Of a DNA stretch of 64,000 nucleotides, positions 1 to 64,000 are shown one piece after another; positions within the stretch are counted from its first letter, which is position 1; each line of letters begins with the position of its first letter. The position numbers were made by a program, and so were the translations under genes. A model generated the notes under the pieces. The model saw nothing but the letters and a program-made list of their open reading frames with translations, made no database searches and was not told where the DNA came from. Location of the stretch: assembly GCA_028823145.1 (NCBI GenBank), contig JAPKCA010000001.1:240-64239 (forward strand), written 5' to 3'. The DNA is from Flavobacteriales bacterium. GTDB lineage: Bacteria > Bacteroidota > Bacteroidia > Flavobacteriales_D > Sanyastnellaceae.

Positions 1-1
1 C

Positions 2-193
2 CTGTTTGAGGAATGCTCTGATTGTTCCGAAAACTGTGGTGAAGGAACTTACTATGAAGAGGATTCAGGAACTTGCTTACCGTTCGTTCCCGGATGTCCT
101 GCGGATGTTACCGGAGACGGGCTCGTCAATGTTTCTGATTTGCTTATACTACTGTCTCAGTTTGGTGATATTTGCGAGGAGGATCCCGAATGA
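2..193 (+). CDS. 3' end of a secreted protein, 5'-truncated by the window edge, ending in a dockerin-like Ca-binding repeat
   Basis: Frame 2 is open from the window edge to TGA at 191-193. It reads LFEECSDCSENCGEGTYYEEDSGTCLPFVPGCPADVTGDGLVNVSDLLILLSQFGDICEEDPE*. The DxxGDGxVNxxDLLxLLxxFG stretch fits a dockerin/EF-hand-type repeat. The listed ORF 6..197 is in another frame and has no recognisable features. Confidence 0.6.
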   Translation: MFEECSDCSENCGEGTYYEEDSGTCLPFVPGCPADVTGDGLVNVSDLLILLSQFGDICEEDPE

Positions 194-315
194 TTAATCC
201 TGACAACTAAAACGATGAAATCCCGGAATCCGACCGAGATATTCTCTGCGGATAGGCCCGCATCGAACGTGCAACCAAACCGGTAGAGGATGAGTTATAA
301 ATTCAACACCAAGAA

Positions 316-1092
316 ATGATGAAAAAATTATTATTCGTATTCGGTTTTGCGGCGATCTCTGGTCTCGGATTTGGTCAAGATCAGATCTGTCCAGGGGCCA
401 CTATTGAAATTTCAGCAGAAGGCATGTCGTTTTCTCCAGATGCTGCAATTGTGAATGTGGGATGGACCGTTGGATGGGTGAATTATGGCGGGAATCACGA
501 TGTAAATGGAATAACGAATTCTCTAACTCAACTTCCATTTGACAACCCTGAAGAATTTTACTTACCGACCGTGGAGGTTGACACTGTGCCCGTTTGTTTA
601 GGGACACACACTTTTACGATTCCTGGAGTTTATTATTACGATTGCACGACATACGGTCATGCTCAAGCTGGGATGGTCGGAAGTATTACAATCCACCTCC
701 CAGGATGCATGAATTCTCTGGCTTGCAATTATGATGATGCTGCAACAGAAGACAATGAAAGCTGTTTGTTCATCGGAGACGCTTGCGATGACGGTGACGA
801 AACCACACAGGATGACGTGATTCAAGAAGACTGCGGATGTGCTGGTTCACCCGCGTCTATTGTCGGTGAATTAGACGACATATCAGTCCTGATATTCCCT
901 AACCCTGTTGCATCAAATTTGACAATCACCTTAAGCTCAACCTCGACTCTTCAAGTTTTCAATTCTATTGGAAAATTAGTGGAGGAAACAGGACCCGTTT
1001 CAAGTTGGGTTTTCAATGTAAGTGACTGGAAAAAGGGGTTCTACACAGTGAAAACGCACGAGGGGAAAACGCATACGTTTATCGTTGAGTAG
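316..1092 (+). CDS. Secreted cupredoxin (plastocyanin/azurin-family type-1 copper protein) with a Cys-rich linker and a T9SS type-A C-terminal sorting domain
   Basis: Signal peptide MMKKLLFVFGFAAISGLGFGQ. Type-1 Cu ligand pattern: GNHDV ... YYYDCTTYGHAQAGMVG (C-x4-H-x4-M). The linker contains ACNY...SC. The C-terminus IFPNPVASNLTITL...FYTVKTHEGKTHTFIVE resembles a Por/T9SS CTD. Confidence 0.75.
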   Translation: MMKKLLFVFGFAAISGLGFGQDQICPGATIEISAEGMSFSPDAAIVNVGWTVGWVNYGGNHDVNGITNSLTQLPFDNPEEFYLPTVEVDTVPVCLGTHTFTIPGVYYYDCTTYGHAQAGMVGSITIHLPGCMNSLACNYDDAATEDNESCLFIGDACDDGDETTQDDVIQEDCGCAGSPASIVGELDDISVLIFPNPVASNLTITLSSTSTLQVFNSIGKLVEETGPVSSWVFNVSDWKKGFYTVKTHEGKTHTFIVE

Positions 1093-1180
1093 AACTTGAA
1101 TGGACAAGCAACTTGGAGCTACAGTCCTAGCTAAAACTATGAACTAGTGTTACGAGTTCTGAACGTTTGATAGATGATGC

Positions 1181-1243
1181 CAAATCCTCCTCAAAAAGTT
1201 TCGACTTCCCGCCTCTCTGCTCCACCAAAAATAAACCCACTCA
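1181..1243 (+). repeat. Intergenic repeat copy 1 (full form: left arm + core + right arm)
   Basis: Sequence is caaatcctcctcaaaaaGTTTCGACTTCCCGCCtctctgctccaccaaaaataaacccactca. The left arm plus core recur at 3474-3507. The core plus right arm recur at 2130-2175. Confidence 0.85.
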
Positions 1244-1265
1244 TTTGAGTGGGTTTTATTATTTT
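1233..1265 (+). terminator. Rho-independent terminator formed by the right arm of repeat copy 1
   Basis: Hairpin aaacccactca/tgagtgggttt followed by tattatttt. It lies downstream of the cupredoxin gene. Confidence 0.6.
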
Positions 1266-1272
1266 AGGGCCT

Positions 1273-2022
1273 ATGGAAAAAAGATGGAAAAGAATCTTGC
1301 TATTTTTAGTTATTGCAATAACTATATCTAATATTTTCAGGTTTGACGTTTTCGATCTTAAAGCCAATTTAGAAGAAATTCCAAGTTGGATTTACATACT
1401 AACTACTATTATTCTTGAAGGAAGTGGCGTATTAATTGGAGCTCTAATTGCTCTTTTTCTTCTAAAGAAAAAAAGAATAACCAAAATCTCTCTTTTTGGC
1501 ACATCAAAATCAAAAAGTCTAGTAATGATCATTATTCCGACAATCATCTTGACGATTATTGGAGTAGATAATGAATTTGAATTAAATCCTCATTTATATG
1601 GTTTTATATCAATCATAGGAACTTTATTGTACTGTGTAATGGAGGAATATGGATGGAGAGGTTACTTACAAGAAGAGTTAAAAACTATCAAACCATGGAA
1701 AAAATACCTCACTATTGGATTTTTATGGTACTTCTGGCACTTGACATTTTTAACAGAAGCTACAATAGGAGATAATCTATTCTTTTTAGCAATGATGATC
1801 TTTGGCAGCTGGGGTATTGGACAAGTAGTGGAATCTACAAAATCTATTTTGGCAAGTGCTTGTTTCCATTTAATTATACAAATTATGATGTTTAATGCAC
1901 TAATCAAAAATGGAATTGATATGACGGAAAAACTTATAATCTTAGTTGTTTCCGTTGTTCTTTGGTTTATGATTATTAAAAAATGGGAGAAAGAAGAACT
2001 TGTTAAAAAAGTTCGAAATTAG
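1273..2022 (+). CDS. CPBP family intramembrane glutamic endopeptidase (CAAX protease / Abi-like)
   Basis: Multi-pass membrane protein with EEYGWRGYLQ (EExxxR), WYFWHLTF and CFHLIIQ motifs. I moved the start to ATG 1273 because the listed GTG 1249 lies inside the terminator hairpin. The gene is very AT-rich: a hand count of 1261-1320 gives 28% GC. Confidence 0.75.
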   Translation: MEKRWKRILLFLVIAITISNIFRFDVFDLKANLEEIPSWIYILTTIILEGSGVLIGALIALFLLKKKRITKISLFGTSKSKSLVMIIIPTIILTIIGVDNEFELNPHLYGFISIIGTLLYCVMEEYGWRGYLQEELKTIKPWKKYLTIGFLWYFWHLTFLTEATIGDNLFFLAMMIFGSWGIGQVVESTKSILASACFHLIIQIMMFNALIKNGIDMTEKLIILVVSVVLWFMIIKKWEKEELVKKVRN

Positions 2023-2129
2023 GACCGAGAGGCCCACCGATTTTGTATTTAAATACAAATTTTAGATTTTTTAGTCTTGATTTTCAGGGTTCAATTTGTC
2101 TAAAATTTTCTGGAGATCGTTGTCGAAGT

Positions 2130-2175
2130 GTTTCGACTTCCCGCCTCTCTGCTCCACTAAAAATAAACCCACTCA
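2130..2175 (+). repeat. Intergenic repeat copy 2 (core + right arm only)
   Basis: GTTTCGACTTCCCGCCtctctgctccactaaaaataaacccactca matches copy 1 positions 1198-1243 with one mismatch. The left arm is unrelated, and the 3' hairpin arm is degenerate (gttgtgagaatttta). Confidence 0.85.
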
Positions 2176-2187
2176 GTTGTGAGAATT

Positions 2188-3381
2188 TTATTCTAAAATT
2201 ATTTTCTTCTCTACAGTATTGTCTTCGTAGATATAGAGTAGGGGGGTGTTGGGCTTAAGTGTTGTCTCTCTTCCCAACAGATCTGTAATTAGGACAAGTT
2301 GTTTTTCAAAAGCTGATTCACTAAACGTATCATTTATTGTAACTAGAGCACAAGCATCAGTGATTTCATTTTCTGAATTACAGCCCCCATCGTTTAATTC
2401 AATTGTAGATGGCCCAAAATCATTAGTGAGGTACGAGCAAATATTATCTAACGAGCAGTAATTCAGATTTCCACAATTCATTATTGTGAGGTGAGTGATG
2501 TTTTGTTCCTCTACATTTTCTAACCCATACAAGCTTGTTAGACTTTCGCAATTGTAAACTAAAATTTCCCCATTGAATTCAACTACGGAGAACAAGCCTT
2601 CAAGACTGTTTAGACTGGTATTACTCCAAAGGTTGATATTTGTTCCAATTGAGATTACTGATGAAAGTGCATCTAGGTTTTCTAATATGGGGTTTTTTCG
2701 TATGATAAGATTGCCACCAATAGCATCAATATTTTCGAGGCCTTCTAATGAATGCAATCCATCCATTTCATCGATATTAATATCACCACCCACAGTAGAA
2801 AAGTTAGAAAAGCCAGAAAGATTGGGCAAAGCATAATTTTCTTCAAGATTGATGCTTCCCGGTATTTCACTGATGCCTTCAAATCCGACAATCTCTATCA
2901 GTTCATTGCATTCGTAAATATTGATGCTTCCTACGTATTGCAAATTGTCTAGGCCATGGGTGCTCAATAAATCGTCACACTCATATAAGTTGAAACCCTC
3001 TCCAATATAAGATACATTGTTCAGACCTTGTAAGTTCACAAGAGTACCATGTGGTTCGTCAATAGTGATGTGACCACCAACGTAGGTAAGGTTCTCGAGA
3101 CCTACAAGAGAGCTCAGATCACATTCGTTACAAAAAAGGTTACCGCTAATTGAATCTAATTGAGCTAGTGCAGGAAAGCCTGCTAAATCTGAGGTACCTC
3201 CATATGGCAGTCGAAGACTATTTGGAAGACAGCTGCAGCTCGGGTAATCAATTACAAATTGAGCTATGTCCGAGCAATTGTAATAATCAGGATATCCAGA
3301 AGTCGGACAGCCCTGAGAGTAGACTTTTAATGTCGACAAGAATATTAGGCAAACCATAAATATTTTCGATGCTGATTTCAT
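2188..3381 (-). CDS. Secreted leucine-rich-repeat (BspA/LRR_5-like) protein with a T9SS C-terminal domain
   Basis: Signal peptide MKSASKIFMVCLIFLSTLKVYSQ. About 10 tandem ~22-aa units of the form L-x-GLENL-x-x-(I/V)GG-x-(I/L)-x-I-x-x-N-x-x-L. The C-terminus LVLITDLLGRETTLKPNTPLLYIYEDNTVEKKIILE resembles a T9SS CTD. Low GC: a hand count of 2581-2640 gives 38%. Confidence 0.7.
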   Translation of the reverse strand: MKSASKIFMVCLIFLSTLKVYSQGCPTSGYPDYYNCSDIAQFVIDYPSCSCLPNSLRLPYGGTSDLAGFPALAQLDSISGNLFCNECDLSSLVGLENLTYVGGHITIDEPHGTLVNLQGLNNVSYIGEGFNLYECDDLLSTHGLDNLQYVGSINIYECNELIEIVGFEGISEIPGSINLEENYALPNLSGFSNFSTVGGDINIDEMDGLHSLEGLENIDAIGGNLIIRKNPILENLDALSSVISIGTNINLWSNTSLNSLEGLFSVVEFNGEILVYNCESLTSLYGLENVEEQNITHLTIMNCGNLNYCSLDNICSYLTNDFGPSTIELNDGGCNSENEITDACALVTINDTFSESAFEKQLVLITDLLGRETTLKPNTPLLYIYEDNTVEKKIILE

Positions 3382-3473
3382 TCGTTGAATGTACCAATTT
3401 AAGATGAGTTGATTGCTTTAAACTCAGGGGTAAGATGCAATCGAAAATAATTCAGATAGTTGTCTAGTGTTAG

Positions 3474-3507
3474 TCAAATCCTCCTCAAAATGTTTCGACT
3501 TCCCGCC
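3474..3507 (+). repeat. Intergenic repeat copy 3 (left arm + core only)
   Basis: tcaaatcctcctcaaaatGTTTCGACTTCCCGCC matches copy 1 positions 1180-1213 with 2 mismatches over 34 nt (the first base, and the a/t just before the core). Sequence after the core diverges. The further-upstream 'ctagtgtta' is also shared with 1144-1152. Confidence 0.8.
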
Positions 3508-3560
3508 CCGTTTCTCCTATATCTCAATGTCAATGAGTGGCATACTTTATAAATACAATG

Positions 3561-3589
3561 AGAAGGCCCCGCATTTTGCTGGGCCTTCT
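3561..3589 (-). terminator. Strong stem-loop, probably the terminator of the 3708..4250 gene
   Basis: agaaggccc / gggccttct stem (9 bp) with an 11-nt loop. On the minus strand it is followed by a moderately T-rich stretch (cattgtatttat). Confidence 0.4.
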
Positions 3590-3707
3590 TCATAAATCGT
3601 GTTGTTGAATGTCAGTGTGTATTCCTGATCGCTGAACACGCGTTCTTACAGTGAATAATCCTGGACGCAGCGAGCAGCGAAGCCGCAGGGACGAATGCCA
3701 CGTGAAG

Positions 3708-4250
3708 TTATTGCCCGTAGTAACACGAACCATTCAGCTGCATCAGATAGGCCATGGTCCGGATCGGACGACCAGAGGAACTCATCCCCCCAACACGGTT
3801 GGTTGAAACTTCTCCAATCGTGCCATCCGGAAAATGCAAGAAGTACCGTGTGCCGTGTTGCATGGGTTGGTTTGTCGCATTGACCCCACGATCCATCAAC
3901 AAGACCTGGTGACTCATCTCTTCAGATTCTTCAACCAGGATGTGTCTGTGGTTTTCCGATGTCTGGTTTGGATCAGAGAGGTCGTTGACTCCAGCATGAA
4001 GCACAATTATTTGAGCGTCCGAAGGCAACTGGAGCATTTCAGACTCCTTGCCCAACCAGTCCAGTTCACTGACCAATGGTGACTCGCCGCCGCCACCTGT
4101 CCATGCCGAGCCGAAAATCCCAAGGAAAGGCAAAAGATCTGGCATTTCAATGGCCCGGTTTCCATCAAAATCCGGATTCCAACCCGGATGGTTTTGGGCC
4201 GTTGCACACAAGGCCAAGGTCACAGAAACAACCAGTAAACCGTATTTCAT
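3708..4250 (-). CDS. Small secreted hypothetical protein with an N-terminal dockerin-like half-site
   Basis: Signal peptide MKYGLLVVSVTLALCATAQ, then NPDFDGNRAIEMPDLLPFLGIFG. This parallels GDFNQDGARNLPDILLLLMHYG in the 45243..48980 protein. The rest is unrecognised. Confidence 0.5.
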   Translation of the reverse strand: MKYGLLVVSVTLALCATAQNHPGWNPDFDGNRAIEMPDLLPFLGIFGSAWTGGGGESPLVSELDWLGKESEMLQLPSDAQIIVLHAGVNDLSDPNQTSENHRHILVEESEEMSHQVLLMDRGVNATNQPMQHGTRYFLHFPDGTIGEVSTNRVGGMSSSGRPIRTMAYLMQLNGSCYYGQ

Positions 4251-4336
4251 GCTTTCACTCTTTGAATTGATTTCAAGATGAAAGCTAATTACGTGCTGGC
4301 TGGAAGCTCCTTTAAGCCGAGGAACTTACCCACAGT

Positions 4337-6199
4337 TTATTCCACAACCAGCACCCATGCAGCCCAAGCGGGAATCGTCAACTCACCGCCTGTATGACGC
4401 TCTCCTGTCAATGCATTCACCACATGTGCGCCCGCTGGAATCATTTCACTAAATCGGGTCAAATCCATCACTTCCGGCTCTTGAGACTTGTTGAGAATCA
4501 CCATTATTTTTTGATCGTCGTTGAAACGGAAATACACGTAACTCCCCTTTTCTGGGACATAATGCATGAGTCGACCGTCGTGAATGGCTGAAGCCGTTTT
4601 CCTCCAATTCATCAGGCTTCGAAATTCAGATTGAAAAGCTTGGGATTCATCAGATAACCCACGACCTGATCGAACATCAACCGCATCTCCATCCCAACCT
4701 CCCGGAAGATCACTCCGGATGTTGCCGTGGCTATCATCGCCCGTATTGGACATCAAGATTTCCGTGCCGTAATAGAATTGCGGCGTCCCGCGCATGGTGG
4801 CAAAAAAATAGGTGGCCAATCGAGTCAAGTTCACATCGTCTCCGAGTTGTGTGTGGATCCGACTCATATCGTGGTTGTCTGGGAAAATGATATGAGCTGA
4901 TGCATCGGGATAGAGGTAGTCATTGCCCAACATTTCATACATCTGCACCCAATCCGAATGCCAAGACTCCTCTTCGGTCAGGGATGTGATGAGCGCGTCG
5001 TGCAATGGGAAATCCAGCAACCCTGGCAAGCACGATGTGTAACCATTGGCGTTGGATTGACCCGCCTGCCAATAGGCCAAAACCGATGGATTCAGGCTCC
5101 ACTCTTCGCCGCACATGTTGAACTCGGGATAGGCATCCATGACCGCACAACTCCATCGGCTCATAAAAGCCGCATCGGAATATGGATAGGTGTCCATTCG
5201 AATGCCACCAATCCCGAGGTACTCGATCCACCACAGCGTATTTTGAATGAGGTAATCGGCCAACAGTGGTTGCCGCTGGTTGAGGTCCGGCATAGTTTCT
5301 ACAAACCAACCATCCGCGAAGCCTTTGACATCGGATTGGGCTGCATATGGATCGCGGAGGGATGTCCGGCGATGCGTTGTTGGGATGAATGTGTTGTCGT
5401 TGTTGACCCAATCCCTGGTTGGCAAATCCTTCATCCAAGGATGCTCGGACCCGCAATGGTTCATGATCATGTCCATGATGACTTTCATGCCCTTATCCCG
5501 GGCACTTTGCACTAATTGACGGTAGTCTTCGTTGCTTCCAAAGCGCGGGTCGACCCGGTAATAGTCCGTAGTAGAATAGCCATGATACGACCATTGAGGC
5601 TGGTTGTTTTCCAACACCGGATTCAACCAAATAGCGGTGAATCCCATGGAGTCCAAGTAGTCCAAATGCTGCTCAATCCCCACCAAGTCACCACCATGCC
5701 GGCCAAAATCAATGGTTCGGTTGGGGCCTTCCAACATGTCCGGATGAGCATCGTTGGACGAGTCTCCATTGGCAAATCGATCCGGCGTGATGAGGCAAAC
5801 CACATCCGCATTGGTATATCCGGTGATTTCAAAATCCGGGGACCTCGCTTCCAACCTATACGGTGTGCGACCAACGGTTCGACCCTTGGGGTCTTTCCAT
5901 TGAATAACAAACGTTCCAGGTTGGGTCTCTTCGTCAATATGGAGGTACAGAAACACATAATTTTCACTTTCCACGGTCACGGCACGATCCAACCGGATTC
6001 CGGGAAAATCGACATAGGGCGTCAATTGAACCAATCGGTCCCCGTGGATCATCAGTTGCAATTCGGAATGGTGCATCCCGACCCACCAATTGGGGGGTTC
6101 TACGGTGTCAATCCACGATTGGGATTGCCCGGTCATCGCAAAAACCGAAACCAAGATGAATACTCCACTTAATTTTCTCCACCGTAATCTCCAATTCAT
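4337..6199 (-). CDS. Glycoside hydrolase family 13 alpha-amylase / cyclomaltodextrinase-like enzyme, secreted
   Basis: The four GH13 regions are present: VIMDMIMNH, GIGGIRMDTYPY, CGEEWS, FPDNHDMSR. The start is set at MNWRLRWRKLSGVFILVSVFAMTGQSQ (ATG 6199), which gives a signal peptide. Confidence 0.85.
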   Translation of the reverse strand: MNWRLRWRKLSGVFILVSVFAMTGQSQSWIDTVEPPNWWVGMHHSELQLMIHGDRLVQLTPYVDFPGIRLDRAVTVESENYVFLYLHIDEETQPGTFVIQWKDPKGRTVGRTPYRLEARSPDFEITGYTNADVVCLITPDRFANGDSSNDAHPDMLEGPNRTIDFGRHGGDLVGIEQHLDYLDSMGFTAIWLNPVLENNQPQWSYHGYSTTDYYRVDPRFGSNEDYRQLVQSARDKGMKVIMDMIMNHCGSEHPWMKDLPTRDWVNNDNTFIPTTHRRTSLRDPYAAQSDVKGFADGWFVETMPDLNQRQPLLADYLIQNTLWWIEYLGIGGIRMDTYPYSDAAFMSRWSCAVMDAYPEFNMCGEEWSLNPSVLAYWQAGQSNANGYTSCLPGLLDFPLHDALITSLTEEESWHSDWVQMYEMLGNDYLYPDASAHIIFPDNHDMSRIHTQLGDDVNLTRLATYFFATMRGTPQFYYGTEILMSNTGDDSHGNIRSDLPGGWDGDAVDVRSGRGLSDESQAFQSEFRSLMNWRKTASAIHDGRLMHYVPEKGSYVYFRFNDDQKIMVILNKSQEPEVMDLTRFSEMIPAGAHVVNALTGERHTGGELTIPAWAAWVLVVE

Positions 6200-6261
6200 G
6201 CTCAAGTTTAGTTCAGGATGTTCGCATGGGAAAGAATTTCCCTCATCTTTGAGATGAATCA

Positions 6262-7356
6262 ATGAACATGGAATTGCTGCAATCACTTGAGACAGGAAAC
6301 ATCAGCACCTGGATGGTCTTGGGAGTGCTCATCACGTTTAGCATCATTGAAATCGGATTTGGATTTCTGAAGCAATCACAGCGATCAAAAGACGACTGGA
6401 CGCTCGAAATCATCAGCTTTATCACCTTGTCTTTGCTGGTCAAACCATTGGTTTTGGGGATAACCCTTTTTCTTTGCGCCGCGGTGATTCCGGACACCGA
6501 ACAAGCCCTGGCCTGGATTCCATTTGGCTGGGCATGCCTGATGTATTTGTTGACCGATGATTTGATTCAATACTTCTATCACCGTGGTGCCCACGCGCAC
6601 CCTTTTTTCTGGAAGTTGCATCGGGCCCACCACCAAGCAGAAGAAATGGGCTTTTTCGTTTCGTACCGAAATGCCGCCTTGTATTACCTCCTCATGCCAA
6701 ATGTCTGGTGGTTGGGACTCGTCGTTTTTTGGGGCGGTGCAGGACCTGCCGCACTCGGATTGGTCATCAAGCAAGCCATCATCATCAGTTCACATAGCCG
6801 CGTAACGTGGGATGCGCCTTTTTATCGTCACAAACTGTTGCGCCCTTTGATTCGGCTGTTGGAACGCATTTTCATCACCCCTGCATTCCATCATGCCCAC
6901 CACGGCCAATCCAAAGCAGATGGAGTCAGCAACCCCAACGGGAATTTCGGCAACCTCTTTTCAATTTGGGACCAACTATTCGGGTCTGCTCATTTCCCAC
7001 GATCCTTCCCAGTTGCCTACGGTTTGCCGCAGGCAACCCATGATCGCTGGCACGCAGCCTACCTCTATCCCCTGGCCGCTTCTTCGGACCCAAAAAGTGA
7101 GTTGTCGCGCGGGTTTAAAAAACATAACACCACTTCCTCCAAGCCATCGAGGCAACAAGTGGAAGCGGGAAAAACGTACCTATGGTGCAGCTGTGGCCTC
7201 AGCCAAAACCAACCTTTTTGCGATGGATCTCATCATGGAACCGGCCATCAACCGGTGGTTTATGTGGCTCAAAAAGATGCAAATCTTTCCTTTTGTCATT
7301 GCAAACACACGGGGAAACCACCGTTTTGCGACAATTCCCATTTGACGGCTAAATAG
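6262..7356 (+). CDS. Fatty acid hydroxylase / sterol desaturase-family membrane di-iron enzyme fused to a C-terminal double CDGSH iron-sulfur domain
   Basis: His boxes YHRGAHAH, HRAHH and FHHAHHG sit in a multi-TM N-terminal region. The C-terminus carries CSCGLSQNQPFCDGSH and CHCKHTGKPPFCDNSH, which fit the CDGSH [2Fe-2S] signature. Confidence 0.8.
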   Translation: MNMELLQSLETGNISTWMVLGVLITFSIIEIGFGFLKQSQRSKDDWTLEIISFITLSLLVKPLVLGITLFLCAAVIPDTEQALAWIPFGWACLMYLLTDDLIQYFYHRGAHAHPFFWKLHRAHHQAEEMGFFVSYRNAALYYLLMPNVWWLGLVVFWGGAGPAALGLVIKQAIIISSHSRVTWDAPFYRHKLLRPLIRLLERIFITPAFHHAHHGQSKADGVSNPNGNFGNLFSIWDQLFGSAHFPRSFPVAYGLPQATHDRWHAAYLYPLAASSDPKSELSRGFKKHNTTSSKPSRQQVEAGKTYLWCSCGLSQNQPFCDGSHHGTGHQPVVYVAQKDANLSFCHCKHTGKPPFCDNSHLTAK

Positions 7357-7362
7357 TCTAGG

Positions 7363-8790
7363 TCACAACCACTTCAACACCGCATTGATCAAGCGTGATT
7401 TTGAGCGGGTATAAGGTGGCATCAAAAGCCCCCCTACTCCGGCCCAGCGTTGCTCATAGACTCCTCTAAAATGCGTGAATTCCCGAAAGCCAAACTCCCC
7501 ATTTCCCGAACCTACTCCACTGGAGCCTAAACCGCCAAACGGCAAGTTGGTACTGGTAACATGAATGATACTGTTGTTGATGCTCACACCTCCAGATGGC
7601 ACCGCAGACATGACCTCACGGATCAATGATTTTTTCTTGCTGTAGAGGTACAAAGCCAATGGGGTTTCGCGTTCCCCAATGAAATCGATGGCTTCCTGCA
7701 AATGACCCCAGGTGATGACGGGCAACACGGGGCCAAATATTTCTTCATGAAGTATTCGAGATCCTGCTGGCACGTCAACCAAGATGGTGGGTTCAACATG
7801 GCAACCAACTGTGTCCACTTCGCCACCTCGGATAACGGTTGCTCCGCGTTCTTTGGCATCGATGATGAGCCCTTCAATGCGCTGGGCATGTCGAGTATGA
7901 ACGATGCGTTGATAATCTCGTGCTTTGGATTCTGCGTCAGGGTACAAAGAATCCATGGCAAGTTGAAGTTGGTCTACAAAAGCATCCCGGACGCTCTCAT
8001 GCACCAAGACGTAGTCCGGCGCCACACAAATTTGTCCAGCATTGGAGAGCTTGGACCATGCGATGCGCTTTGCCGCGGATTTCAAGTTTGCCGATGCATC
8101 CAGGATCACGGGAGATTTCCCTCCTAGCTCTAGCGTCACACTGCATGGCAGTTTTGCAGCTGCGGCCATGACCACTCGCCCCACTTGCGGTGAACCGGTG
8201 AAGAACATGTGATTGAAAGGCAACGTCAACAAATGCGTCGTCGTTTCCACGCCACCTTGCACCACGACCACCTCGCGAGGATCAAATACCGCGGCGACAA
8301 TTTCAGCCACGACTTTCGCTGTGTGCCCCGTCAATTCTGAAGGTTTCAGCAGAGCCGTACAACCTGCAGCAATGGCAGCAACCAACGGACGAAAAACCAG
8401 CTGCATGGGATAATTCCATGGAGCAATAATCAAAGCCACTCCTTTTCCTTCAGGCCTGATCCATGAAGAAGACCCGACCAAAGCCAAACCACTAGGAACT
8501 TTTCGCGGGCGCATCCAATTCCTCAGTGACCGCTTGACCGCTTTGATTTCACTTTTCAGCACAAATATTTCTGTGAGGTCAACCTCCTCTGGGGGTTTCT
8601 GAAAATCCTCCCACATGGCCTTTTTCAGATCATCCCTTCTCCGCCAAACTTCAGCGTTTAAGGCATTCAACCGCTTGATCCGCTGCTTGGCAGATAATTG
8701 GCGTTGTTGGGGAGCTCGCTCCACCAATCCTTGAAACAAGGCATTCATGGATTCAACAGCTGGAGCGACAGGAAGGATGGTGCTAGTCAT
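7363..8790 (-). CDS. NAD(P)-dependent aldehyde dehydrogenase (ALDH3/coniferyl-aldehyde type)
   Basis: Motifs TLELGGKSP, NAGQICVAPDY (catalytic Cys) and EEIFGPVLPV. The start is trimmed to MTSTILPV (ATG 8790), which avoids overlap with the divergent gene. Confidence 0.85.
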   Translation of the reverse strand: MTSTILPVAPAVESMNALFQGLVERAPQQRQLSAKQRIKRLNALNAEVWRRRDDLKKAMWEDFQKPPEEVDLTEIFVLKSEIKAVKRSLRNWMRPRKVPSGLALVGSSSWIRPEGKGVALIIAPWNYPMQLVFRPLVAAIAAGCTALLKPSELTGHTAKVVAEIVAAVFDPREVVVVQGGVETTTHLLTLPFNHMFFTGSPQVGRVVMAAAAKLPCSVTLELGGKSPVILDASANLKSAAKRIAWSKLSNAGQICVAPDYVLVHESVRDAFVDQLQLAMDSLYPDAESKARDYQRIVHTRHAQRIEGLIIDAKERGATVIRGGEVDTVGCHVEPTILVDVPAGSRILHEEIFGPVLPVITWGHLQEAIDFIGERETPLALYLYSKKKSLIREVMSAVPSGGVSINNSIIHVTSTNLPFGGLGSSGVGSGNGEFGFREFTHFRGVYEQRWAGVGGLLMPPYTRSKSRLINAVLKWL

Positions 8791-8861
8791 GAACAAAGCT
8801 TTGTAGCAATCTAACAACAGAATGATGCAGATTCCTCTTGGAAACGTAGGAACTTGGTCAA

Positions 8862-9470
8862 ATGAATTCACCGTGGGATGAACGCTACCGGAATCAAGAG
8901 GGATTGTACGGCGCTGAGCCCAATGCATTCTTTGCGGAAGCCTTGCGTGATTGCGTCGGACATTCCATGCTCCTCCCGTGCGATGGTGAAGGGCGCAACG
9001 CTGTTTTTGCGGCCAAGCAAGGTTGGAATGTATGGTCTTTTGATGCCAGTCAAGTCGGTGTAACCACTTCTATTCGGTGGGCGGAAGAAGCTGGAGTGAC
9101 CATCCATTCGGTCCAAGCCGACGCCTTCGAATACACTCCGCCCAATGGTCCCGTAGATGTTGTTGGATTGTTCTACGCTCACATGCCCGAATCCATGCGC
9201 AACGCTTTTCATCGACGTGCCTTGTCATGGGTCAAGCCTGGAGGCCTGATCATCTTGGAAGGATTTCACACGGATCAGTTGCAGTTTTCGTCTGGAGGCC
9301 CCAAAGATCTGGCAATGCTCTTGACTCCTGAAATTTTAGAATCAGACTTCGACGAACTGACCGTTTTGCAAAATCAGTCCTTGCGTGTAAAATTGAATGA
9401 AGGACCTTTGCACCAAGGTGCAGCTGCTGTTTGTCGATTCATCGGTCAGAAACCCCAATCAACCCCTTGA
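8862..9470 (+). CDS. Class I SAM-dependent methyltransferase
   Basis: Motif-I-like LLPCDGEGRNAVFAAKQGWNVWSFD. The size (~200 aa) and layout resemble TehB/TPMT-type small methyltransferases. Confidence 0.65.
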   Translation: MNSPWDERYRNQEGLYGAEPNAFFAEALRDCVGHSMLLPCDGEGRNAVFAAKQGWNVWSFDASQVGVTTSIRWAEEAGVTIHSVQADAFEYTPPNGPVDVVGLFYAHMPESMRNAFHRRALSWVKPGGLIILEGFHTDQLQFSSGGPKDLAMLLTPEILESDFDELTVLQNQSLRVKLNEGPLHQGAAAVCRFIGQKPQSTP

Positions 9471-9474
9471 CAAG

Positions 9475-10896
9475 ATGAGATACCCTGCCGTACTATTGAT
9501 TCCCATTGCTGTGGTTGGAATATCATTTTTCATAGGTTCAGATACGCAATCGGACCAAACCGAAGAACCCGGTGCCGTCCTGTATGCGGAATTTTGCCAA
9601 GATTGCCATGGCACAAACGGGCGTGATTTTGTGGGCCGCACATGGAAACTTGGAAGCCGAAAGAAGGACCTCCTGCGCGTGATGGAAGAGGGCTATCCTT
9701 TGCTTGGCATGCCCGGTTATGGGGCGACCATGGGGCCGGAAGAATTGGATTCGCTGGCTGAATATGTGTTGCAACAAGCGCAAAAGGAAAAGCGGTTCTA
9801 CCCAACTGCCCCGAGGACTGAGGAAACTTCCGATCTCACAATCCGAGCCGATGTCATCATGGACGGCCTCGAAACTCCCTGGGGAATGGACCTGACCGAT
9901 CAAGGCGGACTATTGGTGACCGAGCGAGAAGGCCGCCTGTGGCACTTTCAAGAGGGCGTTCAACGAGTGGTTAAAGGATTGCCCGACGACATCATCGTCA
10001 AGGGACAAGGAGGGCTCATGGATGTGGCGTTTTGGACCGATAACAAAACACTTGAATCGTGGGTTTACTTAAGCTACAGCAAGCTTCACCCTGACAACGA
10101 TCGACTCTCCGCTACCGGATTGATTCGTGGCCGATGGGAAGTGGCCGACAGCACGTTCCGATTGGCTGATGTGGAGACGCTCTTCATCGCCACTCCCTAT
10201 GAGAAAACGCATCATCATTACGGAAGTCGAATCGCTTTTGGACCGGATGGGATGCTCTATCTGACATGCGGTGAACGCGGCCATCGGGATACCCATCCCC
10301 AATCGTTGGAATCACGGCCTGGAAAAGTGCACCGCCTGCACCCCGATGGGACAATTCCTGCAGACAATCCCTTTTTGAACATCCCTGGAGCGGAGCCTTC
10401 TATTTGGACCTGGGGGCACCGCAATCCACAGGGGATGTTTGTCCATCCCACGACGGGAGAAATATGGACGCATGAGCATGGCCCAAAAGGCGGAGATGAA
10501 ATCAACATCCTCCGAAAAGGCGCCAACTACGGTTGGCCCAGCATCACTTTTGGGAGGAATTACAGTGGAACCATTATCACCCGCGATACAGCCATGACAG
10601 GGATGGAACAGCCCTTGTATTATTGGCTCCCTTCCATCGGAGCATGCGGCTTGGATATCATTGATGGAGGGCAATGGCCGAAAGCTTGGCAAGGAAACCT
10701 ATTGGCCGGTTCGTTGAGTTTTGAATACTTGGAACGATTGGTCCTCGACCAAGATCAAAAGGTGATCCATCGAGAAAATTTGCTCGAAGACATTGGGCGT
10801 GTGAGGGATATTTGCACGGGACCAAATGGCGATGTCTTTGTGGCCATTGAAGGAGCAGGAACGGTCGTTCGATTGATCCCACTTCCAAAATTATGA
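9475..10896 (+). CDS. Cytochrome c domain fused to a PQQ-dependent sugar (glucose/sorbosone) dehydrogenase beta-propeller
   Basis: Signal/TM MRYPAVLLIPIAVVGISFFIG and haem motif CQDCHG. These are followed by HHYGSRIAFGPDG, WGHRNPQG and HEHGPKGGDEIN...GANYGWP, which are typical of soluble PQQ dehydrogenases. Confidence 0.8.
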   Translation: MRYPAVLLIPIAVVGISFFIGSDTQSDQTEEPGAVLYAEFCQDCHGTNGRDFVGRTWKLGSRKKDLLRVMEEGYPLLGMPGYGATMGPEELDSLAEYVLQQAQKEKRFYPTAPRTEETSDLTIRADVIMDGLETPWGMDLTDQGGLLVTEREGRLWHFQEGVQRVVKGLPDDIIVKGQGGLMDVAFWTDNKTLESWVYLSYSKLHPDNDRLSATGLIRGRWEVADSTFRLADVETLFIATPYEKTHHHYGSRIAFGPDGMLYLTCGERGHRDTHPQSLESRPGKVHRLHPDGTIPADNPFLNIPGAEPSIWTWGHRNPQGMFVHPTTGEIWTHEHGPKGGDEINILRKGANYGWPSITFGRNYSGTIITRDTAMTGMEQPLYYWLPSIGACGLDIIDGGQWPKAWQGNLLAGSLSFEYLERLVLDQDQKVIHRENLLEDIGRVRDICTGPNGDVFVAIEGAGTVVRLIPLPKL

Positions 10897-10906
10897 TCGC
10901 TTGAAA

Positions 10907-11893
10907 ATGGTCCCGCGATTTCTCGTTCTATGCTCCCTGGTTGGGTTGTTGGGGGTTTCACTCCAGGCCACATCACAGACGGTGACCAAAACCCTGACGG
11001 CCGCGGAAGAGAACGCCCTCAGGATGGCCGAATCTCCTGCTCCCATTGTGGACACCGTGCTCTGGAAAAGCGAAGGTGTTGTCAATGTGCAATTCAGCCA
11101 AGTGCATCTGAAAAATTGGGCGGCTGGAGGCCAAAGCAACCTGTCTTTGATGACAAAATTCGATCACAACTGGAATCTCGATCGAGAACGAATCGGCTGG
11201 GACACGGAGTTGCATTTGGCCTTCGGAATGTTGCACCGACCGGAAGACAATGTTTTCATCAAAACTGACGATCGCTTCGAATGGTCTTCGAAATGGGGGT
11301 ACCGCGCAACAGAGACCGCCTTCATGACAATCATGGCTCAATTCCGATCACAATTCGCTCCAGGATACAGCATGATGGACGGCATTCCGGATAGAGACAA
11401 TCTTCGCTCCAATTGGATGGCACCAGGCTACGGCGTCTTCGCCGCGGGGATTGATTACAAAAACTCAAAAGGCGGATTCACCCTCTTTTTCGCCCCGTTT
11501 ACCTACAAAGGCACATGGGTGCTGGATGATTCATTGTCTCAGGCTGGCGCCTTTGGCGTTGAACCCGGGGAGCGATTTCGCTATGAATTGGGTGGATATA
11601 TAAAGTTGGGCTGGGTGACTCCCGTCGTGGAAAATGTCACCTACGCCTTGCGCCTCGATTTGTTTTCCAATTTTGTCGCAAATCCTGAAAACGTGGATTT
11701 GTTCACGGACCACGTGCTTTCGCTCAAAATCAACTCCTACCTCACCACCACCATTAGTGCGACATTCATCTATGATGATGATGTTATTTTAACCAAAGAG
11801 CCGATTGAAGTGGAAGGCGAGATGATTCCACAACAGGGACCCGGAGTCCAATTTAAGGAAGTGATCTCCGTAGGACTTTCGCTAAAATTTTAA
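10907..11893 (+). CDS. Outer-membrane beta-barrel protein, DUF3078-like
   Basis: Signal peptide MVPRFLVLCSLVGLLGVSLQA. It has the LKNWAAGGQSNLSL motif I associate with DUF3078, alternating beta-strand pattern, and a terminal F. ATG 10907 is preferred over TTG 10901. Confidence 0.6.
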   Translation: MVPRFLVLCSLVGLLGVSLQATSQTVTKTLTAAEENALRMAESPAPIVDTVLWKSEGVVNVQFSQVHLKNWAAGGQSNLSLMTKFDHNWNLDRERIGWDTELHLAFGMLHRPEDNVFIKTDDRFEWSSKWGYRATETAFMTIMAQFRSQFAPGYSMMDGIPDRDNLRSNWMAPGYGVFAAGIDYKNSKGGFTLFFAPFTYKGTWVLDDSLSQAGAFGVEPGERFRYELGGYIKLGWVTPVVENVTYALRLDLFSNFVANPENVDLFTDHVLSLKINSYLTTTISATFIYDDDVILTKEPIEVEGEMIPQQGPGVQFKEVISVGLSLKF

Positions 11894-11926
11894 AGACATG
11901 TGCCTCGCTCGTTCTATTTTTACACC

Positions 11927-12820
11927 ATGAAAGCATTTGTTTTTCCAGGTCAAGGCGCTCAATTTCCAGGCATGGGACTTGACCTTTATCAAGCGTCATC
12001 GATTGCACGCAATCGTTTTGCCAGAGCGGATGAACTGCTCGGATTTCCCATTTCCACGACCATGTTCGAGGGAACTGAGGGCGATTTAAAGCAAACCGCT
12101 GTGACCCAACCGGCCATTTTCTTGCATTCGGTTCTCCTCGCAGAATTATTGGGAGAACGATTCCAACCGGGCGTCGTGGCTGGGCACAGCCTCGGGGAAT
12201 TCTCTGCATTGGTCGCTGCAGGAGCGATGAAGTTTGAAGACGGCCTGCAACTTGTTTCAGAACGTGCGCAAGCCATGCAAGCAGCATGCGAAAAGGCACC
12301 ATCGACGATGGCTGCCGTCTTAGGACTGGAGGATGATGTTGTTGAATCCATTTGCGCATCAACTTCGGGAATCGTGGTCGCTGCCAACTACAATTGCCCC
12401 GGCCAATTGGTTATCAGCGGTGAAAACAGTGCCGTAGAAGCAGCTTGCGCAGCGCTCACTGAAGCCGGTGCTCGTCGGGCAATTCTACTTCCCGTCGGCG
12501 GCGCCTTTCACTCTCCCCTGATGGAACCCGCGCGGGAACGGTTGGCCCAAGCCATCGCCAACACCACACTCAAAACACCCCGTTGTCCCATCGTTCAAAA
12601 TGTCCATGCCCAACCCGAAACTGACCCGGCGAGGATCAAGGAAAATCTGATGTCACAGCTTACGGCTCCTGTACGTTGGACCCAATCCATGCACCAGATG
12701 ATTCTGATGGGAGCTGATGAAGCCGTCGAAGTGGGGCCTGGTAAAGTGCTCCAAGGTTTATTTAAAAAAGTGGATCGTGCTTTTGCTGTATCAGGTGCAA
12801 CGATTTTGACTGAAGCATAA
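11927..12820 (+). CDS. fabD: Malonyl-CoA:ACP transacylase
   Basis: Starts MKAFVFPGQGAQ, with the GHSLGE active-site serine motif. Length is ~297 aa. Confidence 0.9.
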   Translation: MKAFVFPGQGAQFPGMGLDLYQASSIARNRFARADELLGFPISTTMFEGTEGDLKQTAVTQPAIFLHSVLLAELLGERFQPGVVAGHSLGEFSALVAAGAMKFEDGLQLVSERAQAMQAACEKAPSTMAAVLGLEDDVVESICASTSGIVVAANYNCPGQLVISGENSAVEAACAALTEAGARRAILLPVGGAFHSPLMEPARERLAQAIANTTLKTPRCPIVQNVHAQPETDPARIKENLMSQLTAPVRWTQSMHQMILMGADEAVEVGPGKVLQGLFKKVDRAFAVSGATILTEA

Positions 12821-12834
12821 AACCAATGCTCAAT

Positions 12835-12870
12835 AAAAAAGGCGGACTCCTGAGGGGTCCGCCTTTTTTA
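12835..12870. terminator. Bidirectional rho-independent terminator
   Basis: aaaaaa-ggcggactcc-tgag-gggtccgcc-tttttta, located between the convergent fabD and the 12888..13148 ORF. Confidence 0.75.
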
Positions 12871-12887
12871 TTTACGATGGTGATCGT

Positions 12888-13148
12888 TTAGACTGCGACT
12901 TCGTTCGCGTAAGTATGCAGGGACATCAGTTCATTCTCTGTCACCAACAATGCTTGCTTTAAGCTGCTGTTTTCACCGCGCAGCTCATCGCATCGACGTT
13001 GAGCCAATGCCAATTCATTTTTCAAACGCATGAATTCCTTAAGGGTCGACACCCGTTCTTGACGGGCCGTTTCGAGCTGGAGCATGAGGTCTTGCATACT
13101 ACAAAGAACGATGAGAGGCCGAAGCATCACAACGGCATGCACATACAT
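12888..13148 (-). CDS. Small hypothetical coiled-coil protein
   Basis: Heptad-like MQDLMLQLETARQERVSTLKEFMRLKNELALAQRRCDELRGENSSLKQALLVTENEL. I recognise no family. It may be non-coding. Confidence 0.35.
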   Translation of the reverse strand: MYVHAVVMLRPLIVLCSMQDLMLQLETARQERVSTLKEFMRLKNELALAQRRCDELRGENSSLKQALLVTENELMSLHTYANEVAV

Positions 13149-13198
13149 TTATCCACCTTTTGACGTTCATTTCAACAACTCCTTGCCCACAGATTCTG

Positions 13199-14389
13199 TC
13201 ATGAAAATCGTCGACGAAAAACCAACATCAACACCGCACTGATCAGGCCGAAAATTCCACAGATTCCATACAGTCCTGAAATCGCATCCAGATTACCAGA
13301 AAAGCTATAACCTGAAAATACCGCACCTCCTCCAATTCCAAGCTCCAAAGCCATGAGCATGGTACCCAAAGCCAAAGCGATTTTTCCAGGACGAGCCAAA
13401 TCTGCTGTCCACGCAAAAATGGTTGGCATGTTAATCCCAACCGATGCGCCATAAATCAAGCCCGCCACCGTTGCAGTGGCTTTGCTGTCAGCGTATGCCA
13501 GCCCCCCCATCCCACAAGCCATCAGCAAACCGCCGATGATCAACAAGGGCACACGCCCATAACGATCCGAGGCCCGACCCGCAACAAATCGCATCGAAAT
13601 GGAAGCTACAACAATGATGGTGTTGAAGGATCCTTTGTAGACATACCCCAATGAATCCACAAAGTCCGGTGTAATGGTCAAGAACGTTCCAAACGCAAAT
13701 GCAACCGGCAACAAAGCCACAGAAGCTGGCCACGAGGACCAATCCAAGACTGGACCTTTGAATATATTCAAGTCTTTCAACAGAACCGGCCGAGCCTGGG
13801 GAAGGGATTCTGGCAAACGAATCGTCATGAACAAGGCAAGAACTCCCAAGATGCTCGACCCGATGAACATCGCATCATACCCATATTCGACGGTCAACCA
13901 ACTTCCGAGCGCAGGCCCACCAGCCATTCCCGCATTGCCTGCCACTCCCAGATAGCCCAACGCTTCACCTCTCCTGTTGATGGGAGTGATATCGGTCAAG
14001 AAAGCCGTCGTACCCGTAGGACGAAAGCCCGTGCTCATGCCATGAAGTAATCTCAAAAGAAGGAAAAACCAGATGGCCAAGGGCACGCCTTTCCAAGGCA
14101 AAAAATCCGAGCCATGAATCCACCCAACCCCGATGTAGCCCAACCCGGCAATGGTTGTAATCCACGTTCCAAAGAGCATGACAGGTCGGCGACCGGCGTG
14201 GTCAGCTATGCGGCCACTCACAAAACGTGAGAAGAAAGCACCGACCGTAAACAGCCCCACAATCCATCCGATCAAATCAGACCGACCGAGCATGGTCAAA
14301 TATCCTGGCAATTCAGGCATGACCATTCCAAAGCTGGCCATAAACAACACGGTGCTGGAGCAGAGCATCCAAAACTGGGTTGAAAACAT
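13199..14389 (-). CDS. MFS transporter
   Basis: About 12 predicted TM segments and an MFS loop motif GRIADHAGRRP. The start is trimmed to MFSTQFWML (ATG 14389). Confidence 0.8.
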   Translation of the reverse strand: MFSTQFWMLCSSTVLFMASFGMVMPELPGYLTMLGRSDLIGWIVGLFTVGAFFSRFVSGRIADHAGRRPVMLFGTWITTIAGLGYIGVGWIHGSDFLPWKGVPLAIWFFLLLRLLHGMSTGFRPTGTTAFLTDITPINRRGEALGYLGVAGNAGMAGGPALGSWLTVEYGYDAMFIGSSILGVLALFMTIRLPESLPQARPVLLKDLNIFKGPVLDWSSWPASVALLPVAFAFGTFLTITPDFVDSLGYVYKGSFNTIIVVASISMRFVAGRASDRYGRVPLLIIGGLLMACGMGGLAYADSKATATVAGLIYGASVGINMPTIFAWTADLARPGKIALALGTMLMALELGIGGGAVFSGYSFSGNLDAISGLYGICGIFGLISAVLMLVFRRRFS

Positions 14390-14457
14390 CGGAGTTTCCG
14401 TAGTGGCGGATGCATTTTTCACTTGCCGGCAAAGGTACCACGGCTTAACTTGGAAGC

Positions 14458-14865
14458 ATGCAATACCCGGCCAAAGTCTTGATCGCATGGGGCGAAGCCA
14501 TTTCGGGCAATCGCCCCCTTCGAGATTGGCTCATGAAGCATGGATATGAAGAGTTGGGCATGGCATGCCATGCTCTTCATCACGTCGAATCTTCCAGGAC
14601 GTGGCTCATGGCCAATGGCCATCAGCGCATTATGGCCATGATTCGTGGGGCTGAAGGTGATCCAAATGCCATTCTTTGGCTGCAACGATTCGGGTTTAAT
14701 TACTTGGCGGACGTGGCATCAGGAGCTGACAACGATGATGAAGCAGTCAAACGTCTCTTAAAAGCGAATCAAAAAGAGTGGGCGGGCATCGCATTGAAAT
14801 TGCGATTCGTCAAAAATCAATTGGAGGACGATAACAACGATGTACACCGCATCTCTCCCGTTTGA
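14458..14865 (+). CDS. Hypothetical protein with three tandem ~22-aa WL-x3-G repeats
   Basis: The repeats are RPLRDWLMKHGYEELGMACHAL, ESSRTWLMANGHQRIMAMIRGA and DPNAILWLQRFGFNYLADVASGA. The family is not recognised. Confidence 0.45.
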   Translation: MQYPAKVLIAWGEAISGNRPLRDWLMKHGYEELGMACHALHHVESSRTWLMANGHQRIMAMIRGAEGDPNAILWLQRFGFNYLADVASGADNDDEAVKRLLKANQKEWAGIALKLRFVKNQLEDDNNDVHRISPV

Positions 14866-14877
14866 AAAAGCAAGGAC

Positions 14878-16152
14878 TCAGCGACTGAGATAGACCAAGT
14901 GACTCAGTCCTTCAGGGGCCAATACTTCATTTGCAAGCCGCAGGACATCATCCGCACTGATGGCATCAATCGAAGCGAAAACCGATTCGAGCGATTCCAC
15001 ACGATCATACAAAAGGTAGCTTTTGCCTAAACCCGTCATGATGCTGTTGCCCGAATCTTGGGATAAGGCAATATGCCCCACTACCTGTTGCTTGATATCA
15101 TGAAGCTGGCGCACACCGAGCCGGTTATTTCGAAGGTCTTTCAATTCCTTCAAAACCAATTTTTCAGCGCGCGCGTGCAACCGCTGATCCGTTCCAAAAT
15201 AGATGCTAAAGGTTCCGACATCGCTATATGGACTGTAAGCACATTCGATGTTGTATGCCATGCCATGCCGTTCACGAACATTCAAGCTCAATCGATTATT
15301 CATTGTCGGACCGCCCAAATGATTGGCCAGCAAAGCCAATCCCAATCGATCCGGATGGTCGCTCCCATGAGTCACGGTTCCCATGACATGGTGCACCTGG
15401 TGGATATCCTTGGCCTCTCGAACATCGAATTTGGGCAGCGCCACCACAGGCTGGCGATTCAATTTCGCAGTTCCCGCAGAAAGCGAACCGAAGTACTTCT
15501 CACAAAGGCGATGCACCTTTTTCCAAGGGGTAGCTCCCACGGCACTAAACACCATTTGTTCTGTCTGGTAATGCCTTTGAACAAATCCTTTCAGAACCTC
15601 TCGATTCATAGAAGAGACCGAATCCTTTGTGCCTAGGATATTCCCACCTAAGGAATGGCCTGCAAAAAGACGTTCTTCAAATTCGTCAAAAATTGCATCC
15701 GCCGGACTGTCCAAATACGCATGAAGTTCATCTAAAATCACATCCCGTTCCTTGAGGATTTCCTTATCCGGAAACGTTGCTTGGAAAGTGATATCAGAGA
15801 TCAATTCTACTGCTCGTTCGAGGTGCTGTTCTGAAAACGCCGCATAAATCCACGTATCCTCCTTGGATGTGTAAGCATTGAATTCACCCCCAACGCTATC
15901 CAAACGGTTGAGGATATGAAATGCCTTTCGTTTCTGGGTGCCTTTGAATAAAGTATGCTCAATGAAGTGCGCAGCACCTGATTCTCCAAGGGATGAAATT
16001 TCATCACGAGCACCCGCATTGATCACCAATCCACAATGGGTCACTGGACGTGGAACTTGCTTGTAAATCAATCGGAATCCATTTGCAAACCGCGCGGTAT
16101 GCAACTCCTCTTTGCCCCATTGAGGCAAACTAGATGATGAGATTGATGGCAA
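14878..16152 (-). CDS. M16 family (pitrilysin/insulinase-like) zinc peptidase
   Basis: The inverted zinc motif HFIEHTLFKGT (HxxEH) is in the expected N-terminal position. The start codon appears to be TTG at 16152; there is no in-frame ATG nearby. Confidence 0.8.
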   Translation of the reverse strand: MPSISSSSLPQWGKEELHTARFANGFRLIYKQVPRPVTHCGLVINAGARDEISSLGESGAAHFIEHTLFKGTQKRKAFHILNRLDSVGGEFNAYTSKEDTWIYAAFSEQHLERAVELISDITFQATFPDKEILKERDVILDELHAYLDSPADAIFDEFEERLFAGHSLGGNILGTKDSVSSMNREVLKGFVQRHYQTEQMVFSAVGATPWKKVHRLCEKYFGSLSAGTAKLNRQPVVALPKFDVREAKDIHQVHHVMGTVTHGSDHPDRLGLALLANHLGGPTMNNRLSLNVRERHGMAYNIECAYSPYSDVGTFSIYFGTDQRLHARAEKLVLKELKDLRNNRLGVRQLHDIKQQVVGHIALSQDSGNSIMTGLGKSYLLYDRVESLESVFASIDAISADDVLRLANEVLAPEGLSHLVYLSR

Positions 16153-16199
16153 GCTATTGCGCTATGATTGCCCCCGCACTGGAGCCTGGTGGTACCGAA

Positions 16200-16577
16200 T
16201 CAAAAAGGCAAATCATCATCGTCGGCAGCAGGCGCCACAGGCATGGGTGGCACATCAGGCATCGGATCCTGAGAAACTGCCGGTGCAGCCGCTCCTTGCT
16301 CAGGCGGCGCGCCATCTCCGGCCTCAACACGCCAAGCATTGAGATCGACATAAAAATTACCATTGTACTCGCGGCCACGAACATCAAACTTCACCAACAC
16401 CGGATCTCCTTCTTGGAATCGCGCTATTTGCTCCGTTCGTTCTTTGACTGCTGTAAACTTTACATCCTGCGGATATTGCTCCTCTGTGGTAACCACAAAG
16501 TCACGTTTATAGAATCCGCTTGGAAAATCTTGTTGTTCGAAGATCTTTTTGATCTTCCCTTTCATTTCAAAACCCAT
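16200..16577 (-). CDS. DUF3127-type OB-fold protein with an SSB-like acidic C-terminal tip
   Basis: KGKIKKIFEQQDFPSGFYKRDFVVTTEEQYPQDVKFTAVKERTEQI...VKFDVRGREYNGNFYVDLNAWRVE is typical of DUF3127. A Pro/Ala-rich linker follows, ending in ADDDDLPF. Confidence 0.75.
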   Translation of the reverse strand: MGFEMKGKIKKIFEQQDFPSGFYKRDFVVTTEEQYPQDVKFTAVKERTEQIARFQEGDPVLVKFDVRGREYNGNFYVDLNAWRVEAGDGAPPEQGAAAPAVSQDPMPDVPPMPVAPAADDDDLPF

Positions 16578-16642
16578 AAGGCGAAGGTATCGCGTGCGAG
16601 CTGAATGGCGATACGTTCTGATAAAAAAAAACGCGTAGGACG

Positions 16643-17554
16643 TTAGCCCGGATTAAACGCCATCAATGCCTTCATTGCAGGGAGTATGTTTCCCAAGGCT
16701 ATTTGATCAGCTGCATAGCGATGCAACGCGGCTTCTAAACCCACCCCATCTCCTTCAAACTCCATAAATAAATCTGAAAGCTCCAAGAGTTTATAGTCAT
16801 TGACTTCCGTTTCATCAGGCATTTCCGACAAGGCCCCCAATTGACCCAAGTCATTCCCCGTCAAAATCCGGCTTTCTCTCACCTCAATAGGAAGAGAATC
16901 TACACCAACTCCTGGTGCAGCCAACGGTTTAGGCAAATCAAACAAGGCCGCGCCTGATGCTCGAACATACGTACTCCCACCACAACGTCCGACCAAATCG
17001 AGTCGTTGAGGATCGGGATGGCCTTTTTCATTCAACACATCGCTTCGGAAATGCATCCGCAAAACCTCACAAATGACAAGCTGTCCCGCCCCTCCTGTTT
17101 CACCTAAAGAATCCACTCGAAGCACTTTGCATTCCAATTGAACCGGGCTTTCTGCAACACGGTTGGGCCGAACCACTTCAGAAGCCAACGGCGTCAGGCC
17201 TGATTTCTCAAATTCATTCACCCCTCGGTCAAAATCAGAACTCGCAAGCGAGCACTGATGTACCATGGCGAAATCTACCAAATTGATGACCACCTCAGGG
17301 ACCATCAATACGTTATCCAAAGTGTGTTTGGTGGTGTTGTTGCGCAACCTACGTGCAGGACTAAAAATCACAATCGGCGGTTGAGCCGAAAAAACATTGA
17401 AGTAACTAAATGGTGCCAAATTTGGGATGCCCTGGTCATCGATGGTGCTTGCAAAAGCAATGGGGCGTGGTGCAATTCCGCCGAGTAGCTTGGCATGCAA
17501 ATCACCGGGTGCGAGTGCAAGAGGATCGAACGAAGCGAATTGGCGGTCACCCAT
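16643..17554 (-). CDS. Flavin reductase-like (FMN-binding split-barrel) protein with a C-terminal extension
   Basis: GGIAPRPIAFASTIDDQGIPNLAPFSYFNVFS is typical of the flavin reductase-like domain. An extra C-terminal ~100 aa is unassigned. Confidence 0.7.
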   Translation of the reverse strand: MGDRQFASFDPLALAPGDLHAKLLGGIAPRPIAFASTIDDQGIPNLAPFSYFNVFSAQPPIVIFSPARRLRNNTTKHTLDNVLMVPEVVINLVDFAMVHQCSLASSDFDRGVNEFEKSGLTPLASEVVRPNRVAESPVQLECKVLRVDSLGETGGAGQLVICEVLRMHFRSDVLNEKGHPDPQRLDLVGRCGGSTYVRASGAALFDLPKPLAAPGVGVDSLPIEVRESRILTGNDLGQLGALSEMPDETEVNDYKLLELSDLFMEFEGDGVGLEAALHRYAADQIALGNILPAMKALMAFNPG

Positions 17555-17556
17555 AT

Positions 17557-18072
17557 TTAAGTTTTTTGGCGATGGTTTTCTACCTGAGAAATGGCCGCCT
17601 CTACTTTCGTCTTGAGGTTTTCTTTGAATTGACTGATTCTTCCCAACAAAGCCAAATCACCAACGGCTACAATTTGGGCCGCCAAGATTCCCGCATTGCG
17701 GCCACCATCCAATGCAACGGTTGCCACAGGCACACCCGAAGGCATTTGCAAAATGCTCAACACGGAATCCCATCCATCGATGGAATTGCTGCTTTTAATG
17801 GGCACGCCAATGACCGGAAGAGGAGTCAACGACGCGGTCATGCCCGGCAAATGAGCTGCGCCTCCTGCGCCGGCAACGATGACTTGAATGCCACGGCCAA
17901 CCGCTTCTTGGGCATGCTGGAACATGCGCTCTGGAGTTCTGTGGGCGGAAACCACCGTCATTTCATAGGATACGTCCAATTCTTGGAGTACCGATGCGGC
18001 CTGCTCCATGATCGGCAAATCACTGGAGGAGCCCATAATGATACTTACTCGGGGAGATGGATTGGCATGCAT
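17557..18072 (-). CDS. purE: N5-carboxyaminoimidazole ribonucleotide mutase
   Basis: IIMGSSSDLPIM and AGGAAHLPGM motifs; 171 aa. Confidence 0.9.
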   Translation of the reverse strand: MHANPSPRVSIIMGSSSDLPIMEQAASVLQELDVSYEMTVVSAHRTPERMFQHAQEAVGRGIQVIVAGAGGAAHLPGMTASLTPLPVIGVPIKSSNSIDGWDSVLSILQMPSGVPVATVALDGGRNAGILAAQIVAVGDLALLGRISQFKENLKTKVEAAISQVENHRQKT

Positions 18073-18091
18073 AGTGACTTGGGCTTTCTAG

Positions 18092-18673
18092 TTAGGCTTT
18101 TTTTTGACGATCAATCTCGTCTCGAATTTGCGAGGCTTGTTCGTAATCTTCACGAGCAATAGCTTTCTTCAGGGCAGCATTCAACTCTTTCATGGAGCGC
18201 AATTTGGGCTTGGGCTCCACCTTCTCTACTGGAGCTTCAAAAGGATCCTCCTCTGTCTCCAAATCTTCCCCTCGAATGCCCGCTGCAGCGAGAACAGATT
18301 CATAACAAAAAATCGGACAACGAAAACGATAAGCCAAAGCCACAGCATCACTAGGCCGGCAATCAATCTCCTCCTCCTTCACCCCATCAGTGCATACCAA
18401 TTTCGCATAGAAAATACCCTCGACCATGTTGTAAATCAGCACTTCTTTGACGCGTATATCAAACGAAGCAAAAGCCGTTTTAAACAAATCATGCGTCAGG
18501 GGCCTGGACGCTTTCATTTTTTCCATTTCAATGGCAATCGCTTGCGCTTCAGCACCGCCAATTACAATGGGAAGTTTCCTGTTTCCTGAAACTTCGCCAA
18601 GCACCATAGCATATGCTCCTGAGGATGATCCACTCAGGGCAATGTCCGTAATTTCCATTTCTACCTTCTTCAT
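18092..18673 (-). CDS. Bifunctional nuclease family protein (DUF151) with a C-terminal UVR motif
   Basis: VIGGAEAQAIAIEM...RPLTHDL core, with the C-terminal helix ALKKAIAREDYEQASQIRDEI (UvrB/C-type). Confidence 0.75.
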   Translation of the reverse strand: MKKVEMEITDIALSGSSSGAYAMVLGEVSGNRKLPIVIGGAEAQAIAIEMEKMKASRPLTHDLFKTAFASFDIRVKEVLIYNMVEGIFYAKLVCTDGVKEEEIDCRPSDAVALAYRFRCPIFCYESVLAAAGIRGEDLETEEDPFEAPVEKVEPKPKLRSMKELNAALKKAIAREDYEQASQIRDEIDRQKKA

Positions 18674-18723
18674 CTACGAGAATCGTATCTGCGCGAAGTT
18701 AAGGAGTCCAGCGGTTATCTGGT

Positions 18724-19668
18724 TTATGAATTCAATGCGCGAACTGCCGCCGTAAGGCGAGGGAGTACTTCAAAAGCATCGCCTACAATCCCGTAATCAG
18801 CCGCTTTAAAAAATGGTGCCTCCGGGTCGGTATTGATCACGACAATAACTTTCGATTGATTGACACCTGCTAAATGTTGAATCGCGCCCGAAATGCCTGC
18901 AGCAATGTACAAATTGGGACGGATGGTAATGCCCGTTTGACCAACGTGCTCATGGTGAGGACGCCAACCGATGTCCGAAACAGGGCGAGAGCAAGCGGTC
19001 GTTGCACCTAAGGCTTGAGCCAAATCTTCAACAATCCCCCAATTCTCAGGTCCTTTTAAACCTCTCCCGGCGCTCACCACCAAATCTGCTTCTGGCAGTG
19101 GAACTTGCCCGTCTTCACTGGCAGCATGGAACGATACGACCTGTTCACGAACAGCACCCACTTCGGCATCAAAAGATTCCGTTGTGGCAACGCCGCCATC
19201 AGAAGCAATTCCGAAAGCATTCGGAGTCACTGAATAAACAGCTTTGGCTTGTTTTACTGCTACGTCAGCCATGGCTTTACCAGAGAATACGTTTTTACGA
19301 ACCAAACCAGATTTGGGCAAAGCGGTTACACCGCTGACCATACCTGCCCCGATTCGCACGGCCATCCGAGGACCAACAGCCCGACCGAAGTGATCATGTG
19401 AAATCACCGTGGCATCGGCTCCAATTTCCAAACCGGCAGCAGCACCGAGCTTGGCCCATTGGCTGCTATCTGTGATTCCCCCTGCATGCACCAAAACCCG
19501 TTGAACACCGGTTGCACCGAGTCCGCCATCTCCATCAATGGATCCAGAGATCAACGCAACGGCATCAGTGCCCAACGATTTCGCATACGCAGCGGCATAT
19601 GACGCCGCTTCCAACCCTCCCTTGGTAGGTTGACCATTTTTAAGGGAAACAATTGCTAATACCGACAT
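18724..19668 (-). CDS. etfA: Electron transfer flavoprotein alpha subunit
   Basis: The C-terminal FAD-binding region reads RPNLYIAAGISGAIQHLAG...VINTDPEAPFF. ATG 19668 (MSVLAIV) is preferred over TTG 19674 and lies 2 nt after the etfB stop. Confidence 0.9.
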   Translation of the reverse strand: MSVLAIVSLKNGQPTKGGLEAASYAAAYAKSLGTDAVALISGSIDGDGGLGATGVQRVLVHAGGITDSSQWAKLGAAAGLEIGADATVISHDHFGRAVGPRMAVRIGAGMVSGVTALPKSGLVRKNVFSGKAMADVAVKQAKAVYSVTPNAFGIASDGGVATTESFDAEVGAVREQVVSFHAASEDGQVPLPEADLVVSAGRGLKGPENWGIVEDLAQALGATTACSRPVSDIGWRPHHEHVGQTGITIRPNLYIAAGISGAIQHLAGVNQSKVIVVINTDPEAPFFKAADYGIVGDAFEVLPRLTAAVRALNS

Positions 19669-19670
19669 GA

Positions 19671-20408
19671 TCAAATGACTTTGGCTTCTTCACGAAGCAA
19701 ACGAATGAGTTCCTCCGCTTGTTCAGCGGGGATTATTTTGCAAGCTCCTTTGGGTGGAGGAAGGGTGAATTCCTGCACTTCCGTAGCCGGTTCTGCCTGC
19801 CCACTCTCCACGAGTAAGGGTTTGGATCGAGCTGACATGATGCCCCGCATGTTGGGGATTCGTTGCTCTGCCATGCCCTTTGCTGCACTCAATACCAATG
19901 GCAAAGAAACTTCAACCGATTCCGTGCCACCCGCAGACTCCCTTTGCACACTAGCAACACGGCCATTCACCTCCAACTTGCTGGCCAATGCGATAAACGG
20001 CCAATCCATCATTTCTGCAACCATAGCAGGAACAATCGAGCCATTGTGATCGATGGTCTCTTTCCCACACAAAATCAAATCAAACCCCTTGTCCGTGGCA
20101 TAGCCCGCAATCAAACTTGCCACTTGCATCGCATCCGTTGGGTCGACGTCCAAGCGCACAGCATCATCTGCACCAATGGCCAACGCCTTTCGAATAACTG
20201 GATCACACGCAGCAGAACCCACCGTCACTGTGGTAACAGACCCCCCGAGGGATTCTTTCAACTCAATACCTCGAACCAATGCATACCATTCGTCATACGG
20301 ATTCACGATATACTGGACACCCGATGATTCGAAAACCTTACCACCCTCTGTGAAAGCGATGCGGCTTGTCGTATCCGGAGCTTGACTAACGCAAACTAGA
20401 ATTTTCAT
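19671..20408 (-). CDS. etfB: Electron transfer flavoprotein beta subunit
   Basis: Starts MKILVCVSQAPDTTSRI, with the typical EtfB layout, immediately upstream of etfA. Confidence 0.9.
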   Translation of the reverse strand: MKILVCVSQAPDTTSRIAFTEGGKVFESSGVQYIVNPYDEWYALVRGIELKESLGGSVTTVTVGSAACDPVIRKALAIGADDAVRLDVDPTDAMQVASLIAGYATDKGFDLILCGKETIDHNGSIVPAMVAEMMDWPFIALASKLEVNGRVASVQRESAGGTESVEVSLPLVLSAAKGMAEQRIPNMRGIMSARSKPLLVESGQAEPATEVQEFTLPPPKGACKIIPAEQAEELIRLLREEAKVI

Positions 20409-20423
20409 ACCTGGAATTTGTCT

Positions 20424-20431
20424 CAAAGGTA
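20424..20431 (-). promoter_or_regulatory. Candidate Bacteroidota -7 promoter element for etfBA
   Basis: The minus strand reads TACCTTTG (TAnnTTTG) 16 nt upstream of the etfB ATG. I found no well-spaced -33 TTG. Confidence 0.3.
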
Positions 20432-20516
20432 ACACCTCTCAGGCCAAAAATTGCGGACATTAACTATGCATGCATAGGTTTTTTTCATGCTTTTTTTTTC
20501 ATTCATTTTCCTGTTT

Positions 20517-20545
20517 TTGTTCCATTTCCAGTTGACATATCTTTG
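20517..20545 (+). promoter_or_regulatory. Candidate Bacteroidota sigma-A promoter for pdhB (-33 TTG / -7 TAnnTTTG)
   Basis: TTG at 20517-20519, an 18-nt spacer, then TATCTTTG at 20538-20545, 17 nt upstream of ATG 20563. Confidence 0.45.
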
Positions 20546-20562
20546 CCGACCTATTGTAATAG

Positions 20563-21552
20563 ATGGAATTCATGCGTGAAGTACAATTTAGAGAAGCTGT
20601 TCGTGAGGCGATGAGTGAGGAAATGCGTCGCGACGAACGAGTTTTCTTGATGGGGGAAGAGGTTGCTGAATACAATGGAGCTTACAAAGCGTCAAAGGGC
20701 ATGCTCGATGAGTTTGGTCCTGAACGCGTGATTGACACACCCATTGCCGAACTTGGTTTTACAGGAATTGCGGTTGGAGCAGCGATGAATGGATTGCGCC
20801 CCATCGTCGAATTCATGACGTGGAACTTTGCGATTCTGGCCGCAGATCAAATCATCAACCACGCTGCGAAAATGTTGCAGATGAGTGGAGGACAATACCA
20901 TGTACCAATCGTCTTACGAGGCCCCAACGGGACCGCTGGTCAATTGGGCGCCACGCACAGTCAATCGTTTGAATCCATGTACGCTTCGATTCCCGGATTG
21001 AAAGTCGTCACTCCTTTCACTCCTTATGAGGCGAAAGGCTTATTGAAGTCCGCTATCCGAGATCAAGATCCTGTTTTGATTATGGAAAGCGAGCAAATGT
21101 ATGGGGATAAGGGCTTGATTCCAGATGGCGAATTCCTGGTACCTATTGGGAAGGCCAATATTCGAAGAACAGGGGATGCTTGCACCATTGTCTCCTTTGG
21201 AAAGATTTTAAAGACCGTTCATGCTGCAGCCGATGAATTGGAAAAAGAGGGCATTGAAGTTGAAATCATTGACTTGGTCACGATTCGTCCTCTAGACTTG
21301 GACACCATCATCGAAAGCGTCAAGAAAACCAATCGGTTGATCATCGTTGAAGAGAGTTTCCCCGTTGCAAGCATCAGCAGTGAAGTAGCTTACCGCGTTC
21401 AACGCAACGCGTTCGACCACTTGGACGCTCCCATTGTTCGCTTGTGCCAATCCGATACCCCATTTGCTTTTTCTCCTCCGCTCATCGAAGAGGCCCTTCC
21501 ACAAGTCAAAGACATCATGGAAGCCGTGAAAAGCGTTGCCTACGTGGCATAA
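20563..21552 (+). CDS. pdhB: Pyruvate / 2-oxoacid dehydrogenase E1 component beta subunit
   Basis: FLMGEEVAEYNGAYKASKGMLDEFGPERVIDTPIAELGFTGIAVGAAMNGLRPIVEFMT is the canonical E1-beta N-terminus. The alpha subunit is not adjacent. Confidence 0.85.
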   Translation: MEFMREVQFREAVREAMSEEMRRDERVFLMGEEVAEYNGAYKASKGMLDEFGPERVIDTPIAELGFTGIAVGAAMNGLRPIVEFMTWNFAILAADQIINHAAKMLQMSGGQYHVPIVLRGPNGTAGQLGATHSQSFESMYASIPGLKVVTPFTPYEAKGLLKSAIRDQDPVLIMESEQMYGDKGLIPDGEFLVPIGKANIRRTGDACTIVSFGKILKTVHAAADELEKEGIEVEIIDLVTIRPLDLDTIIESVKKTNRLIIVEESFPVASISSEVAYRVQRNAFDHLDAPIVRLCQSDTPFAFSPPLIEEALPQVKDIMEAVKSVAYVA

Positions 21553-21605
21553 CCCCAATATTAAAATTGTAACCGCATCCCTCCGGATGCCAATAGATCA
21601 TCATC

Positions 21606-23861
21606 ATGGATCAAAACCTGCTATACTTCGTCCCAGTTATCGCCATTTTAGGCTTAGTGGTTATGGCATTCCAAGCCGCTTGGGTGCGCAAACAAGATGC
21701 CGGCGAAGCCCGAATGGCTGAAATTGCCAAACACATCCACGAAGGAGCCCTCGCGTTCCTCAAAGCTGAATACCGCATCCTCGCGATTTTCGTTGTCGTT
21801 GCCGCCGCGTTGCTTGGTGTGGTTTCCTACTTCGTAGAAACCACAGAAGTCTACATTGTCGGCGCCTTTGTGATTGGCGCCATTTTTTCAGCCTTGGCGG
21901 GAAATATTGGAATGCGTATTGCAACGCAAGCCAATGTTCGTACGACACAAGCCGCTCGTACCGGAATCGCTCACGCATTGAAAGTGTCCTTCACTGGAGG
22001 CACTGTCATGGGTTTGGGTGTTGCTGGATTAGCCGTGTTTGGACTCAGCATGTTGTTCATCATTCTTTTCCAAATCTCCAGCGGTGGAGAATGGGAAAGC
22101 GTACATGCCATGACCATCGTCTTGGAATCCTTGGCCGGCTTCTCGCTCGGTGCTGAATCCATTGCCTTGTTTGCACGTGTTGGTGGAGGTATCTACACCA
22201 AAGCTGCGGACGTAGGGGCTGACCTTGTGGGAAAAGTAGAAGCAGGCATTCCCGAGGATGACCCTCGGAATCCAGCGACCATTGCAGACAATGTCGGTGA
22301 CAATGTCGGTGACGTCGCTGGCATGGGCGCAGACTTATTTGGCTCGTATGTAGCGACAGTCCTTGCGGCCATGGTTCTCGGGAATTATGTCATCAATGAT
22401 ATGGGCGGGTCGATCGTTGGCCAGGATGAGTTTGGTGGCATGTCCCCCATTCTTCTTCCTTTGATCATTTCCGCTTTGGGCATTGTTTTTTCCATCCTCG
22501 GAACATTTTTTATTCGGGTGAAGGATGGTGCCAGAGAGGCCGAAGTTCAACGCGCGTTGAACATGGGAAACTGGAGCAGCATCATCATGACCGCTGTTGC
22601 GTGCTACTTCTTGATTGATTGGATGTTGCCAGAACAATTGTCCATGACGTTTTTCGGCGAAGCAGATCGCACATTCGGTTCGATCAATGTATTCTATGCC
22701 GTTTTGGTTGGACTCACCGTTGGAGCTGCCATCAGTTACATGACGGAGTATTACACAGGATTGGGCAAGAAGCCCGTCATGGATATCGTACAAAAATCTT
22801 CCACTGGAGCAGGGACCAACATCATTGCTGGTTTGGCAACGGGAATGATTTCAACCTTCGGACCCATTTTGGTATTTGCTGCTGCCATTTATACAGCGTA
22901 TGAATTCGCTGGATTTTACGGTGTCGCAATCGCCGCTTGTGCTATGATGGCCACCACTGCTATGCAACTTGCCATTGATGCATTCGGTCCGATTGCGGAC
23001 AACGCAGGAGGCATTGCAGAAATGAGTGAATTGCCGGATGAAGTGCGTGAACGCACCGACATCTTGGACTCCGTTGGAAACACAACTGCTGCCATTGGAA
23101 AAGGCTTTGCTATTGCGTCTGCTGCATTGACAGCTTTGGCATTATTTGCTGCTTTCGTTGAGTTTACGGACATCGATGGAATCAACATCTTCAAGGCGAA
23201 CGTTTTGGCCACCCTATTTATAGGTGCCATGATTCCTGTAGTCTTCTCGGCATTGGCGATGAATTCAGTCGGAAAAGCCGCTATGGAAATGGTGAAAGAA
23301 GTTCGCCGCCAGTTCAAGGAAATTCCTGGAATCATGGAGGGTACAGGGAAACCAGAGTACAGCAAATGTGTGGACATATCCACCCAAGCCGCACTGCGGG
23401 AAATGATGTTGCCTGGAGCGTTGACCATTATCGCTCCACTTGCCATTGGCTTGCTGCCTTTGGCCTTCGGAATGGATGGCAAATGGGCCGCTGAGACACT
23501 GGGTGGCTACATGGCTGGCGTGACCGTCAGTGGAGTCTTGTGGGCCATTTTCCAAAACAATGCCGGTGGTGCATGGGATAACGCAAAGAAGTCATTCGAA
23601 GCGGGCGTGGAGATTGACGGCGAAATGACCTACAAAGGTTCAGAAGCTCACAAAGCAGCTGTAACCGGCGATACTGTTGGAGATCCATTCAAGGACACCT
23701 CAGGTCCTTCCATGAACATCCTGATCAAGTTGACTTGCTTGGTCGGTTTGGTGATTGCTCCCATCCTTCATGGATTCAATGCACCAGAAAGTCATTCAGA
23801 CGCAACAATCGAGACACCTTCAAGTGAGGTCATCGTTGCCGAGGCGGTACCTGCTGAATGA
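21606..23861 (+). CDS. hppA: Membrane-bound ion-translocating pyrophosphatase
   Basis: [28 protein letters not shown], and about 16 TM segments. Confidence 0.9.
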
Positions 23862-23880
23862 GTTGAGCAATGATCAAAAG

Positions 23881-23910
23881 AAAAGCGGGCCTTGCGGCCC
23901 GCTTTTTTTA
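23881..23910. terminator. Bidirectional rho-independent terminator
   Basis: aaaa-gcgggcc-ttgc-ggcccgc-ttttttta, between the convergent hppA and the deoxynucleoside kinase gene. Confidence 0.8.
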
Positions 23911-23962
23911 TATCCTAAAATTCGTCACTCGCAGCCATCAAAGCGATGGAGATTGAAGGAGA

Positions 23963-24580
23963 TTAGACAAACAATCCGTGGAGCTCGGCATCCACTCCCT
24001 CAATCACCGCTCCCAAATCTTGTTTGCTCTCATTGAAGTGATTGCTATCCACATCGATGATCAGCAGCTTGCCGTGTGAGTAGGTGCTGACCCAAGCTTC
24101 GTACCGTTCATTGAGCCGATTCAAATAGTCCAATCGGATGGCTTCTTCGTAATCCCGTCCACGCTTTTGGATATTTTCTACCAAACGAGGGACAGAAGCA
24201 CGTAGATAAATCATCAAGTCTGGAGGGGAAATGAAGCGCTCCATCAAAGCGAACAGGTCCTGGTAATTCTCGAAATCACGGGTGCTCATGAGACCCATGG
24301 CATGCAAATTCGGAGCGAAAATGTGAGCATCCTCATAAATCGTCCGATCCTGGATGACCTTCTTCTTGCTTTCTTGTAATTCCGCTAACTGGGCAAAGCG
24401 TGAGCGGAGAAAAAACACCTGCAGGTTGAACGACCATCGTTGCATATCCTTATAAAAGTCATTCAAGTAAGGATTGTCATCTACTTGCTCAAAATGAGGA
24501 GTATAGCGGTAATGCTTGGCGAGCAAAGTGGTCAAGGTGGTTTTTCCCGAACCGATGTTTCCGGCGATGGCTACATGCAT
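23963..24580 (-). CDS. Deoxynucleoside kinase
   Basis: P-loop IAGNIGSGKTTL, and FEQVDDNPYL...F...QV.FL..R typical of dNK/dGK family proteins. The start MHVAIAG (24580) is preferred; 24622 is also possible. Confidence 0.8.
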   Translation of the reverse strand: MHVAIAGNIGSGKTTLTTLLAKHYRYTPHFEQVDDNPYLNDFYKDMQRWSFNLQVFFLRSRFAQLAELQESKKKVIQDRTIYEDAHIFAPNLHAMGLMSTRDFENYQDLFALMERFISPPDLMIYLRASVPRLVENIQKRGRDYEEAIRLDYLNRLNERYEAWVSTYSHGKLLIIDVDSNHFNESKQDLGAVIEGVDAELHGLFV

Positions 24581-24701
24581 AATCTTGGTATCCGTTGAGC
24601 GTGCAAAATAGGGCGTTTCCAAGCGCTATAAAAATAGGGTTTTCCACACCCACCTAACATGCAGTAAACCATCAAATGTGAATGGCTTGGTACAGCAACA
24701 T

Positions 24702-26273
24702 TCATTTCGATGGTTCATCGAGAACTTCCTGATGAAGCAATTGGGAACGCTCAATCCATTGCTTGGCCAATAGCACCTCCTTTAACATGTTTCGATCACC
24801 CGAAAGACGCAGCACCTTGTGTTGGCCACCCCACTTGCCTTTGCTCTTTAACCATTGATCAAATGTTCCCACAGGAACGGCTTGCACCACGGGATATTCC
24901 ATGGCCAAATTTCCTGTGCGCTTGACAGCATAGTCTGAGTTTTGCCTTTGAAGAGAAGCGTCAAGGCATTCAACGAACAAATCCAACCCCCCTTGTGGTG
25001 GTTGTGCAAATTCAATCAACCACTCATGCCCTCCTGTTCGCTCTGCGCTCATGAAAACAGGGGCAGCCGTGTAATCTCTCACCGAAGCGCCTGAAAGGGC
25101 ACTTGCTTCAGCCACCGCTCTTTCGGCTTGATGCACCATCAATTCTTCTCCAAAAGCGTTGATGCACGAATGAACGCGACCAGAGACTTGCATGCGGAAT
25201 GGGTGGAGGCCTGTTACCCGAATAACATCACCTAGTGCATATCTCCACAGCCCAGCATTTGTGGAAATGACCAACGCATACTCAACGCCAATTTCCAATT
25301 CACGCAATTCCAAAGCGATGGGGCTTTCACTCTTCCATTCGGACATCGGTACAAATTCAAAATAGATGCCATAATCCAGCATCATGAGCAAATCATCCTC
25401 ATCCAAACGGTCTTGCATCCCAAAAAGCCCTTCCGATGCATTGTGGCTCTCTAGAAAATCCACCGGATGTTTGGTTGCACCAATCAACGACTCAAATTCA
25501 TTCCGGTAAGGAGTAAAGCTCACACCACCGTGCATGAACAATTGCAGATTCGGCCAAACTTCACTCAATGAATCTGCTCCTGAATGCTCCAGCACTCTTT
25601 TGACAATGACGAGCATCCAACTCGGTATGCCCGTTAAAATCCGAACATCCTCTTTCATGGTCGCTCGGGCCATGGCATCGACTTTCTTTTCCCAATCCGG
25701 CATCAAAGCAATTCTGCGATTTGGTGTGCGCCGACTCTCGACCCAAAACGGCAAATTCCGAACCAAAATAGCACTCAAATCTCCTGTGTATGAACCCTTC
25801 CTCGTCCCTTCCAACGCCGATGACCCTCCCAGCACCAAGTGTTTGCCATCATAGAGTTCCGCCGCTGGCCTTTGATTGCAGTACAATGCCAACAAGTCTT
25901 TCCCCGCCTTGAAATGGCAGGTTTTTAATGCATCCTTTGTAATTGGAAGAAATTTGCTGCGTTCTGCTGTGGTCCCTGAACTTTTCGCAAACCATTGGGT
26001 TTTTCCAGGCCAAAGAACATCCGACTCACCTGCTCGAGATCGATCAATCCAAGGTTTGATGTCGTCGTATGTGCGAATGGGAACCTGCCGCTGAAAATCA
26101 CGCAAACAGGTAATCTCACCGAAATGATGTTCCACCCCAAATTCCGTTTGGCGACCATGTGCAATCAAATGGGAAAACACCGAACGCTGCACATCAACTG
26201 GCATGGATCGAACCATTTCAATATTGTACATGCGCTGGCGAATAAACCAACTAAATGCAGAATTCAAAGCCAT
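24702..26273 (-). CDS. GH3 auxin-responsive-promoter family protein (adenylating acyl-acid amido synthetase fold)
   Basis: The N-terminus and length (~520 aa) match the Bacteroidota GH3-family proteins. It has FAKSSGTT (AMP-forming motif-like) and YRYALGDVIRV. Confidence 0.7.
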   Translation of the reverse strand: MALNSAFSWFIRQRMYNIEMVRSMPVDVQRSVFSHLIAHGRQTEFGVEHHFGEITCLRDFQRQVPIRTYDDIKPWIDRSRAGESDVLWPGKTQWFAKSSGTTAERSKFLPITKDALKTCHFKAGKDLLALYCNQRPAAELYDGKHLVLGGSSALEGTRKGSYTGDLSAILVRNLPFWVESRRTPNRRIALMPDWEKKVDAMARATMKEDVRILTGIPSWMLVIVKRVLEHSGADSLSEVWPNLQLFMHGGVSFTPYRNEFESLIGATKHPVDFLESHNASEGLFGMQDRLDEDDLLMMLDYGIYFEFVPMSEWKSESPIALELRELEIGVEYALVISTNAGLWRYALGDVIRVTGLHPFRMQVSGRVHSCINAFGEELMVHQAERAVAEASALSGASVRDYTAAPVFMSAERTGGHEWLIEFAQPPQGGLDLFVECLDASLQRQNSDYAVKRTGNLAMEYPVVQAVPVGTFDQWLKSKGKWGGQHKVLRLSGDRNMLKEVLLAKQWIERSQLLHQEVLDEPSK

Positions 26274-26340
26274 AAATCAGGATTGAATTTCGAATGTAGC
26301 GAAAGCGCGTGCCAATGCCAATCCGAATTCAGCACTAAAC

Positions 26341-27483
26341 TTATTCTCCCACTGGAGAAAAAACGCGTGCAATCGCTTTCATTGCAAATTCCACATCCGA
26401 ATCCGTGTTGTACCGACCGAATGAAAACCGCAAACTAGCCCGTGAAGAATCATGGTAATCCAAGGCTCTGAGGACATGAGAACCCAATGTAGCTCCACTA
26501 GAACATGCACTGCCTCCAGAACACGCTATGCCCTCTAAATCCAGCAAAAAGAGAGCCATGCCACTTTTCGGATGAGGAGGGAAGGAAACGTTTAATACGG
26601 TGTATAGCCTGCTGGGGTCATCCGAGTTTCCGTTGAAGCGAATATCTGGAAATAGTGCTCGCAATTCCCCCACCATCTTCGCCTTCAGCGCCCGAATATG
26701 CTGTTCGTGCTTTTCCAAATCTCCGTATGCCAAATCCATCGCCCGGGACAAACCAACGATGGAATGAATGTTTTCTGTTCCACCCCTTACAGCACGTTCC
26801 TGACTTCCCCCTTCGATTTGACCTCCCACTTTCAAGCCCTGAGCAATGTATAAAAACCCGATGCCTTTTGGCCCGTGAAACTTATGTGCAGAACACGTAA
26901 TGAAATCGACTGGCAATGACCTAAGATCAAACCGATAATGACACATAGTCTGAACGGTGTCTGTATGAAACAGAGCTTGATTGGCCCGACACAATTGGCC
27001 AATGCGTTCCAAATCCTGGACCACCGCCACCTCGTTATTGGCATGCATCAAGCTCACCAAGGTTTTGGGTCCATTGGCAAGCAATTCCTCGAGGTGGGCG
27101 TAGTCGATGACCCCATCCTCCAAATGACGAACCAATTCCAGTTCGATTCCTGATGTCCGTTGCAGTGATTCCGCTGTCTTGATTACGGCACTATGCTCCG
27201 CAGCAGACGTAATGATTCGTTGGCAACCCAAATCTCGGACCGCAGAACGCAGAGCTAAATTATCGGCTTCAGTGCCACCGGAAGTGAAATAGATGGTCCG
27301 TGGATGACATCCCATATGGCCCGCAATAGAGCGTCTATTTTGCTCAATGATGACCCGTGATTTCCTTCCGATCGAGTGGCTGGATGAGGGATTTCCATAA
27401 TGATCTCGCAACACAGGAATCATCGCCTCCAGCACTTCTGGAGCTACAGCAGTGGTAGCGGCGTTATCGAGATACACGGACAT
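26341..27483 (-). CDS. Cysteine desulfurase (class V aminotransferase, NifS/IscS-like)
   Basis: PLP-lysine motif SAHKFHGPKGIG and catalytic-Cys loop GGSACSSG. Confidence 0.85.
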   Translation of the reverse strand: MSVYLDNAATTAVAPEVLEAMIPVLRDHYGNPSSSHSIGRKSRVIIEQNRRSIAGHMGCHPRTIYFTSGGTEADNLALRSAVRDLGCQRIITSAAEHSAVIKTAESLQRTSGIELELVRHLEDGVIDYAHLEELLANGPKTLVSLMHANNEVAVVQDLERIGQLCRANQALFHTDTVQTMCHYRFDLRSLPVDFITCSAHKFHGPKGIGFLYIAQGLKVGGQIEGGSQERAVRGGTENIHSIVGLSRAMDLAYGDLEKHEQHIRALKAKMVGELRALFPDIRFNGNSDDPSRLYTVLNVSFPPHPKSGMALFLLDLEGIACSGGSACSSGATLGSHVLRALDYHDSSRASLRFSFGRYNTDSDVEFAMKAIARVFSPVGE

Positions 27484-27608
27484 TTCGTGGGGAATTCAGG
27501 ATGACAAAAATGCAACTTTCCTCTTCATCTATGCAACTTGAATCCAAGAATCCCATTCTTCAGCTGAGGTTAATCGGGCTGGAATCCCAGTCAAAACCAA
27601 CTGATGCG

Positions 27609-28991
27609 CTAACAATCAGCAAGGTAGCCTTGCAATTCAGCTTTGAATGCACCACCCAATGAAACAGCCGCTTCAGAGGTCTCAGCTTCAGCATATACCC
27701 GAATGATGGCTTCTGTGTTGGATCGCCGCAGATGAACCCACCCTTCAGGCAAGTCAAATTTTACGCCGTCAAGGGTGTTTACTTCAGCATCGGGATGGGC
27801 CGCGACCAACTGAGCCAGGGCTTCTTCCACTCCCGAATCCGGCAATTCCAATTTATCCTTGGAAATGACCCATTGCGGATAATCGCGGCGAAGTTCCGAC
27901 ATGGTTTTACCGGAGGCCACCAAATGAGTCAAGAACAGTGCTGCACCAACCACCGCATCTCGACCACAATGTGAAGCGGGATAAATGACACCACCGTTGC
28001 CTTCTCCTCCAATGACTGCGTTGGTTGTCCGAATCCCTTCGACCACATTGACTTCCCCTACCGCACTCGCTAGGTATTGGCCTCCATGTTTTTCTGTTAT
28101 TTGACGCAAAGCGCGGGTAGAACTCATGTTACTGACGGTGTTGCCAGGCGTATGCTGCAACACAAAATCTGCGACAGCTACCAAGGTGTATTCCTCGCCG
28201 AACCAACTCCCATCCTCACTTACAAATGCCAAACGATCCACATCCGGATCCACACTGATGCCCAGATGACAGCCATGAGCCACCACCGCTTCTCTCAAAT
28301 CCACCAAATGATTCGGAAGCGGCTCTGGGTCGTGCGCAAAATCTCCCGTTGGATCACAGTGAATCCGGATTACCTCACATCCCATAGCTTCTAAAAGTAT
28401 GGGCATAATGATGCCTCCACTTGAATTCACCGCATCGACGGCTACGCGCAAACCTCTTTTTCGAACGGCTTCAACATCAACCAATGCTAACTCAGTGGCA
28501 TGGGCCACATGTCTCTCCATCCATCCTTCCCGATGGTCGGTCCTCCCAATGGAATCAATTTCCGTGTATTCCAATGCCATAGACGCCCATTTCAAAACCT
28601 TCTCGCCATTCTCCGAAGAAAGGAATTCTCCATGAGCATCCAACAACTTCATGGCATTCCATTGTTTGGGATTATGACTTGCCGTCAAAACAATGCCTCC
28701 ATCAGCCTGCTCTCCTGGAACAGCCAATTCCACGGTCGGTGTCGTGCTCAACCCCAAATCCAAAACATGAACCCCCATCGCGTTTAGTGTTCCCACCAAG
28801 CAATCCCGGACCATCATGCCGCTCATTCGTGCATCACGTCCTACCACCACCGTTGGCTGGGTTTTTCCAGATGCATCTTTGAGCCATTTGGCATATCCAG
28901 AAGCAAATCGGACAACGTCAGGCGGGGTCAATCCTTGGCCTGCAATTCCACCGATGGTTCCTCGGATTCCCGATATTGAGGTGATGAGCAT
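27609..28991 (-). CDS. glmM: Phosphoglucosamine mutase / phosphohexomutase
   Basis: Starts MLITSISGIRGTIGG, with the active-site loop TASHNP and Mg site DPDVDR. Confidence 0.85.
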   Translation of the reverse strand: MLITSISGIRGTIGGIAGQGLTPPDVVRFASGYAKWLKDASGKTQPTVVVGRDARMSGMMVRDCLVGTLNAMGVHVLDLGLSTTPTVELAVPGEQADGGIVLTASHNPKQWNAMKLLDAHGEFLSSENGEKVLKWASMALEYTEIDSIGRTDHREGWMERHVAHATELALVDVEAVRKRGLRVAVDAVNSSGGIIMPILLEAMGCEVIRIHCDPTGDFAHDPEPLPNHLVDLREAVVAHGCHLGISVDPDVDRLAFVSEDGSWFGEEYTLVAVADFVLQHTPGNTVSNMSSTRALRQITEKHGGQYLASAVGEVNVVEGIRTTNAVIGGEGNGGVIYPASHCGRDAVVGAALFLTHLVASGKTMSELRRDYPQWVISKDKLELPDSGVEEALAQLVAAHPDAEVNTLDGVKFDLPEGWVHLRRSNTEAIIRVYAEAETSEAAVSLGGAFKAELQGYLADC

Positions 28992-29098
28992 GCAGCAAAA
29001 GTAAACTCATCCCTTGAATTCTTAAACTACTGAAATCAATATGTGAAAAAACCTTTGATGTAAAAAGGTGCAGCTGTGGACTCTCGGTATTAGCTTTG

Positions 29099-30517
29099 AT
29101 GAAGATGAATGAAGAGGGACGAGCATATCACGATGAACCTGCCTTACTCGATTTGGTCCGCAAATTCGAGGATATGGTCAAATGTGGGGATGAAGCTTTT
29201 TTTGATTTAGACGAATTAGAAGGCCTCATCGAGCACTATATGGAACACCGAGAAACCCGGAGAGCCCGTGCTGCATTAAACTATGCAAGCAAACTCTACC
29301 CGGGCAACTTGAACTTGAAGTTGCGTCAAGCTCAGATTCTTGCCAACAATGGTCAAACTGTTAAAGCGGTACCTATCCTAAAAGAGCTCTTGGCCTTAGA
29401 CCCCCTGAACGAAGAGGTACATCTCACGTTGGGTTCGGTGTACAGCCATATGACAGAGCACAAGTTGGCTATTCAGCATTACAAAAAGGCCATGCTTTTA
29501 GCGGATCAAGAAACGCGCCGGGACATTCGGGTCGACATCGCTCTTGAATTTGAAAACCTCGGTGCTTGGAAAGAAGCCGTTGCAAATTTGAAGGAAGCGC
29601 TTGTCGAAGACCCTTTGAACGAAACGGCCGTTTACGAGCTAGCCTTCTGCTTTGAGCGCACTGGTCAATACAAGCAGGCCGCTGCTTTCTACACACAGTA
29701 TTTGGAGGATGAGCCTTATTCATTCGCTGCATGGTATAGCCTAGGCAATGCATTGCAACATTGCGGGCGTCAAGCCAAAGCCATCGACGCATATGATTTT
29801 GCGATTGCCATTGAAGATTCTTTTGGCCCAGCGTATCATCAAAAAGCGGAAGCACTCGTATCCATGGAGCGATATGCAGATGCGCTCCAGACGTATCAAG
29901 AGACCTTAAATTTTGAATCTGCCTCCCCCGCCACCCATTGCTACATGGGAGAATGCTTGGAGCGTATGGGGGACTTGGACCAAGCGACGACCTATTACAA
30001 AGCAAGTCTGGAGTTGGATCCGGCGTTTCCTGACGCCTTCATTGGGCTCGGAGTCCTGGCCGATTTGAAAGGCAATTTGCAAGAGGCTTGCGCGCAATTT
30101 GAGCGAGCAATCAATCTGGAACCCAAACAGGCCGATTACTACTTACTCCTGGCCACTGCCCAGAAAAAAATGGGTGAAAATGAACGTGCCGAACAACTCT
30201 ATGCGCAAGGTCTTTCCTTGGACATCGCCCATGAAGAATTGTGGATCGAACGCATCGACAACATGCAGGCGATCGAAGCCCATGACCAAGCCTTGAAAAT
30301 CGCCAACTTCGGACTGGAGCATCTTCCTGAGTCATCTGGAATTCGATACCGACAATTTATAAGTCATTATGCTTTGAAGCAATTCGCCAAAGCATTTGAT
30401 TATTTGGAGCACCTCCTCACTCATTATTTTGATGGAGCTGAAGAACTTCTGAATCTCCTTCCAGCGCTTGCCAATGATGCGCGCTTTGTTGATCGCTATA
30501 AGCGATACAAACCTTGA
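29099..30517 (+). CDS. Tetratricopeptide repeat protein
   Basis: Multiple 34-aa TPR units (A..Y..AL.l.P......lG). ATG 29099 is preferred over TTG 29096. Confidence 0.75.
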   Translation: MKMNEEGRAYHDEPALLDLVRKFEDMVKCGDEAFFDLDELEGLIEHYMEHRETRRARAALNYASKLYPGNLNLKLRQAQILANNGQTVKAVPILKELLALDPLNEEVHLTLGSVYSHMTEHKLAIQHYKKAMLLADQETRRDIRVDIALEFENLGAWKEAVANLKEALVEDPLNETAVYELAFCFERTGQYKQAAAFYTQYLEDEPYSFAAWYSLGNALQHCGRQAKAIDAYDFAIAIEDSFGPAYHQKAEALVSMERYADALQTYQETLNFESASPATHCYMGECLERMGDLDQATTYYKASLELDPAFPDAFIGLGVLADLKGNLQEACAQFERAINLEPKQADYYLLLATAQKKMGENERAEQLYAQGLSLDIAHEELWIERIDNMQAIEAHDQALKIANFGLEHLPESSGIRYRQFISHYALKQFAKAFDYLEHLLTHYFDGAEELLNLLPALANDARFVDRYKRYKP

Positions 30518-30529
30518 TTTAACTTTAAA

Positions 30530-31327
30530 ATGAAACATTTACCAGCGCGTCCAGCTAAGCCAAGAAACAATGGTTTAACCATGGTTATGGACAAAGGCCT
30601 CAGTGTGCGGCAAGCAGAGGATTTGATCTCCATCGGTTCTGAATTGGTCGATTTGTTAAAACTCGGCTTTGGAACATCCCATATTACACCCGGTGTAAAG
30701 GAGAAAGTCAAGCTGTATCATGATTCAGGCATGGAGGTGTATTGCGGTGGCACGTTGTTTGAAGCCTACTTTATTCGCGATGACATGGATGGCTACTTGC
30801 GATTCATTGACCAATTGGGCATCGGATGTTTGGAAGTCAGCGATGGTTCTATGGTGATTAACCACGATGAAAAATGTGAGCTCATCGCAAAGTTGAGCAA
30901 AAACTACAAGGTGTTGTCTGAGGTGGGCTCCAAAGAGGAAGGTATTCTCATCAGCCCTGCCAAGTGGATCCGAATGATGAGCAACGAATTGGAAGCAGGA
31001 AGCTTTAAAGTCATTGCCGAAGCGAGGGAAAGCGGAACGGTAGGCATCTACCGCCCCAATGGCTCTGCTCACGTACAACTCATCAAGCGCATTTTGGCGA
31101 ATGTTTCTTTGGAGGACATCCTCTGGGAGGCACCGAAAAAACCACAACAGGCTTGGTTCATCAAGCAATTTGGTTGCAACGTAAACTTGGGCAATATTGG
31201 CCCCAATGATCTTATTCCGTTGGAATGTTTGCGTTTAGGTCTACGAGGAGATACATTTTTCGAACATCTGCCCGCTGAACTTGCCGAAGGCCGGCGCCTC
31301 ATTTCTGATGAAGTAGAAGAAGACTAA
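30530..31327 (+). CDS. comA: (2R)-phospho-3-sulfolactate synthase
   Basis: The N-terminus LPARPAKPRNNGLTMVMDKGLS...ELVDLLKLGFGTS and the ~260 aa length are typical of ComA. Confidence 0.75.
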   Translation: MKHLPARPAKPRNNGLTMVMDKGLSVRQAEDLISIGSELVDLLKLGFGTSHITPGVKEKVKLYHDSGMEVYCGGTLFEAYFIRDDMDGYLRFIDQLGIGCLEVSDGSMVINHDEKCELIAKLSKNYKVLSEVGSKEEGILISPAKWIRMMSNELEAGSFKVIAEARESGTVGIYRPNGSAHVQLIKRILANVSLEDILWEAPKKPQQAWFIKQFGCNVNLGNIGPNDLIPLECLRLGLRGDTFFEHLPAELAEGRRLISDEVEED

Positions 31328-31330
31328 AGC

Positions 31331-31660
31331 ATGTCGTTGATTCCTGAAATCACCGTAGAAGAATTGCGCCAATGGCAGGTGGACAAGCATCCTCATGTCA
31401 TTTTGGATATCCGGGAAATCAACGAAGTCCAAGTGAGTCATTTTGACGAAATGACGCACATTCCCATGGCTTTCTGCCTGACTCGTCAAGTAGAAATTCC
31501 GAGGAATTTACCCGTCGTAGTTCATTGCCGTTCTGGTGCGCGTTCCGCGGCGACGGTAAGCGCTCTGATGTCTAAACACGGATTCGATAATCTCTTCAAT
31601 TTAGTTGGTGGATTCACCGCTTGGGCTAAACACATTGCTCCAGGATTGGAAGTGGGATGA
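31331..31660 (+). CDS. Rhodanese-like sulfurtransferase (single domain)
   Basis: Active-site loop HCRSGARS (CxxxxxR). 109 aa. Starts 4 nt after the comA stop. Confidence 0.8.
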   Translation: MSLIPEITVEELRQWQVDKHPHVILDIREINEVQVSHFDEMTHIPMAFCLTRQVEIPRNLPVVVHCRSGARSAATVSALMSKHGFDNLFNLVGGFTAWAKHIAPGLEVG

Positions 31661-32592
31661 ACAACGAACGCCCCCTCAAAGCATACGGTTGGATTTGGCT
31701 GAAAGGAATGGCCATGGGTGCAGCCGATCTGATTCCGGGTGTATCGGGAGGGACGATTGCCTTGATTAGTGGCATTTATGACGAATTACTTTCCAGTATC
31801 GCCAACCTTCACCCAAGACTCATTCTGCAAGGGTTTCGGACTGGATGGAAAGGGGTTTGGAAAGAAGCCAACGGGGCATTTCTTTTGGCTCTTGCCGGTG
31901 GTATTTTGAGCAGTGTGGTCTTGTTCTCCAACATCCTTCACCACCTTCTCAGCAACCACAAAGAAGCGCTTTATGCTTTCTTTTTTGGATTGGTTGCCGC
32001 TTCCGTTCCCCTGGTCGGAAAAACAGTTGCCTCCTGGAATGGAAAGCATATCCTATGGGGGCTGGCAGGCACCTTGATCGCAGCCACTATCACATCCCTT
32101 CCACCATCTGACGTTGGAAGCGAGTTGTGGGTGTTGGCGCTTTGCGCATCCGTTGCGGCTTGTGCGATGATTTTGCCAGGAATTTCCGGTAGCTTCATCT
32201 TGCTCCTATTGGGGGCGTACGGAACCGCAATTGGTGCGCTGAAGGACTTGGACATCATGCGAATTGCCGCTATTTGTTGTGGTGCGCTCATTGGATTGCT
32301 TGGATTCAGTCGCATCCTGAAAAAGCTTCTCTCCCGTGCAAGAAACCAAACCTTGTCGTTACTCACCGGTTTTCTTCTCGGTTCCCTTCAAGCCCTTTGG
32401 CCTTGGAAGCAAAACCTTTCATTGCTCTACACCCACTCCGATGGCCGGGAGATTTGGTCACAAACCAATGCCTGGCCAGGAATGGAGGCCATAGATATGC
32501 TTCTAATATGCGGAGTAAGTGCATTGGTGGGGATAGCGGTGATTCTCGGGCTCAATCGATTGGGAAACACATCTTCTGCGCCATCGAAATGA
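31657..32592 (+). CDS. DUF368 family integral membrane protein
   Basis: GMAMGAADLIPGVSGGTIALI and ILPGISGSFILLLLG duplicated motifs. ATGA overlap with the rhodanese stop. Confidence 0.75.
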   Translation: MNNERPLKAYGWIWLKGMAMGAADLIPGVSGGTIALISGIYDELLSSIANLHPRLILQGFRTGWKGVWKEANGAFLLALAGGILSSVVLFSNILHHLLSNHKEALYAFFFGLVAASVPLVGKTVASWNGKHILWGLAGTLIAATITSLPPSDVGSELWVLALCASVAACAMILPGISGSFILLLLGAYGTAIGALKDLDIMRIAAICCGALIGLLGFSRILKKLLSRARNQTLSLLTGFLLGSLQALWPWKQNLSLLYTHSDGREIWSQTNAWPGMEAIDMLLICGVSALVGIAVILGLNRLGNTSSAPSK

Positions 32593-33350
32593 GACGTTTT
32601 GGACTGGTCGGGAAATCCCTTCAACATTCTCAATCTCAATCCCATTTTACGGATAAATTTCGACGAGAAGGAATTGCAGATGCCTCCTATGCATTGTTTG
32701 AACTTCTTGATATCGATCAATGGAACGAATGGATTTCAGCAGAAGAAAAAAACCCTTCCGGTCCTTTGTGCGGATTGAATATCACCATTCCATACAAGCA
32801 AAGCATCATCCAACATTTGAGCGGATTGACCGAAGAAGCTTTGAGTATCGGTGCCGTCAATGCCATCCGTCCCGATGGACAACAGGGTTGGGTGGGGCAC
32901 AACACCGATGCACTCGGATTTGCGCAAAGCATCCGACCCTTCCTCACCTCCAAGCATGAACGGGCCTTGATTCTAGGCAACGGAGGTGCGGCAGCGGCAG
33001 TGCGTTTTGCATTGCAAAACTTAGGCCTCGATGTCGCACATGTCACCCGAACGCCTCACGAAGGATGGAACACCGTCCGGTACGAAGAGCTCTCCATGGA
33101 AGCTGTGAGATTCTATGGCTTAATCGTTCAAGCCACGCCCGTTGGAACTTATCCAAATCTGACCGATGTTCTCCCCTTTCCTTGGGAAGGTCTCACCCCT
33201 GATCATTTGGTCATTGACCTCATATACAACCCGGCTGAAACAGCATTTTTAGGAATGGCTCGTGCTCATGGAGCAACTGTACTGAATGGAAAAGACATGC
33301 TCCAAGCTCAAGCTGAAGCAGCATGGAAATGGTGGAACACCAAGACATGA
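32589..33350 (+). CDS. aroE: Shikimate dehydrogenase
   Basis: MRRFGLVGKSLQHSQS..HF, NITIPYK, GHNTD, GNGGAAAAV. ATGA overlap with the DUF368 stop. The listed 32274 start is an out-of-context extension through DUF368. Confidence 0.85.
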   Translation: MRRFGLVGKSLQHSQSQSHFTDKFRREGIADASYALFELLDIDQWNEWISAEEKNPSGPLCGLNITIPYKQSIIQHLSGLTEEALSIGAVNAIRPDGQQGWVGHNTDALGFAQSIRPFLTSKHERALILGNGGAAAAVRFALQNLGLDVAHVTRTPHEGWNTVRYEELSMEAVRFYGLIVQATPVGTYPNLTDVLPFPWEGLTPDHLVIDLIYNPAETAFLGMARAHGATVLNGKDMLQAQAEAAWKWWNTKT

Positions 33351-33383
33351 TTAGACTGCGACCCATGTTGTAACTTTTGAGCC

Positions 33384-34211
33384 GTGAATTTCGATCTCCC
33401 TCCTACGGAACAAACAGGTCCCATCCGTGATCTCGAAACGTTATCCATTGCCGAACTCACCGCAGGAATGCAATCGAGTTTGACTGCAGTGGAGCAAGCG
33501 GTCACAACCGCACTTCCCGCTGCCAATGCATTGATCGAAGCCTTGGTTCAGCGAATGAAACAAGGAGGACGCTTATTCTACATCGGAGCGGGGACGAGCG
33601 GAAGATTGGGAGTGATCGATGCGAGCGAATGCCCACCCACCTTTGGTATTGATCCAGGCGTTGTCATCGGCCTGATTGCAGGAGGCGATGGTGCCCTTCG
33701 GATAGCCGTCGAAGGAGCTGAAGACAACTCGGAAGGCGCATGGTCCGATTTGCAAGCATTTCAACCGAATACCATGGATACCGTGATAGGCATCGCTGCT
33801 TCAGGAAGAACCCCATATGTCATTGGAGGGCTCCAGCAAGCAAGAGACGCTGGGTTGCTGACGGGATGCATTACATGCAATCCGGACACAGAAGTAGAAC
33901 GAGCCGCGGAATATGCCTTAGTGGCCGTCACGGGTCCCGAATTCATCACAGGAAGCACACGCCTCAATGCAGGAACTGCAACCAAACTCTTGCTCAACAT
34001 GATCACCACCGCAACCATGATTCAATTGGGACATGTCCGGGGATCACAAATGGTCGACATGCGGCCATCCAATAAAAAGCTGATGGAACGAGGCGTGCGG
34101 ATGATCATAGAAGCCACTGGATTGGATGCCGATCGAGCTTCATCGCTGTTGAGTTCTACAGGAAGTGTTCGTGCAGCAATCGATCAAGCCAAAGGAGATG
34201 CACGCGCTTGA
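33384..34211 (+). CDS. murQ: N-acetylmuramic acid 6-phosphate etherase
   Basis: SIS domain YIGAGTSGRLGVIDASECPPTF. Length 275 aa. Apparent GTG start. Confidence 0.85.
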   Translation: MNFDLPPTEQTGPIRDLETLSIAELTAGMQSSLTAVEQAVTTALPAANALIEALVQRMKQGGRLFYIGAGTSGRLGVIDASECPPTFGIDPGVVIGLIAGGDGALRIAVEGAEDNSEGAWSDLQAFQPNTMDTVIGIAASGRTPYVIGGLQQARDAGLLTGCITCNPDTEVERAAEYALVAVTGPEFITGSTRLNAGTATKLLLNMITTATMIQLGHVRGSQMVDMRPSNKKLMERGVRMIIEATGLDADRASSLLSSTGSVRAAIDQAKGDARA

Positions 34212-34779
34212 GCCATATTACGCTTGGCGCAATCACTATATCGCCAGTGAGGACCCCAAAAGTCCTTTTTTCGATCGTGAATACAGCGAGTTCGAGTACT
34301 CGACGAAAGTCTACAATTACTATATCCATCCCCAGTGGGATACCATTCACTCGTCGACCTTGTTTTGCAAAATACTCTTTGTGGATTATGAAGAACGCTT
34401 TGCCATTCTAGAGTTTATAGGCGAATGGAACGACTGCCTCTACAATGACATTATGCAACTCAAACGCGAAGTCATCGATGTGTTGCAAAGTGAAGGCATC
34501 CATCGGTTTATTTTAATCGGGGAAAATGTCCTGAATTTCCATTTCAGCGATGATTGCTACTATGATGAATGGTTTGATGAAGTCACGGGTGATGACGGTT
34601 GGATTGCCTTGCTCAATTTCCGTGAACATGTCATCGCAGATATGCAATCCATTGATTTGGATAGCTATTTTGTTTTAGGAGGGGAATTGAGTGAAATCGG
34701 CTGGAGAACCTATTCACCAAGCCACTTATACCAACGGATAGACGATTGTGTGAGCCAGCGACTGGGCCTCATTGGCTAA
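34198..34779 (+). CDS. Hypothetical protein
   Basis: Clean ORF starting MHALEPYYAWRNHY, overlapping the murQ stop by 14 nt. The family is not recognised. Confidence 0.5.
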   Translation: MHALEPYYAWRNHYIASEDPKSPFFDREYSEFEYSTKVYNYYIHPQWDTIHSSTLFCKILFVDYEERFAILEFIGEWNDCLYNDIMQLKREVIDVLQSEGIHRFILIGENVLNFHFSDDCYYDEWFDEVTGDDGWIALLNFREHVIADMQSIDLDSYFVLGGELSEIGWRTYSPSHLYQRIDDCVSQRLGLIG

Positions 34780-34909
34780 CGATGCTGCATCTCAGCGTAC
34801 GATCGGTGGGCAATCGGAAATCCAATGGTTCCTAGGATTTCAATTTTAGATTCACGGCAAGCTCCTCATCGCATTCACGGCAACCAATTTCGATGGCAAA
34901 ATCCGCTCA

Positions 34910-35761
34910 TCAAAACCGCTCGATCGCTCCCAATCCAAACAGGGCGAAATCCAAACGAACAGGATCTTCGGAGTCAATCTGGCGAAGGGAAGCCGTCAAT
35001 GCTTCGACCGTTTTCCAGTCGTTCGCCTTTCTTTCCAAGAGACCTAATTTTCTTCCAACCCGGCCTGTATGCACATCCAATGGAATCATCAATTCCGAGG
35101 GCTTCACTTTTGACCAAATACCAAAATCCACTCCGCGTCTTGACGATCTGGCCATCCAACGAATAAACATGTTGATGCGCTTCGCCGCAGACCCACGTGC
35201 TGGCCTCGCCACATGCTTCTGGGTGCGCCCCGGAGCGTATCCCTCATGGTTTGAAGCTTCAAAAAACGCTTTTTGGAAGGCCTGAATCCCCGCAGACATG
35301 GGGCTTTGGCCTTCGGAGATTGGGCCCTGAATTCCTGCAATGAAATAGTTCTCTAAACTCCCCCCCTGTTGAATCAACCGCTGGAGAGCGATGAAAAACA
35401 ACATCGCATCCCTTTCGTTGAAGGTGCGGTGAACAAATCCGCGGGACGCCGCTTGAAGTTCTTGTCGGGAAGCATGGGTGATAAACCGAGCCGGATCGTG
35501 GTCCAATCGCCTCATGAGCTCATCCGCACTTTTGAGGATGGATTTTCGATTTCCCCATGCCAACGTAGCGGTCAAAAAACCAGCAATTTCAATGTCTATC
35601 GGGGCCGAAAAGCGGTGCGGAATGGCAATGGGGTCGTCTTGAATAAACGACGCATCTTCATACGTATCAGCCTTTTCCAACAAAAAAGAACGGATGGATT
35701 CCGGAACTCGTTTCGGGGGAAGCCCCATTGCTTTTTCATTCTCCTGTTTTTCTCTCGCCAT
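34910..35761 (-). CDS. TIGR02757 / DUF2400 family protein
   Basis: DPIAIPHRF...IEIAGFLTATLAWGNRKSI and the C-terminal EDPVRLDFALFGLG are typical of the family. The start is uncertain: 35761 or 35728. 35836 would overlap the divergent gene. Confidence 0.65.
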   Translation of the reverse strand: MAREKQENEKAMGLPPKRVPESIRSFLLEKADTYEDASFIQDDPIAIPHRFSAPIDIEIAGFLTATLAWGNRKSILKSADELMRRLDHDPARFITHASRQELQAASRGFVHRTFNERDAMLFFIALQRLIQQGGSLENYFIAGIQGPISEGQSPMSAGIQAFQKAFFEASNHEGYAPGRTQKHVARPARGSAAKRINMFIRWMARSSRRGVDFGIWSKVKPSELMIPLDVHTGRVGRKLGLLERKANDWKTVEALTASLRQIDSEDPVRLDFALFGLGAIERF

Positions 35762-35793
35762 GGACCGCAAAATTGGTGCTAAATTTGCGCCGA

Positions 35794-37881
35794 ATGGAAT
35801 TCGTGCATCCAGAAATACTTTGGGCTCTAAGTGCACTTGCTATTCCCATAGCTATTCACCTCCTTCATTTTCGTCGCTATCAGAAAATCGCCTTTTCCCA
35901 GGTAGCCTTTCTCGATGAAATCAAGCGCGAATCCAAGGCCATGCAGAAGATTCGCCAGTGGTGGATTCTGGCCCTAAGGCTCCTTGCATTGTCCGCTTTA
36001 ATTCTTGCTTTTTCTCAGCCCTACTGGCCCCCTACGTCAACCGAAGAAGCGGATGCATCCGCTTCTTTATCAGGTCACGCGGTGTCCCTGTATGTTGACA
36101 ACAGCTATTCAATGGAGGCCCATGGAGAGGAAGGGCAATTACTTCAATCGGCACAAAACAAGGCCGCCGTTGTCATCGAACAATTCGATGCCACCGATCG
36201 GTTTCAAATCGTGACAAATGATTTTTCCGGAAGAGATCAGTTGTTTCTGACTCAACAGCAAGCTTTGGAACGTATCGTAGACATCGAAGCGAGTCCGATT
36301 TCACGCCCGATTAAAGATGTCCTCATTCGCATGGGTTCTCAATTGGAAAAAGAAACATCCAAAAAACGAGTTGGCTTTTTGTTCTCGGATTTGCAGAAAA
36401 CAACCCATACGTTTTCGGCGGACCCCATGGAACCCGACACGGGTGTTACCTGGCATTTCGTTCCAGAATTATCGAGCAACACGCCCAACATCTGGTTGGA
36501 TTCAATCTGGTTTGATGAGCCCTTGCGGATAGAAAGCCGTCCCACCACCTTGCGCGTACGCATTCGACACAATGCCCGCAAAGCCATTGGTGGTCTACCG
36601 ATGCACCTCACCATCAACGATGAACGCATTGCTATTGGGACCTTCAATGTAGTTCCTGGTATGGCCACGGATACAGCCATTCGCTTCACACATGGAATAG
36701 CAGGCTTGAAGAAAGGGCAATTGACCATCCAGGACGCGCCCATCCGTTTTGACGACGATTGGCATTTTGGATACGAAGTCATCGATCGCATTCGAATTCT
36801 GCACATCACCGCTCATCCACAAAGTGGTCCAGCGCAGGCGGTAAATAGGGTATACCAATCGACCCAAGGACAATACGAGCTCACAACATCCGCCCAATGG
36901 TCTCCAGAGAGTTTAGCTGAGGCTCATGTGGTCATCGTGACCGAAATCCCCTTGACATCAAGCGGTTTTGCCGATCAATTGGCACAATTTGTCAAACAAG
37001 GAGGAACGATCATGCTCATGCCTACTTCGGGGGAATACCACCCAGAAGTCGCACAATCGCTGGGGTTGGAAGATGAAGGTACATGGTCAATTGAAGCTGA
37101 TCAGGTGGGGAGTATTGCATCAGAGCACCCATTCTTCAAAGGCGTCTTCAAATCTCAACCAGAACGTTTGAACTTGCCCAGCCTTTCAGAAGCGATCCAT
37201 CGTAGCCCCGGACCGCGTGAAGAAGTGTTGGTACGAACCCAATTGGGATACCCCTTCTTTTCTAAGATTCCCCTTGGGCGTGGCTCTGTTTTTGTTTTAG
37301 GCACCAGTCCGTCGGTCGCATCAACCAATCTAACAAGGCATGCTCTATGGGTCCCATTGCTTTTGCGTATGGCAGAGCAATCTTCGGCCACCCCTATTCA
37401 TGCAGAGAAATTAGGAAGCTCTGTGGCATGGAATGTTGCATCTGAACCGGAGGATACAGAATCGGTCACTTTGGATGGACCGATGGCTCCGAAAACCGAC
37501 CAATCCCTTAAAAGCTGGATTCCAGAAGTCAGATCAACGCAAGGAAGAACCTCGATTTACATCCATGATTTGCAATTGGAAGCGGGTCATTATGCGTTGA
37601 CTTTTTCAGGTGTTTCTGTTGCAATGTGGGGATTGAACCAAGACCGAAACGAATCCGATCACACAGCGTTCAACTCCGTTGAATTCAAATCCCAGTGGGA
37701 ACCATGGGGTTGGGAACATGTAGATGTCCTTCAAACGTCTACGACCGAACTCACCCAAATGATTCAACGTTTAGAGAAAGGACAACCGCTTTGGATTCAA
37801 TTTGTCTTGCTCGCGCTTTTAGCCCTATTGGCAGAAACTTATTTCTTACACCCATGGAAACGCTCCTCCTCAAATCCGTAA
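35794..37881 (+). CDS. BatA-like N-terminal double-TM protein with a vWA-like domain
   Basis: MEFVHPEILWALSALAIPIAIHLLHFRR is the aerotolerance-type N-terminal double-TM signature. It also has a MIDAS-like DNSYSM and a C-terminal TM. Confidence 0.7.
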   Translation: MEFVHPEILWALSALAIPIAIHLLHFRRYQKIAFSQVAFLDEIKRESKAMQKIRQWWILALRLLALSALILAFSQPYWPPTSTEEADASASLSGHAVSLYVDNSYSMEAHGEEGQLLQSAQNKAAVVIEQFDATDRFQIVTNDFSGRDQLFLTQQQALERIVDIEASPISRPIKDVLIRMGSQLEKETSKKRVGFLFSDLQKTTHTFSADPMEPDTGVTWHFVPELSSNTPNIWLDSIWFDEPLRIESRPTTLRVRIRHNARKAIGGLPMHLTINDERIAIGTFNVVPGMATDTAIRFTHGIAGLKKGQLTIQDAPIRFDDDWHFGYEVIDRIRILHITAHPQSGPAQAVNRVYQSTQGQYELTTSAQWSPESLAEAHVVIVTEIPLTSSGFADQLAQFVKQGGTIMLMPTSGEYHPEVAQSLGLEDEGTWSIEADQVGSIASEHPFFKGVFKSQPERLNLPSLSEAIHRSPGPREEVLVRTQLGYPFFSKIPLGRGSVFVLGTSPSVASTNLTRHALWVPLLLRMAEQSSATPIHAEKLGSSVAWNVASEPEDTESVTLDGPMAPKTDQSLKSWIPEVRSTQGRTSIYIHDLQLEAGHYALTFSGVSVAMWGLNQDRNESDHTAFNSVEFKSQWEPWGWEHVDVLQTSTTELTQMIQRLEKGQPLWIQFVLLALLALLAETYFLHPWKRSSSNP

Positions 37882-39143
37882 GGATTTTTGATCGCACCGG
37901 ACCTCATCACGGGAACGTCTGCGACGTACTGATCCGCAATGGTCGCATCGAAAACATCGCTGACCAAATTCCAACTCAGAATGACATGATGATCTGGGAA
38001 TCACCGAATGGTGCTATTTCATCCGGTTGGATTGATGGCCAAGTCGATTTTAAAGATCCAGGAGAAGAGCAAAAAGAAGGAATTCAAAACGGACTTAACG
38101 CCGCTCTTCACGGTGGAATAGCCCATGTTGTCCTAAATACGAGCAACGAGCCGGCTGCCGACCACAAGTCGGCCATCGGATATCTTCTGGATCAAGGTGC
38201 CACATCCGTGTGTCAAGTGCATCCCTTGGGTTGCATTTCTGCAGGAACAAAGGGTGCTCAGCTTGCGGAACTGTATGATTTAGCAGAAGCTGGCGCGGTG
38301 GGGTTTTCTGACGATTGTCCCATGGATCGAACCGAGATGTTGCGCCGTGCATTGGAGTATGCTACTGAACTCAATCTCCCCATCATCACATGCCCACTCG
38401 ATTTAGGTTTGAATGCGGGAGCGGTCATGCACGAAGGAATCGTTAGCACCCAGATGGGAGTCACAGGAAATCCAACATCATCTGAAGTGATGCGCATTCA
38501 ACGTGACCTTGAAGTGCTTCGATACACGGGAGGTCGGTTGCATTTCTCTGTGGTGAGTTCTGCCGAAGGAGTTCAATTGATTCGCCAAGCGAAATCAGAA
38601 GGTCTTCAAGTGACCTGTGGCACAACGGCTCACCACCTTTACTTCACCGATGAAGATTTGAGCGGGTTTGATGGAACCCTGCGGGTTATGCCTCCTTTCC
38701 GATCGGAAAAAGCGCGAAAGGCACTTTGTGAAGGTGTTTTGGACGGCACCATAGACATGCTCGTTTCTGATCACCGTCCAGAGGACTTGGAACACGCCGA
38801 TGTCGAATTTGCCTTGGCCACTGAAGGCATGTCAGGAATCGAATCTTTGTTTGCTGTAGCTCTCAGTGCTCTGAGTCAGCATACGACTCCAGAAATCGCT
38901 CGAGATAGCATCATCCGCTCTTTGACGGAGGGGCCGCGAAATGTGTTGGGATGGGAGTCTCTTCCAATGGACATCGGATCTCCTGCGGACTTGACTTGGT
39001 TTGCGACAGATGCAGAGTGGGTGTGCTCCGAAGTCTCCAAAGGGCACAATCAAGCCAACTATGCATCGTTGCCGAACAAACCACCCCTCTGCGGAAATCC
39101 ACTCGGTGTGGTCACTTCAAAAGGACATTTTTCCCGCTTTTAA
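37854..39143 (+). CDS. Dihydroorotase-like amidohydrolase (possibly a non-catalytic PyrC'-type)
   Basis: Overall DHOase-like (GWIDGQVDFKDPGEE..KE.I..G..AAL.GG; VSDHRPE). The expected HxH metal motif reads QVD. The start METLLLKSV (37854) overlaps the upstream gene by 28 nt. Confidence 0.65.
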   Translation: METLLLKSVRIFDRTGPHHGNVCDVLIRNGRIENIADQIPTQNDMMIWESPNGAISSGWIDGQVDFKDPGEEQKEGIQNGLNAALHGGIAHVVLNTSNEPAADHKSAIGYLLDQGATSVCQVHPLGCISAGTKGAQLAELYDLAEAGAVGFSDDCPMDRTEMLRRALEYATELNLPIITCPLDLGLNAGAVMHEGIVSTQMGVTGNPTSSEVMRIQRDLEVLRYTGGRLHFSVVSSAEGVQLIRQAKSEGLQVTCGTTAHHLYFTDEDLSGFDGTLRVMPPFRSEKARKALCEGVLDGTIDMLVSDHRPEDLEHADVEFALATEGMSGIESLFAVALSALSQHTTPEIARDSIIRSLTEGPRNVLGWESLPMDIGSPADLTWFATDAEWVCSEVSKGHNQANYASLPNKPPLCGNPLGVVTSKGHFSRF

Positions 39144-39149
39144 GGCGGG

Positions 39150-39476
39150 CTACGCCTCCCCTTGTGGCCCACTGAATGTCAGCGGAAAGGCGGGGTCTTG
39201 GCTTCCATTTGGTGCTTGAATGGGGCCATTTTGCTTTTCGAACCGTTGCACATTCTCGCCCAGTGCCTGCAACAATCGTTTGGCATGGTGTGGGGCTAAA
39301 ATGATTCGACTGCGCACTTTCGCCTGAGACATGCCAGGCATCACCTGCGCAAAATCAACCACAAACTCCACAGGACTATGTGTGATCACAGCCAAATTTG
39401 AGTAGGCCCCTTGGGCTAACTCCTCAGGCAGGTCAATACTTAATTTCTTCTTCTTGGAATTGTCTTCGTTGGCCAT
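39150..39476 (-). CDS. DUF3467 domain protein
   Basis: LSIDLPEELAQGAYSNLAVITHSPVEFVVDFAQVMPG...RIILAPHHAKRLLQAL. The start is trimmed to MANEDNS. Confidence 0.7.
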   Translation of the reverse strand: MANEDNSKKKKLSIDLPEELAQGAYSNLAVITHSPVEFVVDFAQVMPGMSQAKVRSRIILAPHHAKRLLQALGENVQRFEKQNGPIQAPNGSQDPAFPLTFSGPQGEA

Positions 39477-39550
39477 GTCATGCTGTTCTTGAACCTCGAA
39501 GTTAACCCATTCGTAGGACAGATAAATGAAGGCCTTCGAATAGTCCCGAA

Positions 39551-40267
39551 TCACAGAGGGAGAGCAAGGATGTCTGTTAGCCTTGTAACGGTGCGCCAAA
39601 TCTGTTCGCGATTGCGATGACCCTTGGGATTAAAATGCACTTGACGCCACCCCGCTTCTTTTGCGCCAACCACATCGCATTCCAAATCATCACCGATCAT
39701 CACCGCACGTTCAACCGAAGAGTCGGTTTGTTCCAAGCAACATTCAAAGGCCCTGGGGTGAGGCTTCTTGTATCCCAAGGCATCACTGGTAAATACCTTT
39801 TCAAAATAAGGACCCAAACCCGAATGCTGCATTTTGATGTGTTGCACCTCATCAAATCCATTGGTGAGAATAAACATTCGATGACCGCGACTGGCTAAAG
39901 TCTTGACTACATCAAGGGCATCCGGGATGAGTTGAGTGCGAAAAGGGGCGCGTTGAACGTATGCTTCTCCCATGGCATGTGCCAACTCTTTGCCCCCATC
40001 CATATCAGGAAAACCCAATTCTTCCATGGTCCTTTGAAACCGAAGAGGGCGAAGTTGCTGTTGGTTCAATTTCCCCTCACGATAGGCTCTCCAGCATTTT
40101 TCGTTTTCCACCTCATATACTTTGATGAAGCGAGACGCGGAAATCGAATTAGGCATCACAGGTATAGCCAATTCCAAGAAAATCTCTTCCAATGCTTCTC
40201 TTGAATTGCGATCAAAATCCCACAACGTACGATCCAAATCAAAAAACAAATCTGCCTTCATCTCCAT
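39551..40267 (-). CDS. HAD-superfamily hydrolase (YjjG/pyrimidine 5'-nucleotidase-like)
   Basis: Motif I DLDRTLWDF, motif II ILTNG, motif IV GDDLECD. Confidence 0.7.
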   Translation of the reverse strand: MEMKADLFFDLDRTLWDFDRNSREALEEIFLELAIPVMPNSISASRFIKVYEVENEKCWRAYREGKLNQQQLRPLRFQRTMEELGFPDMDGGKELAHAMGEAYVQRAPFRTQLIPDALDVVKTLASRGHRMFILTNGFDEVQHIKMQHSGLGPYFEKVFTSDALGYKKPHPRAFECCLEQTDSSVERAVMIGDDLECDVVGAKEAGWRQVHFNPKGHRNREQIWRTVTRLTDILALPL

Positions 40268-40287
40268 CGGTTTTCATTGAACATAGA

Positions 40288-40737
40288 TTACTGCGGTGGA
40301 TTCGTTTCACCGAGCAACAAACTAAGAGTCGTCAAAATAAAAGACCAAACAACAAAGGCTAAGACCAACAACCATGGCATCCGAGGATCCTTGCTGTGAT
40401 ATTTCGCTGCCAAGATTGATGCAATGGGAACCGAGATCAGTCCTGAGATGGCCAAAAGCCCCCACAGTCCAAAACGTCGTTGAAATCGAACCCATCTTCT
40501 TCTTGCGGGAGTAAAGGCCTTGCGCTTCTTGTCCTTTTGATGGACCCATTCCCCCCAAACTTTTAACACCCATTTTCCGAAATGGAAAAACATCAAAACA
40601 CCGATGGCCGCACCAATTGAAGTGACCAAAATCGTCATCCACCAAGAGGCACCGCGAACCATCATCCCGGTTGGAGTCAATATGAATTTGATGATTGCTC
40701 CAACCATCCACCCCAAGGTTTCAATAGGCCCCATCAT
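40288..40737 (-). CDS. Small integral membrane protein (hypothetical)
   Basis: About four hydrophobic segments. The start MMGPIETLGW abuts the upp stop. Confidence 0.5.
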   Translation of the reverse strand: MMGPIETLGWMVGAIIKFILTPTGMMVRGASWWMTILVTSIGAAIGVLMFFHFGKWVLKVWGEWVHQKDKKRKAFTPARRRWVRFQRRFGLWGLLAISGLISVPIASILAAKYHSKDPRMPWLLVLAFVVWSFILTTLSLLLGETNPPQ

Positions 40738-41384
40738 GTCATTTTGGTTCCAAATGTCAAGTCCCCAGCATCGCCTAAACCGGGAACAATGTATCCTTTC
40801 GATGTCAAGGTATCGTCCACTGCTCCCGCCCAAATCTGAACTCCAGGAGGCAACTGGGAACGGATTTCGTCAATTCCTTCTCGACTTGCTAGCACGCAGG
40901 CAATATGGATATGAGCCGGGGTTCCAAAAGCGAGCAGTTGCTCATAAACCCGAACCATGGAAGCTCCCGTCGCCAGCATCGGGTCAGCCAAAATCAATGT
41001 TCTACCTTCCAATGAAGGTGTGCTGATGTAATCCACTTGAATCTCAAAATCATCCCCGTCCGTCTGTTGTCGGTAAGCTGCCGCAAAAGCATGATCAGCC
41101 CAATCAAATACCCGCATCATCCCCTGATGCATTGGCAGACCAGCCCTCATGATCGTTGCTAAAACCGGTTGCTCTTTCAAAACATCAACCATTGCAACCC
41201 CCAACGGAGTCTGAACCTCCTTGGATTGGTATTCCAAATGCTTTGAAATTTCCCATGCAATACACGATCCTACTCTCTCCAAATTCAAACGAAAGCGAAC
41301 ACGATCTTTTTGGATCGATTCATCACGCATCTCAGCCAAGTACGTGCTTGCAATGCTCGGTGTTTGAATCAGCTCATGTAACAT
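40734..41384 (-). CDS. upp: Uracil phosphoribosyltransferase
   Basis: PRPP loop LILADPMLATGAS and the C-terminal YIVPGLGDAGD. Confidence 0.9.
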   Translation of the reverse strand: MLHELIQTPSIASTYLAEMRDESIQKDRVRFRLNLERVGSCIAWEISKHLEYQSKEVQTPLGVAMVDVLKEQPVLATIMRAGLPMHQGMMRVFDWADHAFAAAYRQQTDGDDFEIQVDYISTPSLEGRTLILADPMLATGASMVRVYEQLLAFGTPAHIHIACVLASREGIDEIRSQLPPGVQIWAGAVDDTLTSKGYIVPGLGDAGDLTFGTKMT

Positions 41385-41404
41385 TCCTACAAGGTAATTC
41401 CAAT

Positions 41405-42760
41405 CTATTTTGGCTGGACCACTTGCAACACTTCTTTGTAAAATTCACGCCAACCTTCCCATTCCCATCGATTGCTAACCGATTCATTGTGCCAGAGCAA
41501 GGTCAGGATGCCCTGCACTTGCTCCACTTCGTCTTGAATCGATCGAACCATCAACAAAGCCTCCTTTGAAGACAGGTTCAAATACCTCATCAAGGTGGCA
41601 TCCATGATGGCAATGGGGTGCAACCAAAGGTCCATGATGCGTTCATCTTCCAAGTCATAGGCACGAAACGGACGTGACAAACCTGAACGGAAACCCGGCT
41701 GATCAGCATATCCCAGCGAATGGTCCCGATTGATACCACAAGCTTCAAGTCGCTTCCACGAGCCCGGGAATCGTTGCAACAGATAATGCTGTCGTCCGTC
41801 ATCAAGTTGGTTCCCCTTCAATTGGCCCAGCCGATTGATTTCCGACTTTAAAGTCCGGGAATCTGCAGATTCATGCGATTCAAAACTGGGGTGAATGGAA
41901 ACGTCTGCAACCTGGGTTAAATATGAAATCAATCGCCGCATTCCCTTGGAATCAAATGGAACGCCCCGGTCTTTGGAGCTTCGGTCAGCTAGCAGCATGA
42001 AATAGTGTGTGCGTAACCCAAACTTCGCATGCTGCTCTTCGATCCATTCATAGGTGTCATACGGGTCAGGTTCAGAACCCCAAAGAACACGAGGCCGTTC
42101 CAAAAAACGCTTCCATCTTCCTTTGAATAAATCTTGGATGGCCGCTCCAAAAATCAACCACGGACCTTTATGCAAATACGCAAAGGCACTATCCACATCC
42201 ATCGTCGCCCGAGCTTCATAGTGCCGATTCGAAGGCATAAAACGAGTTGCAGCAGACGCCCAATCCCGCACAACTCTTTCAATATTCGGTCGTTTCAACC
42301 AGCCTTCTGCATGCGCCAAGGAGTGCTCTCCTTGGAATCGACCCCAGCGATCTCGCTTGAGTTCATGTCCTTCCACTTGCTCTTCCATCCGTGCTGCCAT
42401 CCAAAACACCCAACTCCACCAATCGGCATGCATCTCGTTGGAAACCCCATGGGAAACCCCAAAAGGAAGTCTTGTTCCGCCTGGAGTGAGCTCCGCATCC
42501 GACCATTGCCAATCCATCTCCTCAACCCCTGATCTAGACAATAAGCCTGCATCGGGAATCCAAAGCACCTCATCACCACACATACTCGGTGTTCCACCAT
42601 AACATATATGCAAATCGCCCCCATTCTTCCAGGCTGACTCCCGATCACACCATACTGCTGGCCAGCCCAAAACAACTTCAAACACCACGTGAACCACATA
42701 GTGATGGCGCGGTGTCAACTGATCGACAGAAGGAGACCAAATCCTTACTTCTGGAACCAT
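41405..42760 (-). CDS. Polysaccharide deacetylase-like (CE4-superfamily) hypothetical protein
   Basis: ATMDVDSAF, VSIHPSF and GRQHYL resemble divergent CE4 motifs. It overlaps the wecB stop by 16 nt. The assignment is tentative. Confidence 0.45.
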   Translation of the reverse strand: MVPEVRIWSPSVDQLTPRHHYVVHVVFEVVLGWPAVWCDRESAWKNGGDLHICYGGTPSMCGDEVLWIPDAGLLSRSGVEEMDWQWSDAELTPGGTRLPFGVSHGVSNEMHADWWSWVFWMAARMEEQVEGHELKRDRWGRFQGEHSLAHAEGWLKRPNIERVVRDWASAATRFMPSNRHYEARATMDVDSAFAYLHKGPWLIFGAAIQDLFKGRWKRFLERPRVLWGSEPDPYDTYEWIEEQHAKFGLRTHYFMLLADRSSKDRGVPFDSKGMRRLISYLTQVADVSIHPSFESHESADSRTLKSEINRLGQLKGNQLDDGRQHYLLQRFPGSWKRLEACGINRDHSLGYADQPGFRSGLSRPFRAYDLEDERIMDLWLHPIAIMDATLMRYLNLSSKEALLMVRSIQDEVEQVQGILTLLWHNESVSNRWEWEGWREFYKEVLQVVQPK

Positions 42761-43851
42761 GCTTGCAAGGAGTCTGCAATGCTAATCGCCGCCTGACCTG
42801 AACCATAAAATGGCTCGTCATATGGAAGAGGCAATTCAGGCATTTGAAGGATACAATTCAATAAATCATCTGGTTGAGGACAGAGTTGCGCAAAACCACC
42901 GGAAACCAATTCACTCCATTCTGTCGTATCGCGCATCACAATCGATGGCCTGTGGAAGAAAAACGCTTCCTTTTGGAGCCCTCCTGAATCAGTCCAAACC
43001 GATGCAACCTGATGCAGCCATTTCGTCATTTGAACATATCCTGCAGGCTCCTCCACTTGTATCCCCAAACCCACGAGCTGTTTTTTCCACTCCATTCCAA
43101 AAGCCGACAACAAGGATTTGGCTGTTCTCGGATGAACAGGAAATATGACATTGAAACCCCTTTGATTCGCCACCTCACCAACTTTAAAAACCCATCTCTT
43201 CAATCGCTCGATATCATCTACGTTAGACGGCCGGTGCATCGTCCACAAGACTTGCTTGCTTCCTGCTGGAACGGCGGTGGGGGGTCCGCCAATGAACCTG
43301 GCGGTATCCAGCATCAAATCCCCACATTGACTCACCAGGATATCCGAGCGCGAACCGGTAAAAACTCCTTCTTTCCTGAGCTGATCTACGGCACCGTGAG
43401 TAGGGCAAAAAAGCACGGAGCTCAAATGATCCGTTAATACCCGATTGACCTCTTCCGGCATAGATCGATCAAAAGATCGCAATCCCGCTTCAATATGAAC
43501 AATGGGGATTCCCGCACGAGAACCGGACCAGGCACCTGCCAGTGTGGAATCGGTATCACCATACAGAATAATAGCATCAGGTTGATAGGCTGCTATGGCT
43601 GACGAGATCCCTTCCATCATCTGTCCCATTCTCACGATTGGATGGGAATCCACCTCTAGTTGGATATCCGCTTGACGAAGACCCAACTCCCGGAAAAAGA
43701 TACCTGACATGTCGTCTGACACGTGTTGACCGGTGTGCAACACCTGTTCTACCATACCATGCGATCCAGATTTGAGCGTGCGACTTAAGGCAGCGGCCTT
43801 CATCCATTGTGGTCTTGCACCGATGATGGTGAGTAGTTTTTTCATTCGCAT
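42745..43851 (-). CDS. wecB: UDP-N-acetylglucosamine 2-epimerase (non-hydrolysing)
   Basis: IIGARPQWMK, GDTDSTLAG, HIEAGLRSFD...PEE.NR are typical WecB motifs. Confidence 0.85.
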   Translation of the reverse strand: MRMKKLLTIIGARPQWMKAAALSRTLKSGSHGMVEQVLHTGQHVSDDMSGIFFRELGLRQADIQLEVDSHPIVRMGQMMEGISSAIAAYQPDAIILYGDTDSTLAGAWSGSRAGIPIVHIEAGLRSFDRSMPEEVNRVLTDHLSSVLFCPTHGAVDQLRKEGVFTGSRSDILVSQCGDLMLDTARFIGGPPTAVPAGSKQVLWTMHRPSNVDDIERLKRWVFKVGEVANQRGFNVIFPVHPRTAKSLLSAFGMEWKKQLVGLGIQVEEPAGYVQMTKWLHQVASVWTDSGGLQKEAFFFHRPSIVMRDTTEWSELVSGGFAQLCPQPDDLLNCILQMPELPLPYDEPFYGSGQAAISIADSLQAWFQK

Positions 43852-43886
43852 TGCAAACGCCGAAGGTCAAGCATTGTTGCACGCGT

Positions 43887-44552
43887 TCACAATTCTCCTT
43901 CGTCCGCAAAGCTAAAGTACCGCTCATGCGATACAATGATGTGGTCCAACAACGGACAATCCAACAATTTTCCAGCTGCATGCAGGTTTTGGGTGAGGCG
44001 ACGATCCGCATCACTTGGTTGAATATTGCCTGAAGGATGGTTGTGTATGGCGACAATCGCTGCAGCACGAAAGGCCAATCCCTTGCCGAAAATAATCTTT
44101 GGATCTGCTACAGTTCCCGTAAGTCCTCCCCGGCTGATCATCAACTCCGCCATAATCTCATTCGATCGGCGCAAAAAAAGCACCCAAAATTCTTCATGAG
44201 ACAGGCTTCCAATTTTTAATGCAAATCGATGGAACACATCCGCTGAAGATCGAATGGTTCGGGGATGGGCCGATGGCATTCCTTGCAGATGCCGTCTCCT
44301 TCCCAATTCCAAAGCCGCTGCAATCTGAACAGCCCGCGCATGACCAATACCTCGGACCATGGTAAATCCCTCCGGTGGCATGCGCCCCAATGCTTGGACA
44401 TCGTGTCCGACCAAATCGAGCAAATTCCTTCCCACAGATAGGGCCGAAGATCCTGGAGGTCCGCTTCCTATCAAGATGGCCAATAATTCCGACGTGTCCA
44501 ACGCCTGGGCACCTTTCAATAGTAATTTCTCACGAGGTCTATCCCTCTCCAT
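43887..44552 (-). CDS. radC: RadC-family JAB-domain protein
   Basis: Helix-hairpin-helix N-terminus (LSTSELLAILIGSG) and JAMM motif HNHPSG...PS..D. Confidence 0.85.
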   Translation of the reverse strand: MERDRPREKLLLKGAQALDTSELLAILIGSGPPGSSALSVGRNLLDLVGHDVQALGRMPPEGFTMVRGIGHARAVQIAAALELGRRRHLQGMPSAHPRTIRSSADVFHRFALKIGSLSHEEFWVLFLRRSNEIMAELMISRGGLTGTVADPKIIFGKGLAFRAAAIVAIHNHPSGNIQPSDADRRLTQNLHAAGKLLDCPLLDHIIVSHERYFSFADEGEL

Positions 44553-44580
44553 CGTATTTTCAAACCATCAACAATTGAAC

Positions 44581-44610
44581 AAAAAAAAAGCCTCCTGTTT
44601 CCAGGAGGCT
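44581..44610 (-). terminator. Rho-independent terminator of rpsT
   Basis: On the minus strand: agcctcctg-gaaa-caggaggct followed by a run of 9 T, 22 nt after the rpsT stop. Confidence 0.8.
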
Positions 44611-44632
44611 AGTTCGTTCAAAATCAAATCGA

Positions 44633-44884
44633 TTAGAGCTTAGCTATATAAATGGCTAGGCTTGATTTGAGATTGGAAGCTTTGTTTTTGTGGATCACGT
44701 TGTTTTTCGCCAATTTATCCAACATGGCGCTCACAACAGGCAACATTTCTGTAGCAGCTTTCGCATCCGTTGTTGCGCGCAATGCACGAATTGCATTCCG
44801 AGTCGTTTTGTGGTAGTAGCGATTGCGAAGCGCTTTCTTCCGATCTGAACGGATGCGCTTGAGTGCTGATTTGTGCTGAGCCAT
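44633..44884 (-). CDS. rpsT: 30S ribosomal protein S20
   Basis: Starts [27 protein letters not shown]. The start is trimmed to ATG 44884. Confidence 0.9.
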
Positions 44885-44908
44885 TTCGTTTTTTCCGATA
44901 AGGGGATG

Positions 44909-44938
44909 CAAATATAGTTCATATTCAAACTCCTACAA
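44909..44938 (-). promoter_or_regulatory. Bacteroidota-type promoter of rpsT (-33 TTG / -7 TATATTTG)
   Basis: The minus strand reads TTG-N19-TATATTTG, with the -7 box ending 25 nt upstream of the ATG. Confidence 0.55.
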
Positions 44939-45242
44939 GCATTGCGGCAAATTCATGAAAGAATCTCAAATTCTAGAAAATAGAAAGGACGCACCCCTGC
45001 GTCCTTTCACCCTAACAGTCTAGTTGCATTCTTTCCGCCCAAGCAGCCTGCAAACGGCATGGGCAAATGCTTCTGCTATAATACAACCAACAATCCATTA
45101 AACATAATTTTTCATAGATGATTGGGCTTATTTTACACACCTATGAAACTTAAATCAAATATGCCATGGCACGCTAATTGCCTCGCCTGAGTTTTATCAT
45201 TCCAAACGAATCACACAGAGTTCCGTATCTTCGACCCTTCGT

Positions 45243-48200
45243 ATGAACCATCTCCACCGCCTTCAAACCCACCTATTTGCAGCGCTTTTGATGGGTGGTT
45301 CTGCCGCATTCAGTTGGGGGCAAGATTCGGCACTATTTGAAGATATATCAGCAAGTGCCGGAGTGAACTTTACTGGAGTTCATCATTCCGTTGCCATAGT
45401 TGATTATGACGGCGATGGATGGGAAGACATCTATGTGGGAAGCAAGTTTCAGAACAATTCGCTTTTCCGGAACATGGGTAATCTGACCTTTCAAGAAGTC
45501 GGTGCTTTGGCGGGCGTTGATGACCCTGGAGATTCACATGCCGTGCTTTGGGGCGATTTCAACAACGATGGCTGGCCCGATTTAATTACCGGGAACTACT
45601 TAGAAGCCAACCGATTCTATTGGAACAACGGCGATGGAACGTTCACTGACATGACCACGCAGCTGGGAGTCGGGAATACGGGACCCTGCAGGAGCTTGCA
45701 CGCCGCTGATTTTGATCAAGACGGCTGGCTAGACCTGTACGTGGTCAATATCAATAGTCAAAATGTCATGTGGCGCAATTTGGAAGGCGAGGGTTTCCAG
45801 AATCTGACCTTTCAAACCGGAACAACAGACATGGGTGTTGGCATGGGCAGCGTGTTTTTCGATGCCGATAACGATGGCGATCAAGACTTGTATTTGACCC
45901 GCGATGGAAATCAGGTCAACCGCTTTTTCAGCAACAACGGCAACGGAACTTTCACTCAAATGGCTGCTGAGGTCGGGCTCGATTTCCAAGGCAACTGCAT
46001 GGGAGTTGACGTCGCTGACATCAATCACGACGGCTGGCTTGATCTCTACATTACGGATCTGTATCCGAGTGAACTTTTCATCAACGATGGTGACGGAACA
46101 TTTACCGCGATTGGAGAATCCTCCGGAGTCAACGATATGGGCATGAGCTGGGGATGTGCTTGGCTGGATTTTGACAACGACTCGGAGTCCGACTTGTACA
46201 TCGTAAACGACTATGCTTTTGCCCCGATGTCCAACATCCTTTACCGGGGATTAGGCGACTTGGCATTCGAGGTTGTCAGTGCAGGAGATTCTGTGTTGGA
46301 GCACAACTATTCCGATTACGGTTTGGCTCAAGGGGATTTTGATCGCGATGGCGATATGGACTTAGCCGTGGCATCTACTGGCTCCATCACCCTTCCTGGT
46401 TTCACATTGCTGAAAAACCTGAATTCTTCTGGCCATTCCATCCAATTCAAACTCGAAGGGACCTCATCCAATCGAGATGCTGTCGGCGCACGAGTCACCG
46501 CCTACTTTGATGGCACAATGCGCATGGACGAAGTCAATTGTGGCCAAGGATATAGCGGAGCCAGCTCCATGGTTTTGCATTTTGGTCTTGGGTCCACCAC
46601 GGAATTGGATTCATTGCACATTCGCTGGCCCAACGGAATCAACAGCACATACGAAAGCATGGCTGCGGATTCATTGTATCATTTGGTCGAGCCTGGAGCC
46701 AACTCCTGGTTATATTATGGATGCACCGAAACCCATGCATGCAATTATCAAAGCGCCTCTGTCGAAAACGATGGCTCGTGTGAATACCCCAATGCCGGAC
46801 TGGATTGCAATGGTTCTCCATTGCCCGACTTCCCAACTTTGGAGACCCATAGCATTGCACGATTATGGAATGAAGCTCTTTTGGTGGCAATCCGAAACGA
46901 TTGGGCGCGTCCTACTGTGCACGCGCGCAACTTGTGGCACAGTTCTGCGCTGATGTATGACGCGTGGTCAGCCTTTTCAGAACCCAGCATCGTGAGTCCT
47001 CAGTCTTGGCTTTTGGGTGACACAGTGGATGGTTTTTCCATCCCCTTTTCTGGCGTGCTTGAACCGGAAAGCGATTCAGAACGTCTCATAGCTCGTCGCA
47101 GAGCTCTCAGCTTCGGCATGTATCGCTTATTGCAGCATCGTTTTGCTCTCGCCCCGCATGCACAATTGATTTCCGTTCATCTCCATTCTCAGATGGAATC
47201 CTTCGGGTATGACACGGCTTTTGTCTCCATGGATTACACGACCGGTGATTTAGAACACGATGCCGCTGCCCTTGGAAATTATTTGGCGCAGCAATACATC
47301 GCTTTTGGATTGCAAGATGGTTCACGGGAAGAAATCCAATTCCAAAACACCTATTACAATCCCATGAATTGGAATTTGGTTATGGACGAACCCGGCAACC
47401 CAAACATGTTTTTTCCAAACCGATGGCAGCCGCTGCAGTTGGCTGAATTCATCGACCAATCAGGAAATGAAGGCTCCAATATTTCACCGGACTTTCTGAG
47501 TCCAGAATGGGGGGATGTCACTCCCTTTGCCATGGACACGAGTGATACCAGCTTGTTCGAACGGCTGGGCAGTACCTACACGGTTTATCATGATCCAGGG
47601 GCTCCCCCCCAAATTAATCCATTGGTCGATTCCGATTTGGAATCCGATTACAAATGGGGACATGTACTGGTCGCCCAATGGTCCTCCCATCTCGACCCTT
47701 CAGACAGTGTTGTATGGGATATCAGCCCCGGAGCTTTTGGACGCAATGGAGACACGCCTACCACTATGGAAGAAGCGCGGCTCTACTACCTCACAGAAGA
47801 AGGCGGAATGGCGCCTGGAGAAGGTGAAGTGGGCCATCCGTACAATCCAACCACCAATGAGCCATATGCTCCACAATCTGTTTTGCGTGGGGATTTCACG
47901 CGCGTCCTAGCCGAATTCTGGGCAGATGGGCCCGAATCAGAAACTCCTCCTGGTCATTGGTTTACATTGATGAATTATGTCAATGACCAGCCTTCCACCT
48001 TGAGGAAATGGCGTGGTACGGGAGAATCCATGTCTCAACTGGATTGGGATGTCCTGGGCTACTTTGCAATGGGTGGCGCTATGCATGATGCAGCCATTTC
48101 AGCTTGGAGCATCAAAGGATGGTACGACTACGTACGCCCTGTATCGGCATTGCGATGGATGGCTGAAGGCGGTCAAAGTAGTGACCCAGAGCTCCCCAAT

Positions 48201-48980
48201 TTCCATGGATCGGGCCTGCCATTGATTCCTGGGTTTGTGGAATTGATTGCAGATTCTGATCCAGTTGAATTGCGCGGAGAGAACAATGAACATGTTGATG
48301 ATATCAAGCTCAAGTCGTGGTTGGGGCCCACAGCGATTCAAGTTCCTGCGATCGACAAAGCTGGAGTCGGTTGGATTCGGGCAAAGGAATGGTGGCCGTA
48401 TCAAAGGCCCACATTTGTCACACCGCCATTTGCTGGATATATCAGCGGACACTCGACCTTCAGCCGGGCTGCAGCGGAGGTATTGACCTTGCTGACCGGA
48501 GATGAGTACTTCCCTGGCGGCTTGGGGACATTCCCTGTAGAAGCTCATGAATTCCTCGTGTTTGAGGATGGTCCATCACAAGACCTGGAATTGCAATGGG
48601 CCACGTACCGAGATGCAGCAGATCAAAGTGCGTTGTCTCGCATTTGGGGCGGCATCCACCCACCACAGGATGACTTTCCAGGACGGATCATCGGCGAACT
48701 CGTTGGAATCGACGCTTTTTTACTTGCGGAAACGTACGCCTTCCCATTGCTCTCTCCAGACTGTGGAAGCCAAAATGGCTGTCCATGTCCCGGTGACTTC
48801 AACCAAGATGGTGCTCGGAATTTACCGGATATTTTGCTTTTGCTGATGCATTATGGCGAGCCCATTACTTGGGATGGAAATGGCGCATCACCGGTGATCG
48901 ATCTCGACAACAACGGCATCATCGGAATTGGAGACTTATTAGGTCTGTTGGGCGTTTGGGGTCAACCTTGCAGCGATTGA
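45243..48980 (+). CDS. Large secreted fusion: FG-GAP/VCBS + ASPIC/UnbV (CRTAC1-like) region, ACNY Cys module, vanadium-haloperoxidase/PAP2-like domain, and two dockerin-like repeats
   Basis: Signal peptide. Repeated DxDGDGWxDLY FG-GAP units. RDAVGARVTAYFDG...QGYSGASSMVLHFGLG (ASPIC/UnbV). The PAP2/VHPO triad is K958-x6-RP (IKGWYDYVRP), ISGHST, and SRIWGGIHPPQDD. The tail has GDFNQDGARNLPDILLLLMHYG and DLDNNGIIGIGDLLGLLGVWG. Confidence 0.8.
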   Translation: MNHLHRLQTHLFAALLMGGSAAFSWGQDSALFEDISASAGVNFTGVHHSVAIVDYDGDGWEDIYVGSKFQNNSLFRNMGNLTFQEVGALAGVDDPGDSHAVLWGDFNNDGWPDLITGNYLEANRFYWNNGDGTFTDMTTQLGVGNTGPCRSLHAADFDQDGWLDLYVVNINSQNVMWRNLEGEGFQNLTFQTGTTDMGVGMGSVFFDADNDGDQDLYLTRDGNQVNRFFSNNGNGTFTQMAAEVGLDFQGNCMGVDVADINHDGWLDLYITDLYPSELFINDGDGTFTAIGESSGVNDMGMSWGCAWLDFDNDSESDLYIVNDYAFAPMSNILYRGLGDLAFEVVSAGDSVLEHNYSDYGLAQGDFDRDGDMDLAVASTGSITLPGFTLLKNLNSSGHSIQFKLEGTSSNRDAVGARVTAYFDGTMRMDEVNCGQGYSGASSMVLHFGLGSTTELDSLHIRWPNGINSTYESMAADSLYHLVEPGANSWLYYGCTETHACNYQSASVENDGSCEYPNAGLDCNGSPLPDFPTLETHSIARLWNEALLVAIRNDWARPTVHARNLWHSSALMYDAWSAFSEPSIVSPQSWLLGDTVDGFSIPFSGVLEPESDSERLIARRRALSFGMYRLLQHRFALAPHAQLISVHLHSQMESFGYDTAFVSMDYTTGDLEHDAAALGNYLAQQYIAFGLQDGSREEIQFQNTYYNPMNWNLVMDEPGNPNMFFPNRWQPLQLAEFIDQSGNEGSNISPDFLSPEWGDVTPFAMDTSDTSLFERLGSTYTVYHDPGAPPQINPLVDSDLESDYKWGHVLVAQWSSHLDPSDSVVWDISPGAFGRNGDTPTTMEEARLYYLTEEGGMAPGEGEVGHPYNPTTNEPYAPQSVLRGDFTRVLAEFWADGPESETPPGHWFTLMNYVNDQPSTLRKWRGTGESMSQLDWDVLGYFAMGGAMHDAAISAWSIKGWYDYVRPVSALRWMAEGGQSSDPELPNFHGSGLPLIPGFVELIADSDPVELRGENNEHVDDIKLKSWLGPTAIQVPAIDKAGVGWIRAKEWWPYQRPTFVTPPFAGYISGHSTFSRAAAEVLTLLTGDEYFPGGLGTFPVEAHEFLVFEDGPSQDLELQWATYRDAADQSALSRIWGGIHPPQDDFPGRIIGELVGIDAFLLAETYAFPLLSPDCGSQNGCPCPGDFNQDGARNLPDILLLLMHYGEPITWDGNGASPVIDLDNNGIIGIGDLLGLLGVWGQPCSD

Positions 48981-48981
48981 A

Positions 48982-51231
48982 CTAGTCGTGTATTCCTTGG
49001 GCATGAACCACCAGTTCATCCATAAACATCCAAGACGGCGAAGATGCCGCATCATGCCAATCAGGACAAGGACCTGGGTTCACCGCTTCCATTCGAATCC
49101 ATTCTGCTTGTGCATCCGCAGGCAGTGAAATCCGCACGATATCTTGCAAATCTGTTGGTTCCAAGATATTTCCCAAACTCACCGTTTGGCCTTGCCAATC
49201 TTCCCCATCCAAAGACCAACCAAAATAGATATCCGCTGGTAAAAATATCCAAGCATCTTGGTAGCGGTATAACTGGACGCTCAGTGAGTCCAACATCACG
49301 CGTTGCGGAAGTTGCATCGTGATGGACATATTCTCTGATTGGATCGCCTGCCAGCATCCATCGCGAAAGTCCAAAGAACCCAGCCGCCCATCCGCCAATC
49401 CTTGCATTCCACCACCTGGATAATACGGGCTAATTGAATGACCAATTGTCACCTCTGAGAAAGCGCCAACATGTCCGGCTACAGGGAATATCAGGGTATC
49501 ACGGAGCGGGCGTCCGTGGCGATTTAATATCGCTTGGATTTCACCTTCTCCCTTCAACGACATAAGCGAACCCAAAGGCCTCGAATCGCCAGGTTCCAAA
49601 TCGGACCGCTCGACAAATTGAACCGTTCCTTCCAAATGACCAATGGCCCTTGTCAACGTCACGTCTACACCAAACGGATCGCCCCCCTTGTTCCATGAGA
49701 CCTCAAGCGGAACAGCTTCCAACCCCGCATCTACTCCCCATGCATCGAGCCGTCGGTCGTGCCGAATTTTACGGTCTGAAAAACCTTCCCAATTTCTCAA
49801 ATTTTTGGGACTCCACAGCACCTCTGCCAAAGCCACCATACGTGGAAAGACTTTCGATTCAACCAAGGATTGAGGTGCGTGCTCGGTCCACATGTTGCAT
49901 TCACCACCCAAAATCCGACCCGCGCCCTCCAGGCCTTCAGGCTCAGGTTCAAATCCATATACTTCCTCCATATTGGTGGCACTTATGGGGTAGTCAAAGT
50001 AGCAATGCGACGTAGGAGACATGATGGCATCGCGTCCGGCATTTACAGCAGCCATGCCACCTTCCATTCCACGCCAAGACTGAACAGTAGCGCCCTCCGG
50101 CAAGCCACCCTCCAAGATTTCGTCCCAACCGATTAACTGGCGGCCATGTGCGGCCAAATACCGTCCAATTCGATTGATGAACCAAGACTGAAGTTCATGC
50201 GTGTCATGCAATCCCTCTTCCTCCATCCTTTTTTGGCATTTTGGGCATGCATCCCAACGCACTTTGGGAGCTTCATCCCCACCGATATGAATGAATCGTG
50301 ATGGAAACAACTCCATGACCTCATCCAAAACCGATTCCAAAAAGCGGAAGGTCGTGTCTTGGCCAGCGCAATAAATATCTTTAAAAACTCCCCAATCATT
50401 GGGAACCTCCAAGGTGTCTCCGGTGCAGCTGAGCCATGGATAAGATGCCAATGCCGCACGGCTGTGTCCGGGCAATTCAATTTCCGGTATGACGGTGACA
50501 TGGCGCTGATGCGCATAGGCAACGATGCCACGAATTTCTTCTTTCGTGTAGTAGCCACCGTGTTGAGAACCATCCTTTTCGGTGCGCCATGCACCCACGG
50601 TGGTCAAAGATGGATACGCTTCGATCGGTACGCGCCAACCTTGATCTTCTGTCAAATGCCAATGGAGCACGTTCATCTTGTGAAGCGCCAGTAAATCAAT
50701 CATCCGTTTGATAAAATCCGGCTCCATGAAGTGCCTGCAGCAATCCAGCAAAAGACCTCGATGTTCGAAGCGGGGCGCATCAAAAATTTCCACTTCAGGC
50801 ATCAGAACATCATTTTTAAACCCAAGTTGTTCCGCTTCCACGGGCAGGATTTGACGCAACGTGGTCAACCCTCGAAAAACCCCTTCAGCATCTGAAGCAT
50901 GGATACTGACCCCTTTCGTGGAATCCACCTGCAAACCATATCCACCAACAGGGGTTTTTTCGGAAAAAATCACACGCAATGGAGTACCTGTTGAATCTGC
51001 TTGACCTGGAATCCAATCCTGCCAAAATCCTTGCTGACCCACCCATTTCGGAGATATTTCCCAGCGCCATCGGAGTCCCTTCACCAACAAAGTGGCCGCT
51101 GATGCCTTCGTTTCCATTTGAGCGGGCAAGGGGACCAATCCATCCAAAGAACCATACACCGATTCTTCAGCAGTTTGGGAACATGAAGAAAGGATCAAGC
51201 AGATAACAAAAGGGAGAATGGTGAATCGCAT
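48982..51231 (-). CDS. GH20 beta-N-acetylhexosaminidase lipoprotein with a C-terminal discoidin (F5/8 type C)-like domain
   Basis: Lipobox MRFTILPFVICLILSSC. GH20 catalytic HIGGDE, with HWHLTDDQGWR-like HWHLTEDQGWR. The start could also be 51255. Confidence 0.85.
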   Translation of the reverse strand: MRFTILPFVICLILSSCSQTAEESVYGSLDGLVPLPAQMETKASAATLLVKGLRWRWEISPKWVGQQGFWQDWIPGQADSTGTPLRVIFSEKTPVGGYGLQVDSTKGVSIHASDAEGVFRGLTTLRQILPVEAEQLGFKNDVLMPEVEIFDAPRFEHRGLLLDCCRHFMEPDFIKRMIDLLALHKMNVLHWHLTEDQGWRVPIEAYPSLTTVGAWRTEKDGSQHGGYYTKEEIRGIVAYAHQRHVTVIPEIELPGHSRAALASYPWLSCTGDTLEVPNDWGVFKDIYCAGQDTTFRFLESVLDEVMELFPSRFIHIGGDEAPKVRWDACPKCQKRMEEEGLHDTHELQSWFINRIGRYLAAHGRQLIGWDEILEGGLPEGATVQSWRGMEGGMAAVNAGRDAIMSPTSHCYFDYPISATNMEEVYGFEPEPEGLEGAGRILGGECNMWTEHAPQSLVESKVFPRMVALAEVLWSPKNLRNWEGFSDRKIRHDRRLDAWGVDAGLEAVPLEVSWNKGGDPFGVDVTLTRAIGHLEGTVQFVERSDLEPGDSRPLGSLMSLKGEGEIQAILNRHGRPLRDTLIFPVAGHVGAFSEVTIGHSISPYYPGGGMQGLADGRLGSLDFRDGCWQAIQSENMSITMQLPQRVMLDSLSVQLYRYQDAWIFLPADIYFGWSLDGEDWQGQTVSLGNILEPTDLQDIVRISLPADAQAEWIRMEAVNPGPCPDWHDAASSPSWMFMDELVVHAQGIHD

Positions 51232-51264
51232 GGTTTCAAAAATAGGGTGTTGCATATGCTCAAA

Positions 51265-52776
51265 TCACGGGAACCACGCGCGAACCGCATCAGCTGAAAC
51301 GGGGTACGTGGTGCCATCAAAATACTTCATGGTTCTTTCATTTTTCTGTCGGCATGAGGCATGCACGGCACCGACCCCCATGTTCTGCCAAGTCGCTTTT
51401 TGGTCGGGATGAACGCCACTCGCCACAGTGACGTCGAATCCCCATTCCAGCAATTGAGCAATTCTGGCTTGGCCATCCCATGCACGCTCTTCACCTCCAC
51501 TACTCAACAACCTCAAAACCCCCAATTCACGCAAGGCATGTACATCCGACTCCCAATTTAGCGAAGCGTCCAATGCTCGGTGGATGACAAGTCGGTGTGC
51601 GCCAAACAAGTCGGTCCAGCGACGAATTTTTTCGATTTCGAACCGGCCTTGAGCGTCCAATGCGCCAACTACGACGCGACTAGCACCGGAATTCAACGAT
51701 GCTTCAACTTGATGGGTCATCCCCTCCCATTCAGATTCGGAATACTCAAAATGTCCCGCCCGTGGACGGATCAAGCTGTATACCGGAATGCCATGCTCGC
51801 AAGCACGGCGAATATCCACTTCGTTGGGCGTTAAACCACCGCATTCCCAATGGGAGCATAGTTCCACTCGACGGGCACCATGAGCCGAAGCAATGGCCAC
51901 ATCTTCTGGTGAACTGGCACACACTTCCAATGTCAACGGGTCGTTTGGATCGGCAAGTTGGTGGCTGACATGTTCCAAATCCGCCAAGCTCGTCATGTCC
52001 AATATGGATTCCGCGATGGGCAAAACCTCCAATCCATGGCCGGAATCAATCATGGCCTGCACGGCAGATGGCAATTCCTTTTCCCCACGTTTCGGATGCG
52101 GTGACAAGGCGAGTAAAAAAGGCATTAAAATTTCAGCATCAAACCGGAAAAGATTCATTGAAACCAAGACCGGACCCTTCAAATGCAAGCGGTTAATGGT
52201 ACTTACGTCTGGCTTTTCACAAATGGAAACAAGACGTCCCTCTTGCATTTCGATAACGGCAAATGATTCAACCCGATCTGGCGGCAATCCCAGACACATG
52301 CGGTCATAGCCTAAAAGCGCTTGACCAGAGGGGACTCCTCGCAACCGAGCCAAAGCTCGAACCGAAGGTAAATTATCCCCGTTGCATAAAACAAAGCCCG
52401 ATTGAGAAGGCAATGGATCTTGTTCCATCGCCACCAACACTGCATGGCCCGTGCCGAGGGGTTCATCTTGAATTGCCAACGCAATGCGCATCCGAACCCC
52501 GATGCCCCGCTCATTCCACCCTTGGACAAACGATTCAGTAACGTGATCTGACGGAGCTACGACCAATGTCGCTTCACTGAAACCAGCCGCTAGTGCGTTC
52601 TCTAAAACAAACTGCAAAAACGGCTGCCCTTCTTCTCCGACTCGGATCATGGGTTTTGGTCGGGACAAGGCGTCTTGACGCCATGCGTCCGGCCAATGGG
52701 ATGCTGTCTGCGCCGAACTTTTCTTCATGCGTGTCGCCCTGCCAGCCCCTAAAATGATGATTCGTTCACATCGCAT
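51265..52776 (-). CDS. Fusion protein: sugar-phosphate nucleotidyltransferase (N-terminal ~280 aa) + CutC-family TIM-barrel domain (C-terminal ~220 aa)
   Basis: The N-terminus has IILGAGRATRM (GxGxR pyrophosphorylase loop), EPLGTGHAV and CNGDNL. From about aa 281, LTLEVCASSPEDVAIASAHGARRVELCS...GGLTP...IRPRAGHFEYS matches the CutC signature layout. Confidence 0.75.
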   Translation of the reverse strand: MRCERIIILGAGRATRMKKSSAQTASHWPDAWRQDALSRPKPMIRVGEEGQPFLQFVLENALAAGFSEATLVVAPSDHVTESFVQGWNERGIGVRMRIALAIQDEPLGTGHAVLVAMEQDPLPSQSGFVLCNGDNLPSVRALARLRGVPSGQALLGYDRMCLGLPPDRVESFAVIEMQEGRLVSICEKPDVSTINRLHLKGPVLVSMNLFRFDAEILMPFLLALSPHPKRGEKELPSAVQAMIDSGHGLEVLPIAESILDMTSLADLEHVSHQLADPNDPLTLEVCASSPEDVAIASAHGARRVELCSHWECGGLTPNEVDIRRACEHGIPVYSLIRPRAGHFEYSESEWEGMTHQVEASLNSGASRVVVGALDAQGRFEIEKIRRWTDLFGAHRLVIHRALDASLNWESDVHALRELGVLRLLSSGGEERAWDGQARIAQLLEWGFDVTVASGVHPDQKATWQNMGVGAVHASCRQKNERTMKYFDGTTYPVSADAVRAWFP

Positions 52777-52818
52777 GAGCTAAAGGTCTACAAATCTTTT
52801 TGACATCAAGTTCCCTGA

Positions 52819-53874
52819 TTAATCCTGTTCTATTGTCACTCCATCTTCTCCCAGTTCCACAACCATTGGTCGTCCTCCCTTAGATTCTACGGCTGAATTC
52901 ACATCTTGAACCATCGAACTCTCCGTGACCACAAAGCAGGTACCCCCTCCACCCGAACCATTGATTTTTCCACCCCATGCTCCGGCATCCAAGGCTGCCA
53001 TCAGAATGCGATCGATGCGATCAGTTGAAACATGGAGCACATCGCGAAGCAAATCATGGTGGTGTGTCAACAAAGGAGCCCATTGAAGCGGTTCATCGGC
53101 AAAATCCCTCAAACCTTGGTATCCGAATTCGCTGACATCACGAATGGCCACTGTTCCTTCCATCAATGCGCTTTGGTCAAGCGAGAATGAAACAGGAAGT
53201 GGAGGCAGTGCCTTGCCGGAGTCCAAAGACCAAGTGGTATCCCAATGCTCCATCAAATCCAGTCGTTGGTGTTTGGCACGCCCCAACACACCCAAGGTGT
53301 TTTTCGGTTCGCCGGAATCGATTAATATCCACGTTCCTGTTGGTTTGGGAAGGCTGATTTCACAAAAGGAAGGCGCAAATTCAAATCTCCTCACTCCTCC
53401 CAATGCACAGGCATAGTGGTCCATCATTCCACCGGGTTCGTTGAACCATTGAACTTCAGCGCGATGTGCTGCTTCCGCTACCCAGCGAGGAGTTACATCC
53501 AAGCCCGAACGAACAGCAATCATACCACACCAGGCCACCACCAAAGCGGTTGAACTACTGGCTCCCGCTTGCTGTGGAATATCACTCGTCACTTGCGCAT
53601 TCCAACCCGTTTTAGGCAACCATCCTTCACGGGAAGCGACATGCAATGCCGACAACCAATATCCCCTGGAACCTGGCGCAGGCAACGCATCCAAATCCCA
53701 CGAAAAAACCTCCCCGATATCCAATAATTCGAGATGAACGATCCGATCTTCCCGGGATTGACTCCGCACTTGGCAGCGAACATCTACGGCAGCAGCAACC
53801 ACCGGCAACCCCAAATAATCCTGGTGCTCACCAAACAGGCAAATACGGCCAGGAGCTGAAGCATTGACGTTCAC
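52819..53874 (-). CDS. GHMP-family sugar kinase (galactokinase / GalNAc-kinase-like)
   Basis: APGRICLFGEHQDYLG (galactokinase signature), IPQQAGASSSTALVVA (GHMP ATP motif) and INGSGGGGTCFVV. The GTG start at 53874 forms a GTGA overlap with the upstream symporter stop. The listed 54045 start runs into the symporter gene. Confidence 0.75.
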   Translation of the reverse strand: MNVNASAPGRICLFGEHQDYLGLPVVAAAVDVRCQVRSQSREDRIVHLELLDIGEVFSWDLDALPAPGSRGYWLSALHVASREGWLPKTGWNAQVTSDIPQQAGASSSTALVVAWCGMIAVRSGLDVTPRWVAEAAHRAEVQWFNEPGGMMDHYACALGGVRRFEFAPSFCEISLPKPTGTWILIDSGEPKNTLGVLGRAKHQRLDLMEHWDTTWSLDSGKALPPLPVSFSLDQSALMEGTVAIRDVSEFGYQGLRDFADEPLQWAPLLTHHHDLLRDVLHVSTDRIDRILMAALDAGAWGGKINGSGGGGTCFVVTESSMVQDVNSAVESKGGRPMVVELGEDGVTIEQD

Positions 53875-55631
53875 TTCTTGGAGCGATTGATCCAAATGAT
53901 CGCTACAGCACAAATCACGGCAAGGGAAGTCAACCAGATGGCTCGATCGGTGGCAGCATACAACCACGAACCCGTCGCAAACAAGGCAGCATACACCCCG
54001 ACTGAACCCAAAATCATAGAGAGCATGCCCATGGGAACCGACCACGCTTCTCCTTTGGGTGAACCGTCACTCCATCTTTTCCATCCGGGACCCCCTGGAC
54101 GAACTTTGGACACAAAAGATTGCAACGTAGCATCCGACTCAGCTGGAGTTAATAACGTTCCGACTATCCAAATCGAGGTCGTCAACAAAGTCCCCCACAG
54201 CAGCTTTTCGTAGTCGGCCAATTCCACCCAATTCAAGTGATCATGGACGAACGTAAAGTAGCCTGCGACCAAAATCGATCCTACCATCGCAATCAACTCC
54301 GTCCAAGCACTGATTCGCCACCAAAACCATCGCAGAATGAAAAGCCCGCCCGTTCCAGCACCAATCAACAACAGCAAATTGAATGCTTGCCCCGCATCCG
54401 TCAACAACAATCCCAGTCCTCCTCCCAAAATGAGCGAAATTACCGTGGCAATGCGACCCGCTCGAACTTGCTCCCTTCCCGTTGCTTCAGGATGAATGAA
54501 TCTCACCCAAAAATCATTGACCAAATAGCTCGCGCCCAAATTGATTTGCGTCGACATGGTACTCATAAAAGCCGCAAGCAACGAAGCTGCGACAAGGCCT
54601 AACAGCCCTGGAGGAAGCAATGAAAGCATGGCAGGATAGGCCAAATCATGTCCAATCTTGTCGGCGGGTATATCTGGGAATGCTTGTTGCAAATCAGCCA
54701 GAGTAGGATAAACCACGATGGATGCCAAGGCAATCAAAATCCATGGCCATGGACGCAAGGCATAGTGCGCCACATTGAACAACAACGTAGCACCCACGGC
54801 ATTCGACTCGTCCTTGGCGCTAAACATGCGTTGGGCGATGTACCCTCCACCTCCGGGTTCTGCACCGGGATAATAACTCGCCCACCATTGCACCGCTAGA
54901 GGAACCAACAAAACGGGGATCCAAGCCGAAGGATCGGACATGTCAGGCAGCATGTTCGTTTTTGAAGCCACATCCGGATGCTCAAGAAGGGCCGTCAATC
55001 CCCCAATCATCTCCAAGTCTAACAAATAGATACATGCCCAAACGCTGCCGATCATCGCCAATATGAATTGAACGAAATCGGTCAAAATCACAGCCCTAAG
55101 CCCTCCCAACGCACTGTAAGAAATCGTAATGACACCGGTAATCAGAAGCGTCAGCCATCCTGGCCAGCCCATCAAAATGCCACCGAGCTTAATGGCCGCC
55201 AACGAAACCGTTCCCATGACCAATACATTGAACACCAAACCCAAGTACAAGGCTCTGAAGCCCCTCAACCATGCAGCCGGTTTCCCTCCGTAACGCAATT
55301 CATAAAATTCGATGTCCGTCAAAACGCCCGAACGGTGCCACAACCGGGCATACACAAAAACCGTGAGCATTCCCGTCAACAAAAAGGCCCACCAGCCCCA
55401 GTTTCCGCTCACCCCTTGTTCCCTGACGAGACCCGTCACCAAGTTCGGCGTGTCTGTGGAAAATGTGGTCGCCACCATACTCACTCCGAGCAACCACCAT
55501 GGCATGTTGCCTCCTGCCAAGAAAAAGCTCTTGGCATCTTGACCTGCTTGACGTGAAGCCCAAAGGCCAACACCCATGGCCAACAAAAAATAGGCCGCGA
55601 TGATCGCCCAATCTAGTCCTGTTAAATGCAT
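53871..55631 (-). CDS. Sodium:solute symporter (SSS) family transporter
   Basis: 586 aa, about 13-14 TM segments, with an SSS-like N-terminus (LDWAIIAAYFLLAMGVGLWASR...FFLAGGNMPWW). Confidence 0.8.
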   Translation of the reverse strand: MHLTGLDWAIIAAYFLLAMGVGLWASRQAGQDAKSFFLAGGNMPWWLLGVSMVATTFSTDTPNLVTGLVREQGVSGNWGWWAFLLTGMLTVFVYARLWHRSGVLTDIEFYELRYGGKPAAWLRGFRALYLGLVFNVLVMGTVSLAAIKLGGILMGWPGWLTLLITGVITISYSALGGLRAVILTDFVQFILAMIGSVWACIYLLDLEMIGGLTALLEHPDVASKTNMLPDMSDPSAWIPVLLVPLAVQWWASYYPGAEPGGGGYIAQRMFSAKDESNAVGATLLFNVAHYALRPWPWILIALASIVVYPTLADLQQAFPDIPADKIGHDLAYPAMLSLLPPGLLGLVAASLLAAFMSTMSTQINLGASYLVNDFWVRFIHPEATGREQVRAGRIATVISLILGGGLGLLLTDAGQAFNLLLLIGAGTGGLFILRWFWWRISAWTELIAMVGSILVAGYFTFVHDHLNWVELADYEKLLWGTLLTTSIWIVGTLLTPAESDATLQSFVSKVRPGGPGWKRWSDGSPKGEAWSVPMGMLSMILGSVGVYAALFATGSWLYAATDRAIWLTSLAVICAVAIIWINRSKK

Positions 55632-55674
55632 GCCACAAGAATAGGAATTAGGATACCAAGAACGCGTATGGTGT

Positions 55675-56034
55675 TCATAAGCCGAGCTCCAATCGGGATT
55701 TTTTCGTCATGGAAGCGACAACTCGCTCGTAACTATGTTCAATCAACTCTCCCACCAGTTTTAACGGTACATCCGATTCAGCATCAACAGAATTCCAATG
55801 CTTCTTATTGAGGTGCCAACCTGGCCGAATGCCCAGAAACTGCTCTCGCAATTCGATGGCTCGTTCCGGACTGCACTTGAGAGAAATGCCGGTAAAATTA
55901 TCAATGTCCGCAATCGCAAACACCTTTCCCTCAACCTTCCACACCATGGTATGTGTGTCGAACGGAAAGCTCTCTGAAACGTACCGATAGGACAAGCATA
56001 CGTCACGAACTTCATCGAATTCAAAAGATCTCAT
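55675..56034 (-). CDS. MmcQ/YjbR family protein
   Basis: FPFDTHTMVWKVEGKVFAI...SLKCSPERAIELREQF..I.PGWHLNKKHWNSV is typical of the family. Confidence 0.75.
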   Translation of the reverse strand: MRSFEFDEVRDVCLSYRYVSESFPFDTHTMVWKVEGKVFAIADIDNFTGISLKCSPERAIELREQFLGIRPGWHLNKKHWNSVDAESDVPLKLVGELIEHSYERVVASMTKKSRLELGL

Positions 56035-56090
56035 TGGGAATGAAGGAAAGGAAGCTAATTTGCGGCAAATTTCGACGAAACCTTATCACG

Positions 56091-57023
56091 ATGAAAATTA
56101 CAACTTTACTCACGGTAGCGGCTACTTTGACTTCGGTCATATCTAGCGCACAATGCACCGATTTATTTATATCTGAATACCTGGAAGGAACTGGCAACAA
56201 CAAGGGGCTCGAGTTCTACAACCCGACGTCAGAAACCATCAACCTCTCTGGTTATCAATTGCAGCGTTGGAGCAATGGCGAAGGCACAGCGACCGATTGG
56301 GTCGACTTGATTGGCGAAGTTGCCCCGTTCGGCACCTGGGTATTGGTCAATGGACAAACGGAAGATGTGGACCTCGGCGGTGGAGCAACTTCTCCTTTGT
56401 GCGATCCAGCTATGCAGGCTCTTGCAGATCAATTGGACAACCCGTACCCTGCTCCTACCTACATGAACGGAGATGACGCATTGGTATTGGTCAAAAACAT
56501 CACGACCATTTTGGATATTTTTGGAAAACCCGGTGAGGATCCTGGTGTGGCTTGGACCAACGATGAAGCGAACGGATACATCGATATCGGAGATGGAGCA
56601 GCATGGTTGACTTCCAATCATACGTTGCGTCGCAAATATGACGTAATCCAAGGCGTTGTAATACCTCCAGTAAGCTTCAACACCTTCTTGGAATGGGATA
56701 CGTTGGTGGTGAACACGTGGGATGGATTGGGTGAGCATTTTTGTGCCTGCAATCCAAACGAAGTTGCTGAAATGAGTCCAGCTGTGACTACGTCGGTTTT
56801 CCCGAATCCTTCCTCAAATGGCATGTTGACCATCCAAGCGGATGCTCGGATTATGAAAGTGACCATTCACTCCATGACAGGCGCTTTGGTCTGCGAAGAA
56901 TTTGCAATTCCGGGCGGCTCACTGGCTGGCTGGAAGACACGTGAATTGAACGCAGGTTCCTACATCGTCAATTTGTACGTCGAAGGCGGAAAGACCTTTG
57001 CTCATCAAGTTTTGATTCAATAA
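56091..57023 (+). CDS. Secreted lamin-tail-domain (LTD) protein with a T9SS C-terminal domain
   Basis: Signal peptide MKITTLLTVAATLTSVISSAQ. DLFISEYLEGTGNNKGLEFYNPTSETINLSGYQL resembles the LTD at the N-terminus of ExeM/NucH-type extracellular nucleases. CTD SVFPNPSSNGMLTIQ... Confidence 0.7.
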   Translation: MKITTLLTVAATLTSVISSAQCTDLFISEYLEGTGNNKGLEFYNPTSETINLSGYQLQRWSNGEGTATDWVDLIGEVAPFGTWVLVNGQTEDVDLGGGATSPLCDPAMQALADQLDNPYPAPTYMNGDDALVLVKNITTILDIFGKPGEDPGVAWTNDEANGYIDIGDGAAWLTSNHTLRRKYDVIQGVVIPPVSFNTFLEWDTLVVNTWDGLGEHFCACNPNEVAEMSPAVTTSVFPNPSSNGMLTIQADARIMKVTIHSMTGALVCEEFAIPGGSLAGWKTRELNAGSYIVNLYVEGGKTFAHQVLIQ

Positions 57024-57027
57024 AAGC

Positions 57028-59880
57028 ATGCGGATCGCTTCGTTCTGGTTTTTCGCGTTTCTGCTGTGCGCGATAGGTGTCAACGCCCAACAAAGCGGCA
57101 AAATATATGGCGTAGTTTCAGATGCAATCACCGGTGAAACATTGATTCAAGCATCTGTTCGGTTGGGAAATTCTGGCGTTGCTACGGATTTTGACGGGCG
57201 CTATGAAATGGGGCTTCCTTACGGACAACATGACATTACCGTAAACTACATCGGTTACGAAAGTCAGACAAGGACCATCACCGTTGATAGCCCACAGTTG
57301 CAGGTCAATTTTACCTTAGCTACCATTGTTTTGCGCGAGGCAGAAGTGATCGCTGATGTCGCCATTGAAAGAGAAACCCCCGTGGCTTTTTCCAACATCA
57401 AACCGGTCCAAATTCAAGAGGAATTGGGTTCACAACCCATTCCCATGATTTTGAATTCTACGCCTGGTGTGTATGCCACTCAAGCAGGTTCGGATGACAA
57501 TGGCCCGTCCATTTCGATTCGCGGATTCAAGCAACGCAATGTTTCTGTTCTCATCGATGGTATCCCTGTCAATGACATGGATAGCGGTGGTGTTTTTTGG
57601 AACAACTGGTTTGGACTTGATATGGTGACACAAACCATGCAGGTCCAGCGGGGATTGGGGGCCTCCAAACTCGCATTGCCTGCAATTGGTGGCACGGTCA
57701 ACATTGTGACCCAGGGCATTGAAAGCAAGCGCAAGACGTCTGTCAAGCAGGAAGCTGGAAGTTTCGGGTTCACCCGGACCTCAATTGGCCACACAAGCGG
57801 ACGATCAGATGGTGGCTGGGGGTATACCCTCGCAGGAAGTTTTCAAAATCGCCAAGGGTATTTTGACCAAGACTACAACCGTGCGTTCTTCTATTATGTG
57901 AAGGTTCAAAAGGCGATGGGGAATCACACGTTGTCGATCAGCGCTACAGGATCTCCATCTGAAAATGCGTCCCGGGGCTACCAGCAGAGGATTGCCACCC
58001 ATGATAAAGACTTCGCGCGAAACCTGTTTGAAGGCACGGACGATGAGTATGAATACCTGCGCGGCTACAGCCAAGGCTATGACGGAATCTTCAACAATGA
58101 CACGTTGTTGGAGCCTGAAGAACAAGCGGCATATGCTGAACTGAACGCGGAGTATGGTTACAATTCCTCGGATGATTTTGAAGAGGAAGTTTCTGCGACT
58201 GACTTCATAGACACCACCGGATTGGTGAGCTACGGCAACGGCTACAATGTGCACTGGGGCGAGCTCAACAATGAGGTGTTGTACGAAAGGCAAAACAAGT
58301 ACCACAAACCCCTCTTCTCCGTGCGCCACAACTGGCGCGCCACGGAAAAATTGTACATCTCCAACATGGCTTATGCGAGTTACGGATACGGCGGTGGTTC
58401 ACGGTTGGAAAACAGCTTAGGTGCCGGTGATTACACGCCCGACGGCCAAGTCGACTTCCAGAAGTTCTACAACACCAATACCATTGGCGGATTGTTCGGC
58501 CCTCCCATTGACCCGACCTACAGTGATTCATTGCTGAAGTCTACTCGGATTCTTCGAAAATTGTACAACAACCACTATTGGTACGGTGTGCTATCGACGT
58601 TCCGTCATGAGACAACGGAGAACCTGACATTGTCAGGTGGCTTGGATTTCCGCACGTACCAAGGCGAGCACTACGCGGAGGTACACGACCTGTTAGGCGG
58701 CGACTATTTTATTGACAATCGGAATGCCAACGCAACAAGCAATATGCGGACTGTTGGCGACAAAATCGGATACCACAACGATTCATTTGTGCGCTGGGGT
58801 GGCGCATTTGCCTTGCTCGAATACAAAGGATACGTATGGAATGCCTTCCTTAACATCAGCGCCGTCACTCAAGGGTACAAGAGTGTTGACTATTTCTCTG
58901 AACCCAATGAGGACGGATCCTTCGCGACAAGTGGTTGGAAATGGATTCCCGGATACACGATCAAAGCAGGCGGGAACTACAACCTGTCTGAGTACTCCAA
59001 TGCGTTCGTCAACTTGGGCCATTTGAACCGAACACCGGTGTTCCGAAGTGTCGTGGATTACGAAAACGAATTTGTCCAAAACACCGAGAATGAATTGATC
59101 AATTCCGTGGAATTGGGATACAGTTTCAGCAAGTTCCCTTTTAGCGCGAACATCAATGCATACTACACGGATTGGCAAAACCGTCCGCTCCAATCGCTTT
59201 TGCGCTATGAAACCGTTGATGGCGATATCGTGCGAGCCAATGTGAACTCCATGAGTGCCGTGCACAAGGGCATCGAAGCCGATGCTGCATGGCAGGTGCG
59301 TCGCAACCTGACCATCGAAGGATACATCAGCCTGGGTGACTGGAAGTGGACGAGCTCTGAAGATAGCTTGGTGCTTTTGGATGAAAACACGAATTTGCAA
59401 TACTTCGATCAGGAAGGAAATCCAGCCATTGTCCAATACAATGCGGAAGGTGTGGCAGTGGGAGATTCTCCACAGCGGCAATACAGCATGTCCATCAAGT
59501 ATTCATTCAAGAAGTTCTATATCAAACCAAGATTTACGGTGTTCAGTAGGCATTATGCCGATTTCGACCCGTTCAGCCTCTACGGTGAAAATGAAGGCCG
59601 TCAATCGTGGCAAATCCCCACCTACGGTTTGCTCGACTTGCATACAGGATACAATATGGATATCGGTGGGAGCAATGTTGACTTCCGCTTGAGCGCATTC
59701 AATATTTTGAACACGGTATACTTGAGCAACGCTCAAAACAACGATGCCTTTGGCCAGTATTATTTCAATGATCCAGGCCGCAAATACGCCTTTAGTCAAA
59801 ACAACTTCGATGCTGGATCAGCCAGTGTCTACATGGGATACGGATTCCGAACCAACTTCTCCGTCCGAGTCCGCTTCTAA
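57028..59880 (+). CDS. TonB-dependent receptor with an N-terminal carboxypeptidase-regulatory-like domain
   Basis: GKIYGVVSDAITGETLIQASVRL (CarbD-like), a plug region (GSDDNGPSISIRGF..RNVSVLIDGIPVND), a long beta-barrel, and a terminal ...VRVRF. Confidence 0.85.
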   Translation: MRIASFWFFAFLLCAIGVNAQQSGKIYGVVSDAITGETLIQASVRLGNSGVATDFDGRYEMGLPYGQHDITVNYIGYESQTRTITVDSPQLQVNFTLATIVLREAEVIADVAIERETPVAFSNIKPVQIQEELGSQPIPMILNSTPGVYATQAGSDDNGPSISIRGFKQRNVSVLIDGIPVNDMDSGGVFWNNWFGLDMVTQTMQVQRGLGASKLALPAIGGTVNIVTQGIESKRKTSVKQEAGSFGFTRTSIGHTSGRSDGGWGYTLAGSFQNRQGYFDQDYNRAFFYYVKVQKAMGNHTLSISATGSPSENASRGYQQRIATHDKDFARNLFEGTDDEYEYLRGYSQGYDGIFNNDTLLEPEEQAAYAELNAEYGYNSSDDFEEEVSATDFIDTTGLVSYGNGYNVHWGELNNEVLYERQNKYHKPLFSVRHNWRATEKLYISNMAYASYGYGGGSRLENSLGAGDYTPDGQVDFQKFYNTNTIGGLFGPPIDPTYSDSLLKSTRILRKLYNNHYWYGVLSTFRHETTENLTLSGGLDFRTYQGEHYAEVHDLLGGDYFIDNRNANATSNMRTVGDKIGYHNDSFVRWGGAFALLEYKGYVWNAFLNISAVTQGYKSVDYFSEPNEDGSFATSGWKWIPGYTIKAGGNYNLSEYSNAFVNLGHLNRTPVFRSVVDYENEFVQNTENELINSVELGYSFSKFPFSANINAYYTDWQNRPLQSLLRYETVDGDIVRANVNSMSAVHKGIEADAAWQVRRNLTIEGYISLGDWKWTSSEDSLVLLDENTNLQYFDQEGNPAIVQYNAEGVAVGDSPQRQYSMSIKYSFKKFYIKPRFTVFSRHYADFDPFSLYGENEGRQSWQIPTYGLLDLHTGYNMDIGGSNVDFRLSAFNILNTVYLSNAQNNDAFGQYYFNDPGRKYAFSQNNFDAGSASVYMGYGFRTNFSVRVRF

Positions 59881-59890
59881 TCGTCATATC

Positions 59891-62092
59891 ATGAAAAAAT
59901 TTCAACTCTTCTTCTTGGCCTTTCTCGCTGGCAGCTTCGGCACGGCCATGGCGCAAACAGACATCTTAGATGCACGAACCAACTACAGTGTTGGACAATC
60001 CGTTACCGTTTCAGGCATTGTAACCAGCGATGGTAATTTGGGAATTGTTCGGTATTTGCAGGATGAATCTGCAGGAATTGCTCTTTATCCTGGAGGAGAA
60101 TGGAGCACATTGGGATTTGCTGACCCACAACCAGGAGACGCGTTGACCATGACTGCCGTTTTAAGCGAATACAACGGATTGCTCGAAGTGGGGCCCGATG
60201 ACATCACCCAGGTTGACGTGACTTCGGTAGGAAACCCGTTGCCTGAAGCGCAAACGGTCACGCCAGCTCAATTGGATGAATCCATGGAAGGGGAAATCGC
60301 GTACATCGAAGGCGTCGTATTCACCAACGGTGGATCCATGATTACAGGAAACAGCACCTTCAGCTTCTCCGCCAATGGGGAAGATGGAATCATCTACGTT
60401 CGGAATGACAACGAGCTCGTTGGTCTTGTGCTCCCAGCGGGAGAAGTCAACCTCTACGGCATTGTTTCCCAATTCTCATTCGATGGTTTTGGAGGATACC
60501 AGCTGTTGCCGCGTGGGTCTGCTGACTTGATCCCGACTTCTGCGATCAACCTTAGCGCACAGGTCGATCAAATCAACTTGACCACGACCAGTTTTGACCT
60601 CACGTGGTCCACGGATGTACTCGGAGATTCTCATGTCGAATATGGCTTGACGCCAGAGATGGGCATGGAGGTGGTGGATGACATGCAGTTGTTGAATCAC
60701 CAATTGTCATTGACTGACTTGAGTCCTGGAACCGTTTATTGGGCACGCGTGATTTCAATTGCCGGAGAAGACTCCACGTTTTCTGCAGTTCGTCCGTACG
60801 CGACGGTCTCAGAATCCCCGGGATACATTCGTGCGTATTTCACACGGGAAGTCGACAACAGTGTAGCGACCATCGAAAATGCGGCGACCCTTGGCACAAA
60901 TACGAATGACACCATTGCAGCTTACATCGCTACCGCTCAAAACACCTTGGACATCGCTGCATACAACCTGAACAATTCCGCCATCGAAAACGCGATCAAT
61001 TTGGCGGTTGAAAATGGAGTGCAAGTGAGGTATATCGCCGAAGGACAAAATGCCAACTTGGGATTGAGCAATGTGGACGACAGCGTTCCGGTTCACTTCC
61101 GGACGGATGGTGAAGGCAGCGGCATGCACAACAAATTCATCGTTGGCGATGCTGAAAGCACGGAACGGGCATTTGTATTGACAGGTTCAACCAATTTCAC
61201 CACAGGCAACCTCAACACAGACCCAAACAACGTGATCATTTTTGGAGACCAAAGCTTGGCCCGGGGATACACGTTGGAGTTTAATGAAATGTGGGGATCT
61301 GATGGCCCAGAGCCCAATGCGGCGAACTCACGTTTCGGCGCACTGAAGACGGTCAACACACCAAAACGCTTCATCATCGGCGGGAGTTCTGTTGAATTGT
61401 ACTTCTCTCCGACTGATGGTACCACCTCAGCCATCGAGCAAGCCATTCAGTCCACCGACTATGACCTATCCTTTGCTGTGCTTGCGTTCACACGAAACGA
61501 TTTAGGTGCGGCGGTGATTGAAGCTGGATCAAGCATCTTTATCAATCCCCAGGGAGCCATCGAAGATGTCAACTCCACCGGTTCTGAATACGATGCCCTT
61601 TTGGATGCTGGAATCGCCGTCTACAGCCACACCGGAATCTCGGGGCAACTCCACCACAAGTATGGGATCATTGACCAGAGTGAACCCTTGTCTGACCCAA
61701 CAGTTGTCACCGGTTCGCACAACTGGTCAACCACAGCGGAGACCACCAATGACGAGAATACGGTCATTGTCCATGACGCGCGTGTAGCCAACCTCTACTT
61801 CCAAGAATTCAGTGGATTGCTCAATGCCATGGGCGTTGGCATCCATGAAGCGGGCGAAGACCAGCCTTTGTGTCATGTTTTCCCCAACCCGGCCACCAGT
61901 ACAATCACCATACAATTGACCGAATTGGCGTCAATGGGTGATTGGATTCGGCTTTTGGATGGTCAAGGCCGTTTGGTCCTCACCGAACAAATCATGGGAA
62001 CTTCCACTCGCTTGGAAATCGGGCATTTATCTGCAGGAATCTACTTGATGCAGTACGGCAATAGTCAACCTTCACAACTGGTGATCCAGTAA
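59891..62092 (+). CDS. Secreted OB-fold / Fn3-like / phospholipase-D-superfamily (two HKD motifs) protein with a T9SS C-terminal domain
   Basis: Signal peptide MKKFQLFFLAFLAGSFGTAMAQ. OB-like VGQSVTVSGIVTSD...LSEYNGLLEV. A purple-acid-phosphatase-N-like LTWSTDVLGDSHVEYGLT. HKD motifs MHNKFIVGD...GSTNFT and LHHKYGIID...GSHNWS. CTD VFPNPATSTITIQL. Confidence 0.8.
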   Translation: MKKFQLFFLAFLAGSFGTAMAQTDILDARTNYSVGQSVTVSGIVTSDGNLGIVRYLQDESAGIALYPGGEWSTLGFADPQPGDALTMTAVLSEYNGLLEVGPDDITQVDVTSVGNPLPEAQTVTPAQLDESMEGEIAYIEGVVFTNGGSMITGNSTFSFSANGEDGIIYVRNDNELVGLVLPAGEVNLYGIVSQFSFDGFGGYQLLPRGSADLIPTSAINLSAQVDQINLTTTSFDLTWSTDVLGDSHVEYGLTPEMGMEVVDDMQLLNHQLSLTDLSPGTVYWARVISIAGEDSTFSAVRPYATVSESPGYIRAYFTREVDNSVATIENAATLGTNTNDTIAAYIATAQNTLDIAAYNLNNSAIENAINLAVENGVQVRYIAEGQNANLGLSNVDDSVPVHFRTDGEGSGMHNKFIVGDAESTERAFVLTGSTNFTTGNLNTDPNNVIIFGDQSLARGYTLEFNEMWGSDGPEPNAANSRFGALKTVNTPKRFIIGGSSVELYFSPTDGTTSAIEQAIQSTDYDLSFAVLAFTRNDLGAAVIEAGSSIFINPQGAIEDVNSTGSEYDALLDAGIAVYSHTGISGQLHHKYGIIDQSEPLSDPTVVTGSHNWSTTAETTNDENTVIVHDARVANLYFQEFSGLLNAMGVGIHEAGEDQPLCHVFPNPATSTITIQLTELASMGDWIRLLDGQGRLVLTEQIMGTSTRLEIGHLSAGIYLMQYGNSQPSQLVIQ

Positions 62093-62113
62093 AGGCGCAA
62101 AAACTTGAATCTG

Positions 62114-62147
62114 AAAGCGGCGTTCCACAGGGACGCCGCTTTTTTGT
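62114..62147 (+). terminator. Rho-independent terminator
   Basis: aaagcggcgt-tccacaggg-acgccgcttt followed by tttg. It lies between the convergent 59891..62092 and 62159..63682 genes. Confidence 0.75.
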
Positions 62148-62158
62148 TGCGCCAAATA

Positions 62159-63682
62159 TTAGCGCAACAATTGAAACGAGCCTGTCAGGGTTGCGATTGG
62201 GTTGTCTGCTCCCGAATAATTCGTTTCTCCCTTTATATCAATAACAGTCAGGTTGTCCAATCCTATTGGAATGCGAATCTCATACCAATACGTGCCCTCG
62301 GTGGCCTCTTCTTGGCTTGGATCCCACCCCGCCGTTGCACCGAAATTATCCGATGAATACATCATCACCCCCCAACGATCAAAAATCCGAACAGCACTCC
62401 CCGGCCAGGCATCCAATCCATCCACTAGGAAGGCATCATTCAAAGCATCGCCATTGTCCGGTGAAATAACGTTGGGCACCGTCAAACTACATTGCTCAGT
62501 CACAACCAGGTAGGAACCAGACCCTTCATAGCATGGAGGAACCGTGCTCATGATAACCGTGTACAATCCATCGCCAATGCTTTCTATGCCTGCACCATCG
62601 CCTGCTTGCTCCGTTACTGAGCCACCAGATGCTGTGTAAATCCACTCGTATTCATAGGCAGTCGATGTAGGCTGCATAACCACCCCGTCGACCCACAGAT
62701 TTGCCACATCATCCGGACAAACGGATATCATCCATTCATCCCACGGATTTGGCGGATCCAAACGCGTCAAGTCTATGGCCGCAAATCCTTCCCCCAAATT
62801 TCCACACGGGTCGGCTACAGATCCTGCCGCATCAATAATGAAAAGCTGGTGCAAACCATCGTTGATGATTGGCGATGAAATCGTCATGGAAAACAATGAA
62901 GCCAAATCTCCAGCTTGATCCAAAGGAACCAACCCAGCAAATCCATAGGAATTGCTTCCAGGACCCACCAACTCAAAATCTGCTGCTTCGACGGTAGATA
63001 CCAACACAAATTCATCTAGTTGAACGACAAAATCATTCAAGGTGCAATCCACTCCAATGCTATCAGGCTGAGGAGGCCATTGATCGTACAGACTGGCCGT
63101 AGACTGACCAAAATCGATGGTATACCCCTCCAAGCTGTTGGTCCAATTCATCACCACCAAAGCATATTCCTCGCCAGCCAATACAGGCAAGTCCGCATTG
63201 AATGCCGGACCATTCAGGTTGCCCGGTCCGTTGGATGCACCCGTTCCGCCGTTGGCGGTAGAAATACCTGTTGGCCCATTGGGTGTTGGAGCCGCTACAC
63301 CGTATGAGTTGCAACCAACTTCCGGAGACAAAATCGGCGAACCAACGCCTTCACATCCTCCACTGGTAATATCAAACAATCCCCAATCGTAATCGTCCAT
63401 GGGATTGATGGGATCCAAAATAAAACTAAGCAGACCATCCTCTTGCACCGTAAAAGTGTACCAAACACTGCTCTGCTCTAGATTTGCATTGCACGCACCT
63501 GTATACTCGTAAAAGTCACCGGTATTGAGGGTCGCTTCCGTTTCGGTGTACAAATCCCCGCACAAGACAACCCCTCCTTCGCAATCGCTGATGGTTTGAG
63601 AAAGGGCGCCCATCGTGCTCAGTACGAACAAGACCGAAAATCCACAGGGTACAGCCAACGATACCTTTATTTTTCTATCCAT
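62159..63682 (-). CDS. Secreted protein with a gliding-motility-associated (T9SS type B) C-terminal domain
   Basis: Signal peptide MDRKIKVSLAVPCGFSVLFVLSTMGALSQ. The C-terminus VPNVISPDNGDALNDAFLVDGLDAWPGSAVRIFDRWGVMMY...GTYWYEIRI resembles the CHU_C/type-B CTD. Confidence 0.75.
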   Translation of the reverse strand: MDRKIKVSLAVPCGFSVLFVLSTMGALSQTISDCEGGVVLCGDLYTETEATLNTGDFYEYTGACNANLEQSSVWYTFTVQEDGLLSFILDPINPMDDYDWGLFDITSGGCEGVGSPILSPEVGCNSYGVAAPTPNGPTGISTANGGTGASNGPGNLNGPAFNADLPVLAGEEYALVVMNWTNSLEGYTIDFGQSTASLYDQWPPQPDSIGVDCTLNDFVVQLDEFVLVSTVEAADFELVGPGSNSYGFAGLVPLDQAGDLASLFSMTISSPIINDGLHQLFIIDAAGSVADPCGNLGEGFAAIDLTRLDPPNPWDEWMISVCPDDVANLWVDGVVMQPTSTAYEYEWIYTASGGSVTEQAGDGAGIESIGDGLYTVIMSTVPPCYEGSGSYLVVTEQCSLTVPNVISPDNGDALNDAFLVDGLDAWPGSAVRIFDRWGVMMYSSDNFGATAGWDPSQEEATEGTYWYEIRIPIGLDNLTVIDIKGETNYSGADNPIATLTGSFQLLR

Positions 63683-63734
63683 TTCGTCTTCAGCTATTTG
63701 AATGGCATCAAGGTAAACAAATTGACAAGCACAT

Positions 63735-63949
63735 TTAAAACGGATCACTCAACCACCATGCATCTCGGATGATTGCATCATTCAGGGTCTCAAGAAAGGC
63801 AACCAACCCCTCGCGTTCATCTTCCGTCAACGCCAACCGATAGGGCGGTTGACCAAGGGCACATCCTCCGCGTCATACCTACAACCAACGGTTGAAGCGG
63901 ACACGAGCAGAAAGAACACCAACGAATTTCTATAACCCAGCAGTCCCAT
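63735..63949 (-). pseudogene. Possible remnant of a cytochrome-c / di-haem peroxidase-like lipoprotein gene (N-terminal signal + C-terminal helix, frameshifted)
   Basis: The minus strand reads MGLLGYRNSLVFFLLVSASTVGCRYDAEDVPLVNRPIGWR*. In the +1 frame it continues LTEDEREGLVAFLETLNDAIIRDAWWLSDPF*. L(S/T)xxExxxLxAFLxxL is the usual last helix of c-type cytochrome and CCP/MauG domains. Confidence 0.3.
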
Positions 63950-64000
63950 TTGGACAATTTAGTGAGAAAGCTTCACAGTTCATACGCATCTCCAACCTGT

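Follow-up and report, generated by a model that had tools for sequence, protein, structure and literature searches.

A lamin-tail protein, a TonB-dependent transporter and a DUF5689-phospholipase D protein as a putative surface module for extracellular nucleic acid in a marine Flavobacteriales bacterium

Three adjacent genes of a marine Flavobacteriales bacterium probably encode a surface module that captures extracellular nucleic acid (DNA or RNA), cleaves it and takes up the products. DUF5689 proteins, the family to which the N-terminal domain of the third gene product belongs, are the DNA-binding partners of published Bacteroidota DNA-uptake transporters. Judged by sequence comparison, the trio is most likely a widespread variant of the DNA-uptake loci known from gut Bacteroides (2025) and Riemerella (2021). 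We found no paper on the combination of a lamin-tail domain (LTD), a TonB-dependent transporter and a nuclease, and none describing the trio variant.

All positions refer to the window, i.e. the whole 64,000-nt stretch of DNA that was analysed (JAPKCA010000001.1, positions 240 to 64,239, forward strand; GCA_028823145.1). The trio consists of three open reading frames on the + strand, and their coordinates agree with the gaps of 4 nt (gene 1/gene 2) and 10 nt (gene 2/gene 3) given in an earlier note on this DNA. The features are as follows.

56056..56062, +, promoter-like -7 element TAATTTG, some 30 nt upstream of gene 1, read from the sequence
56091..57023, +, gene 1: secreted LTD protein, 310 aa, start MKITTLL
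residues 1-21 of gene 1, +, SPI-type signal peptide, cleavage between SSAQ and C
56145-56516, +, LTD of gene 1, residues 19-142, 45.2 bits vs a cut-off of 34.3
56796-57020, +, type A T9SS CTD of gene 1, residues 236-310, 28.6/29.7 bits, above both cut-offs
57028..59880, +, gene 2: TonB-dependent outer-membrane transporter, 950 aa
57103-57348, +, CarbopepD_reg-like domain of gene 2, residues 26-107, CarbopepD_reg_2, 49.5 bits, above cut-off
57370-57693, +, plug of gene 2, residues 115-222, Plug, 47.5 bits, above cut-off
59891..62092, +, gene 3: secreted DUF5689-Fn3-like-PLD nuclease candidate, 733 aa, start MKKFQLFF, with signal peptide
59981..60526, +, DUF5689 domain of gene 3, residues ~31-212, OB-type module, family shared with DdbD and RA0C_RS04920
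60566..60802, +, Fn3-like beta-sandwich linker of gene 3, residues 226-304, all-beta in the AF2 model, pLDDT > 90
60899..61825, +, two-lobed PLD-superfamily core of gene 3, residues ~337-645, PLDc_2, 105 bits in two stretches
61127-61150, +, HKD motif 1, HNKFIVGD, H413/K415/D420 with GSxN
61652-61675, +, HKD motif 2, HHKYGIID, H588/K590/D595 with GSHN
61877..62089, +, type A T9SS CTD of gene 3, residues 663-733, 37.7/27.2 bits, above both cut-offs

Most likely, the three genes form one operon. They are flanked by a divergent YjbR gene (55675-56034, - strand) and a convergent gene for a CHU_C protein (62159-63748, - strand). Upstream of the trio, on the opposite strand and beyond the YjbR gene, lies a GH20 operon. 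The -7 consensus of Bacteroidota is TAnnTTTG, to which the element in front of gene 1 comes close, and many orthologous LTD genes have TAnnTTTG-like motifs at an equal distance upstream. The element overlaps a 7-1-7 palindrome (56057-56071), which was rejected as a conserved operator, being absent upstream of the orthologues.

The earlier note had assigned to the first gene an LTD of the kind found in ExeM/NucH. Consistent with this, the LTD profile match exceeds its cut-off, residues 6-146 align to the N-terminus of the ExeM model with 60 bits (the cut-off for the full model is 1300), and the lamin A/C tail (3gef) is found at rank 48 of a Foldseek search with the AF2 model (pLDDT 85.6), most matches being generic Ig-like. 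The C-terminus of the model matches T9SS substrate CTDs with a TM of 0.86, a T9SS CTD (8gl8_D) being among the Foldseek matches, and a PDB sequence search with gene 1 returned no match. In an alignment of 31 orthologues, Cys22 and an H-x-C-x-C motif in the extension following the LTD are invariant. LTD genes are common in this genome, with 14 matches. The claim that the outer two proteins are secreted by the type IX secretion system was borne out as well. Both gene 1 and gene 3 carry the Por_Secre_tail/TIGR04183 CTDs of type A cargo, the signal peptide of gene 3 is SPI-type with cleavage between AMAQ and T, and SprA is encoded in the genome (520 bits).

Gene 2 begins with a signal peptide and encodes a barrel with a terminal Phe. 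The CarbopepD_reg_2 and Plug matches support its previous description as a CarbD-type transporter without a SusD partner, and no match to the SusD family was obtained in genes 1-3 or in the six neighbouring ORFs scanned. A glycan PUL was dropped as an explanation because genes 1-3 contain neither SusD nor a CAZyme domain. For a comparison of barrels we used 14 transporters adjoining stand-alone DUF5689 lipoproteins as stand-ins for DdbC and RA0C_RS04915. When these were set against the approximately 11 TonB receptors of the genome, scores were 65-190 bits for gene 2 and 92-223 bits for a paralogue on contig C115; all remaining receptors scored 50 bits or less. The neighbour of this paralogue is a divergent LTD protein of 1109 aa. 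In a quick tree with only own-genome receptors as outgroups, trio-type barrels were monophyletic and grouped with the clade of DUF5689 neighbours, apart from the ordinary receptors. Within this grouping, the trio-barrel clade and the clade of barrels associated with DUF5689 lipoproteins were separate, their mutual relation being a polytomy. By these comparisons, gene 2 belongs to the same wider group as the transporters adjoining DUF5689 lipoproteins.

The OB-like N-terminus noticed before in the third gene could be identified as DUF5689. Scanned alone, the domain gave 34.3 bits against a cut-off of 28.6 and covered profile positions 19-216 of 217, and hhalign aligned it to the DUF5689 lipoproteins that partner transporters with a probability of 98% (E 1.6e-13, 185 columns). 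The domain was not listed in a Pfam scan of the whole of gene 3 and surfaced only in the domain-only scan and in a genome-wide scan, in which gene 3 was the sole match (31.8 bits). The resulting link of DUF5689 to the ddb and Riemerella systems, made at the level of sequence, is new relative to the earlier note. Of the proposed Fn3/purple-acid-phosphatase-N-like module, the all-beta character stands in the structure model, whereas the fn3 and Pur_ac_phosph_N profile matches (19.6 and 17.9 bits) stay below cut-off.

The catalytic part of gene 3 corresponds to the two-HKD PLD/Nuc-type domain that had been proposed. Both HKD motifs are intact and invariant in 37 homologues and follow the pattern HxK(x)4D(x)6GSxN, in which one site is built from two lobes. 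The best NCBIfam match of the core is NucT, and its best PDB sequence matches are Zucchini/MitoPLD, Nuc and NucT. A Foldseek search with the whole AF2 model, the matches of which are dominated by the PLD core, placed the 5′ exonucleases PLD3/PLD4 at the top and gave a TM of 0.81 for Nuc. Among the fold matches are also lipid enzymes, i.e. a phospholipase D (7e0m), classical PLDs and phosphatidylserine synthase. Affinity in sequence and modelled fold, together with the replacement of the PLD core by Endonuclease I in a related locus, make the core a nuclease candidate. A reading as a defence system was rejected, the match to DISARM DrmC reaching 23 bits against a cut-off of 133.

Whether the triad co-occurs in other genomes had been named as a check in the earlier note, and synteny was surveyed in the best 80 loci of PLD homologues. 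The order of the trio is intact in 44 of them, five more are cut with the barrel still adjacent, and one is rearranged; within trio-type loci, PLD identity ranges from 76% down to 39%. Carriers are Flavobacteriales (MAGs labelled Cryomorphaceae and Crocinitomicaceae), Saprospiraceae and Lewinella, among them the cultivable L. cohaerens DSM 23179 (locus L042). In about 30 of the 80 cases the PLD homologue lies by itself in an unrelated context, indicating that the enzyme does not need the barrel. The neighbours of these stand-alone homologues, in Hymenobacter and other Saprospiraceae, are housekeeping or unrelated genes that gave no functional clue. Tara-type ocean MAGs, ALOHA bins, TMED bins and single-cell genomes occur among the record titles of related loci, and the compact module thus appears to be common in pelagic Flavobacteriales.

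Related loci carry the same modules in other combinations. Two DUF5689 partner lipoproteins (L114, L118) have a C-terminal LTD fused to them. In a genome of the same order and another family (G099), the slot is occupied by an LTD-CTD protein, a gene-2-like barrel and a DUF5689-Ig-Endonuclease_1-CTD protein, downstream of which lie 5′-nucleotidase C-domain and metallophosphoesterase genes. Another genome (G015) encodes a DUF5689-EEP-CTD protein near a gene-2-like barrel, and the proxy loci (L112-L125) contain an EEP nuclease, a barrel and a DUF5689 lipoprotein in an arrangement matching the Riemerella pair. The idea of a PUL-like nucleic-acid locus put forward in the earlier note thereby receives strong comparative support from DUF5689, the kinship of the transporter, the LTD-DUF5689 fusions and the Endonuclease I swap. 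No 5′-nucleotidase was found in the 85%-complete genome itself, which counts against this reading. The breadth of the PLD superfamily including lipid enzymes, the stand-alone PLD homologues, the commonness of LTD genes, the polytomy of the two barrel clades and the fact that ExeM degrades DNA even without its LTD (PMC6085458) were also weighed against it.

The closest parallel is ddbABCDEF of Bacteroides thetaiotaomicron, a locus for DNA depletion and utilisation (Sharan et al., PNAS 2025, PMC12478041). Its DUF5689 protein DdbD is the partner of the transporter and was modelled like p202's DNA-binding domain (PMC12478041). Both loci are PUL-like, with a SusD-less TonB-dependent transporter, an adjoining DUF5689 module and a predicted secreted nuclease, and would share a logic of binding, cutting outside and importing. 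In the trio, DUF5689 starts 10 nt after the barrel gene as a domain of the nuclease candidate, whereas in ddb it is a separate SPII lipoprotein. The nuclease candidate is of the two-HKD PLD type, and the text of the ddb paper mentions no PLD nuclease (PMC12478041). The accessory proteins of the trio (genes 1 and 3) have SPI-type signals and type A T9SS tails instead of SPII lipid anchors, a small LTD gene precedes the barrel, and three genes stand against six. Moreover, trio barrels form a clade separate from those associated with DUF5689 lipoproteins in the quick tree, and a DNA-depletion phenotype is described for ddb. The Riemerella anatipestifer transformation pair RA0C_RS04915, a CarbopepD-type barrel, and RA0C_RS04920, a DUF5689 protein (PMC8459023), likewise combines a Flavobacteriales barrel bearing a carboxypeptidase-regulatory-like N-domain with DUF5689. 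In contrast to the trio, this pair has a genetic tie to transformation, its DUF5689 protein is without a catalytic domain, and neither a preceding LTD gene nor a PLD domain is present.

ExeM/NucH nucleases of Shewanella, Vibrio and Aeromonas likewise combine an LTD with a YhcR-like OB-type region for nucleic-acid binding and a nuclease domain, and the LTD of ExeM is dispensable for DNA degradation (PMC6085458). In the trio, the ExeM-type modules are divided between two T9SS proteins encoded on either side of a barrel gene, the catalytic domain is of the PLD type, and a Pfam scan of genes 1-3 revealed no EEP domain. ExeM, in contrast, is a single polypeptide whose catalytic domain is of the EEP type, and has no dedicated transporter; from the name of its NCBIfam model (exonuc_ExeM-GG), it presumably carries a GlyGly-CTERM anchor. 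The HxK(x)4D...GSxN motif suggests that gene 3 shares the chemistry of Nuc (Salmonella plasmid pKM101), NucT (Helicobacter), Zucchini/PLD6 and PLD3/PLD4. Either half of the core can be aligned with a monomer of Nuc or Zucchini, and the whole core superposes on PLD3/4. Nuc, NucT and Zucchini are single-HKD homodimers and PLD3/4 are lysosomal glycoproteins; none of them has DUF5689, an Fn3-like module or a T9SS tail, and their identity to gene 3 is 15-24%.

According to the mechanism we propose, the products of genes 1 and 3 would be exported in two steps, first by Sec and afterwards by the type IX secretion system, and would probably stay attached to the cell surface. The DUF5689 domain of gene 3, a tandem OB-type domain, would bind DNA or RNA, and the two-HKD PLD-type site would cleave the phosphodiester backbone metal-free via a phospho-histidine intermediate, as in Nuc. 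Gene 2, as a putative relative of DdbC and the Riemerella DNA-uptake barrels, may then carry the fragments into the periplasm. The LTD protein encoded by gene 1 might be an accessory partner of the barrel, for substrate binding or docking, and hold the place taken elsewhere by SusD or a DUF5689-LTD lipoprotein.

Use as nutrient and use in natural transformation coincide up to the import step. It is rather unlikely, in our view, that the trio is an outer-membrane port for transformation that delivers long DNA to ComEC, DprA and RecA rather than food. This would fit the Riemerella homologue pair, which is essential for natural transformation (PMC8459023), and the presence of DprA and a ComEC gene in the genome; as the genome holds no DUF5689 protein other than gene 3, the trio would be the sole such port. 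However, the fusion of the DUF5689 binding domain to a putative nuclease suits degradation, and the 5′-nucleotidase genes in G099 are a catabolic signature. Furthermore, the ComEC frame on contig C57 has an in-frame TGA, possibly an assembly error, and gut Bacteroides with ddb loci show no consistent transformation (PMC12478041). On the whole, we favour nutrient use (P, N, C) over transformation. It is also unlikely that the trio serves abundant pelagic Flavobacteriales and Saprospiraceae as their only outer-membrane DNA port, i.e. as a TonB-powered translocon that takes up long DNA for both transformation and food and uses the LTD protein as a docking or DNA-handling subunit. If it did, the widespread bacterial LTD would have its first defined role, and the ocean a pilus-independent route of gene transfer.

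That the PLD enzyme acts on a phosphodiester other than nucleic acid, such as phospholipid head groups, teichoic-acid-like polymers or glycerophosphodiesters, with the barrel importing the products, seems very unlikely. The superfamily covers a wide range of functions, the fold is matched by lipid PLDs and phosphatidylserine synthase, and Flavobacterium has SusCD-like systems with phosphoesterases that are induced by phosphate starvation (bioRxiv 10.1101/719427). Yet the nearest sequence and profile matches of the PLD core are all nucleases, the enzyme is fused to DUF5689, and Endonuclease I or EEP nucleases occupy the equivalent position in related loci. Numerous LTD proteins in the genome and the many genomes in which the PLD protein occurs alone might suggest that the genes are mere neighbours, independent secreted proteins placed around an orphan receptor. 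The short gaps, the gene order kept in 44-50 of the 80 loci across orders and down to 39% identity, the independent LTD-DUF5689 fusions and the second pair of LTD and barrel in the same genome render this highly improbable.

In the sea, dissolved DNA is a large pool of P, N and C, and Bacteroidota have been implicated as major DNA degraders (PMC8289736). If the trio captures, cuts and imports nucleic acid as we propose, the DNA-utilisation system of gut Bacteroides would extend to the ocean, with a nuclease slot that is interchangeable between PLD, Endonuclease I and EEP enzymes. It would also give bacterial lamin-tail domains a testable role and supply a marker gene with which DNA scavenging could be traced in metagenomes and metatranscriptomes.

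The trio, which the earlier note read as an ExeM-like nuclease split over two surface proteins and joined to an outer-membrane importer in a PUL-like locus for extracellular DNA, nucleotides or phosphodiesters, has the following layout.

Genes of the trio (positions in the window)
56091-57023, + strand: gene 1, ORF of 310 aa, lamin-tail domain (LTD) protein
57028-59880, + strand: gene 2, ORF of 950 aa, TonB-dependent transporter (barrel)
59891-62092, + strand: gene 3, ORF of 733 aa, DUF5689-Fn3-like-PLD protein

The ORF positions bear out the tight spacing, with intergenic gaps of 4 and 10 nt. Flanked by a divergent YjbR gene upstream and a convergent gene for a CHU_C protein downstream, the trio stands as a separate block. 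About 30 nt upstream of the gene 1 start codon there is a TAATTTG motif that resembles the -7 promoter consensus of Bacteroidota, and many orthologues of gene 1 have a comparable motif in front of them. This promoter-like motif and the layout fit a single operon beginning at gene 1. The element is overlapped by a perfect 7-1-7 palindrome (AATTTGC-G-GCAAATT, 56057-56071), which was not seen upstream of orthologues.

The gene 3 product begins with a signal peptide and an all-beta N-domain, continues with an Fn3-like sandwich and two PLDc_2 lobes, and ends in a T9SS tail. The postulated two-lobed PLD catalytic domain was recovered at 105 bits (PLDc_2), and both HKD motifs are intact and do not vary among 37 homologues. 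Of the Fn3-like module, the sandwich was found, while profile matches stayed below the cut-off. The C-terminal tail agrees with the predicted secretion by the T9SS, which is present in the genome since SprA is encoded. By profile, the best named family for the PLD core is the nuclease NucT; in the PDB, the sequences closest to it are those of Zucchini/MitoPLD, Nuc and NucT, and in the alignments each lobe corresponds to one monomer. The confident AF2 model (pLDDT 87.6) has its best fold matches in PLD3 and PLD4, which are lysosomal 5′ exonucleases, followed by F13 and lipid PLDs, and Nuc superposes on one lobe with a TM of 0.81. Sequence and model favour, short of proof, a nuclease.

The N-terminus, previously described as OB-like, is more exactly a DUF5689 domain (34.3 bits versus a cut-off of 28.6, domain scanned alone). 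The match spans almost the whole profile and is the one single DUF5689 match in a genome-wide scan of the assembly. Profile-profile comparison related it to the DUF5689 domains of transporter-partner lipoproteins with 98% probability. A Riemerella transformation screen found two adjacent genes to be essential, one for a DUF5689 protein (RA0C_RS04920) and one for a CarbopepD-type barrel (RA0C_RS04915; PMC8459023). In B. thetaiotaomicron, ddbABCDEF is required for DNA depletion, and DdbD (DUF5689), which resembles the p202 DNA-binding domain, was modelled atop the barrel DdbC (PMC12478041).

Gene 2 encodes a barrel with a C-terminal Phe, preceded by a plug and a CarbopepD_reg-like domain; as proposed, it lacks a SusD partner among the neighbouring ORFs scanned. 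We surveyed DUF5689 in 301 sampled genomes of the phylum and excised 20 loci, where the canonical locus combines a barrel and a DUF5689 lipoprotein with a divergently encoded EEP nuclease (PF19580). Fourteen barrels beside DUF5689 lipoproteins, taken as proxies for the DdbC/Riemerella type, were searched against all ORFs of the genome: strong matches were restricted to gene 2 and a paralogue on contig C115 (36471-39563), which match each other at 342 bits, and other receptors reached ≤50 bits each. A quick maximum-likelihood tree recovered the trio barrels as monophyletic (support 99) and the C115 barrel as their sister (support 95); this group meets the clade of DUF5689-neighbour barrels (support 100) at an unresolved node, and ordinary receptors fall elsewhere. 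Because of these matches and this placement, gene 2 is, judged by sequence, a probable relative of the DNA-uptake barrels outside their clade. At residues ~320-400 (57985-58230) it carries an acidic, Tyr-rich insertion, EGTDDEYEYL...DDFEEEVSATDF, which does not align with DUF5689-associated barrels and splits the gene 2 matches in other genomes.

The gene 1 product has a signal peptide and the expected LTD (45.2 bits versus a cut-off of 34.3 in a domain profile scan), which aligned with the N-terminus of the ExeM model at 60 bits; its type A T9SS tail is in line with predicted secretion. Cys22, directly after the signal peptide (56154-56156), and His216 and Cys220 of an H216-x-C218-x-C220 motif (56742-56750) are invariant in 31 orthologues, Cys218 being kept in at least 90% of them; this suggests a disulfide or metal site closing an LTD extension. 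LTD genes are frequent in this genome (14 matches), and a lone LTD-barrel adjacency therefore means little. Two DUF5689 lipoproteins among the 20 excised loci carry a C-terminal LTD, one after two DUF5689 domains (L114) and one after a single domain (L118), and the opening motif of the L114 LTD is very like that of gene 1. Outside the window (C115, 36471-42932), the paralogous barrel adjoins a divergent gene whose 1109-aa secreted product has LTD repeats; the two may form a second LTD-barrel module without nuclease. Jointly, fusions, second pair and conserved synteny do tie LTD proteins to the gene 2 barrel group.

A genome of another family of the same taxonomic order (G099) has a matching locus.

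Locus of G099, in order
Position 1: LTD-CTD protein (CTD, T9SS C-terminal sorting domain), 353 aa
Position 2: gene-2-like barrel, 933 aa
Position 3: DUF5689, Ig-like module, Endonuclease_1 and T9SS tail, 753 aa
Position 4: 5′-nucleotidase C-domain gene and metallophosphoesterase gene

Here, a predicted but unambiguous nuclease domain replaces PLD in an unchanged architecture and slot, and the downstream genes point to nucleotide breakdown. Another genome (G015) encodes a 1333-aa OB-DUF5689-EEP-CTD protein near a gene-2-like barrel, and a third (G167) has the order PLD, LTD, barrel. As PLD, Endonuclease I and EEP interchange, a shared nucleic-acid substrate is the best account. Two genomes of family f4 have a gene-2-like barrel within ~10 kb of a DUF5689 gene (L119, G163:C16, 7540-16928; G219:C1, ~1332799-1344418); in L119, the gene for a 559-aa MAM-like protein sits between this barrel and a cluster of the canonical type, with EEP nuclease, barrel and DUF5689 lipoprotein. 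A different lineage of the phylum (L128, G213:C1, 3279-10479) has a 790-aa gene 3 homologue preceded by a TonB receptor that is not DdbC-like, a PorV/FadL-like protein and a 346-aa product without Pfam match, which is another coupling of this predicted enzyme.

Co-occurrence of the triad in other genomes was confirmed among the best 80 loci encoding gene 3 homologues: 44 show the order of the trio with LTD, barrel and PLD genes, one has the order PLD, LTD, barrel, five are truncated with the barrel adjacent to the PLD gene, and 30 are without LTD and barrel partners. Across trio loci, PLD identity ranges from 76% down to 39%; record titles include Cryomorphaceae, Crocinitomicaceae, other Flavobacteriales, Saprospiraceae and Lewinella, many being ocean MAGs and single-cell genomes. 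Among the 301 sampled genomes, 78 had a gene 3 match at E ≤ 1e-30, and about 50 of these matches extended over most of the length of gene 3. In the cultured Cryomorpha ignava QSSC 1-22, the matched frame of the orthologue (L023:7001-9097) contains one stop codon, and the enzyme may be broken in this strain. More distant homologues (Hymenobacter, others) are solitary amid unrelated genes. Because of this solitude and the partners missing at 30 of the 80 loci, the predicted DUF5689-PLD enzyme is self-sufficient and coupled to a barrel in some lineages.

From anatomy and homologies, we infer every activity of the trio. The T9SS would secrete the products of genes 1 and 3, DUF5689 would bind DNA or RNA, the HKD site would cleave it independently of metal, gene 2 would import the fragments driven by TonB, and the LTD protein would assist it as a binding or docking subunit. 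With regard to nutrition versus transformation, the genome encodes DprA; the ComEC (Competence domain) frame (C57, ~1667-3160, on a 4.2-kb contig) carries one in-frame TGA, either because the gene is a pseudogene or through an assembly error. A 5′-nucleotidase was not found in the 85% complete assembly.

The principle of barrel, DUF5689 and secreted nucleases for DNA was published with the Riemerella and ddb systems in 2021 and 2025, and the trio would share it. In contrast to them, the trio has parts predicted to be delivered by the T9SS, its DUF5689 domain is fused to a putative PLD-type nuclease, and its LTD sits in a small protein of its own; this form is not mentioned in PMC8459023 or PMC12478041, and our literature searches found no description of it.
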